Shown here piece after piece: positions 1 to 40,043 of a DNA stretch of 40,043 nt. A model generated the notes under the pieces. That model was given only the letters and a program-made list of their open reading frames with translations. It made no database searches and was not told where the DNA came from. The first letter of the stretch is position 1. Each line of letters begins with the position of its first letter. The DNA is taken from positions 1-40,043 of the forward strand of contig CAXTKV010000016.1 in NCBI GenBank assembly GCA_964244895.1, in the 5' to 3' direction. A program made the position numbers and the translations under genes. Origin of the DNA: an uncultured Deinococcales bacterium (GTDB taxonomy: Bacteria > Deinococcota > Deinococci > Deinococcales > JAAFIG01).

Positions 1-347
1 CACGCGCCGGTGAACTCCCAGCGGGCGACCTCTTTGCGCTCCTGGCTCATCATCACGATGCTGCCGTTCGCCTTGGCGGATTCGTACTTGCCCTCCTCGA
101 TTTCCTTGCGCCAGCTCCAGAGGCTCAGGCTGTCACCCGAGGTGGTGATGCCCTGCTTGAGCGTCACGGGCGAGAACTTGAGGTTGCCGGGAATCTGAAA
201 CCAGGTGACATCGCCCTTCGCGTTGGTCGCGCGCTGCTGCGTGATCTCGTTTTCAGAACCCAGACCGGACATCTCACGGAAATAACCTTTGATCTTGCCC
301 TGGAATTCGACGGCGAAGAACGCGGCATTGATTGGGATTTCGGCCAT
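1..347 (-). CDS. Phage tail tube protein (T4 gp19-like / eCIS Afp1-Afp5 family), 3' end runs off the window
   Basis: Not in the ORF track because it is truncated. Manual translation from ATG at 347 (RBS GAGGAG upstream) gives MAEIPINAAFFAVEFQGKIKGYFREMSGLGSENE...IPGNLKFSPVTLKQGITT...LWSWRKEIEEG...NGSIVMMSQERKEVARWEFTGA. This is a typical gp19-like tube pattern, and it lies directly downstream of the sheath gene. Confidence 0.9.
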   Translation of the reverse strand, partial: MAEIPINAAFFAVEFQGKIKGYFREMSGLGSENEITQQRATNAKGDVTWFQIPGNLKFSPVTLKQGITTSGDSLSLWSWRKEIEEGKYESAKANGSIVMMSQERKEVARWEFTGA

Positions 348-511
348 GTCTCGTCTCCTCTCGGGTGATCGGGCTTCGGGCTTCGGGCGTCACGGATCGA
401 AGGTGCAAAGAGCTTGATCGGGAATGCCGTCTGGAACGCAGATTCTGTATCTCGAGCGACCTCGTAACCGACGGCCTTCGCGCCCGACCTAGGCCACGAC
501 CCCGGACGGGT

Positions 512-2074
512 TTACGCCCCACCACCCGCGTACTGCTGGAAGCGGAAAATCACGAACTCGGCGGGCTTGACCGGAGCCATCCCGATCTCGATGATCAACT
601 GGCCTCGGTCGCGCACGTCAGGCGGGTTCAGTTCCTCGTCGCACTTGACGAAGAAAGCCTGACCCGGTGTCGCCCCGAAGAGCGCCCCATCGCGCCACAC
701 GCCCATCAAGAAGGCCCCTACGTCGCGCTTGACGCGCTCCCAGAGGTTCTGGTCGTTGGGCTCGAACACGACCCACTGCGTGCCGCCCTCGATCGATTTC
801 TCGACGTAATTGAACAAGCGGCGCACGTTGATGTAGCGCCAGGCCGGGTCGCTCGAGAGGGTGCGGGCACCCCAGACGCGCACGCCCATCCCGGTGAAGG
901 TGCGGATGCAGTTCACGCCCACGGGGTTCAGCGTGTCCTGCTCGCCCTTGGTGATCTGCGCCACAGGGTTCAGGGCACCGCGCACGACCTCGTTGGCGGG
1001 AGCCTTGTGGACGCCGCGCTCTGCGTCGTTGCGCGCCCAGATGCCCGCGACGTGCCCGCACGGTGGCACGGCCATCGGCTTGCCATCTGGGCCGTTGACC
1101 ATGATCCACGGGTAGTAGAGCGCCGCGAACTTCGAGTCAAAATTCGATTCGGTGTTGCGCCACTTCTTGACCTCTTGCGGATTGAGGTTGGGCAGCGGGT
1201 CGATGATGGCGATGCGATCCTGCATGCGCTCGGCGTGCCCAATCATGGCCAATTGCACGGCCTTGACGCCATCCTTGTCGAGCATGCCCTTTTCGAAGGC
1301 GCTCATCAGGTCGGGCGCGCAGAGCATCGTGACATCGTCCGCGATCTCGAGGCCCTCGACGCCGGAGCGGTCGATCACGCTGCCGACGAAATCGTTCGAC
1401 TTCACCACGGGGGCGCTGCCCGCTGCAGGAGCCTTGATGACGTAGCTGCCAACCGCCGGCATCCGCTCCTGGAGCGAGCCTGTCGAGGAAACCTCGATCA
1501 GCGTGATCAGTTGGCTGGTCGAGACCGCCTCGTTTACCGGGCGCGCACTCGAGCCCTTCGGAACCTTGCGATCCGCGATGACGTTCTCGAAGGTTTCCTC
1601 GAGGGTGCCCATCTTGATCTTGAGATTGAAAGACCCCTCTGGCGCGTCCGGGCCGCTGAAAGGTACGACATCCACGACGATGTCGCTCGTCTGAGCACCC
1701 TTGGAAGCGAGCGTGATGCTCGGCACGGCCTTCGAGGCCGTCGAGGGCAATTGGGCGCTCGACGGCTTCTCGTCGCCCTTGGCGCTCGGCAACAACCGCG
1801 TGACGTAGCAGCGCGTGCCTCCGTTGGTGAAGTAGCCGTAGACGGCGTGAGCAAGATACGCCCCGGCCATGTACGGATTGACCTTGCCGTCCTCCTCGAT
1901 CGAGCCGAAGTTCTCGACGTACTGCGACCAATTCGTGACCAGCACGGGCTTGTTGGCGGGCCCCGCCGGGGCAAACCCGACGAACGCGGCCATTGCCGTG
2001 CCGACGCCCTCGATGGGTCGCGGACCGACGTTGACTTCCTCGATGTACACGCCTGGGGACAGGTATTCCGGCAT
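512..2074 (-). CDS. Contractile phage tail sheath protein (eCIS Afp2/3/4-like)
   Basis: N-terminus MPEYLSPGVYIEEV; motifs YYPWI, PPCGHVAGIWARND..RGVHKAPANEV, WGARTL, WRYINVRRLF, WVVFEPND, APVKPAEFVIFR. Start placed at ATG 2074 with a GGAGG RBS. Confidence 0.95.
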   Translation of the reverse strand: MPEYLSPGVYIEEVNVGPRPIEGVGTAMAAFVGFAPAGPANKPVLVTNWSQYVENFGSIEEDGKVNPYMAGAYLAHAVYGYFTNGGTRCYVTRLLPSAKGDEKPSSAQLPSTASKAVPSITLASKGAQTSDIVVDVVPFSGPDAPEGSFNLKIKMGTLEETFENVIADRKVPKGSSARPVNEAVSTSQLITLIEVSSTGSLQERMPAVGSYVIKAPAAGSAPVVKSNDFVGSVIDRSGVEGLEIADDVTMLCAPDLMSAFEKGMLDKDGVKAVQLAMIGHAERMQDRIAIIDPLPNLNPQEVKKWRNTESNFDSKFAALYYPWIMVNGPDGKPMAVPPCGHVAGIWARNDAERGVHKAPANEVVRGALNPVAQITKGEQDTLNPVGVNCIRTFTGMGVRVWGARTLSSDPAWRYINVRRLFNYVEKSIEGGTQWVVFEPNDQNLWERVKRDVGAFLMGVWRDGALFGATPGQAFFVKCDEELNPPDVRDRGQLIIEIGMAPVKPAEFVIFRFQQYAGGGA

Positions 2075-2559
2075 GTTTTCCTCCGTTGAGATGAGTCGAT
2101 TTCCGCGCCGCACCCACGATCAAACCTGTGCGGTGACGCGTGATTGGTCGGGCACGTTCATGGCGGTCGGCGCACGCCGAGCTGTCTGTTCCCAACGGCG
2201 TTCTCATCCGAAGTGCGACCCCGACCGTTCCAGTTCCCCTCCATCTCTACCCCCTTTCGAGGTGGACATTCCCACGGCTCTCCACGGTGTAATCAGCATG
2301 GGGGGCTTTTGAGAACGTTCTGGCGCTCGTGTTCAGTGTAAACGAGATTTCATCCAACCCTACAAGAAACGCGAATTGTCACGTCCTGACCGTGAGAAAA
2401 CGCGGCTCGGAGTTTTGATCGTTTGTGGACTGCAGTTCAGCATCTCTTGGGCGGCATTCCCCAATTCGGTCGGCGACTCGAGCCCACACTTCGAGCGAGG
2501 GCGGGGTTGAGCTGCACGCCCAAGGATCGCACACTCGAGACCCCGCTCGGTTTTGCGGT

Positions 2560-2847
2560 GCGAGATTGATCACTCGAGGCTTGATTGTGGCTGTGACGCT
2601 GCCGGGCGCGATGGGCGGCATGGCCTTCAAAGACGCTGCGTGCCAGATCCGGCACGAGCAGGCGATGCTGGCGAAACGGGTGGCCGTGCCGAGCGAGATC
2701 GTAAACCCGTTTCGGCGAGTACCTCGAGCGGAACCTCTCGCCCGCACGAAACCTCCACAAGCCGCGCGACTTGGGCTAGCTCGTGCTGCTGAGCCGCTGC
2801 GGGCTGGGCGCATTGAGGGCGTATTCAACTTCAACTGGAGCGAGTGA
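2560..2847 (+). pseudogene. Degenerate IS630-like transposase fragment (possible)
   Basis: Translated LITRGLIVAVTLPGAMGGMAFK resembles the IS630 DDE_3 segment (GL.A..T..GAMNG.AF). The C-terminal ART...LARA.E.L....IEG.F resembles IS630 C-termini. The rest is unrecognisable. Confidence 0.4.
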
Positions 2848-2893
2848 CGCTGCCTCGAGTCCCAATCAGCTGTAACGCGTTGGACACTTGTTT

Positions 2894-2980
2894 CTAGTGG
2901 AGCGAGTCAGAAGTCCGTTGGCAGAAACGCGCCACGCTCGCCAAGATTTCATCTGCCGTCCTCGATCACACGAACGGCCT
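2894..2980 (-). mobile_element. IS630-family transposase C-terminal remnant and right end
   Basis: Minus-strand translation RPFV*SRTADEILASVARFCQRTSDSLH* matches the IS630 C-terminal pattern KPFVWTKTADEILASVARFCQRTS.SGH*. The Trp codon has become TGA, and the fragment ends in CACTAG. Confidence 0.75.
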
Positions 2981-3101
2981 GAGCCGAAATTGGTGTTCTT
3001 CATCGGTTCGGAGGTCCGCGGGTGGTTTCGCCACACTCTGAGCGAAGACACCGACTCCGACGCGGATACGATTCCGTTGACCTGGACGGTGTGCTTGGCG
3101 T

Positions 3102-4997
3102 TCAAAGCTTGTGTTTCGCGGCTCGCGGTCGCTTTGGCCGGTTCGCTGGTGCGGACTTAGGACGTGTGTCGCTGACGCTCAGGCGGCGCAGCATGGCGGT
3201 TTTCTTGTTCTGGTGCGATCTCATGCGCCCCAGCACGTCATCCAGAAACGAGACCGCCTCGTCGATGTACGGCCCCTTGTTGAGCATCACGCACTCCGCG
3301 CGGCCCGACATGGCGGCGTCGGTCACCTCGGCCCGCGTCGGCAGACCGCTCTTGGCGAGGCTCTCGAGCACCTGGGTGGCCCAGATCACCGGAATGTGGG
3401 CGGCCTCGCAGAGCCACAAGATTTCTTCTTGGACTTCTGCCAGGCGCTCAAAGCCGATCTCTACCCCCAGATCGCCGCGCGCCACCATCACCGCGACGGG
3501 CGGGTGCCTGAGCGCCGTCAGCAGGAGATCGGGCAGGTTCTCGAAGGCTTGACGGTTCTCGATCTTCAACACGATGCCCAGTTGCGGTGCCTCGAATCGG
3601 TCGAGTTCGGCGATCAAGCGTTCGACATCGTGGCGATGGCGCACGAACGACAGCGACACCATGTCGGCGCGCTCGGCGATGAATGGCAGGTCGGCGAGGT
3701 CCTTTTCGGTCAGCGCCGAGAGGTGAAATTCCGTGTCGGGCAGGTTGATTCCTTTTTCGGCGCGCAGTTTGGCCGTGCCACCGTGCGCGCTCGTGATCTC
3801 GACCTCGAGTTGCTGTGCGCTGACGGCCCGGATGACCCCGGCTATCTTGCCGTCGTCAAACAGGATGCGCTGGTTCGCTTTCGCATCGCTGAAGACCTCC
3901 GGCAGCGTGCAGGCGATGTGCGCGGGTTGGGCTGCACCAATCTCGCCCCGAGCGTTCTCGCCGGGGATCGGTTCGCGCGTCACGATCAAGCGGTCCTTGA
4001 GGCTCAACTCGAGCGCCTGCGGGCGGGCGGGTAATGCGCCGATCTGACCCTCGGTGAGTCTGTTGCCTTCGCGGTACAAGCCCACCGCCATGTGAGATGT
4101 CAGGTACGCGGTTCGATCCGTGGCGCAGACGCAGCCGTCGGTCGTGATCTCGAGCACCTCGAGACTTCGCTCGCGCCCTCTGGCGTCCGTCAGGCGAACC
4201 TCGTCTTCGATTCGGCAGGCTTCAAGGAATGCCCGGTTGATCGGCACGCGGGCGGTTCCGTCCTCGAGTTTGGAAAGCGATGCGGTCAAGAAGACTCGCG
4301 CGCGAACCGTCACACGCCCCATCTGGTCGCGCTCCGGGCGCACCTTCAAGACCTCAGGGCCGGGCGCGATGGAACCTGTGCGCAGCTTGGGACCGGCGAG
4401 ATCGAACGCGACGCGGCAGGTGCGCCCGAGGCGTTCGGCCTCGGCATCCCGGTTCGCCAGCATCTGCGCCCAGATGACCTCGTCGTCGTGGGCGCAGTTG
4501 ACGCGCATGATGTCCATGCCGCGCTCGAGAAGTCGCCCGATCAGGTCGGGTTGTTGCGCCGCCTCGCTCGGCATCGTGACCATGATCCGCACCGCACGGT
4601 GCTTCGGGCGCGCCCCGAGCATCCGCAGGGTGTGATTGCGCAAGAGCCGTTCGCCGGAATGCATGTCGGGTGCTGCTTCGAGGTCGTCGGGCGGACTCAG
4701 GCCCGCCATGCGGTGCAGCGCGACCAGCACGGCGTTCAAGGTCGGCAGCACGCTCGCCTCCATCCGCCCGAGCGAACTCAGGCCCAGCCGTTGCAGTTCG
4801 AGCTGCAAGCTTCGGATGTCCTGGCGGCGCACCGCGAGGTAATGCACGAGGTTCCGCGCGCTCCGGCGGTAGGCCGCGCTCACCTGCTGCAGGTCGGGTG
4901 CGTGGCGTTTCTCGAGCGCGAGGGCATCGTGACGAAGGCCGGTCAGGTCAGCGATGGCTTTGAGGATGCGGTCGCGATCGGAAGTCGTGGGCTTCAT
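3102..4997 (-). CDS. pyk: Pyruvate kinase (long ~630 aa form)
   Basis: Motifs RVNCAH, DLAGPKLRTG, FDDGKI, KGINLP, LKIEN, MVARGDLGVE, WATQVLESL..SGLPTRAEVTDA, ECVMLNKG. Confidence 0.93.
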   Translation of the reverse strand: MKPTTSDRDRILKAIADLTGLRHDALALEKRHAPDLQQVSAAYRRSARNLVHYLAVRRQDIRSLQLELQRLGLSSLGRMEASVLPTLNAVLVALHRMAGLSPPDDLEAAPDMHSGERLLRNHTLRMLGARPKHRAVRIMVTMPSEAAQQPDLIGRLLERGMDIMRVNCAHDDEVIWAQMLANRDAEAERLGRTCRVAFDLAGPKLRTGSIAPGPEVLKVRPERDQMGRVTVRARVFLTASLSKLEDGTARVPINRAFLEACRIEDEVRLTDARGRERSLEVLEITTDGCVCATDRTAYLTSHMAVGLYREGNRLTEGQIGALPARPQALELSLKDRLIVTREPIPGENARGEIGAAQPAHIACTLPEVFSDAKANQRILFDDGKIAGVIRAVSAQQLEVEITSAHGGTAKLRAEKGINLPDTEFHLSALTEKDLADLPFIAERADMVSLSFVRHRHDVERLIAELDRFEAPQLGIVLKIENRQAFENLPDLLLTALRHPPVAVMVARGDLGVEIGFERLAEVQEEILWLCEAAHIPVIWATQVLESLAKSGLPTRAEVTDAAMSGRAECVMLNKGPYIDEAVSFLDDVLGRMRSHQNKKTAMLRRLSVSDTRPKSAPANRPKRPRAAKHKL

Positions 4998-5269
4998 CGC
5001 TTCAACCTCGCACCTTTTCTAGATCCGTGGGTCAGATCGCCCCTGGATTTCATAGACGAAGTTGAGTTTTCGCCGCGCGCTCTCGAGCGGGCGTCCGAAC
5101 TGAGCTGCACTCAACTCGAGCTGGGTCACAGCTCGCTGCGTGTTCGAGAAGACCGTGTGGGACGTGAATTTTGAGCGCACGACCCTTAGGTCTCGGACGG
5201 GTTTCATGTCGCGCGGTTCGGTTGGGTTCTCGACAACTCGCGTCGGTTCCAACCCGACACGCCGCCCCG

Positions 5270-5713
5270 TCAGCGCGTCGCGCGACGCCAACGGTCCTCA
5301 AATTTGAACGAGGGAGATTCGGTCAGCGGCACGATCTGAACGGGGATCTCGGCGGCGCTCGCCACGCTCAACGAGACCGAACCGAGCGCGACCCGTCGCG
5401 CGTCGTGCGAACCTCGAGCGCCGATCACGATCAGGTCGGCGTTCGCGTTTCGGGCCACCTCGAGAATGCACGCCGGGACGCTCCGATAGCCCGCCAGTAC
5501 GGTGAGCAATCCCGGTGTGAACCTCGAGCCAATTGCCGCCCGCTCGAGCAAGGCCCTGGCAGCCTCGAGCGTTTCAGGATCGTGTTCGGTGGCGCAGACG
5601 ACGTGAACGAAGCTCAGGCGGCTGCCCAGCAGCCTCGAGAGGTGCTGGGCGTGCCTGACGGCGTTCCCGCTGCCATGACGGTCATCCACGGGAACGAGAA
5701 TGTGGCGGAACAC
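5270..5713 (-). CDS. Universal stress protein (UspA family)
   Basis: FRHILVPVD N-terminus and ADLIVIGARG...LGSVS motif; GTG start at 5713 with GGAGG RBS. Confidence 0.9.
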   Translation of the reverse strand: MFRHILVPVDDRHGSGNAVRHAQHLSRLLGSRLSFVHVVCATEHDPETLEAARALLERAAIGSRFTPGLLTVLAGYRSVPACILEVARNANADLIVIGARGSHDARRVALGSVSLSVASAAEIPVQIVPLTESPSFKFEDRWRRATR

Positions 5714-5771
5714 GGGTGAACCTCCGGGTGCGCTCCACACGGCGCGCTGTCAGGTGATCCTGAGGCCAGAC

Positions 5772-5789
5772 CATTACCGGACGATTACA
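5772..5789 (-). promoter_or_regulatory. Putative SARP-type direct-repeat box upstream of usp
   Basis: Minus strand TGTAATC-GTCC-GGTAATG (11-bp period), then 9 nt, then CAGGAT (-10-like). Confidence 0.55.
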
Positions 5790-5792
5790 AAC

Positions 5793-5816
5793 GAGAACGC
5801 CGTCCAGCACGGTGCT
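5793..5816. repeat. Single REP-like palindrome
   Basis: GAGAACGCCGTCCAGCACGGTGCT, a variant of the window-wide GAACACCGTCCAGSACGGTGTTC motif. Confidence 0.7.
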
Positions 5817-5833
5817 GTAATGCTTTGGTCACG
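5816..5833 (+). promoter_or_regulatory. Putative SARP-type direct-repeat box upstream of the BTAD regulator (autoregulation)
   Basis: TGTAATG-CTTT-GGTCACG (11-bp period), then 9 nt, then GAGAGT (-10-like). Confidence 0.55.
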
Positions 5834-5890
5834 CGTGGGTTCGAGAGTACGCGAGTGCTTCACATGAGCTTCACCGCGCCCGAGGAGCCT

Positions 5891-6772
5891 ATGATTGAAT
5901 TGTTGGTCACAAAGAACTCCAGGAGGCTGACCGTGCCAAGGCTCGAAGTTCAGACCCTCGGCAAAACCGATGTTCGAGTCGATGGACACCCCGCCGACTG
6001 GCACGCGCGGGCCGCCCAGGAGCTGTTCTTTTTCCTGCTCTCCAACCCCGAAGGCGTGGGCAAGGAAGCGATCCTCGAGCAACTTTGGAGTCTGAACCCA
6101 ACCCCGAGCGCCAGCAACCGCTTCCGCGTGACCGTCCACCGGGTTCGGGCCGCACTGGGCAGGCCGGACGCGATCCAGGAGCAATTCGGGCGCTACCGGG
6201 TTTCGCGCGAGGTGCTCGAGGCGACCGACATTCACGCGTTCTACACCGCGATGGATCAGGCGAGTCACGCCTCTGATTCCGCCGAGCGGCTGGCCCTCTA
6301 TCAGAAAGCGATCAGCGGCTACGCCGGGGATTACCTGGCGGACGAGCGGGCCGAGTGGGCCTCAAGAGCGCGCGAGGAACACAAGGCCACCTACGTCCGG
6401 GCGGCGCTCGAGGTGTCATTGCTGCACTGCGACCACGGCTCGTGCGCGTCGGCGGTCGGGGCGCTGGTTCGCGCCCTTCGGGCCGATCCGTTCATCGGCG
6501 AGAACTACCATCAGAAGCTGATGACCTGCCTGTCCGTGGTCGAGGGAAAGTACGCCGCCATCGAACACTATCGGCGCTTCCTGCACTTCTTGCGCGATGA
6601 ACTCGAAGACGCGCCGATGGACGAGACGCGCGATCTGGCAGAGCGCATCAAGGGCGGTGAATCCATTTGTGCGCGTCGAACGGGGCCGGATGCGCCGTTG
6701 ACGCTGAACTGTCCGCTGACGCCGGACGGCTCGTGCCCTGGCGTGTTCGGCGAGTTGATCAAGCTCGCCTGA
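5891..6772 (+). CDS. SARP/AfsR-like transcriptional activator (winged helix + BTAD) with Cys-rich C-terminus
   Basis: LEVQTLG...V.VDG, ELFFFLL, LEQLW, FRVTVHRVRAALG (wHTH); Y.GDYL....EWA...RE and ALRADPF.E..HQKLM..L...G....AIEHY..F...LRDEL (BTAD). ATG 5891 with GAGGAG RBS. Confidence 0.9.
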   Translation: MIELLVTKNSRRLTVPRLEVQTLGKTDVRVDGHPADWHARAAQELFFFLLSNPEGVGKEAILEQLWSLNPTPSASNRFRVTVHRVRAALGRPDAIQEQFGRYRVSREVLEATDIHAFYTAMDQASHASDSAERLALYQKAISGYAGDYLADERAEWASRAREEHKATYVRAALEVSLLHCDHGSCASAVGALVRALRADPFIGENYHQKLMTCLSVVEGKYAAIEHYRRFLHFLRDELEDAPMDETRDLAERIKGGESICARRTGPDAPLTLNCPLTPDGSCPGVFGELIKLA

Positions 6773-6855
6773 GGACTGGACTCGAGAGGCCCGTCAAGCT
6801 CGAAGCTTGTCGGTAGAGCTCGAAGTCGCACGGTTCGCCACCGCATTTCGTATCG

Positions 6856-6936
6856 AATCAAAACCCGCGTTTCTGGCGCGTGGGATACGAATGAAATCAT
6901 TCGGAATTGAAGCCGCGCAAGTGAAAGACGATTTCA
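6856..6936 (+). repeat. Dispersed ~85-bp non-coding repeat, copy A
   Basis: Near-identical to the reverse complement of 28401-28487; shares CTGGCGCGT.GGATACGAATGAAATC and GCCGCGCAAGTGAAAGACGATTTCA. Confidence 0.85.
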
Positions 6937-7273
6937 GATCAGCTGGTGGGTCGCTGCAAACACCGTCCAGCACGATGCTGGCACTCGAGACCGCGCCGGA
7001 TAACCCTGCGGCGAGCGCGAACGGCACGCTCAGACCATCGCTCATGCCGATCGCGACTTCTCGAGGTTGCGGTAGCCCGACCGCTCGAGCCAGGGCGCGC
7101 CGACACGCTCAGCGATCAATCGGCTGATCGGTTCCGCGCGCCTCGGCGCCGTCGGCGCGAAGCCGCGCGACCGGACTCGAGGAGACTCGAGCTTGTCCGG
7201 GACGCCTAGAATATAGAGCCGTCGTTTTGAACTCGAGACGGCGCGACTGGTCACAACTGCGCCTTTTCTTCTC

Positions 7274-7323
7274 AACACCGTCCTGGGCGTATTCTCGAGA
7301 ATGCGTCCAGGACGGTGTTCTCG
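7274..7323. repeat. REP doublet (REPIN-like hairpin)
   Basis: AACACCGTCCTGGGCGTATTC-TCGA-GAATGCGTCCAGGACGGTGTT, a near-perfect long hairpin just past the transporter stop. Confidence 0.85.
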
Positions 7324-7333
7324 TCGATCTGCA

Positions 7334-8992
7334 TCATTTCAACACCGTCAGCAACACCTGCGCGATCACGATCTTGGCGATCATGGCGAGCGGGTAGACG
7401 GTCGCGTACCCGACGTTCGGCGCGTCGCCCTTCGATTGCTCGGTGGCGAAGGCCAACACGGCGGGTTGCGTCTGCAAGCCCGCCAGCATCCCCGAGAGCG
7501 CGCCGAAGGGCACACGCAGGACGCGATGCCCGATCCACAGCGTCAAGAACGCTACGCTGCAGGTCATGACTGCGCCTACCGCGAACAGCAGCAGCCCGCC
7601 ACCGCCCGCGAAGGTGCTGGCGAAGGCGTAACCGCTGCGCGTACCGACGCCCGCCAGGAACAGAATCGTGCCGAGTTGCCGCAGGGTCAGGTTGGCGCTG
7701 TGCGGCAGTTGCCACAGCACCGGCCCCGTGCGCCCCAGCGCTCCCAGAATCAACCCCACGATCAACGGGCCGCCCGCCAGGCCCAGCTTGAAGCTCGAGC
7801 CAATCGTACCCGCGCCGAGTGCCGGTTCGCCGGGCAATGGAATCGGCAGGCTACCGAGCAGCAAGCCCAGCGCGATGCCCAGGCCGAAAGTCATCACGTC
7901 AATTTCCGAGAGCGCCCTGTCGGAATCGCCCAGAAACTGCGACACCTCTCGCATCCGGTCGGGCGGCGCGATCACGCGCACGCGGTCGCCCAGCTCCAGG
8001 ATCGTGTCGGCGTTCGGCGTGAATTCCACCTCACCGCGACGCACGCGCGTCACCAGCGCGCCGAAACGCTGCGGCAATTCCAACGCGCGCAATTTCTGTC
8101 CGGCGACCCGTTTTGAAGACACCGCCACGCGCCGGAAATCGAGCGCGCTGCGATCCAGCTCGAGCTTCTCCCCGGCGGGTTCGCCGATCTCGAGCGCGGC
8201 CTGGCGCACGACGCTGGGCGACCCGATCAGGCTGACGGTATCGCCCAATTCCAGCCTTGTCTGCGGCGCGACCAGCGCGATACCGCCAGCGTGCGCGTAC
8301 CGCCCCAGGATCACCGGCCAGCCTTTTGATCGCACCGCCTGGATCACCGGAACGTCCGTAAATTCCGGCGATCTGACGATCACGTCCTGGTGCGTGACAC
8401 CATCGGATACCGAATCCGAAACCTCGAGTTCATTGACGCGCCAGACGCGCCTCAGCACGTAGATGGCGACCAGCATCCCGATCACGCCGACCGGATACGC
8501 CACTGAATAAGCCACGACCGGTTCCGCCAGCGCGCGTTCCAGCGCCCCGCCCGATTTCAGCGCCCCGCCGGATTTCAGTGCCTCGAGCACGCCCGCCAGC
8601 GCCGGAGTATTCGTAAAGGCGCCCGCGAACAAGCCCACCGTCAGCGTGTTCTTCAAGCCCAAGACGACGTGCGCCAGCGCCGCCAGAGCGCCACCCAGCA
8701 CCAGCATCGACAGCACGAAGGCGTTGTCCCGCAACCCGCGCGATCTGAGGGCCGCGAAGAATCCCGGCCCGGAGGACAGACCGATGGTGTACACGAACAC
8801 CACCAGTCCGAATTGATAGATCACCTCCGGGAGCTTCACGTCCGGCGAGATTGCCCCGAACGCCAGCCCCGTGAACAACACCGCGCTGACCCCCAACGAG
8901 AACCCGCCCAGCCTGAACTGCCCGATCAAGTACCCGATGGCGGCGACGATGAACAGCAACAGGATCGGGTTTTGCTCGAGCAGCGCCAGCAT
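7334..8992 (-). CDS. AspT/YidE/YbjL family aspartate:alanine-exchanger-like transporter with TrkA-C domains
   Basis: Duplicated membrane domains (GLVVFVYTIGLSSGPGFF, GAFTNTPALA, VAYSVAYPVG; LGTILFLAGVG..SG, GLQTQPAVLAFA, GYATVYP) around a cytoplasmic TrkA-C pair (LELGD twice). Confidence 0.92.
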   Translation of the reverse strand: MLALLEQNPILLLFIVAAIGYLIGQFRLGGFSLGVSAVLFTGLAFGAISPDVKLPEVIYQFGLVVFVYTIGLSSGPGFFAALRSRGLRDNAFVLSMLVLGGALAALAHVVLGLKNTLTVGLFAGAFTNTPALAGVLEALKSGGALKSGGALERALAEPVVAYSVAYPVGVIGMLVAIYVLRRVWRVNELEVSDSVSDGVTHQDVIVRSPEFTDVPVIQAVRSKGWPVILGRYAHAGGIALVAPQTRLELGDTVSLIGSPSVVRQAALEIGEPAGEKLELDRSALDFRRVAVSSKRVAGQKLRALELPQRFGALVTRVRRGEVEFTPNADTILELGDRVRVIAPPDRMREVSQFLGDSDRALSEIDVMTFGLGIALGLLLGSLPIPLPGEPALGAGTIGSSFKLGLAGGPLIVGLILGALGRTGPVLWQLPHSANLTLRQLGTILFLAGVGTRSGYAFASTFAGGGGLLLFAVGAVMTCSVAFLTLWIGHRVLRVPFGALSGMLAGLQTQPAVLAFATEQSKGDAPNVGYATVYPLAMIAKIVIAQVLLTVLK

Positions 8993-9041
8993 GGTGGTTC
9001 CTTTCCGGGGCTGGAGACTGGATGCTCAGGCGGGTTCGTCT

Positions 9042-9095
9042 CGAGAACACCGTCCTGGACGTGGTTTTAATCTCGCGTGCTGGACGGTGTTCTCG
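9042..9095. repeat. REP doublet
   Basis: CGAGAACACCGTCC...GTGCTGGACGGTGTTCTCG inverted pair between pckG and the transporter. Confidence 0.85.
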
Positions 9096-9120
9096 TAACT
9101 TTTAGCCTGAGATTCACGCC

Positions 9121-10986
9121 TTACTCGTGCGCCAGCCCCCAGTGCTCTGGCGCGCGCCACAAACTGGACAGGATCAGCTCGCGGATGAAGATGAATTCCT
9201 TCGGCAGCTTGTCGTAGAGCTTGCTGAACAGCTCGTCGTGGCTGATCAATTCCTGGCGCCACAAATCGCGTTCGACGCTCATCAGCTGATTGAACTCGGA
9301 TGGACTGAACTCCAGGCCGCGCCAGTCGATGTCCTCGAAGCGCGGAACCCAGCCCAACGGCGATTCGATGCTCCCTGCTTGACCGCGAGCGCGTTCCACG
9401 ACCCATTTCAGGATGCGCATGTTGTCGCCGAAGCCGGGCCAGAGGAAGTTCCCGTCCTCGTCCTTGCGGAACCAGTTGACGTTGAAGATGCGCGGCGGGT
9501 TCGGGATGCTGCGCCCGAAGTTCAGCCAGTGGTTGAAGTAATCGCCCATGTGGTAGCCCGCGAAGGGCAGCATCGCGAACGGATCGCGCCGGACTTCGCC
9601 GAGGGTTCCAGTGGCGGCAGCGGTCGTCTCGCTGCCCATCGTGGCGGCGGCGTAGACGCCGTAATTCCAGTTGAAGGACTGGTACACCAGCGGCACCACG
9701 CTGGAGCGCCGACCGCCGAAGATGAAGGCGCTGATCGGCACGCCGTCCGGGTTGTCGGCGTCGCCGTCGATGCTCGGGCATTGCTCGATCGGCGCGGTGA
9801 ATCTCGAGTTGGCGTGCGCGGCCTTGCGCCCGCAACCGGGCGTCCAGTCCTGGCCCGTCCAGTCCAAGAGGTGCGCGGGTGCTTGCTCGGTCATGCCTTC
9901 CCACCAGACATCGCCTTCGTCGGTCAATGCGACGTTGGTGAAGATCGTGTTCTCGGTGATGCTGGCCATCGCGTTCGGGTTGGACTGGACGTTCGTGCCG
10001 GGTGCGACCCCGAAGAACCCGTTCTCCGGGTTGATGGCGTAGATCTGGCCGTCCGATCCAGGTTTGATCCAGGCGATGTCGTCTCCGACGGTCGTGATCT
10101 CCCAGCCCTCATCCAGGAAAGCTTTGGGCGGGATCAGCATGGCGAAATTCGTCTTGCCGCAGGCGCTCGGGAAGGCCGCCCCGACGTAGGTTTTCTGACC
10201 GTCCGGCGATTTCACGCCCAGGATCAACATGTGCTCCGCCAGCCAGCCCTCGTCCCTGGCAATCGCGCTGGCGATCCGCAGCGCGAAGCATTTCTTGCCC
10301 AACAGCGCATTGCCGCCGTAGCCCGAGCCGTAGCTCCAGATGGCGCGCTCTTCCGGGAAATGCGCGATGTACTTTTGCGGGTTGCACGGCCACGGCGCGT
10401 CCTGTTGACCCGGCTCGAGCGGCATCCCGAGGCTGTGCAGGCAGTGAACGAAATCGCCGTCGCCCAGTGCGTCCAGCGCGGGCTGGCCCATGCGCGTCAT
10501 GATCTTCATGCTGACGGCCACGTAGGGCGAATCCGTGAGTTGCACGCCGATGTGCGCGATCCGCGAACCCAACGGCCCCATGCTGAACGGGATGACGTAC
10601 ATCGTGCGACCGCGCATGCAGCCCTCGAAAAGCGGCGTCAGTCTGGCCTTCATCTCGCGCGGGGGCATCCAGTTGTTGGTCGGCCCGGCGTCGGATCTGG
10701 CCAGACTACAGATGAACGTGCGATCCTCGACTCGGGCCACGTCGGACTGATCGGAGCGCGCCAGAAAGCTGTTGGGGCGCAGCGCTGGGTTCAAGCGGGT
10801 GAAAGTTCCGGATTGCACCATCTGCTCGCAGAGCGCGTCGTACTCGGCCTGCGAACCATCGCACCAGTGAACCCGATCCGGCTGGCACAGCCCGATCATG
10901 TCCGCCACCCAGTGCTCAAGCCTGGGGTTCTTGAGCGAAGACGGGGCGTGCGCGGTTCCGTTGGCTTCGGTTCTCGAGGCGATCAT
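9121..10986 (-). CDS. pckG: Phosphoenolpyruvate carboxykinase (GTP)
   Basis: Motifs [98 protein letters not shown] 10986 with AAGGAG RBS. Confidence 0.97.
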
Positions 10987-11065
10987 GATGCTCCTTTGCA
11001 AGTTCGTGTGAACACCGTCGTGGTCGGCATTCTCGAGATCGTGTGCGGGATGGTGTTCTCAGAAT

Positions 11066-11165
11066 GAAGGGAAAAGGCTAAAGGTGAAAGCGAAAAGTGA
11101 CAGGTCGAGCACATCGCTCCCGGCGCGTCCCAGAGCTGTACTTTCACCTTTGCCCTTTCACCTTC
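11066..11165. repeat. Heptamer tandem repeats forming an imperfect hairpin (STRR-like)
   Basis: GAAGGGA AAAGGCT AAAGGTG AAAGCGA AAAGTGA ... CTTTCAC CTTTGCC CTTTCAC CTTC; a related element lies at 29943-30008. Confidence 0.7.
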
Positions 11166-11168
11166 GAT

Positions 11169-12092
11169 CTACTTCAAGTCCCAGGTCGCGCGGCGGATGC
11201 TCTCGAGCGAAACCTCGAGCGCGAGTTTTTCCTCACCGCTCAATTCCGGTTCCAGCGTGGCGATCACGCCCGCGCGACCGATCAGGCGCGGCAGGGCCAG
11301 CGCCAGACCGTAGGATTTGGTCGCGGCGGTCACGGTCATGACGGCGCGTTCATCGTTGACCACGACCTCCGCGATGCGCGCCAGGGCCGCGCCGACACCG
11401 AAGTGGCGTTCGCCCTTGCCGTCCACGATCCGCAGGGCGGTGTGTTTGACCTCGTCGGCGATCTCGAGTTGATCGGCGGCAGAAAAGTGCAGGCCGCGCC
11501 GAGCCAGATGCGCCGATAGCGGCAACCCGGCGACGGTGATGCTCGACCAGGCGATCACGCCCGCACCGCTCATCTCGCCGATGACGTGCGCGTGAACGTG
11601 GTCGGGGTGCACACCGATCCGGGCCGCCAGCGCGTCGCGCAGGCGAGCCGTCTGCACGACCGTGCCCGTCCCGATGACCTGGTCGTGCCTCGCACCCGCC
11701 AAGCGCGCCGCCAGTTCCGTCATCGGCTCGAGCGGCTGTGAGGCCACGATCAGCACCGCCTCCGGCGCGACCTCGAGAATCTGAGGCACCAGGCTGCCGA
11801 AGGCGCTGGCGGTGTTCTCGAACTGCTCGCGGCGCGTCTGGCCGGGCTTCTGGTTGATGCCGAGCGCCATGATCACGGCGCTCGCGCCCGAGAGATCGTG
11901 AATGGTTCCGCTCGTGACGCGCACACCGTGCTGGGCGGCCACGTCGATGTCGAGCGCCTGGGCTCGGGCTTTGGCCTCGTCCTTATCGACCAGAACGATC
12001 TCTCGGGCCGCACCGCGCAGCGCGAGCACGTCGGCTGCCGCCGATCCGACCAGTCCCGCGCCGACGATGCCAATTTTGGTGTTTGCGTTCAT
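11169..12092 (-). CDS. L-lactate/malate dehydrogenase family protein with substituted catalytic residues (probable pseudoenzyme)
   Basis: Rossmann KIGIVGAGLVG..LVD and loop QKPGQTR are present, but NPVD>QPLE, LDTAR>VQTAR and GEHGDS>GEMSGA. ORF intact with a strong RBS (GAGGAGG). Confidence 0.88.
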   Translation of the reverse strand: MNANTKIGIVGAGLVGSAAADVLALRGAAREIVLVDKDEAKARAQALDIDVAAQHGVRVTSGTIHDLSGASAVIMALGINQKPGQTRREQFENTASAFGSLVPQILEVAPEAVLIVASQPLEPMTELAARLAGARHDQVIGTGTVVQTARLRDALAARIGVHPDHVHAHVIGEMSGAGVIAWSSITVAGLPLSAHLARRGLHFSAADQLEIADEVKHTALRIVDGKGERHFGVGAALARIAEVVVNDERAVMTVTAATKSYGLALALPRLIGRAGVIATLEPELSGEEKLALEVSLESIRRATWDLK

Positions 12093-12145
12093 TCGATCCT
12101 CCTCGCGGAATTCGTTCCGCTCCCGCCCAGAGGATCGAATGCACC

Positions 12146-12163
12146 CGTTACGAAAGCGTTACG
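12146..12163 (-). promoter_or_regulatory. Putative SARP-type direct-repeat box upstream of the ldh-like/pckG/transporter operon
   Basis: Minus strand CGTAACG-CTTT-CGTAACG, a perfect heptamer direct repeat with 11-bp period, then 9 nt, then GATCCT (-10-like). Confidence 0.65.
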
Positions 12164-12339
12164 GCACCGTCCGACGCGCGAGAACGCTCCGCGCGAATGG
12201 GGGCGTCCCCTCGGGCTGGATTCGGGCTGGGTTCAGTGCGCGCTCTCGAGCTTCGAGGCGCGATGCGGGAATTTCCGGTGCGCCCGTTCCTCGCGCACCA
12301 GCATCACGGGTGCGCCCGCCGCGCACGCCACGCGCTCCG

Positions 12340-12700
12340 TGCGATTGCCCCGATAAAGTGGACGTGAAGCACCCCAACACGCTCAGTGCAGAATCAGGAG
12401 CGAACCTACCGACCAACAAACGCACCCATCCGTTCCTCCTCGAGTTCAAAACTCAAGCCGTGCAACCCGCCCTGACCAGCGGCATCGCTAGGCGCACCGT
12501 CGCTCAGGAACTCGGTGTTGGCCTTGGCACCCCGACCAAGAGCATCAAGCAGCATCAAAGCTCTCACGGTGTTCAACTCGCGTCAACCGTAACGGGTTTG
12601 ACCACACCGAGCGCTCGAGCAGCACAACCGTCGTTTGAAACGCGAACTCGAGATCGTGCGTCAGGAGCGTGCAATTTTTAAATCATTCCTAAAACCGCTG
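12340..12700 (+). mobile_element. IS3-family remnant (left end + degenerate OrfA)
   Basis: GATTGCCCCGATAAAGTGGAC resembles an IS3 terminal repeat. Translation EFKTQAVQ.ALTSGIARRTVAQELGVG..T..K.IKQ is HTH_Tnp_1-like, followed by a decayed ELEI.RQER.I.K segment. No OrfB. Confidence 0.7.
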
Positions 12701-12766
12701 TAGCGTCGAAACCTGATCGATGGCTGATCCGGGGTTGAACGCCTGAAGCGGTGCTGAGGGGAACCT

Positions 12767-13531
12767 TCACCTGGGCGAACTCGAGGTATCCCCGGTTTCG
12801 GGTCGTGGGGCGGTCTCCAGCCGGGATCGCCTGACCCTGGCGTCGAGAATCGTTGGAGCTCGCTCGCGTCGAACGGCGAGGTTCACGCCGCTCACCCAGG
12901 CGATCGCCGCGCCCCAGCCGGCCAGGACATCCGAAGGGTAATGCACGCCCAAGTACAGCCGCGTCAGGCCGATGACCGCCACGAAAACGCCTCCCAGAAT
13001 CAGCGTCAACCAACGCCAGCGCGTCCTCCACGCCAACACCGCCAGCGCCGCGACCATCGCCATCGAGCCCATCGCGTGACCGCTCGGGAAGCTGTAGCCG
13101 ATCTCCTGGATCGGCGAGACCCACAGCCGCGGACGCGCCCGCAGGAACGCGAACTTGGCCAGCAAGTCGATCGCACCCGCACCGACGACGGCCAGGGCGA
13201 CGAAAGTGGCCCTCGATCGGTGGCCCCTGTAGGCCAAGAGCGCGGCGAGCGCCGCTCCCGCGAGCGCCATCAACCCTCCCGAGCCGAAGAACGTGACCAC
13301 CACGGCCAGGCGATCGAGCGCGGGCGTCTCGAGTCGGTGCAGGGCGTTCAAGACTGGCGCGTCCCAGGCGAGCAGCTCCTTCGTCCAGATGTCCTCGGCC
13401 AGGGCCGCGAAGCCGTAAAGGGGAATCAGCACGCCGAAAAGCAGTACCAACCACCGTCGTTTCGGCCCGGCCCGATTCGGGTCGGTCGGTGGCGCGGGGT
13501 TCACGGGGTCGTCGCGCCGCTCGAGGTTCAC
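12767..13531 (-). CDS. PAP2-family membrane phosphatase
   Basis: K.AFLRARP, YSFPSGHA, TRLYLGVHYPSDVLAG motifs; the GTG start at 13531 overlaps the upstream stop (GTGA). Confidence 0.92.
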   Translation of the reverse strand: MNLERRDDPVNPAPPTDPNRAGPKRRWLVLLFGVLIPLYGFAALAEDIWTKELLAWDAPVLNALHRLETPALDRLAVVVTFFGSGGLMALAGAALAALLAYRGHRSRATFVALAVVGAGAIDLLAKFAFLRARPRLWVSPIQEIGYSFPSGHAMGSMAMVAALAVLAWRTRWRWLTLILGGVFVAVIGLTRLYLGVHYPSDVLAGWGAAIAWVSGVNLAVRRERAPTILDARVRRSRLETAPRPETGDTSSSPR

Positions 13532-14508
13532 GGCGCCTCGAGCTTCGGATCCGGTTTGCCCGGCAGCCACAGCTCCAGACGCCCCGGCTCGAGCTCGAGT
13601 TCGACCGGGCCTGCGGCTAACGTTTCGCCCGCCTCGCCAATCGCGCCTTTGACTTCGGCGTCCAGGTGGATGGGCGATCCGTCCCACTCGAGACTGAAAC
13701 GTTGGCAGCGACGGATCGTGACGTTGGGCAGCGCCTCGAGCTTGCCCGCCAAGAGGTGCGTGAAGTAATCCAGCAGTCCGACCCGACCGCCCTCCTCGAC
13801 CATCACCACGTCGAGCAGTCCGTCACTAGTGCTGGCCTCGGGCGCGAGGCGCATCGAGTTCCCGGTCATCGGCGTGTTCATCGCCTCGATGAGCAGGTAG
13901 CGACCCTCGAGCGCGTCACCGTCGAACGTGAGTCGATAGTCGCGCGTTTCGAGGTTGGTGAGCGCCCCGATCACGGCCTGCGCGCCGCGCACCGGGCTCT
14001 TGGGGGCCTCCGGATCGTAGCGAACGAGCGTGTCGGCGAACAGCCCCCAGCCGACCGCCTCGAGGAAGGTCGTCTCGCCCCACGGGCCGCGCGCCCGGCC
14101 CAGGTCGAACGGCACCCGGCGCGGGTTTCTCAGGCCCGCGACGATCTCCTGCGGCGAACCCGTCAGATCGAGCGAACGGGCGATGTTGTTCGAGGTGCCC
14201 AACGGCACGGGTGCGAGCGGCAGGCGACCCGCGATCCGGGTCGCGACGGCCCGCACCGTGCCGTCCCCACCCGCCGCGACGACGAGATCGGCGGGGGCTT
14301 TGAGGGCCGCGTCGAGGTCAGCCTCGCTGGCCGTCGGACGATAATCGGGCTCGAAACCCGCAGCTGCCAGCGCGGCCACCAAGTCATCGCTCGAGGCTGC
14401 GGCTTTGCCACCTGCGGTGGGGTTGTAGATCAAGGCGGCGCGAAGGGTTGGCACGATGCTCGGATGATGGGGCTCTGCGCGCTCAATCGCGGTGATCTTC
14501 GCCACCAT
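13528..14508 (-). CDS. Diacylglycerol/lipid kinase family protein (DAGK_cat, YegS/BmrU-like)
   Basis: IYNPTAG, AAGGDGTV, PLGTSNNIARSL, DGLLDV, HLDAE motifs; alternative GTG start at 14454. Confidence 0.9.
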   Translation of the reverse strand: MVAKITAIERAEPHHPSIVPTLRAALIYNPTAGGKAAASSDDLVAALAAAGFEPDYRPTASEADLDAALKAPADLVVAAGGDGTVRAVATRIAGRLPLAPVPLGTSNNIARSLDLTGSPQEIVAGLRNPRRVPFDLGRARGPWGETTFLEAVGWGLFADTLVRYDPEAPKSPVRGAQAVIGALTNLETRDYRLTFDGDALEGRYLLIEAMNTPMTGNSMRLAPEASTSDGLLDVVMVEEGGRVGLLDYFTHLLAGKLEALPNVTIRRCQRFSLEWDGSPIHLDAEVKGAIGEAGETLAAGPVELELEPGRLELWLPGKPDPKLEAP

Positions 14509-15529
14509 GCGTTAACGTGCGGGCGGTTTCGCCGAAGGTATCGCCTCGCGATTGCGCCCCTCGGGTCGGCGCGAAGAGCTCGTTGGTGCGCGCGAACGAG
14601 CCCAGGTAGCGCGCCATCAAGAGCACCTGGCTGTGGTGGCAGCCGATCGCGCGCAATTTCGCCTGTACCTGATCGGGGCGGATCTCGAAGCGCTCCCAGG
14701 GTAGACCCCGACCGCGCGGCGGTGGGGCGAGCGGCAGGCTCAGGTGAAGGCCTTTGGGCAACGGCCACTCGATCCCGCCGTGAATGATCCACTCGTAGCG
14801 CTGCACGCCGAGTTTGGGCGCCAGCAGCCTGTCGACCAGCTCGGCGGTGGCGCGGTGGTCGGGGTGCGCGTCGTGCGACGAGGGCGCGAATACGACCGTC
14901 GGTCTCGAGCGCTCGAGCACCGCCCGCAAGTCGGCTTCGAGGTTCGCCGCCGTGTGCTCCGCGCTGGGTGAGACCGCTTCCGGGTAAGGCACGCAGTCCT
15001 GGCCTGTATAGAGCGAGCGGAACGGTTTGGCTCCGTCGCTGGTACCGAGCGTCGCCAGCAGGCCGCGATCCGGGTATCCGAGGAAAAAAAGGTGATCCTC
15101 GGCCACACCGAGCGCGTTCGCCGCCGAACGGGCCTCGTCGATGCGGCGGGCGCCGAGCCGCAGCAGGTCGCGCCGATGCGGTCGGAGGTGACCGGCCAGT
15201 ACGGTCGCATCGATCCAGAAGCCGTCGCCGCAGGTCAGCCAGGCCATCCAGACGCTCGCCCCCGCTTCGACGGCGGCGAGCACCGCCCCGCCGCAGGCGA
15301 GCGCCTCGTCGTCGGGGTGCGGCGCGACCACCAGCACGCGATCGCCGGGTTTGAAGGGCGGCGCGCTGGGGAGTCCGGCGACGGCGGCGGTGTGCCGACG
15401 AGACCAGTAACCCACCCCGCCCGGCAGGTTGACGATCAGACCGCCGAGGGCCTGACCGAGGGCGGAGCCGCGCAGCGCCTCCCCGATCCCCCGGAGCGGG
15501 TCAGTCGGATCCATCTGCACCTTCATCAT
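14483..15529 (-). CDS. PIG-L/LmbE family deacetylase
   Basis: LVVAPHPDDE, LTCGD, LGYPD, D.HPDH, K..AI..H.SQ motifs; start uncertain. Confidence 0.88.
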   Translation of the reverse strand: MMKVQMDPTDPLRGIGEALRGSALGQALGGLIVNLPGGVGYWSRRHTAAVAGLPSAPPFKPGDRVLVVAPHPDDEALACGGAVLAAVEAGASVWMAWLTCGDGFWIDATVLAGHLRPHRRDLLRLGARRIDEARSAANALGVAEDHLFFLGYPDRGLLATLGTSDGAKPFRSLYTGQDCVPYPEAVSPSAEHTAANLEADLRAVLERSRPTVVFAPSSHDAHPDHRATAELVDRLLAPKLGVQRYEWIIHGGIEWPLPKGLHLSLPLAPPPRGRGLPWERFEIRPDQVQAKLRAIGCHHSQVLLMARYLGSFARTNELFAPTRGAQSRGDTFGETARTLTHGGEDHRD

Positions 15530-15628
15530 GGCGCCAGAATCGGCGCCGCGCGATGTCGGGATCCGATTTTGAAACCAGGGTCATGGCCTCGAGCATATCC
15601 GAGCGCCGCTCTCGCCATTCGCCGTGGT

Positions 15629-16297
15629 TCACGGACGCTGTCCCGATTCGAGCCCGAGAACCATCACCAGCCGCCGCACCGGGCCATCGACGACCCGGCG
15701 GTAGACGCGCGTCTCTCGGGATGCGAATAGCTCGAAACCGAGACGCCCGTAGAGGCCGACCGCGACGGCGTTGCGGTCGGTGGTCGAGAGCTGCACGCCC
15801 GGCACGCCCTCGGCCCTCAGGCGCTCGAGGAAGGCTTCGAGCAGTGCTCGCCCCAGCCCGGCACCCCGCGCGGCCTCGAGCAGGTTGACGTGCAGGTGCG
15901 CGGGGTAGCGGTCGCGCGGAGCGTGTAAGCCGGGCTCGAGGGCGAGGCGCGCCAGGAACGGCAGGCTCGCGCCGAGGTGCCGGTACTCGCTGCGGATGGC
16001 TCTCGAGGCGACGAGCGGCGCGACGCGCTGCAAGAACGAACGCGTGAGGGCGGCGGGTTCGGTCGCGCCGAGCAGGTAGCCGACGGTTTCTTCGCCCAGC
16101 GTGGCAATCAGGTGATGGGCGGTCGGCCCGTCCGTGTAGGCCGCTGTCCAGAGGTCGGCAAAAAGTTCCTCGTCCGGCACGATCGGTGCGGCGCTCGAGC
16201 CGAACAAGCCCGTCAGGTACGCAATCCGCCGCACCGCAGAACGGTCACGGGGGAGGTAACTGCGGATGTGCGCAGCGACGGGTTGGGTCTCCTTCAC
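15629..16297 (-). CDS. GNAT family N-acetyltransferase
   Basis: YPAHLHVNLL..ARGAGLGRALL, GVQL...N..AVGLYGRLGF motifs. Start trimmed to GTG 16297 because the longer ORF overlaps the tRNA. Confidence 0.85.
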   Translation of the reverse strand: MKETQPVAAHIRSYLPRDRSAVRRIAYLTGLFGSSAAPIVPDEELFADLWTAAYTDGPTAHHLIATLGEETVGYLLGATEPAALTRSFLQRVAPLVASRAIRSEYRHLGASLPFLARLALEPGLHAPRDRYPAHLHVNLLEAARGAGLGRALLEAFLERLRAEGVPGVQLSTTDRNAVAVGLYGRLGFELFASRETRVYRRVVDGPVRRLVMVLGLESGQRP

Positions 16298-16417
16298 TTG
16301 AGTTTCACCACGCGCGAACCATACCCTCACTTGAGGAACCCGCGTCGTCAAAAATCGCTTCAGCGAGAATTTCGAACTGAGTCGATTGTGACGCTCGGGC
16401 CAAAAACGATCAAAACG

Positions 16418-16448
16418 GAGGGACGGGTTTTTGTAAAACCCGTCCCTC
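16418..16448 (-). terminator. Hairpin downstream of tRNA-Gln (probable terminator)
   Basis: GAGGGACGGGTTTT-TGT-AAAACCCGTCCCTC, a perfect 14-bp inverted repeat. Confidence 0.7.
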
Positions 16449-16461
16449 ACGTATTTCTGTA

Positions 16462-16535
16462 TGGCTGGGGCACATGGACTCGAACCATGATTAACGGTTC
16501 CAAAGACCGCCGTCCTGCCATTAGACGATGCCCCA
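16462..16535 (-). tRNA. tRNA-Gln (anticodon TTG)
   Basis: Minus strand TGGGGCATCGTCTAATGGCAGGACGGCGGTCTTTGGAACCGTTAATCATGGTTCGAGTCCATGTGCCCCAGCCA: cloverleaf, GGTTCGAGTCC T-arm, encoded CCA. Confidence 0.97.
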
Positions 16536-16670
16536 ACGCGGTTTTGAATCGGGCTCGAGGGCAGGACTCGAGCAAATCGCAGTGTACAGATCGCATCGCA
16601 AACGGTCAATTGCTTCTTTCGCAAGATCTCGATTTTGCGCGTCCTGGACGGACTTCTCGAGGGTACATTC

Positions 16671-17435
16671 TCAGACTCTCAGGGTCGTGCCCGCCATCGC
16701 GTCTGCTGCTTTGCCCAGCACCCCCGCGACCATTCCGGACGCGATGGTGGCGCTGGTCGCGCCGCATTCCAGGGCGTTCAGCGCAGCTTCGACTTTTGGG
16801 ATCATGCCACCAGAGATGATGCCCTGCCCGATCCAGTCTTTCGCGTCGCGGCTCGAGAGCGCGTTGGCGAGCGTGTCGGGTTCTTTCGGGTCGCGCATCA
16901 CGCCGGGAACGTCCGTCAGGAACACCAGGGCGCACCTCAGGGCTCCGGCGACGCTGCCCGCCGCCCAGTCGGCGTTGACGTTCAGGGCTCGACCGTCGCC
17001 AGTTTCGACGGCGATGCAGCCAATCACGGGCGTCAGGTTGGCCGCCAGCAAGCCGCGGATCAATTCGATGTTGACGCGCTCGACCCGTCCGACCCGCCCC
17101 AATTCGGCGTCCATGACGGTCGCCTCGAGCAGGTGGTCGTCGCGCCCGGTCAGGCCGATGGCACCGCCGATGTCCTGCGAGAGTTCCTTGGAGAGTTTGG
17201 TGATCGAGGCTTCGATCGCGTCCATCGCGTCGGGTGAGGTCACGCGCAGGCCGCGCAGGAAGTGCGATTCGATACCCAGCCGGGTCAGGCTGGCCTCGAT
17301 CACGGGGCCGCCACCGTGAACCACCACGACGGGACGTGTGGTGCGCAGGACGGAGATTTCCTGAGCCACGGCGCGGCGAAGTTCCAAGGATTTCATGGCG
17401 TTACCGCCGTATTTGACGACCAACAAATCGTTCAC
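16671..17435 (-). CDS. argB: Acetylglutamate kinase
   Basis: [41 protein letters not shown] motifs. Confidence 0.92.
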
Positions 17436-17527
17436 GGCTGCATTCTGACAGGATTTCGTCGGGGACGAAAAGACCGCTCTGGACGCGAACCTCGAGGCTC
17501 AAGAATACGCGTCCTGGACGGTCTTCT

Positions 17528-17971
17528 TTATTCGTCCCGGCTGCGTCCGAAGAATTCTTTCAATCCGGGCTTCTCGGGTTCGCGCTCGAGGCGGACGAAG
17601 CCTTCGGGCAGCGCTCCGACTTCGTCCAGGGCGTCGATCGCGTCGAAATCTGCGATCTGCTCGAGCACGATGCCGAGCGTTCGGGTTCGAGCCTCGAGTT
17701 CGTCCCAGGGAACGCGCTCAAGCCCATCGGGGAAACGCAATATCTGAAGATCGCCGTCACCCAGCAACCCGATCACGCTTCCGAGCTTCGAGAGCGGCCC
17801 CGCCAGGTGCGTGAAGTCGTCTGGTGTCTCGAGTTCTTCGGCCAGCACGCTGACCCACGCGCCACGAACCGCGACGTAGGCCGAAAAATTTGGCTCGAGT
17901 ACGCGCTCGAGTTCGGCGCGGACGGCCTGAAGGTCGGGCGTCTGGACGTGAATGGAGGCGCAGCGCGGCAC
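17528..17971 (-). CDS. Hypothetical protein
   Basis: Plausible acidic 147-aa ORF between argB and a GNAT gene; TAGAAT lies 6 nt before the GTG start (leaderless-type). Confidence 0.7.
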   Translation of the reverse strand: MPRCASIHVQTPDLQAVRAELERVLEPNFSAYVAVRGAWVSVLAEELETPDDFTHLAGPLSKLGSVIGLLGDGDLQILRFPDGLERVPWDELEARTRTLGIVLEQIADFDAIDALDEVGALPEGFVRLEREPEKPGLKEFFGRSRDE

Positions 17972-18022
17972 GCCACGATTCTACGCACCAGAAAATCTGC
18001 GCGCCGGGAAACGGGTTCCGCT

Positions 18023-18553
18023 TCAGCGTCGCGCGGTCAAACGCTCGTCTGCGGCGGTCTCGAGATCGCTGACCTCGAAATCCTTGGCGTACCACGACAA
18101 CACCGGGCGCGCATCGACTGCAAACGCGTACCCGAGGCGCTCCCAGAAACGCACCGCGCCGGGATTATCGCCGTAAATTCCGGCCAGCACGCGTTTGACG
18201 CGCGTGGGACGCAGCATGCCCGACTGAAGGCGCACCTCGAGATCGCGCGCCGCCCACGAACCGACGCCGCTCGATTGCCACGGCTCGCCGATCAGCAAGA
18301 GGTTGATGGTGACATCACCTGGCTTCGGGTAATCGAAGGTCAGATCCACGTACCCGACGGGTTCCGCAACACCTTCCATCGAGATGAATTCGAGGTGGCG
18401 GCGCGGATCTCCGAAGGCCGTCTCGAGCTCGTGTTCGACATCCACCGGCAACGGCATGGGTGAGGCGATGATCTCGAAATACCGTTGGCTGTGGGCGTAC
18501 AGGCGGTGCAGCAGGTGGGTTTCGTCGGCGTGAACCGGGCGGGTGGTGAACAT
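18023..18553 (-). CDS. GNAT family N-acetyltransferase
   Basis: VGYVD...DYP....TINLLLI.E.WQS.GVG and N.GAVRFWERLGY motifs; ATG 18553 with GGAGG RBS. Confidence 0.85.
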   Translation of the reverse strand: MFTTRPVHADETHLLHRLYAHSQRYFEIIASPMPLPVDVEHELETAFGDPRRHLEFISMEGVAEPVGYVDLTFDYPKPGDVTINLLLIGEPWQSSGVGSWAARDLEVRLQSGMLRPTRVKRVLAGIYGDNPGAVRFWERLGYAFAVDARPVLSWYAKDFEVSDLETAADERLTARR

Positions 18554-18814
18554 CAGACCTCCGAGGCGTGAACGGAACCTCGAGGTCTCGTTCGAGCGCC
18601 GATTTGATTGATCGGGTATCGCGTTCCGCAGTATATGCGAGCTTTTAAGACCCAGATGTGCTTTTCTCCAGTACACTTCAGGGCGCTCAAACTGAGATGA
18701 AAGGCTGCACGGGGCGTTCAGCGCGGACGGCACGGGCGTCACACGACGCACTTTATGCCGATCGTGATATCTTTTCGATGAAGGGCATTCACAAACACCA
18801 CTGGGAGGTACTAC

Positions 18815-19279
18815 ATGAAGAAGTGGATCATCGCACTCATCGCCGCGTTCGGTTTTGCCGCCTCACCCGCATTCGCCGATTCGTTTGGAGTCCGACTGGG
18901 TTTGCCAATCGGCGTTCAGTACCAGAACTTCAATCCCGGTGAGGGCACCGGCTTCCGCATCGCCTTGGGCACGTACTTTTTCCAGAACATCGAAGCGCAG
19001 TTCGATCTGATTCTGGGCCGCATTCCGCTGGGCACGCTGGATAACTTCACCGCGTTCTATGGCGCTGGCGCGCACGCCGGTTTCTGGTTCGGTTACTTCC
19101 TGGGCGGTTACTTTAACGTCGGCCCGCAGGTCACGGGTGGGCTCGAGTACCTGCTACAGCCGGGCTTGTCGATCGGTGCTGACCTGAGCTTGGGTCTGGA
19201 TCTTCAGTTCGGTAACTCGCTGGTGAACCTGATCGGGTTCTACTACGGCGGTTCGTTCTTCGTGAACTTCAAGCTCTAA
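18815..19279 (+). CDS. Small outer-membrane beta-barrel protein (signal peptide)
   Basis: MKKWIIALIAAFGFAASPAFA signal, Gly/aromatic-rich alternating strands, C-terminal FFVNFKL; GGAGG RBS. Confidence 0.75.
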   Translation: MKKWIIALIAAFGFAASPAFADSFGVRLGLPIGVQYQNFNPGEGTGFRIALGTYFFQNIEAQFDLILGRIPLGTLDNFTAFYGAGAHAGFWFGYFLGGYFNVGPQVTGGLEYLLQPGLSIGADLSLGLDLQFGNSLVNLIGFYYGGSFFVNFKL

Positions 19280-19296
19280 ACTCGCTCGATCTCGAG

Positions 19297-19322
19297 AGGC
19301 GGGCTTCGGCTCGCCTTTTTTG
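19297..19322 (+). terminator. Intrinsic terminator
   Basis: AGGCGGGC-TTCG-GCTCGCCT followed by a T run. Confidence 0.85.
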
Positions 19323-19327
19323 TTGAT

Positions 19328-19378
19328 ACACCGTCCAGTACACATATATGAATATGCGTCCAGCACGGTGTTCTCGAG
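19328..19378. repeat. REP doublet
   Basis: ACACCGTCCAGTAC...GCGTCCAGCACGGTGTTCTCGAG between convergent genes. Confidence 0.8.
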
Positions 19379-19380
19379 CT

Positions 19381-19860
19381 TCACTCCCTGGGCATGGCGG
19401 CGCGCACACCTTCGGGGAACTGTTCGGTCATGCGTTCTATGGCGCGCGCAGCGGTGGCTTCGGCCATCTTCTCGAAGGCGCGCCCGCCCCAGCTTTGACC
19501 GATGGGCAAGGTCAGGTAGACCGCGATCTGAAGGACGTATTGAATGCTCGAGCGTTCGCCATCCGGGGTGACGCTGGCCTGGCCTGCGACCTCCGCCCAG
19601 GCTTTGCCGGAACCGGGTTGCGCGATCAGTTTTGCCCCGTCGGGTTGCGGCTCGAGCCGGGAGTGAAAGTCGATGCGTTGCTCACCGAGGAAAGGCACGT
19701 CCACGCCCAGGTCGGCGAACAGGTCGTGATTTTCCATGCGTAAATTCTTGATGAACGCGACTTTCGAGAGGCTGCGCTGCACGTCCTGTACGAACGCGGT
19801 GGCTTCGGCGGCGGAACCGGAATAAGAGAACCCGAACGCGCGTTCGACCTCGAGCTTCAC
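19381..19860 (-). CDS. DUF3809-like protein (Deinococcus-Thermus specific)
   Basis: VPFLGE..I.F.S.L, AWAEVAG.A and WGGRAFEKM.EA.A.R..ER motifs; adjacent to a DUF3248-like gene. Confidence 0.7.
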   Translation of the reverse strand: MKLEVERAFGFSYSGSAAEATAFVQDVQRSLSKVAFIKNLRMENHDLFADLGVDVPFLGEQRIDFHSRLEPQPDGAKLIAQPGSGKAWAEVAGQASVTPDGERSSIQYVLQIAVYLTLPIGQSWGGRAFEKMAEATAARAIERMTEQFPEGVRAAMPRE

Positions 19861-19864
19861 GGCT

Positions 19865-20185
19865 TCACTCGATCCATTCGACGACCAGATCGCCGTTGCG
19901 GGCGGCTTCGGCCATCTCGGTGTCGGTCGCGCTCCGCAGGCGCGGCAATTCGCGGAAGCTCGGGGTGGCGCTGGCGTAACCGACGCGCACCACGACGCGT
20001 TCGCTGCCTTCTTCCTTGCCGATCTTCCAGACGAGCTGGTTTGAGAGCCCTTCCAGCAATCCCGCCGCGACTTTCGGCGCGAGCGTCACGCCGTCCGCTT
20101 CGATCTCGAAGGCTTCGCCCGGTCGTGGTTCGGGCGATTCGAGTTCTTCCTCGAGGCCGAGTTCGCGGTTGAGATCGTCAGGCAT
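19865..20185 (-). CDS. DUF3248-like protein (Deinococcus-Thermus specific)
   Basis: LVWKIGKEE...VVVRVGYASATP.F..LPRLRS..D.E......VEW motif; ATG 20185 preceded by TAGGCT. Confidence 0.75.
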   Translation of the reverse strand: MPDDLNRELGLEEELESPEPRPGEAFEIEADGVTLAPKVAAGLLEGLSNQLVWKIGKEEGSERVVVRVGYASATPSFRELPRLRSATDTEMAEAARNGDLVVEWIE

Positions 20186-20245
20186 GGTGTTCAGCCTACT
20201 CTGGCGGGTTTGTTGGGGCAAGGACGGACGCCACTGGGCGCGACA

Positions 20246-20295
20246 GAAGACCGTCCAGGACAGTCTTCAAGGAATGCGTCCTGGACGGTGTTTTC
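20246..20295. repeat. REP doublet
   Basis: GAAGACCGTCCAGGACAGTCTTC...GCGTCCTGGACGGTGTTTTC. Confidence 0.8.
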
Positions 20296-21451
20296 ATTCG
20301 ACGATCTCGAGCAGGGCGTATTTCAGGTAGCGCGTCTCCGGCACGGTGATGATCTCCGGGTGGTCGGCGGCCTGGCTTCGGCGCTCAATGACGCGCACGG
20401 TGCGGCCCGCGTCGGCGGCGGCATCGCGCAGCATCTCGTAGAAGTACGCTTCCGAGACGTGATACGAGCAGCTCGCCGTGCCCAGAATCCCGCCCCTGTC
20501 CAGCAACCGCATGGCGCGCAGGTTGACTTCCTTGTAAGCGCGGTAGGCGGCGTCCAGGTCGCGTTTTGATTTGGCGAAGGCGGGCGGGTCGAGGCTGATC
20601 GCGTCGTAGCGTTTGCCCTCGCGCTCGCGTTCGCGCAGCAGGTCGAAAGCGTTGCCGACGGTGTAGGTCAGATTCTCGAGGTTGTTCAAAGCGGCGTTTT
20701 CCCTGGCTCGTTCCAGGGCAGGCGCGCTGGAATCCATGCACTCGACCGCATCGCAGACCGTCGCCAGGTGCAACCCGAACGAGCCGTGGTAGCTGAACAC
20801 GTCCAGGGCTCGGCCTCGGGCTTTGGCGGCCAGCGCCAGACGGTTCTCGCGCTGATCCAGGAACGCGCCCGTTTTCTGTCCGGTAAACGGTTCGACCAAG
20901 TAGCGCACCCGTCCCTCGCGCACCTTCAGCATGTCGGGCACCTCGCCGTGGGCCACGAAGACCTCTCGGGTCAATCCCTCGAGTTCGCGCGATTTCGAGT
21001 CGAAACGCGCGAGCACGCCCGCAGGGCGCAATTTTTCGACGGCGGCATCCAAGAGCGCGTCCAGGTGCGGCTCGAGCGCGGCGGTGTTGGACTGCCAGAC
21101 CAGCACCTCGCCGTAACGGTCGATCACCAATCCCGGCAAGCCGTCAGCCTCGCCGTGAACCAGTCGGTAGCAGTCCGCGTCGATCTGAAGGGTTTCGCGG
21201 TACGCAATCGCGCGCTCGAGCCGTCCAACCAGAAATTGGTCATCCGCGACGGTATCGAAACGCGTCACCATGCGCACCGTGATCTCGGATTTGGTGTTGA
21301 CCGCCGCCCAGCCCAACGAGCGCCCATTCGCGTCCAGCACGGAGTAAAATCCCGGCGTTTCGGGTGCGCTTTTGACATCGGATCGGTACACCCAGACGTG
21401 ACCGGTCTTCAAGCGTTCCAGGCCGCGCGGGGTCAGGGTGACGGTGCTCAT
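20294..21451 (-). CDS. rlmI: 23S rRNA m5C methyltransferase, RlmI/RlmO-like (PUA + class I SAM domain)
   Basis: GH.WVYRSD, RLVHGEADGLPGLVIDRY, GQKTGAFLDQRENR, LDVFSYHGSF, LDPPAFAK, T.SCS, DHP....PET.YLK motifs. Confidence 0.88.
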   Translation of the reverse strand: MSTVTLTPRGLERLKTGHVWVYRSDVKSAPETPGFYSVLDANGRSLGWAAVNTKSEITVRMVTRFDTVADDQFLVGRLERAIAYRETLQIDADCYRLVHGEADGLPGLVIDRYGEVLVWQSNTAALEPHLDALLDAAVEKLRPAGVLARFDSKSRELEGLTREVFVAHGEVPDMLKVREGRVRYLVEPFTGQKTGAFLDQRENRLALAAKARGRALDVFSYHGSFGLHLATVCDAVECMDSSAPALERARENAALNNLENLTYTVGNAFDLLREREREGKRYDAISLDPPAFAKSKRDLDAAYRAYKEVNLRAMRLLDRGGILGTASCSYHVSEAYFYEMLRDAAADAGRTVRVIERRSQAADHPEIITVPETRYLKYALLEIVE

Positions 21452-21880
21452 GCGGGTAGCCTACCGCGCTGCGCATCGAGCCCCGAGCCGCTCTCGCCTC
21501 GACCTCATCTCGAGAAATCGCGTCCCGCACGGTGTTCTCGAGATGAATCAACACCGTACCCGGCGCGATTCTTTCAAAAACCGCGTCTGGTACGGTGTTC
21601 TCGAGGTTTCCTCGAACCCCATCTGTTCCCATTGCGAAAACGTGGGCTGGGGTCAAATGTCCTTTGAAAGCCTGGGACACTCGGTGTGACAGACACTCAG
21701 GCCGACGCGCTGTCCCTGGCGAAATCGGCATGTTAGTATCTCTCGGCACGCGTCACGGTCATCAATCACGGGACGCACAGTCTCACGACGGAACCGCACC
21801 ACGAGACTCAGTTGTGTCTCGATCCCGATCCGGGTGCGCGACGTACCCGAGCCGGGTGTGGGGACGGATAGGAGGAGGGC

Positions 21881-22198
21881 TTGGAGTCTTCAGTTGAAGT
21901 CCTGAAAGAGCTGGCCAGCCGCGAGCAAGCGCTCTCGGGTAAGGTCACCGCCGCCATCGACGAAGCCGCGAAAATCGTGGCGAACGCCGAAGCCAAAGCC
22001 AAGGAGATCCTGGCTCAGGCCGAAGCCGAGGCCGCAAAGCTCACCACCGAGTCTCGCGCCAAGCGCGAGACCGAAGAGAAAAACATTCTCGACTCGAGCC
22101 TGGCGACCGCCAAGACCGCCGCTGAGGGCTTGCGTTCCACCGCCGAGTCGAAGGTCGCCGACGCGGTCAAGCACATCGTCTCGAGTGTGTTGCCATGA
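21881..22198 (+). CDS. V/A-type ATP synthase subunit G (H)
   Basis: Ala/Glu/Lys-rich helical protein ending VLP, first gene of the operon; TTG start with GGAGGAGG RBS. Confidence 0.85.
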   Translation: MESSVEVLKELASREQALSGKVTAAIDEAAKIVANAEAKAKEILAQAEAEAAKLTTESRAKRETEEKNILDSSLATAKTAAEGLRSTAESKVADAVKHIVSSVLP

Positions 22199-22211
22199 GG
22201 AGGCTTCCGAG

Positions 22212-24212
22212 ATGATCGCCGAGATGACCCAGGTCCTGATCCTGGGTCGCAAACGCGACTCGCTGGAGGTCGTCCGGGTCCTTCAAGATGCGGGGGTCGT
22301 CCAGATTGACCCGCTGGAAGCTGGTGAACTGCCCAAGGGAACCGTTCAAGGCCCCGAGGCCGAACGCCGCGCCGGGCTGGAACGCCAACTGGCTCGCGCG
22401 GAATCCGCGTTGGCCGCGATGGGTGCGAGCCGCACCTTGCCGGATCTGGGAAAACTCAAGGGCGTCGGTAGCTTGGAAAGTTACCTCGAGGAAATCGGCC
22501 ACCGCACCGACGTGATCGCCAGCGAAAAAAACGAACTCGAAGCCGAGGTCGGCGCGATCAGCAGCTACGGCAAGGTCGCGCGGGCGCTGGCCGAACTTTC
22601 TGGGACGCTGGATCAATCTGCTCGCGTCTCCACCTTCGGCTTCACCTTCGTCACGCCAGACGAACTCGCCAAGCTCGAGAAATCCCTTTCTGACGCCAAC
22701 CTCGTCTACACGCTCGGGCACAAGGTCATCGGCCTGGCACCCGGAGACAGCCTCTCGGCAGGCGTGCTGGCGGTTCGCAAGGAAGACTTCACCACCGCGC
22801 GCACCGCGCTGACCCGTTCGGGTTTGAGCGAATTGCGCTTCCCCGGTCGCTTCGAGGGCCTGCCCTTCAGTCAAGCCGCGTCGCGCATGGATGAGCGCTC
22901 GAGGGTCGCGCCGGAAGCCCTCCAGGGCATGAACGCCGAACTCGACAAGCTCAGGCGCGACCACGCGGGCACGCTGGCCGCCGCGCGCGTCGAATTGCGC
23001 GACGAACTGGCTCGCTACACGACGCTGGAATCATCCGTCGCGGGCAAGTACGGCTTCGCCCTGCGCGGCTGGCTGCCCGTTTCGAGCAAGCCTGCCTTGG
23101 AAGGCGCACTCGCGCCCCTCAAGGGTCAGATCATCTACCAGTTCGAGGCCCCGGATCACCACCACACCGACAACGTGCCGGTCAAGCTCGAGAATAATCC
23201 CGTCGTTAAGCCGTTTGAACTCCTGATGGGCATCTTCGCGCCGCCCGCCTACGGCGCCTTCGATCCGACCTGGGTGATCGCGCTGTGCTTCCCGATCTTC
23301 TTCGGTTTCGTCATCGGCGATATCGGATTGGGTGCCATCTCCCTGGGCGTGGCGTTCTTGTTGCGCGGCATGGCGAACAACAACCAGACGCTCGAGATCG
23401 GCTTCCTGGGCGTGACCGTGCCACCCAAGCCCCTGTTGAACGTCGCCACGATCCTGACGCACATGAGCATCTGGAGCATCATCTTCGGCTTCATCTACGG
23501 CGAACTCTTCGGGACGCTCGGCGAGCACCTGCACCTGTTCTACATCCGTGGTGGCGAGGAAACCGGCCTGATCCCGATCCTCTTGCCGCGCCTCGAGTCG
23601 TCCGCGACGGGCATCATGCTGATCCTGGCGCTGATTCCGGGCATCCTGCAAATTCTCTACGGCTGGTTCGTGCGCTTTCAGCAAGGCTTGGCCCACAACG
23701 ATCCCAAGCACACCTACGAAGGCGCGGGCATGTTCATCGGGCTGGTCGGGCTGATCATGATCTCTTACGCTTACCGCAACCCCGGCAGCCCGAGCATCCT
23801 CTACATCATCGGCGGAATCTGCCTGGCGGTGTCCGTGTTCCTCAACTGGGTCATGGCCAAGCTCGGGCCGATGTCGGTGATCGAGATCATCTCCAACGGC
23901 GGCAACATCCTCAGCTACTTGCGACTTTACGCCGTCGGCCTCTCGAGCGCAGTCCTGGCGAAGCTCGCCACCGATCTGGGTTGGAGTCTGGGCTTGAAAC
24001 TCGGCGTGATCGGCATCTTGGTGGGCATCGTGGTCGCGTCCTTGGTGCATCTTTTCGCCATCATCTTCACGATCATTGGCCACGTCCTCCAGCCTTTGCG
24101 TTTGCACTACGCGGAGTTCTTCACCAAATTCGGGTTTTACGACAAGAGCGGTCGGCCTTACCGTCCATTCGCGCGCCTCGGCAGGGCACAAGCTCAACCC
24201 GCCGAACGTTAA
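22212..24212 (+). CDS. atpI: V/A-type ATP synthase subunit I (a)
   Basis: P.YG.FDPT, FFGFVIGDIG, NILSYLRLYAVGLSS, LQPLRLHYAEFFTKFGFY motifs; ATG 22212. Confidence 0.95.
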   Translation: MIAEMTQVLILGRKRDSLEVVRVLQDAGVVQIDPLEAGELPKGTVQGPEAERRAGLERQLARAESALAAMGASRTLPDLGKLKGVGSLESYLEEIGHRTDVIASEKNELEAEVGAISSYGKVARALAELSGTLDQSARVSTFGFTFVTPDELAKLEKSLSDANLVYTLGHKVIGLAPGDSLSAGVLAVRKEDFTTARTALTRSGLSELRFPGRFEGLPFSQAASRMDERSRVAPEALQGMNAELDKLRRDHAGTLAAARVELRDELARYTTLESSVAGKYGFALRGWLPVSSKPALEGALAPLKGQIIYQFEAPDHHHTDNVPVKLENNPVVKPFELLMGIFAPPAYGAFDPTWVIALCFPIFFGFVIGDIGLGAISLGVAFLLRGMANNNQTLEIGFLGVTVPPKPLLNVATILTHMSIWSIIFGFIYGELFGTLGEHLHLFYIRGGEETGLIPILLPRLESSATGIMLILALIPGILQILYGWFVRFQQGLAHNDPKHTYEGAGMFIGLVGLIMISYAYRNPGSPSILYIIGGICLAVSVFLNWVMAKLGPMSVIEIISNGGNILSYLRLYAVGLSSAVLAKLATDLGWSLGLKLGVIGILVGIVVASLVHLFAIIFTIIGHVLQPLRLHYAEFFTKFGFYDKSGRPYRPFARLGRAQAQPAER

Positions 24213-24285
24213 TCCCATCGAGATTTCACGCCGAAGCGCAGCTACAGATTCACCTGCTCTCGCAAGGGAGCATCTGGGAGGTTCT

Positions 24286-24600
24286 ATGAAGAAGTACGGT
24301 TTCCTGGTCACGCTCCTCGTTCTCGCCCTCGGCTCACTCGGTTTCGCTCAGGAGGCCGCTGCGGCGGTCGCCGGTACATCGGTCGGTGGCGGCCTGGCCG
24401 CCATCGGTGCGGGTCTCGCTCTGGGGCTCGCGGCAGTCGGCGTGGGTCTGGCGCAGGGTCGCATCGGTGCGGCTGCCGCCGGAGCGGTCGCCGAGAAGCC
24501 CGAACTGTTCGGTACGCTCCTGATTTACTTGGTGCTGCCCGAAACGCTCGTGATCTTCGGCTTCCTGGTCGTGATCTTCTTCCAGGGCGCAGTCAAGTAA
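24286..24600 (+). CDS. atpK: V/A-type ATP synthase subunit K (c-ring proteolipid)
   Basis: Signal-like N-terminus, GLA.GLAA.G.G.AQ..IG.AA.GA.AEKPE, and conserved Glu in LPETLVIFG; ATG 24286 with GGAGG RBS. Confidence 0.95.
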   Translation: MKKYGFLVTLLVLALGSLGFAQEAAAAVAGTSVGGGLAAIGAGLALGLAAVGVGLAQGRIGAAAAGAVAEKPELFGTLLIYLVLPETLVIFGFLVVIFFQGAVK

Positions 24601-24601
24601 G

Positions 24602-25180
24602 ATGGCCGACCTCGCCACATTGCTCGAGACGGAGGCCAACGCCGAGATCGAAGCGATCCTGGCCGAGGCCCGTCAGAAGGCTGACGGCATCCTGAAGGCC
24701 GCGACCGAGCAGGCTCAAACCCTGCTCGAGTCTCGCCGTCGCGCCCTCGAGACGGAGTTCGCCGCCGGTCAGACGCGCGCCAAAAGCGCCGCCGAGATCG
24801 AGGCATCAGCCCTTCGCCTATCCGCCAACCACGGCAGCACAGAGAAAGCCTTCGCTCAGGCGGAGGCCGAACTGCGCGCCTTCACCAAATCCGGCGAGTA
24901 CAAGGTCACGCTCGGCAAGCTGATCAGTGAGGCCAAAAACGCGCTCGGCACGGTCAGCAAGCTTCAGGCCAACCCGAGCGAACTGACCGCCGTGACCGAC
25001 GCCGCCAGAGCATTGGGATTGACCGTGCCCGTCGAGGCCAGCGCGGATGTCGAAACCGGCGTGCGCGCGTTCTCTACGGGTGGCCAGACCTCGATCACCA
25101 ACACCTTGTTGGGGCGATTGGGCCGGGCTCGGGACTCGATTCTCTCCGATGTCTCGCGCCTGCTCACGCCGGGAAGCTGA
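24602..25180 (+). CDS. atpE: V/A-type ATP synthase subunit E
   Basis: Operon position; helical N-terminus; GVR....G...ITNTL.GRL C-terminus. Confidence 0.88.
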   Translation: MADLATLLETEANAEIEAILAEARQKADGILKAATEQAQTLLESRRRALETEFAAGQTRAKSAAEIEASALRLSANHGSTEKAFAQAEAELRAFTKSGEYKVTLGKLISEAKNALGTVSKLQANPSELTAVTDAARALGLTVPVEASADVETGVRAFSTGGQTSITNTLLGRLGRARDSILSDVSRLLTPGS

Positions 25181-25193
25181 GGGGGCATCTTTC

Positions 25194-26189
25194 ATGCCCG
25201 ATGACTACGGTTACATCAACGCTCGCGTGCGCGTCATGCACGGCAAGTTACTTTCCTCGAAGCTCGACGAGGCGCTTCAGGCCGAATCCTACAGCGAGTT
25301 CCTGCGCGTCCTGACGGAAACCGACCTCGGCCCCGACTTGGGCGAGGCGACCGCTGCGGGCGCTGGCTTGAAGGAACTCGACGCGGCGCTCTCGAGAAAC
25401 TTTTTCAGCACCGGCCAGAAACTCGCTCGGCTCGGCGACGGCGCTTCAGGGCGCGACATCGGGCTCTTGCTGGCGCGCTACGACCTGGGGAACCTCAAGG
25501 CCATCGCCCGAGGCAAGCTGGCCGGTCGCGCGCCTGAAGAGATCGAGGCCAGCCTCGTCCCGGCGGGCACGCTCAGGCCGAGCACGCTCTCGCAACTCGC
25601 GGCCAGCAACGATCTCGGGTCGCTGGCGCAGAACCTGAACGTGGTCGGGCACCCGCTCTCGAACGCCTTCCGCAAGGCCGTGGCGCAACTCGCGGTGGAC
25701 GGGGACTTGCTGGCCTTCGAGGTCGCTCTGGATCAGGCGTACTACGCCGAGGCGCTCAAGCAGTCATCGGACACGCTGCGGAATTACTTCAAGCGCGAGA
25801 TCGACGGTGCGAACATCCTGACCGCGTTGAAGCTCAAAGCGCAGGACAGGTCACTGGATATCGAACGCTACTTTTTGAAGGGCGGCAAGGAAGTCAACCT
25901 GGAGCGCTGGAACCAGATTGCCACCGGCGCCGGTGGGCTCGCGGGCTTGTCGGCCTTCTCCGGGCTGGCGGACGGCGCGAACCTCGGTCAGGCCGAGGCG
26001 GTCGTGCGGGCCGTGATGCTCAAGGAAGCCAAGAGACTCTATGCGGGCGACAGCCTCGGCATCGGCGTGGTGATCGGCTACCTCAAGGAAAAAGAGAACG
26101 AGGTTTCCCTGGCGCGTTTGATCGCGCGCGGCAAGTATTACAACGTGCCCGCCGAGACGCTCCGAAACGAGGTGGGTCGTGGCGTATAA
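25194..26189 (+). CDS. atpC: V/A-type ATP synthase subunit C (d)
   Basis: MPDDYGYINARVR, RYDL.NLK.I.RGK, EID..NI.T.LKLK, YL..KE.EV...RLIARGK.Y motifs. Confidence 0.92.
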   Translation: MPDDYGYINARVRVMHGKLLSSKLDEALQAESYSEFLRVLTETDLGPDLGEATAAGAGLKELDAALSRNFFSTGQKLARLGDGASGRDIGLLLARYDLGNLKAIARGKLAGRAPEEIEASLVPAGTLRPSTLSQLAASNDLGSLAQNLNVVGHPLSNAFRKAVAQLAVDGDLLAFEVALDQAYYAEALKQSSDTLRNYFKREIDGANILTALKLKAQDRSLDIERYFLKGGKEVNLERWNQIATGAGGLAGLSAFSGLADGANLGQAEAVVRAVMLKEAKRLYAGDSLGIGVVIGYLKEKENEVSLARLIARGKYYNVPAETLRNEVGRGV

Positions 26190-26505
26190 GATGGCCGTTC
26201 TGACGGACTCCGAAACCGCCACCGGCTTCCGCTTGGCGGGCGTCGAAGTGATCGAGGCGCGCAAGGACACCGCCATCAGCACCCTGGAAACGGCGATCAA
26301 GACCGGAACTTACGGCCTGATCGCGGTGGACGAGAGCATCATCGCCGACCCGGCCAAATCCCTGGAGCGCCAGATGCGCGGGCGCGACCTGCCCGTGCTG
26401 CTAACCATGCCTTCATTGGCGGTCGCCTTCAGCGACAGCGTGGACGCCAAAGCCTACATGCGCGATCTGGTGCGCAGCACCATCGGCTTCGATATCAAGC
26501 TTTAA
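26179..26505 (+). CDS. atpF: V/A-type ATP synthase subunit F
   Basis: MAVLTD.ETATGFRLAGVE ... YMRDLVRSTIGFDIKL. Confidence 0.93.
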   Translation: MAYKMAVLTDSETATGFRLAGVEVIEARKDTAISTLETAIKTGTYGLIAVDESIIADPAKSLERQMRGRDLPVLLTMPSLAVAFSDSVDAKAYMRDLVRSTIGFDIKL

Positions 26506-26574
26506 AGAGCCGCAAGCCGTAAGCCGCAAGGAACACCGAGACCGCTTTCAAGACGAGACGGAAAATCGAGCATT

Positions 26575-26633
26575 CTCGAGAACACCGTCTGGGGCGCAAG
26601 ATAGAAAACACCGTCCAGGACGGTCTTCTCGAG
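26575..26633. repeat. REP doublet inside the ATPase operon
   Basis: CTCGAGAACACCGTCTGG...AAACACCGTCCAGGACGGTCTTCTCGAG between subunits F and A. Confidence 0.85.
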
Positions 26634-26661
26634 CAAGGTTCAAGAAATAAGGAGGTTCAAC

Positions 26662-28398
26662 GTGCCAGGCAAAATCAAGAAAATCGCCGGGCCAGCCGTG
26701 ATCGCCGAAGGGCTCGAAGGCGCGAAAATGAACGACATCGTTCGCGTCGGCTCCGAGCAACTCGTCGGAGAGATCATCCGTCTGGACGGCAACGAATGCT
26801 TCGTGCAGGTCTACGAGGACACCAACGGTTTGAGCGTCGGTGAGGACATCATCTCGACCTTCTTGCCGCTGGCGGTCGAGCTCGGGCCGGGAATGTTGAA
26901 CGGCGTCTTCGACGGCATTCAACGCCCGCTGGACAAAATCCGCGAAGCCTCGGGCGATTTCATCGCGCGCGGTGTCAACGTCAAATCCCTCTCGCGCGAG
27001 GCCAAGTGGGCCTTCACGCCCGGCGTCAAGGTCGGGGATCGCGTCGAGGGTGGGTCGTCGTTGGGAACGGTGCCGGAGTTCTCTTTTACCCACAAGATCC
27101 TCGTGCCACCGAACGTTTCGGGCGTGATTAAAAGCATCAAGCCCGCCGGCGAGTACACCATCGAAGAAATCGTCGCGGTGCTCGAGGACGGCACGGAACT
27201 GAAGATGTACCACAACTGGGCCGTGCGCCGCGCGCGCCCGGTGACCCGCAAGCTCGACCCGAACCTGCCGTTCCTGACGGGCATGCGCATCCTGGACGTG
27301 CTGTTTCCATTGACCGCAGGCGGAACCGCCGCCATTCCGGGGCCGTTCGGCTCGGGCAAGACCGTCACGCAGCAATCGGTGGCCAAGTACGGCAACGCCG
27401 ACGTGGTCGTCTACGTCGGTTGCGGCGAGCGCGGCAACGAGATGACGGACGTGCTGGTCGAATTCCCGGAACTCGAGGACCCCAAGACCGGCAAGCCGTT
27501 GATGCAGCGCACGATCCTGCTGGCGAACACCTCGAACATGCCGGTGGCGGCCCGAGAAGCCAGCCTGTACTGCGGTGTGACGCTGGCCGAATACTTCCGC
27601 GATCAGGGCTACGCGGTATCCATGATGGCGGATTCCACCAGCCGCTGGGCGGAGGCGCTCCGCGAGATCGCCTCGCGCCTCCAGGAAATGCCCGCCGAGG
27701 AAGGCTACCCGCCGTACCTGGCCTCGCGCCTGTCGGCCTTCTACGAGCGCGCCGGGCGCGTCACGACGCTGGCGGGCGACGCCGGATCGGTCTCCGTCAT
27801 CGGTGCGGTCTCCCCAGCCGGTGGCGACCTCTCGGAACCCGTCACGCAGTCCACGCTGCGCATCACGGGCGCGTTCTGGGCGCTCGATGCCAGCCTGGCG
27901 CGCGCGCGCCACTTCCCGGCGATCAACTGGGCCAACAGCTACAGCCTGTTCAACAACATCCTCGAGCCGTGGTACCGCGCCAACATCGCGCAGGATTACC
28001 CGGAGAAGCGCACGCAACTGATCACACTCCTTCAGCGCGAAGCTGCGCTTCAGGAAGTCGTGCAGCTCGTCGGCCCGGACGCGCTGGCGGACGCGGAACG
28101 ATTGAGCTTGGAAGTCGGGCGCATCATCCGCGAGGATTTCCTCCAGCAAAACGGCTACGACAAGGTCGACGCGAGCTGCTCGATGGAAAAAGCCTACGGC
28201 ATGATCAACATGATGCTGGAACTCTACAAGGCCGGTGACGCCATGCTCGCCAAGGGCGGCGCGATCGGTGATTTCCTGGGCGACGCCGAAACCATCGAGA
28301 AAGTCGGACGCGCGCGCTTCGTACCCGAGAACGAATTTCCGGCCTACCAGGCCGAGTACATGAAGCTGCTCGAGACCGCCTTCAAGGCGAAGGTCTAA
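26662..28398 (+). CDS. atpA: V/A-type ATP synthase subunit A (catalytic)
   Basis: Walker [48 protein letters not shown]; no intein-sized insertion. Confidence 0.98.
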
Positions 28399-28400
28399 TA

Positions 28401-28487
28401 TGAAATCGTCTTTCACTTGCGCGGCTTCGCCGCTTCAGTTCCAGACGATTTCATTCGTATCCTACGCGCCAGAGCGCGGTTTTGATT
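28401..28487 (-). repeat. Dispersed ~85-bp structured non-coding repeat, copy B
   Basis: Inverted copy of 6856-6936; contains a TGAAATCGTCT...AGACGATTTCA stem and an internal GCGG-CTTCG-CCGC hairpin. Confidence 0.85.
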
Positions 28488-28540
28488 TGATCAAACACCG
28501 ATCAAATCAAAACGGATTTGGTCTAAAGGAGGTGGACTGA

Positions 28541-29942
<1,402 letters not shown>

Positions 29943-29944
<2 letters not shown>

Positions 29945-30008
29945 AGGCAGGGGAAAGGGAAAAGCGAAAAGTAAAAGGCAACAACTTTAACCTTTCCCCT
30001 TTTACCTG
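29943..30008. repeat. Heptamer tandem repeats forming an imperfect hairpin (STRR-like)
   Basis: AAAGGCA GGGG AAAGGGA AAAGCGA AAAGTA AAAGGCA ... CTTTAAC CTTTCCC CTTTTAC; shares AAAGCGAAAAGT with 11066-11165. Confidence 0.7.
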
Positions 30009-30033
30009 TTCCACCCTCCAGAGGAGGTGACAC

Positions 30034-30708
30034 ATGGCCGAACAAATCAGTCCAACCCGCTCCAACCTGCTCGCCCGGCGCGGCTCGAGAAGGCTCGCGG
30101 TGCAGGGCGCTGACCTTTTGAAACGCAAACGAGACGCGCTGATCGGCGAGTTCTTCGCGCTGGTCAAGGAATCCCTGGCAGCCCGCGAGATGCTCCAGCA
30201 GTCCAGCAAGGACGCGTACTTCGCGCTCTTTCTGGCCAAAGCCTGGGACGGGCCGGAAGCGGTCGAATCGCTGGCACTGGCGCGTCAGGCGGGGCTGGAC
30301 GTGGAACTTCAGGTCGAGAGCATTTACGGTGTGAAGATCCCGAAGATCACGCTGCCGGAATTCAGCAAGGAACTGCCGTTCTCGCCGATTGGGGCTGGGG
30401 CGCGCACCCTAGAGGCCGCCGGACAATTTCAGAACCTGGTCGAAGCGATCATCAAGGTCGCCGCGACCGAGAACAAACTGCGTCGCATCGGCGAGGAAAT
30501 CAAGAAGACCAGCCGCCGCGTCAACGCCCTGGAACAGATTGTGATTCCCGGCATTCAGGGACAGATCAAGTTCATCACGGACACGTTGGATCAGCGCGCT
30601 CTGGAAGAAGTCACGACCCTCAAACGCATCAAGGCCAAGATCGATCTGGACAAGGCCACCGCCAAGGGAACCGTCTCTGCGGTCAACGAGATCGGCGCGG
30701 GTCTGTAA
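30034..30708 (+). CDS. atpD: V/A-type ATP synthase subunit D
   Basis: SPTRSNLL, G.DLLKRKRDAL, EIKKTSRRVNALEQIVIP motifs. Confidence 0.96.
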   Translation: MAEQISPTRSNLLARRGSRRLAVQGADLLKRKRDALIGEFFALVKESLAAREMLQQSSKDAYFALFLAKAWDGPEAVESLALARQAGLDVELQVESIYGVKIPKITLPEFSKELPFSPIGAGARTLEAAGQFQNLVEAIIKVAATENKLRRIGEEIKKTSRRVNALEQIVIPGIQGQIKFITDTLDQRALEEVTTLKRIKAKIDLDKATAKGTVSAVNEIGAGL

Positions 30709-30724
30709 ACATTTCACCAACTCG

Positions 30725-30750
30725 AGACCCCGGCTTCGGTCGGGGTTTTT
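30725..30750 (+). terminator. Intrinsic terminator of the ATPase operon
   Basis: ACCCCGGC-TTCG-GTCGGGGT followed by a T run. Confidence 0.85.
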
Positions 30751-30920
30751 CGTTGCAAAGAAGTGGCACCCTGGAGAAGCATTTTTGATCTTGGGCATCG
30801 AAGAACGCCGTCCTACGCGTGATCTCTAGGACACCGTGCTGGACGGTGTTCTGGAGCCTCGAGCCGTTTTTGCTACACGTGCAGACACACCCATTCGCCC
30901 CTTCGTGTTGAAATCAATTC

Positions 30921-31565
30921 ATGACCTCGCACGATGCCCTCGAGTCGGAACAGACGGCCCAACATGCCAACCTCGAGCCGAGCCTCGGCCAATTGTTCCT
31001 GGAATGGTTCCGCATCGGCGCGACTTCGTTTGGTGGCGGCGTCAGCGTGCTGCACATGATCGACGCGAACTTCGTGCAAAAAAACGCCTGGATCACGGCG
31101 AGCGAAAACACCCGGTTGTTCGCCATGTGCCAGCTCGCGCCGGGCGTGAACTTGTTAGCGATGTGCTTGCTGATCGGCTGGCACGTGCGGGGCGCTCGAG
31201 GCGCGTTCGTCTCGATTCTGGGCTTCATCCTGCCGAGCGCCGCCATCACCGTGCTGGTGACGCTCCTGTACGCCAGAATCCGCGATCTGCAAGCCGCCAG
31301 GCTCGCGCTGCGCGGCATCTTCGCCGCGATCTTCGGCATGGGCCTGGTGGCGGACTGGCGCTTCACGCAACCGCTGGTGCATCAGGCGCGCCACGATCCG
31401 CGCCGGGTGGCGTTGGTGATCGTGATTCTGGTCGGTAGCGCCGTGCTGTACGCGCTCTTTCACCCGCCCGTGCTGGTGCTGTACGCGCTCGGAGCGGGCA
31501 TCGGCGCGTTGGGGGCGTGGTACTTCGCCCGCGCGCCTTTCAAAGCTTCGGACTCGAGGGCCTGA
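30921..31565 (+). CDS. Chromate transporter (short-chain CHR), first subunit
   Basis: FRIGATSFGGG, V....WI, CQLAPG.N, GFILPS motifs. Confidence 0.85.
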   Translation: MTSHDALESEQTAQHANLEPSLGQLFLEWFRIGATSFGGGVSVLHMIDANFVQKNAWITASENTRLFAMCQLAPGVNLLAMCLLIGWHVRGARGAFVSILGFILPSAAITVLVTLLYARIRDLQAARLALRGIFAAIFGMGLVADWRFTQPLVHQARHDPRRVALVIVILVGSAVLYALFHPPVLVLYALGAGIGALGAWYFARAPFKASDSRA

Positions 31566-32072
31566 ATGGATGCGCTCGGGTTCTTCTGGGTGTTCCTGAA
31601 AGCCTGCCTGTTCTCGACGGGCGGCATGGGGCCGCTACCGGGATTGCACCACGATCTGATCCTGAGCGGCGCGGCCACCGAACGCCAGTTCACGGAAGCC
31701 CTAGCGGTTGGGCAGTTCACGCCCGGCCCGAGCGGGTTGTGGGTCATCAGCCTGGCGACGCTGATGGCTGGCGTTCCGGGTGCGCTGCTGGCGACGCTGG
31801 CGGTGGTGCTGCCGCCCGTGCTGGTGCTGGTGGTGCAGCGCGTGTACAGGCGCGTCGCGGACTGGCCCGCCGCGCAGGGCGTGCTGGACGGTCTGATGCT
31901 CTCGATTGTCGGCGTGGGATTGGTCGTGCTGACCGAGTTGTTCGTGGGTGCGGGCTTGAACGTTGGCGTGATCGGGATCGCCGCGCTCAGCCTGGCGCTG
32001 GCCTTGACGCGCCGCGTTCCGGCGTTCGTGATTATCGGTCTGGCGGCGCTGGCGGGCGTGGTCATCGGTTGA
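31566..32072 (+). CDS. Chromate transporter (short-chain CHR), second subunit
   Basis: FLKA.LFSTGG, F.EALAVGQFTPGP, GALLATLA..LPP motifs; abuts the previous gene. Confidence 0.85.
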   Translation: MDALGFFWVFLKACLFSTGGMGPLPGLHHDLILSGAATERQFTEALAVGQFTPGPSGLWVISLATLMAGVPGALLATLAVVLPPVLVLVVQRVYRRVADWPAAQGVLDGLMLSIVGVGLVVLTELFVGAGLNVGVIGIAALSLALALTRRVPAFVIIGLAALAGVVIG

Positions 32073-32083
32073 TGCTCGAGATC

Positions 32084-32145
32084 AGAACACCGTACAGGAC
32101 GGTGTTTCTTAGAGATGAAAGAACATCGTGTGGGACGGTGTTCTC
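32084..32145. repeat. REP doublet
   Basis: AGAACACCGTACAGGACGGTGTT...AGAACATCGTGTGGGACGGTGTTCTCG. Confidence 0.8.
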
Positions 32146-32201
32146 GTCGGTATCCCCAAAGTACCTCGTCTCGAGGAGGTACACACGCTAAACTGCGAAC
32201 C

Positions 32202-33278
32202 ATGTTGCTCGAGAAACCCATCCCATTGCACGCGCGCGGCCTGATCGAACGCTGGCGCGACAGGTTGCCCGTCAGCGACGCCACACCCGTGGTTTCACTG
32301 GGGGAGGGCGACACGCCGCTGGTCGAGTTGCGCGGCCCCAAAGAAGCCCGAGAATTGGGCATTCGCGTTTACGCCAAGTACGACGGCACGAACCCGACGG
32401 GTTCCTTCAAGGATCGCGGCATGACGATGGCGGTCAGCAAGGCGCTCGAGGCTGGCGCGAAAGCCATCGCCTGCGCCAGCACGGGCAACACCAGCGCGGC
32501 GGCGGCAGCCTACGCGTCTCGGGCGGGCGTGGAATGCATCATCGTTCTGCCCGCCGGGTACGTGGCGGCGGGCAAGATCGCGCAGACCATTTTGATGGGC
32601 GCGAAGATCGTGCAGATCGACGGGAATTTCGACGATGCGCTGCGGCTGGTGCGTCTGCTGTGCGACGAATCGCCGGTGGCGCTGGTGAACAGCGTCAACC
32701 CATTCCGGATCGAGGGTCAAAAGACGATTGCCTTCGAGGTCTGCGACGAGCTGGGCGAAGCGCCCGAATATCACGCCATGCCCGTCGGCAACGCGGGCAA
32801 CATCACGGCGCACTGGAAGGGCTACTCGGAATTGTTCGCGGATGGCACGATCAAATCTCGACCGAAGATGATCGGCTTTCAGGCGGCGGGTTCCGCACCC
32901 ATCGTGCTGGGGCATCCCGTCGAGAAGCCCGAGACGATTGCGACCGCGATCCGCATCGGCAACCCGGCCTCGTGGCAGCAGGCTCTGAATGCTCGAGACG
33001 AATCCCTGGGCGCGATCGAAGCCGTGACCGACGATGAAATCCTGGAAGCGTATCAGGTTCTGGCGCGCGAGGGCTTGTTCTGCGAGCCCGCCAGCGCCGC
33101 CTCTTTCGCGGGCGCGTGGCGCATGATCCGTCAGGGTCGGATTGAACCCGGATCGCGGGTCGTGTGCACGCTGACCGGGCACGGTCTGAAAGACCCGACC
33201 ACGGCGGGCAAGCTCGCCAACCTGCCGGACGCCGTGCCAGCCACGCTCGAGGCGGTTTCAAAAGCGGCGGGCGTGTAG
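32202..33278 (+). CDS. thrC: Threonine synthase (PLP)
   Basis: [75 protein letters not shown] motifs; ATG 32202. Confidence 0.95.
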
Positions 33279-33457
33279 ACAGTCATACGAGAACACCGTC
33301 CAGCGCGACCATCCTCAAAATTGTGGGGGCGCTGCTTACGGCACCTTCGTGACGCGCAAAGGGCGCAGCAAGCAGCGCCCCCACGAAAAGACCGTCCAGG
33401 ACGCAAATCTTATCCTCGAAAATATCGCTTGTTGGACGGTCTTTTCCCCGGACGAAC

Positions 33458-34288
33458 CTATTTCGAGGCGTGTGGCACGACCTGACGTTTCTCGAGCCTG
33501 AGGGCGGATTCCGGGTCGTGCGCGGGCAAGTAGACCGTGGGTTGCAGATGCGCGAAGCGCCTGATGCGCCCCAGCGTGTCCTGTTCCACGCGTGTGTCCG
33601 GGCCGACGCCGTCCACCCAACCCTCGAGCATGGCCTGTTGCGTGTAGGACGTGTCGCCCGCCAGAAAAAACGATGTTTCGCCGTCCTGCGCGATCACGCT
33701 CCGGTGGTGCGCGGTGTGTCCGGGCGTGGACACGATCACCACGTCGCCCGCGCGGGTCAGGCGCTGGCTGTGCGAGAACGTCCCGAACGGTTCGGGCTCG
33801 AGATGCATCAATCTGGGTTTCCAATCTGTGGGCCAGCGCTGCGGGACGTACCCGCGCAAACGACCCATCAGGCCGCTGGCTTCGGCGTATTCACCGGGTG
33901 CAACCAGAAATTCAGCGTCGGCGAAATGCCTGATGCCGCCGTCGTGGTCGGTGTGCAGGTGCGTCATCACAACGCGGCGCACGTCGGCAGGTTTGATGCC
34001 CAGTCGCTCGAGCTGCGGCCCGATCTCGTCCTGCGGTTGAACGCGAAAACGAACGTTCAGCGCAGCGTAAGGGTGCGGCAAACCGGGTGTCGGAGAGCCC
34101 GATTCGCCCGTGTCCACCACGATCACGCCCTCTTCGTGCTCGATCGCCCAGGCGTGAATCGGTAGCCAGTCGCTCCAGTCGCGGTCGGCGAACAATCCGA
34201 TCAGCCGAGAAGCGCGGCTGGAGACCGGCGAGTGGAGTTGCCTGGTTTTGATCTGAACGAAACCCGTGGTGATGGCGTGAATCTTCAT
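33458..34288 (-). CDS. Metallo-beta-lactamase fold hydrolase (N-acyl-homoserine lactonase-like family)
   Basis: VDTG, THLHTDHDGG, TPGHT..H.SV, LAGD, PAHD motifs. Confidence 0.88.
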   Translation of the reverse strand: MKIHAITTGFVQIKTRQLHSPVSSRASRLIGLFADRDWSDWLPIHAWAIEHEEGVIVVDTGESGSPTPGLPHPYAALNVRFRVQPQDEIGPQLERLGIKPADVRRVVMTHLHTDHDGGIRHFADAEFLVAPGEYAEASGLMGRLRGYVPQRWPTDWKPRLMHLEPEPFGTFSHSQRLTRAGDVVIVSTPGHTAHHRSVIAQDGETSFFLAGDTSYTQQAMLEGWVDGVGPDTRVEQDTLGRIRRFAHLQPTVYLPAHDPESALRLEKRQVVPHASK

Positions 34289-34317
34289 GGGTTCAGTTTG
34301 CGGTTAGGCTACTGCAA

Positions 34318-34977
34318 ATGCCTTCCTCGATTGGCAGTAGCCCCGTGTTGCGCGTCGAACGCCCCGAGATGGCCCGCTTGCTGCTCGAGCAGAGCACCCT
34401 GAAACTGCTCTCGCCGTTCGTCGGTCGTCAGCGCAGCGCCAGCGGCGCCGCACAAGAACTGGGAATGCCCGTCAACACGCTGCTGTATCAGATCAAACGC
34501 CTGCTGGACGCTGGTTTGCTTGAAGTGGCAGAGGAACGCAAACGCGCCGGACGCGCCGTGAAGCACTACCGCGCGGTCGCGGAAGCGTTCTTCGTGCCCT
34601 ACGAACTGACGCCGCTCGAGACGCCCCAGGCGCTCCTGGAGGCCGAACACGCGCCGCGCGAACGCCGACTGGTCGAGGGACTGGTGCGCGCTGGACTCGA
34701 GGTATTAGAGCAGGGCGAACCCGTCTGGGGCGCACGGATCGCGCTCGAACACGGGCGATTGACCGCGAGCAACAGCATCGGGCCGAACTCGTCGTGGAAT
34801 TTCCTCGATCCGACCGCACCCGCCATCGCGGACTGGTGGGCGGAAGGCGTGCAACTCGAGTTCGAGGACGCCAAAGCGCTCCAGGCCGAGATGTGCGATC
34901 TGATCGAACGGTACCGCTCGCGCAGCGGCCCTCAGTCGTACATCGTGCGGTTGGGCATGGCTCCGGTCAGCGAATAG
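34318..34977 (+). CDS. Winged helix-turn-helix (ArsR-like) transcriptional regulator
   Basis: LL.PF.....S...AA.ELG...NTLLYQIKRLL.AGLLEV...R.RAGR.VK.YRA motif; divergent from the MBL hydrolase. Confidence 0.8.
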   Translation: MPSSIGSSPVLRVERPEMARLLLEQSTLKLLSPFVGRQRSASGAAQELGMPVNTLLYQIKRLLDAGLLEVAEERKRAGRAVKHYRAVAEAFFVPYELTPLETPQALLEAEHAPRERRLVEGLVRAGLEVLEQGEPVWGARIALEHGRLTASNSIGPNSSWNFLDPTAPAIADWWAEGVQLEFEDAKALQAEMCDLIERYRSRSGPQSYIVRLGMAPVSE

Positions 34978-35042
34978 ATTGAGAAAGACCGTCTGGCAAA
35001 CTGGATTTGCGGTCTCGAGAATACTGTCCAGGACGGTGTTCT

Positions 35043-35729
35043 TCAGAACCGCATCTCAAACATTCGCTCGAGTTCGACGCGACCGGTTTCGGTCAATCGC
35101 AAGGCGCGGCTCGAGGCGTGGCGCGCGACCCAACCCAACTCCAGCGTTCTGGCCGTGAGCGCGCGCCCGAGCGCACCGCCGACGTGGTGGCGGCGTTCCG
35201 TCCAGTCCAGGCAGGCGCGTCCTGTCAGGTGACGGGTGTCCAGCCCGAAGGTCGCAAATTTCAGGCACCCGGCGTCCGTCGCGCGGTACTCGAGCCCGGT
35301 TTTCAAGACCCAACCGTTCAGCTCGAGCGCGCGGGCGAATTCGACGCCCAACCAGCCCGCCAGGTGGTCGTAGCAGGTGCGCGCGAAGCCCAGCGCCTCG
35401 TCCTTGTGGGCTCGAGAACGCGGTCGGGGCGCGGGAGAAATCACCATCAGCGCCTCGAGCGCCACCGCCACCTGCGGGCTGGAAAGGCGGTGATACCGAT
35501 GCCGACCGTGCGTCTCGACCATCAACAACCCACCCTCGAGCAAGCGGCTCAGGTGGGCGCTGGCCGTCTGCGGGCTGACCCCGGCCAGTTCTGCCAGTTC
35601 GCCCGCCGGGAGCGCCCTACCGTCCATCAGCGCCGTCAGCATGGCCGCCCGCGCGGGTTCCCCGATCAGCGCCGCGATGCTGGCCAGATCGGCTTCGGCG
35701 TGCAACTCGAGTTGGCGATCCAGAATCAT
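35043..35729 (-). CDS. ArsR/SmtB family transcriptional regulator
   Basis: IGEPARAAML.ALMDGRALPAGELA..AGVSPQTASAHL..L..GGLL.....GRHRY, ARTCYDHLAG, CLDWTERRHH.GGALG; ATG 35729. Confidence 0.9.
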   Translation of the reverse strand: MILDRQLELHAEADLASIAALIGEPARAAMLTALMDGRALPAGELAELAGVSPQTASAHLSRLLEGGLLMVETHGRHRYHRLSSPQVAVALEALMVISPAPRPRSRAHKDEALGFARTCYDHLAGWLGVEFARALELNGWVLKTGLEYRATDAGCLKFATFGLDTRHLTGRACLDWTERRHHVGGALGRALTARTLELGWVARHASSRALRLTETGRVELERMFEMRF

Positions 35730-35761
35730 GGGTTCATCGTAGGCCGCAACCTGAACGGGAT

Positions 35762-35781
35762 GTTTCGACGGGCGCTGAAAC
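35762..35781. promoter_or_regulatory. Putative ArsR-family operator between divergent genes
   Basis: Imperfect palindrome GTTTCG-ACGGGCGC-TGAAAC between the regulator and the flavin reductase. Confidence 0.45.
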
Positions 35782-35795
35782 GATCTCGGGCGGGC

Positions 35796-35834
35796 TGTGG
35801 ATAAGCTCGAAGTTGTGGACAAACCTGTGGATAA
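35796..35834 (-). promoter_or_regulatory. Cluster of three co-oriented DnaA boxes
   Basis: TGTGGATAA (35796-35804), TGTGGACAA (35814-35822) and TGTGGATAA (35826-35834), i.e. the TTATCCACA consensus on the minus strand. Confidence 0.6.
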
Positions 35835-36444
35835 AACGATCACGATTCAGCCCAACGTCCTGTATTTCGGCACGCCCGTCGCGCTCGTCACGACGATGAA
35901 CGCAAATGGCGCGCCGAACATTTCCGCGATGTCATCGATATGGGCGCTCGGGGATCGGGTGATTCTGGGATTGGGCGCGGACGGTCAGGGCGCACGAAAC
36001 CTGACGCGCGAACGCGATTGCGTCATCAACTTGCCGGATGGCTCCTTGTGGCGGCGCGTCGAACGCATCGCACCGACCACCGGGCGCGAGGACGTGCCCG
36101 AGTACAAACGCGCCATGGGCTACCGCCATGAACCCGACAAGTTCGCGCTCGGCGGATTCTCGAGCCTCACCTCCGAGGTCGTCAGGCCACCGCGCATCGC
36201 GGAGTGTCCGTTGCAACTCGAGGCGAGCTTGCTCGAGATTCACGAACCCGCCACGCTGGGCGATCTGGACCCCGGTTTCGTGATCCTCGAGACGCGCGTG
36301 CTGCGCGTTCACGCGCACGCCAGCATCGTGATTCCCGAGACGAATCACGTGGACACCTCGCGCTGGAATCCCTTGCTGTACGTCTTCCGGCATTACTTCA
36401 GCCACGCCACAGATCTGGGACGGAACTTCCGCAGCCAGGTGTAA
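35797..36444 (+). CDS. Flavin reductase family protein (DIM6/NTAB-like)
   Basis: LYFGTPV.LVTT.N..G.PNIS.MSS.W, NL.R...CVINLP, PPRIAECPLQLEA, W.PL.Y.FR.Y motifs; which GTG is the start is uncertain. Confidence 0.88.
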   Translation: MDKLEVVDKPVDKTITIQPNVLYFGTPVALVTTMNANGAPNISAMSSIWALGDRVILGLGADGQGARNLTRERDCVINLPDGSLWRRVERIAPTTGREDVPEYKRAMGYRHEPDKFALGGFSSLTSEVVRPPRIAECPLQLEASLLEIHEPATLGDLDPGFVILETRVLRVHAHASIVIPETNHVDTSRWNPLLYVFRHYFSHATDLGRNFRSQV

Positions 36445-36510
36445 AAAGAACACCGTTCTACACGCGAATTTCAGGATGCGCACTGGACGGTGTCCTCGGG
36501 GACGCGGCTT

Positions 36511-37236
36511 TCAGGGCTCGAGCAAGTACCGCAAGAACGCGTCCGGGTCGGCCAGGAAACTGCGCCAGTCGCGGATCAACTCCAGGTCATCCAGAGCCAC
36601 CTCTCGGAGGCCGTGATCGCCGAATTCCAGAATCTGCGCGCCCGGCAAGGCCAGCAGCACCGGCGAGTGCGTGGCGCAGATCACCTGCGAGCCGTTCTGC
36701 GCCAGGCTGTGCAACAGCGACAGCACGCCCAAGGTCGCGCGGAACGACAGCGCGGTCTCGGGCTCGTCCAGGAAGTACATTCCCCTGGATTCAAAATGCG
36801 CGTTCAGCACGCCCAGCAGCCCCTCGCCGTGCGAACGCCGCGCGAGTTTCGTGGCTCGGGCTTCCGGCACGGCCTCGCGCTCCAGATCGCCGATCAACCC
36901 GCCCAGCGTGGACGCGCGCAAGAAAAACCCTTCCGCCACCGCGTCCCCGGTTCGATCCAGTTCGACGTTCCAACCCAAAGGCGCGTCCTCGAGCGCGATC
37001 TCCACACCCACGCGCCTGGAATACGGCGTCCACGCGCCCGTGCGCGGGTAACGCGCCACGATGGCCTCCAGCAAGGTCGTCTTGCCGCTGCCGTTCTCAC
37101 CGACGAAAAACGTCACGGGCGAGGTGAAGCGCAACCCGTGTTTCTTGACGTGCTGCACGGCGGGCACGCGAAACGGATGCGCGCCGCCATTCCAGCGCGA
37201 ATCGTTGAAGGTCAATCCGTGAAGGTGAAGTTTCAT
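36511..37236 (-). CDS. AAA/ABC-type ATPase (predicted ATPase, COG3910-like)
   Basis: VTFFVGENGSGKTTLLEA, GFFLRA, SHGE, LDEPETALS, ATHSPVLLA.PGA motifs. Confidence 0.88.
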   Translation of the reverse strand: MKLHLHGLTFNDSRWNGGAHPFRVPAVQHVKKHGLRFTSPVTFFVGENGSGKTTLLEAIVARYPRTGAWTPYSRRVGVEIALEDAPLGWNVELDRTGDAVAEGFFLRASTLGGLIGDLEREAVPEARATKLARRSHGEGLLGVLNAHFESRGMYFLDEPETALSFRATLGVLSLLHSLAQNGSQVICATHSPVLLALPGAQILEFGDHGLREVALDDLELIRDWRSFLADPDAFLRYLLEP

Positions 37237-37264
37237 CAGCCCTCGTCCCACCCGAGTCTAGCCC

Positions 37265-37320
37265 GAGAACACCGTCCAGCACGTGATTTTAGGAACGCGT
37301 GCTGGACGGTATTCTTGAGT
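37265..37320. repeat. REP doublet
   Basis: GAGAACACCGTCCAGCACGTGATTTTAGGAACGCGTGCTGGACGGTATTC; nearly identical to 39051-39097. Confidence 0.88.
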
Positions 37321-37420
37321 GACCGACATTCAGCGCTCCATTGTCAGGGCAACACAACTGTGAGGGTGATCTCATGCATGCATCTCTAACCTTGACCAGA
37401 ACGCGACCAACGAGGTGAAC

Positions 37421-39028
37421 ATGAGCGAAGAACCCGAACAGCACATACCCGAAGCTGAATCGTCAGGCTCGAGCACGTCCATTTTGGAAAGATCCGAATC
37501 GAAATACTCACCAATGCCTGAAGACCTGGCGCAAATCAAGACGAAAACCCAGCAAGCCTTACGTGTTCTGATCGTGGCCCTCGGGCTGGGCGCGATCGGG
37601 CAAGCTTTGTTCGACCGGAGCGCGATCGGCCTCAACTGGGGCATCTGGATCGGCAGCATTTGCTTGGCTTTAATCGGTATCGCCCGTTGGAACCGTTTTG
37701 CGCCACGAGGTGAAGGACGCTGGTTTTTGATCGTTGCTTTTGCGTTGGCTCTATGCACCGCTTGGCGCGACTCCCAGACGCTCGGCGCGATCAACACCCT
37801 GCTCGGCCTGGTCACGCTCGCGCTGGCCGCCTCCAGCACCCGAGAAGGGTCGTTGCGCGTAGCCAGCCTCACATCTTATTTTGCGACCGTGATCGCGGGT
37901 GGTGTGGGCACGTTGTTCGGTGGTTTCGTGTTGCTGTTCTCAGACATCGCCTGGAAGCACTTGCCGCGCCGAAATTTGCCGCCCGAAACCTTCGCTGTTG
38001 TGCGCGGTGCGTTGATCGCCGCACCCATTCTGATCGTTTTTGGTGCGTTGTTCAGCTCGGCTGATGCAGTCTTCGGTCGGTTCGTGAACAACCTGTTTCA
38101 CTTCAACTGGAACCTCGATGCGTTAATGGAGCGCTTCATCGGGACGCTGGCGTTGGCGTGGGTCGCGGCAGGATTCTTGCATCTCTCGCTGCGATCTCGA
38201 GGCTTGACCGAGACCGTGTTGAAGCCTGGCGGAACGCTCGGTGCAACGGAGATGGTGATCGTAATGGGTGCGCTAAACGCGCTGTTCGCCGCATTCGTGA
38301 TTGTGCAATTCGGGTATCTGTTCGGCGGGTCGAACAACGTCACGATCGCTGGACTGACCTATGCGGATTACGCACGGCGCGGCTTTTTTGAACTCGTCTG
38401 GGTGGCGGCGCTCGTGTTGCCGCTGCTGCTGGTACTGCACGCGTTCATCCCGAAGACCCAAACGGCGATCCGGCAGCGCCAACTGTATCGCGTGCTGGCG
38501 CTCGCGCTGCTGGGCTTACTGGCGATCATCATGATCTCCGCAGTGCAACGCATGAGGTTGTACCAACAAGAGTACGGTCTGACCGAGTTGCGCTTGTATC
38601 CGACCGCCTTTATGGCTTGGCTGGCGCTCGTGTTCGCGTGGTTCTCCGCGACAGTGCTACGCGATCAACGTGAACGGTTCGCTTTCGGTGCTCTGGTCGC
38701 CGGGGTCGGGGTCGCGTTCGCACTAAACGCGATCAATCCAGACGCATTGATCGTGCGCGTCAACGCTGAACGTGTGGCACAGGGCAAAACCTTCGACGTG
38801 GAATACGCGCAAACCCTGAGCGCCGATGCAGTCCCTGTTTTGCTTGAGGCGATTCAAACGCTGCCAGAGAGCGCTATTGGTGGCGAGCGTGCGAAACAAA
38901 TGGAACGGATGATTGCTGTTTTTGGAACTCAGGCCAATGGGATGCGTCAGTATTCAATCGGTAATTGGCGTTCCTGGAATTGGAGCCGTTGGCGAGCGGA
39001 TCAAATGATCTGGGCGAAGCAAAACTGA
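37421..39028 (+). CDS. DUF4153/DUF4173 integral membrane protein
   Basis: F..LF.SADAVF, FVIVQF.YLFGG, TYA.YARRGFFEL, SA..RM.LY...YGLT.LR, N..NPD..I...N, LS.DAVP.L, WRSWN motifs. Confidence 0.85.
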   Translation: MSEEPEQHIPEAESSGSSTSILERSESKYSPMPEDLAQIKTKTQQALRVLIVALGLGAIGQALFDRSAIGLNWGIWIGSICLALIGIARWNRFAPRGEGRWFLIVAFALALCTAWRDSQTLGAINTLLGLVTLALAASSTREGSLRVASLTSYFATVIAGGVGTLFGGFVLLFSDIAWKHLPRRNLPPETFAVVRGALIAAPILIVFGALFSSADAVFGRFVNNLFHFNWNLDALMERFIGTLALAWVAAGFLHLSLRSRGLTETVLKPGGTLGATEMVIVMGALNALFAAFVIVQFGYLFGGSNNVTIAGLTYADYARRGFFELVWVAALVLPLLLVLHAFIPKTQTAIRQRQLYRVLALALLGLLAIIMISAVQRMRLYQQEYGLTELRLYPTAFMAWLALVFAWFSATVLRDQRERFAFGALVAGVGVAFALNAINPDALIVRVNAERVAQGKTFDVEYAQTLSADAVPVLLEAIQTLPESAIGGERAKQMERMIAVFGTQANGMRQYSIGNWRSWNWSRWRADQMIWAKQN

Positions 39029-39050
39029 TGCCCTAACAACGATTCTTCGG

Positions 39051-39097
39051 GAATACCGTCCAGCACGTGATTTTAGAAACGCGCGCAGGACGGTGTT
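39051..39097. repeat. REP doublet
   Basis: GAATACCGTCCAGCACGTGATTTTAGAAACGCGCGCAGGACGGTGTT. Confidence 0.85.
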
Positions 39098-39326
39098 GGT
39101 GCCCCGGCTGGCTCGAGCATCTCACTCGAGCCAGCAGCCCTGAACGGCACGCGCAGCCGACGCGGGCTCGAGAAAGCGGGTCAGCTCGAGCGCGCACAGC
39201 AATCATTCATCGTCCCTCACGCTTTGGATGATCCTCGCTTCACGTTTCCCTGACCGTCACAACCTATGCTTCGTCGCGAACCGAGCAGTCCGCACGAGCC
39301 ATCACGAAAGCTCAAAAGGAGCCACC

Positions 39327-39932
39327 ATGAAACGAATCGCCGCGTTCGTCGTGTTCGCCCTTCTGATCGCCTGCAACCAGACGCCCGCACCGCAAACCAT
39401 CACCCTCGCCGACGTTCCCAACCTGACCAGAGAACAGATTCGCAGCCTGACCGAACCGCAACTCGACGCCATCGGCCAGGAAGCCAATGCCGATCTCGAG
39501 CGCCTCGCGCGAACCCTCGCGCCGCAGACGGTGATCGCCTGGCCGAGCTACGCAGCGACCCTGTACGTGGCGACCGGCATCACCTACGAAAATTACTTGA
39601 CCAACTACTACCGCCAGACCAGCGGCCCGAACTGGTCAGACGACGGCTGCTCCGGCCCGACGCCACCCGTGATCTTCGATGACAACGCCTGCCGCCAACA
39701 CGACTTCGGCTACCGCAACGTGTCGCTGTACGCGCAGGGTCGCAACGAGGACGTTCGCAAAAGCATCGACTCGAGGTTCCTCTCCAACATGTACTTGCGC
39801 TGCGATCGCCGCTGGAGCGCCTGGTATCAGGCTCCGTTGCGCGTGGCGTGCAAGGGTGACGCCCTGATTTTTTACGGTGCGGTTCGAAATTTTGGTCAAG
39901 ATTCTTACTACGGCAACCTCGTACTTTACTGA
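39327..39932 (+). CDS. Lipoprotein with prokaryotic phospholipase A2 domain
   Basis: MKRIAAFVVFALLIAC lipobox; WS.DGCS, AC..HDFGYRN, ID..F..NM...C and C...A..FY.AVR.FG motifs; ATG 39327 with AAGGAG RBS. Confidence 0.85.
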   Translation: MKRIAAFVVFALLIACNQTPAPQTITLADVPNLTREQIRSLTEPQLDAIGQEANADLERLARTLAPQTVIAWPSYAATLYVATGITYENYLTNYYRQTSGPNWSDDGCSGPTPPVIFDDNACRQHDFGYRNVSLYAQGRNEDVRKSIDSRFLSNMYLRCDRRWSAWYQAPLRVACKGDALIFYGAVRNFGQDSYYGNLVLY

Positions 39933-40043
39933 ACACGAACATCGTTCGTGCGCCATCAGACAGCACCTTCTCGACCATAAAACGCACCTGACGAGTATGG
40001 TCGCTTCTTGATCCTGAACATGCACCTCACGGGCAGGATCGCT

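Follow-up and report, generated by a model that had tools for sequence, protein, structure and literature searches.

A lactate dehydrogenase-like pseudoenzyme lineage of Deinococcota as a candidate NAD(H)-binding regulator in a putative low-oxygen regulon

The gene designated here as ldhX, found in a 40,043-nucleotide stretch of DNA from an uncultured Deinococcales bacterium (GCA_964244895.1, contig CAXTKV010000016.1; the whole stretch is referred to as the window), encodes a full-length homolog of L-lactate dehydrogenase (LDH) in which the catalytic residues are replaced, and belongs to a group of such proteins in Deinococcota. By its sequence the product very probably possesses neither LDH nor malate dehydrogenase (MDH) activity. 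It is proposed tentatively, and as a whole at slightly less than an even chance, that it represents a non-catalytic NAD(H)-binding regulator of LDH fold, which would sense the redox state, with PckG as the likeliest partner, in a probable low-oxygen regulon. Pseudoenzyme sensors are already known as a kind; a conserved non-catalytic LDH lineage, if true, would be a new class of metabolic regulators. Such a family was not described in the open literature searched; the supplements of LDH phylogenies (e.g., PMC10583557) may include its sequences.

11169..12092, minus strand: ldhX, pseudo-LDH gene, 307 aa, no internal stops
12097..12104, minus strand: ribosome-binding site GAGGAGGA, 5' of the ldhX ATG, read from the sequence and already recognized in the initial annotation

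The closest solved relatives of ldhX in the alignment are the LDHs of Deinococcus radiodurans (2v6b, E 8e-75) and Thermus. In comparison with these allosteric L-LDHs (2v6b; Thermus 2v6m/3vpg) ldhX is of equal length and approximately 45% identical and shares the fold (TM 0.94-0.95) and the NAD-binding motif, but replaces His195, Asp168, Asn140, Thr246, His68, and Tyr190 and scores below the TIGR01771 cut-off. The initial annotation described an intact LDH homolog deprived of its catalytic pair, and the Deinococcus/Thermus alignment confirmed this description to the codon: His195 is changed to Met (GEHGDS to GEMSGA, ATG codon 11571-11573) and Asp168 to Gln (LD(S/T)AR to VQTAR, CAG codon 11652-11654), and so is Asn140 (NPVD to QPLE, CAG codon 11736-11738). 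The retention of GAGLVG (GxGxxG), Asp52, Gln102, Arg109, and Arg171 was likewise borne out by motif alignment. Further substitutions are His68 to Val, Thr246 to Arg, Asp197 to Gly, Glu199 to Gly, Tyr190 to His, Ala98 to Leu, and Ile250 to Val. The His-Asp pair is essential in LDH catalysis. Residue numbers 52, 62, 98, 101, 140, 197, and 199 follow what we take to be the usual LDH numbering, while the numbering of His68, Gln102, Arg109, Asp168, Arg171, His195, Thr246, Ile250, and the fructose-1,6-bisphosphate (FBP) signature was taken from PMC10583557 and placed on ldhX by motif alignment.

The Pfam domains Ldh_1_N and Ldh_1_C are above cut-off in ldhX, which assigns it to the LDH/MDH fold, and the structure model (pLDDT 87.8) superimposes on Thermus LDH with TM 0.94. 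The L-LDH equivalog TIGR01771 gives 228.6 bits against a cut-off of 303.55, and with Met, Gln, and Gln in place of the His195-Asp168 pair and Asn140 the protein falls outside L-LDH by residues as well; the substrate residues Gln102, Arg109, and Arg171 are present, Thr246 is Arg, and Ile250 is Val. The LDH-like malate dehydrogenase is marked by Arg102, while ldhX has Gln102 and scores 160.9 with NF004863 against a cut-off of 283. The FBP signature reads Arg173, His188, His190 and is incomplete, Tyr190 being replaced. GC3 (0.85) is similar to that of the adjoining genes. In its own genome ldhX is the sole LDH-like match by tblastn; contig C77 carries a distinct MDH whose motifs are intact, and LutB/C-type lactate oxidation genes occur. 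Gln/Gln/Met is likewise found in the four closest relatives (P0002-P0004 and P0359, 75-85% identity), and thus the substitutions are neither sequencing error nor chance. Among the best 80 of 459 loci from a metagenome scan based on the alignment 79 were canonical LDH and one was unreadable, the ESM Atlas matches were LDH clusters only, and no fusion partner was found at E<=1e-40 among proteins of 575-2000 aa, which is weak evidence.

Homologs sharing the His/Asp substitutions exist in at least 24 genomes. Of 364 Deinococcota genomes searched with a profile 174 gave a match, and since residues were read in 75 of these the 24 carriers are a lower bound. They include 13 genomes of family f1, the uncultured Deinococcales family of the window (19 genomes), 8 of family f5, presumably Thermaceae according to named Meiothermus records, and 3 of family f3, presumably Deinococcaceae (G155, G157, and G158), where G157 holds two copies. 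One Meiothermus homolog is WP_295398975.1. In f1 a full-length LDH homolog is present in 12 of 19 genomes, with His195, Asp168, and Asn140 absent in 12/12, while in G001 the first 109 codons lie at a contig end and encode a protein identical to the G005 copy; the altered form was found in 13/19 and a canonical LDH in 0/19. Two genomes, G155 and G182, carry the altered gene alongside an intact LDH. The DNA pattern GEHG(D/E), applied across the 364 genomes, was too unspecific for classing matches. In source databases these proteins are named "L-lactate dehydrogenase", and as a result an LDH is attributed to genomes that, judged by sequence, have no working one.

After a 97% identity filter the genome copies and database proteins of the group comprise 57 distinct sequences, His195 being absent from all. 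This number excludes 11 His/Asp-deficient sequences that branch elsewhere, namely the His195-less LDH-like proteins P0252, P0314, P0263/P0379/P0382, P0305, P0300, P0322, and P0265, several of which have Asn, Ser, Tyr, or Gln at position 195, P0298 with His present and Glu168, and L248. A separate LDH erosion is seen in family f2, where Glu140 and Pro/Ala102 occur in L248/L262 (G354) and L249/L263 (G356), with Arg195 in the G354 copy. Pseudoenzymes may have evolved from LDH on several occasions.

With the catalytic columns removed before tree construction, a 99/93 branch separates 19 core representatives from the rest; the core plus three basal sequences is supported by 90/41, and further addition of P0005, in which Asp168 and His195 are present, by 99/94. 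This support argues well for a single origin of the core group next to the Deinococcus-type LDH; the loss of His195 may have happened in one event or in two. The succession of states starts from P0005 (Thr140 with Asp/His intact), continues with L205 and P0214 (His gone, Asp168 and Arg171 present), and proceeds later through Gln/Arg/Met, the ldhX state, to Glu/Gln/Glu and then to loss of the loop and Thr246. This suggests a stepwise loss of the LDH active site, in an order which depends on rooting among the canonical LDHs. The intermediates, with His195 lost first, then Arg171, then the loop, offer material for enzyme-to-sensor studies.

Of the catalytic residues His195 is found in 0/57 of the group sequences, Asn140 in 1/57, and Asp168 in 2/57, and of the substrate residues Arg171 in 9/57, Thr246 in 13/57, Arg109 in 29/57, and Gln102 in 31/57; GxGxxG is preserved in 56/57 (the remaining sequence is without its N-terminus) and Asp52 in 57/57. 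In canonical Deinococcota LDHs the catalytic, substrate, and NAD-motif residues are all present in 46/46. The Gly99-equivalent and the Ala-x-x-Pro frame are kept in 57/57, and position 101 is Arg in 46/57, a residue which presumably contacts the NAD pyrophosphate in vertebrate LDH. His68 is lost in 57/57. Of the 72 positions that canonical Deinococcota LDH conserves, those kept least in the group lie mostly in the active-site pocket, and among those kept throughout are the Rossmann glycines, Asp52, D48, K226, and W182, the last three of which we take to be subunit interface positions. Thus, the common denominator of the group is the dinucleotide fold and core without the keto-acid site. The NAD(H) site is predicted to be retained in ldhX and the group, and the ldhX protein is likely to assemble into an LDH-like oligomer and to bind NAD(H). 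Of the earlier claim that the ligand-binding residues persist, the NAD(H) part holds by sequence, and the pyruvate/lactate part is weakened by the group counts of Arg171, Arg109, Gln102, and Thr246. Two facts speak against an NAD(H) sensor: Ala98, which we assume to adjoin the adenine pocket, is replaced (Leu in ldhX, Pro in 13/57), and Rex was found in 5/5 genomes checked, so that a dedicated NADH sensor is already there.

The gene neighborhood of ldhX in the window includes the following features.

9121..10986, minus strand: pckG, GTP-dependent PEP carboxykinase, without a promoter box (described below) of its own in this genome
7334..8992, minus strand: AspT/YidE (AAEx-family) transporter with TrkA-C domain (NF003007 410.8 bits, below the 449 cut-off)
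5270..5740, minus strand: universal stress protein (Usp) gene, followed by pyruvate kinase (3102-4997) on the same strand
11055..11172, minus strand: long hairpin predicted between the ldhX and pckG genes (-52.5 kcal/mol, z -5.1)

The order ldhX, pckG, AspT/YidE-family transporter on one strand makes co-transcription of the three genes a reasonable inference. The initial annotation placed ldhX at the head of a PEPCK operon; this is correct for the window's genome (G000) and G005, the 2 genomes with pckG directly 3' of ldhX on the same strand, and does not apply generally, since the two genes are divergent in five genomes (G004, G008, G012, G014, and G017) and pckG is found within 2.5 kb of ldhX in 9/24 carriers and not in 15/24, within the contigs examined. 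In genus g5 the arrangement is divergent and not an operon. CBS or Usp genes separate ldhX from pckG in G155 and G011, one G157 copy sits before the transporter gene, in four g4 genomes ldhX follows Usp genes, and the neighbors of the eight f5 copies vary, these copies being neither pckG-adjacent nor boxed. In the 19 genomes of f1 ldhX and pckG occur together in 12, neither in 5, ldhX alone in G003, and pckG alone in G013 (82% complete); this co-occurrence is partly trivial because the genes adjoin and the genomes are kin. A G013 fragment considered as ldhX was ruled out, being MDH. Among all carriers pckG was not found in 4/24: G003 (92% complete), G158 (95%), G203 (77%), and G208 (85%). No homolog of the BTAD-domain protein encoded nearby was found at E<=1e-25 in the carriers G184 (99% complete) and G206 (92%), G003 has only a weak, stop-containing match to it, and the transporter is absent from carriers more often than pckG or BTAD. 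No partner is universal among ldhX carriers.

The stability of the 11055-11172 hairpin was equaled in 0/200 shuffles; a search of 5000-13000 against Rfam gave a single match (E 0.39, disregarded) and none for the hairpin. Close to it, at 11010-11060, lies an element of about 50 nt with dozens of genome copies about 80% identical among the matches listed, and another is at 7266-7322. A 356-aa open reading frame 3' of pyruvate kinase (1137-2207, minus strand) is without Pfam or NCBIfam match.

A second group of features in the window connects ldhX with a putative regulon.

12146..12163, minus strand: predicted BTAD/SARP-type operator, a direct repeat with a period of 11 nt (CGTAACG-CTTT-CGTAACG; core GTAAY-N6-GTAAY)
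12131..12136, minus strand: predicted -10 element GATCCT, at a fixed distance from the ldhX box
5773..5788, minus strand: second GTAAY-N6-GTAAY box, 5' of the Usp gene, predicted -10 CAGGAT
5825..6772, plus strand: BTAD-domain activator gene with conserved cysteines, start codon uncertain

In 24 cluster loci (318 kb; a few loci share a genome) GTAAY-N6-GTAAY occurs at 65 sites, compared with 0-8 sites for each of the other spacings from 2 to 12, and the spacing-6 box is present 0 times in 15 f5 loci and 2 times in 12 canonical-LDH loci. The boxed sites have A at position 28 in 63/65 and T at position 32 in 63/65, which indicates a fixed -10 element beginning 10 nt past the 16-nt core and 8 nt past the extended repeat. 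The box stands directly 5' of ldhX in 10/25 copies and 5' of a Usp run reaching ldhX in 4, and it was not seen for 11/25 (8 in f5, G158, the second G157 copy, and G011, where the contig ends upstream). Genes for pckG, CBS, Usp, and BTAD likewise have the box on their 5' side, and other boxed genes or runs in the vicinity encode, among others, phosphoketolase, 1-phosphofructokinase-type PfkB, and heme-copper oxidase. Across the whole ldhX genome there are 12 boxes at spacing 6 versus 18 at spacing 7, 14 at spacing 10, and 17 at spacing 13, and therefore the support comes from the cross-genome footprint and not from the count in that genome; a sigma-70 scan did not detect the boxed ldhX promoter.

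A direct repeat at fixed spacing 5' of a -10 element corresponds to the SARP/BTAD promoter layout, the sites of SARP activators being direct repeats that lie upstream of the -10 element by eight nucleotides (PMC11301090). The likeness to AfsR consists in these repeats a short fixed distance 5' of the -10 and in the BTAD neighbor; however, the repeat sequence differs, the Deinococcota targets are genes of central metabolism and stress and not antibiotic clusters, and the BTAD protein carries conserved cysteines. Five of them are invariant in 9 orthologs, two in the C-terminal tail, and could possibly form a metal or Fe-S oxygen sensor. The BTAD protein itself, which has at least one paralog in its genome (L275:2810-3652), quite likely binds the box, judging from the layout and the boxes 5' of BTAD genes. 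This SARP/BTAD-type regulon of Deinococcota, with GTAAY-N6-GTAAY and a fixed -10, is apparently undescribed; besides the two window boxes it is represented by loci L021-L032, L205-L214, L267, and L275.

Usp and CBS proteins belong to the mycobacterial hypoxia response, and Thermus DnrS has a BTAD domain. The mycobacterial hypoxia response (DosR) has a similar content of Pck and PfkB (PMC5279734), and DnrS is an oxygen-sensitive regulator within the same phylum (PMC7694296). Because of these resemblances a low-oxygen signal is proposed, and the regulon so defined probably covers the ldhX, pckG, Usp, CBS, and BTAD genes together with phosphoketolase and PfkB genes; that the BTAD protein would respond to low oxygen can be considered somewhat probable from gene content. 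In contrast to the known hypoxia regulators the window BTAD protein gave no GAF match. The box defines a testable regulon for how Deinococcota may cope with low oxygen.

In NmrA/HSCARG, Gal80, and sensor Rex a Rossmann fold reads the dinucleotide state without catalysis; NmrA/HSCARG and Gal80 come from other enzyme families (SDR and GFO) with transcription factors or DNA as partners, and to our knowledge none of the three is LDH-derived. For ldhX the suggested sequence of events is that the gene would be induced together with pckG at low oxygen via BTAD and the box, and that the protein would bind NAD(H) without turnover and relay the NADH/NAD+ state to the PEP-oxaloacetate node through PckG. 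PckG would then be shifted to PEP-to-oxaloacetate flux, supplying MDH and dicarboxylate export, so that PckG, the intact MDH, and the AAEx exporter might constitute a reductive route to exported dicarboxylate. Mycobacterial Pck becomes anaplerotic in hypoxia and is redox-controlled (PMC5279734), and the succinate exporter SucE1 is one of the AAEx transporters (PMC9527358). PckG itself is the likeliest single target of the ldhX protein and, taken alone, a doubtful one: pckG was not found in G003, G158, G203, and G208, the 8 f5 copies are neither beside pckG nor boxed, many f5 genomes have pckG without ldhX (in genus g13 24/26 genomes against 5), and in G153 and G154, where pckG and BTAD are boxed, the only LDH is a canonical one. 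More speculative still, and rather improbable as a whole, is the extended statement that LDH-derived pseudoenzymes read NADH/NAD+ throughout the phylum and toggle GTP-PEPCK between gluconeogenic and anaplerotic modes under an oxygen-responsive SARP/BTAD regulon, with living intermediates.

The substitutions at the three catalytic positions are narrow: position 140 is Gln or His in 55/57, position 168 Glu or Gln in 55/57, and position 195 Glu or Gln in 46/57, and the rates of these sites are within the slowest 11-27%. Together with the intact NAD site this keeps as candidates a filled pocket and a rebuilt one, in which Gln140/Glu168/Glu195 might run another NAD-dependent or metal-assisted reaction; such new chemistry is nevertheless improbable, since Gln/Gln/Met of ldhX leaves none of the three positions with an ionisable group, Ala or Ser also occurs at 195 in some members, and the loop, 171, and 246 vary freely among sub-lineages.

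Transcription factors are the targets of NmrA- and Gal80-type proteins. By comparison, the ldhX protein might be a ligand-sensing co-regulator of the BTAD activator providing feedback on its own regulon, which is consistent with the box common to ldhX and the BTAD gene, with BTAD directly upstream in G155, and with a close BTAD homolog in G158, where pckG was not found. This seems unlikely, a shade more so than new chemistry, considering G184 and G206 without a detected homolog, the stop-containing match of G003, and the position of the f5 copies outside the regulon.

Sensing of FBP at the former allosteric tetramer-interface site is quite unlikely. The signature, as defined in PMC10583557, is retained as Arg173 in 52/57, His188 in 48/57, and Tyr190 in 38/57, with all three in 34/57; however, it shows no excess in diverged members (11/22 complete) over the catalytically intact LDH-like representatives (50/115), ldhX has His190, and His68 of the allosteric switch is lost throughout the group.

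The same low expectation applies to the former substrate pocket as a binding site for pyruvate, lactate, oxaloacetate, or PEP. The ldhX sub-lineage retains Gln102, Arg109, and Arg171 and gains Arg246, giving an anion-rich pocket, but Arg171, Arg109, and Gln102 are lost in many members by the above counts, and none of the three remains in the g5-type branch, where position 246 is Phe. The pyruvate/lactate-sensor idea is weakened by these losses, and pyruvate/lactate binding appears possible for the ldhX sub-lineage only.

The preferred reading, a non-catalytic regulator, presupposes that the altered genes are maintained. Pairwise dN/dS of the Nei-Gojobori type, calculated with our own script and measured on relatives and not on ldhX's own branch, was 0.08-0.33 in the altered-LDH group overall: 0.09-0.15 in genus g4 (median 0.12, 10 pairs), 0.08-0.20 in genus g5 (3/10 pairs with dS <1.5), and 0.10-0.33 in family f5 (median 0.165, 28 pairs), with medians of 0.16, 0.34, and 0.34 in canonical LDH sets. 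Between G005 and G001 there are 0 amino-acid changes over 109 codons at dS 0.36. Thus, ldhX relatives are maintained by purifying selection and are not decaying; orthologs without catalytic residues, an intact frame, and this selection on relatives together characterize a pseudoenzyme by sequence. Simple decay of a superfluous LDH, to which long branches, the two G157 copies (dN/dS 0.27, one appearing more eroded), and the LutB/C-type genes might point, is extremely improbable in view of these values, the intact frames in members 29-41% identical, and the conserved promoter. The initial preference for a pseudoenzyme over decay is upheld by the same data, by the losses common to a diverged group, and by the intact LDH alongside in G155 and G182. 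The G003 copy is also under purifying selection, and in that genome locus L267 (G003:C34:46000-64000) contains boxed Usp and phosphoketolase genes, a broken-looking BTAD gene, and pyruvate-kinase fragments, which suggests a regulon in decay while ldhX remains intact.
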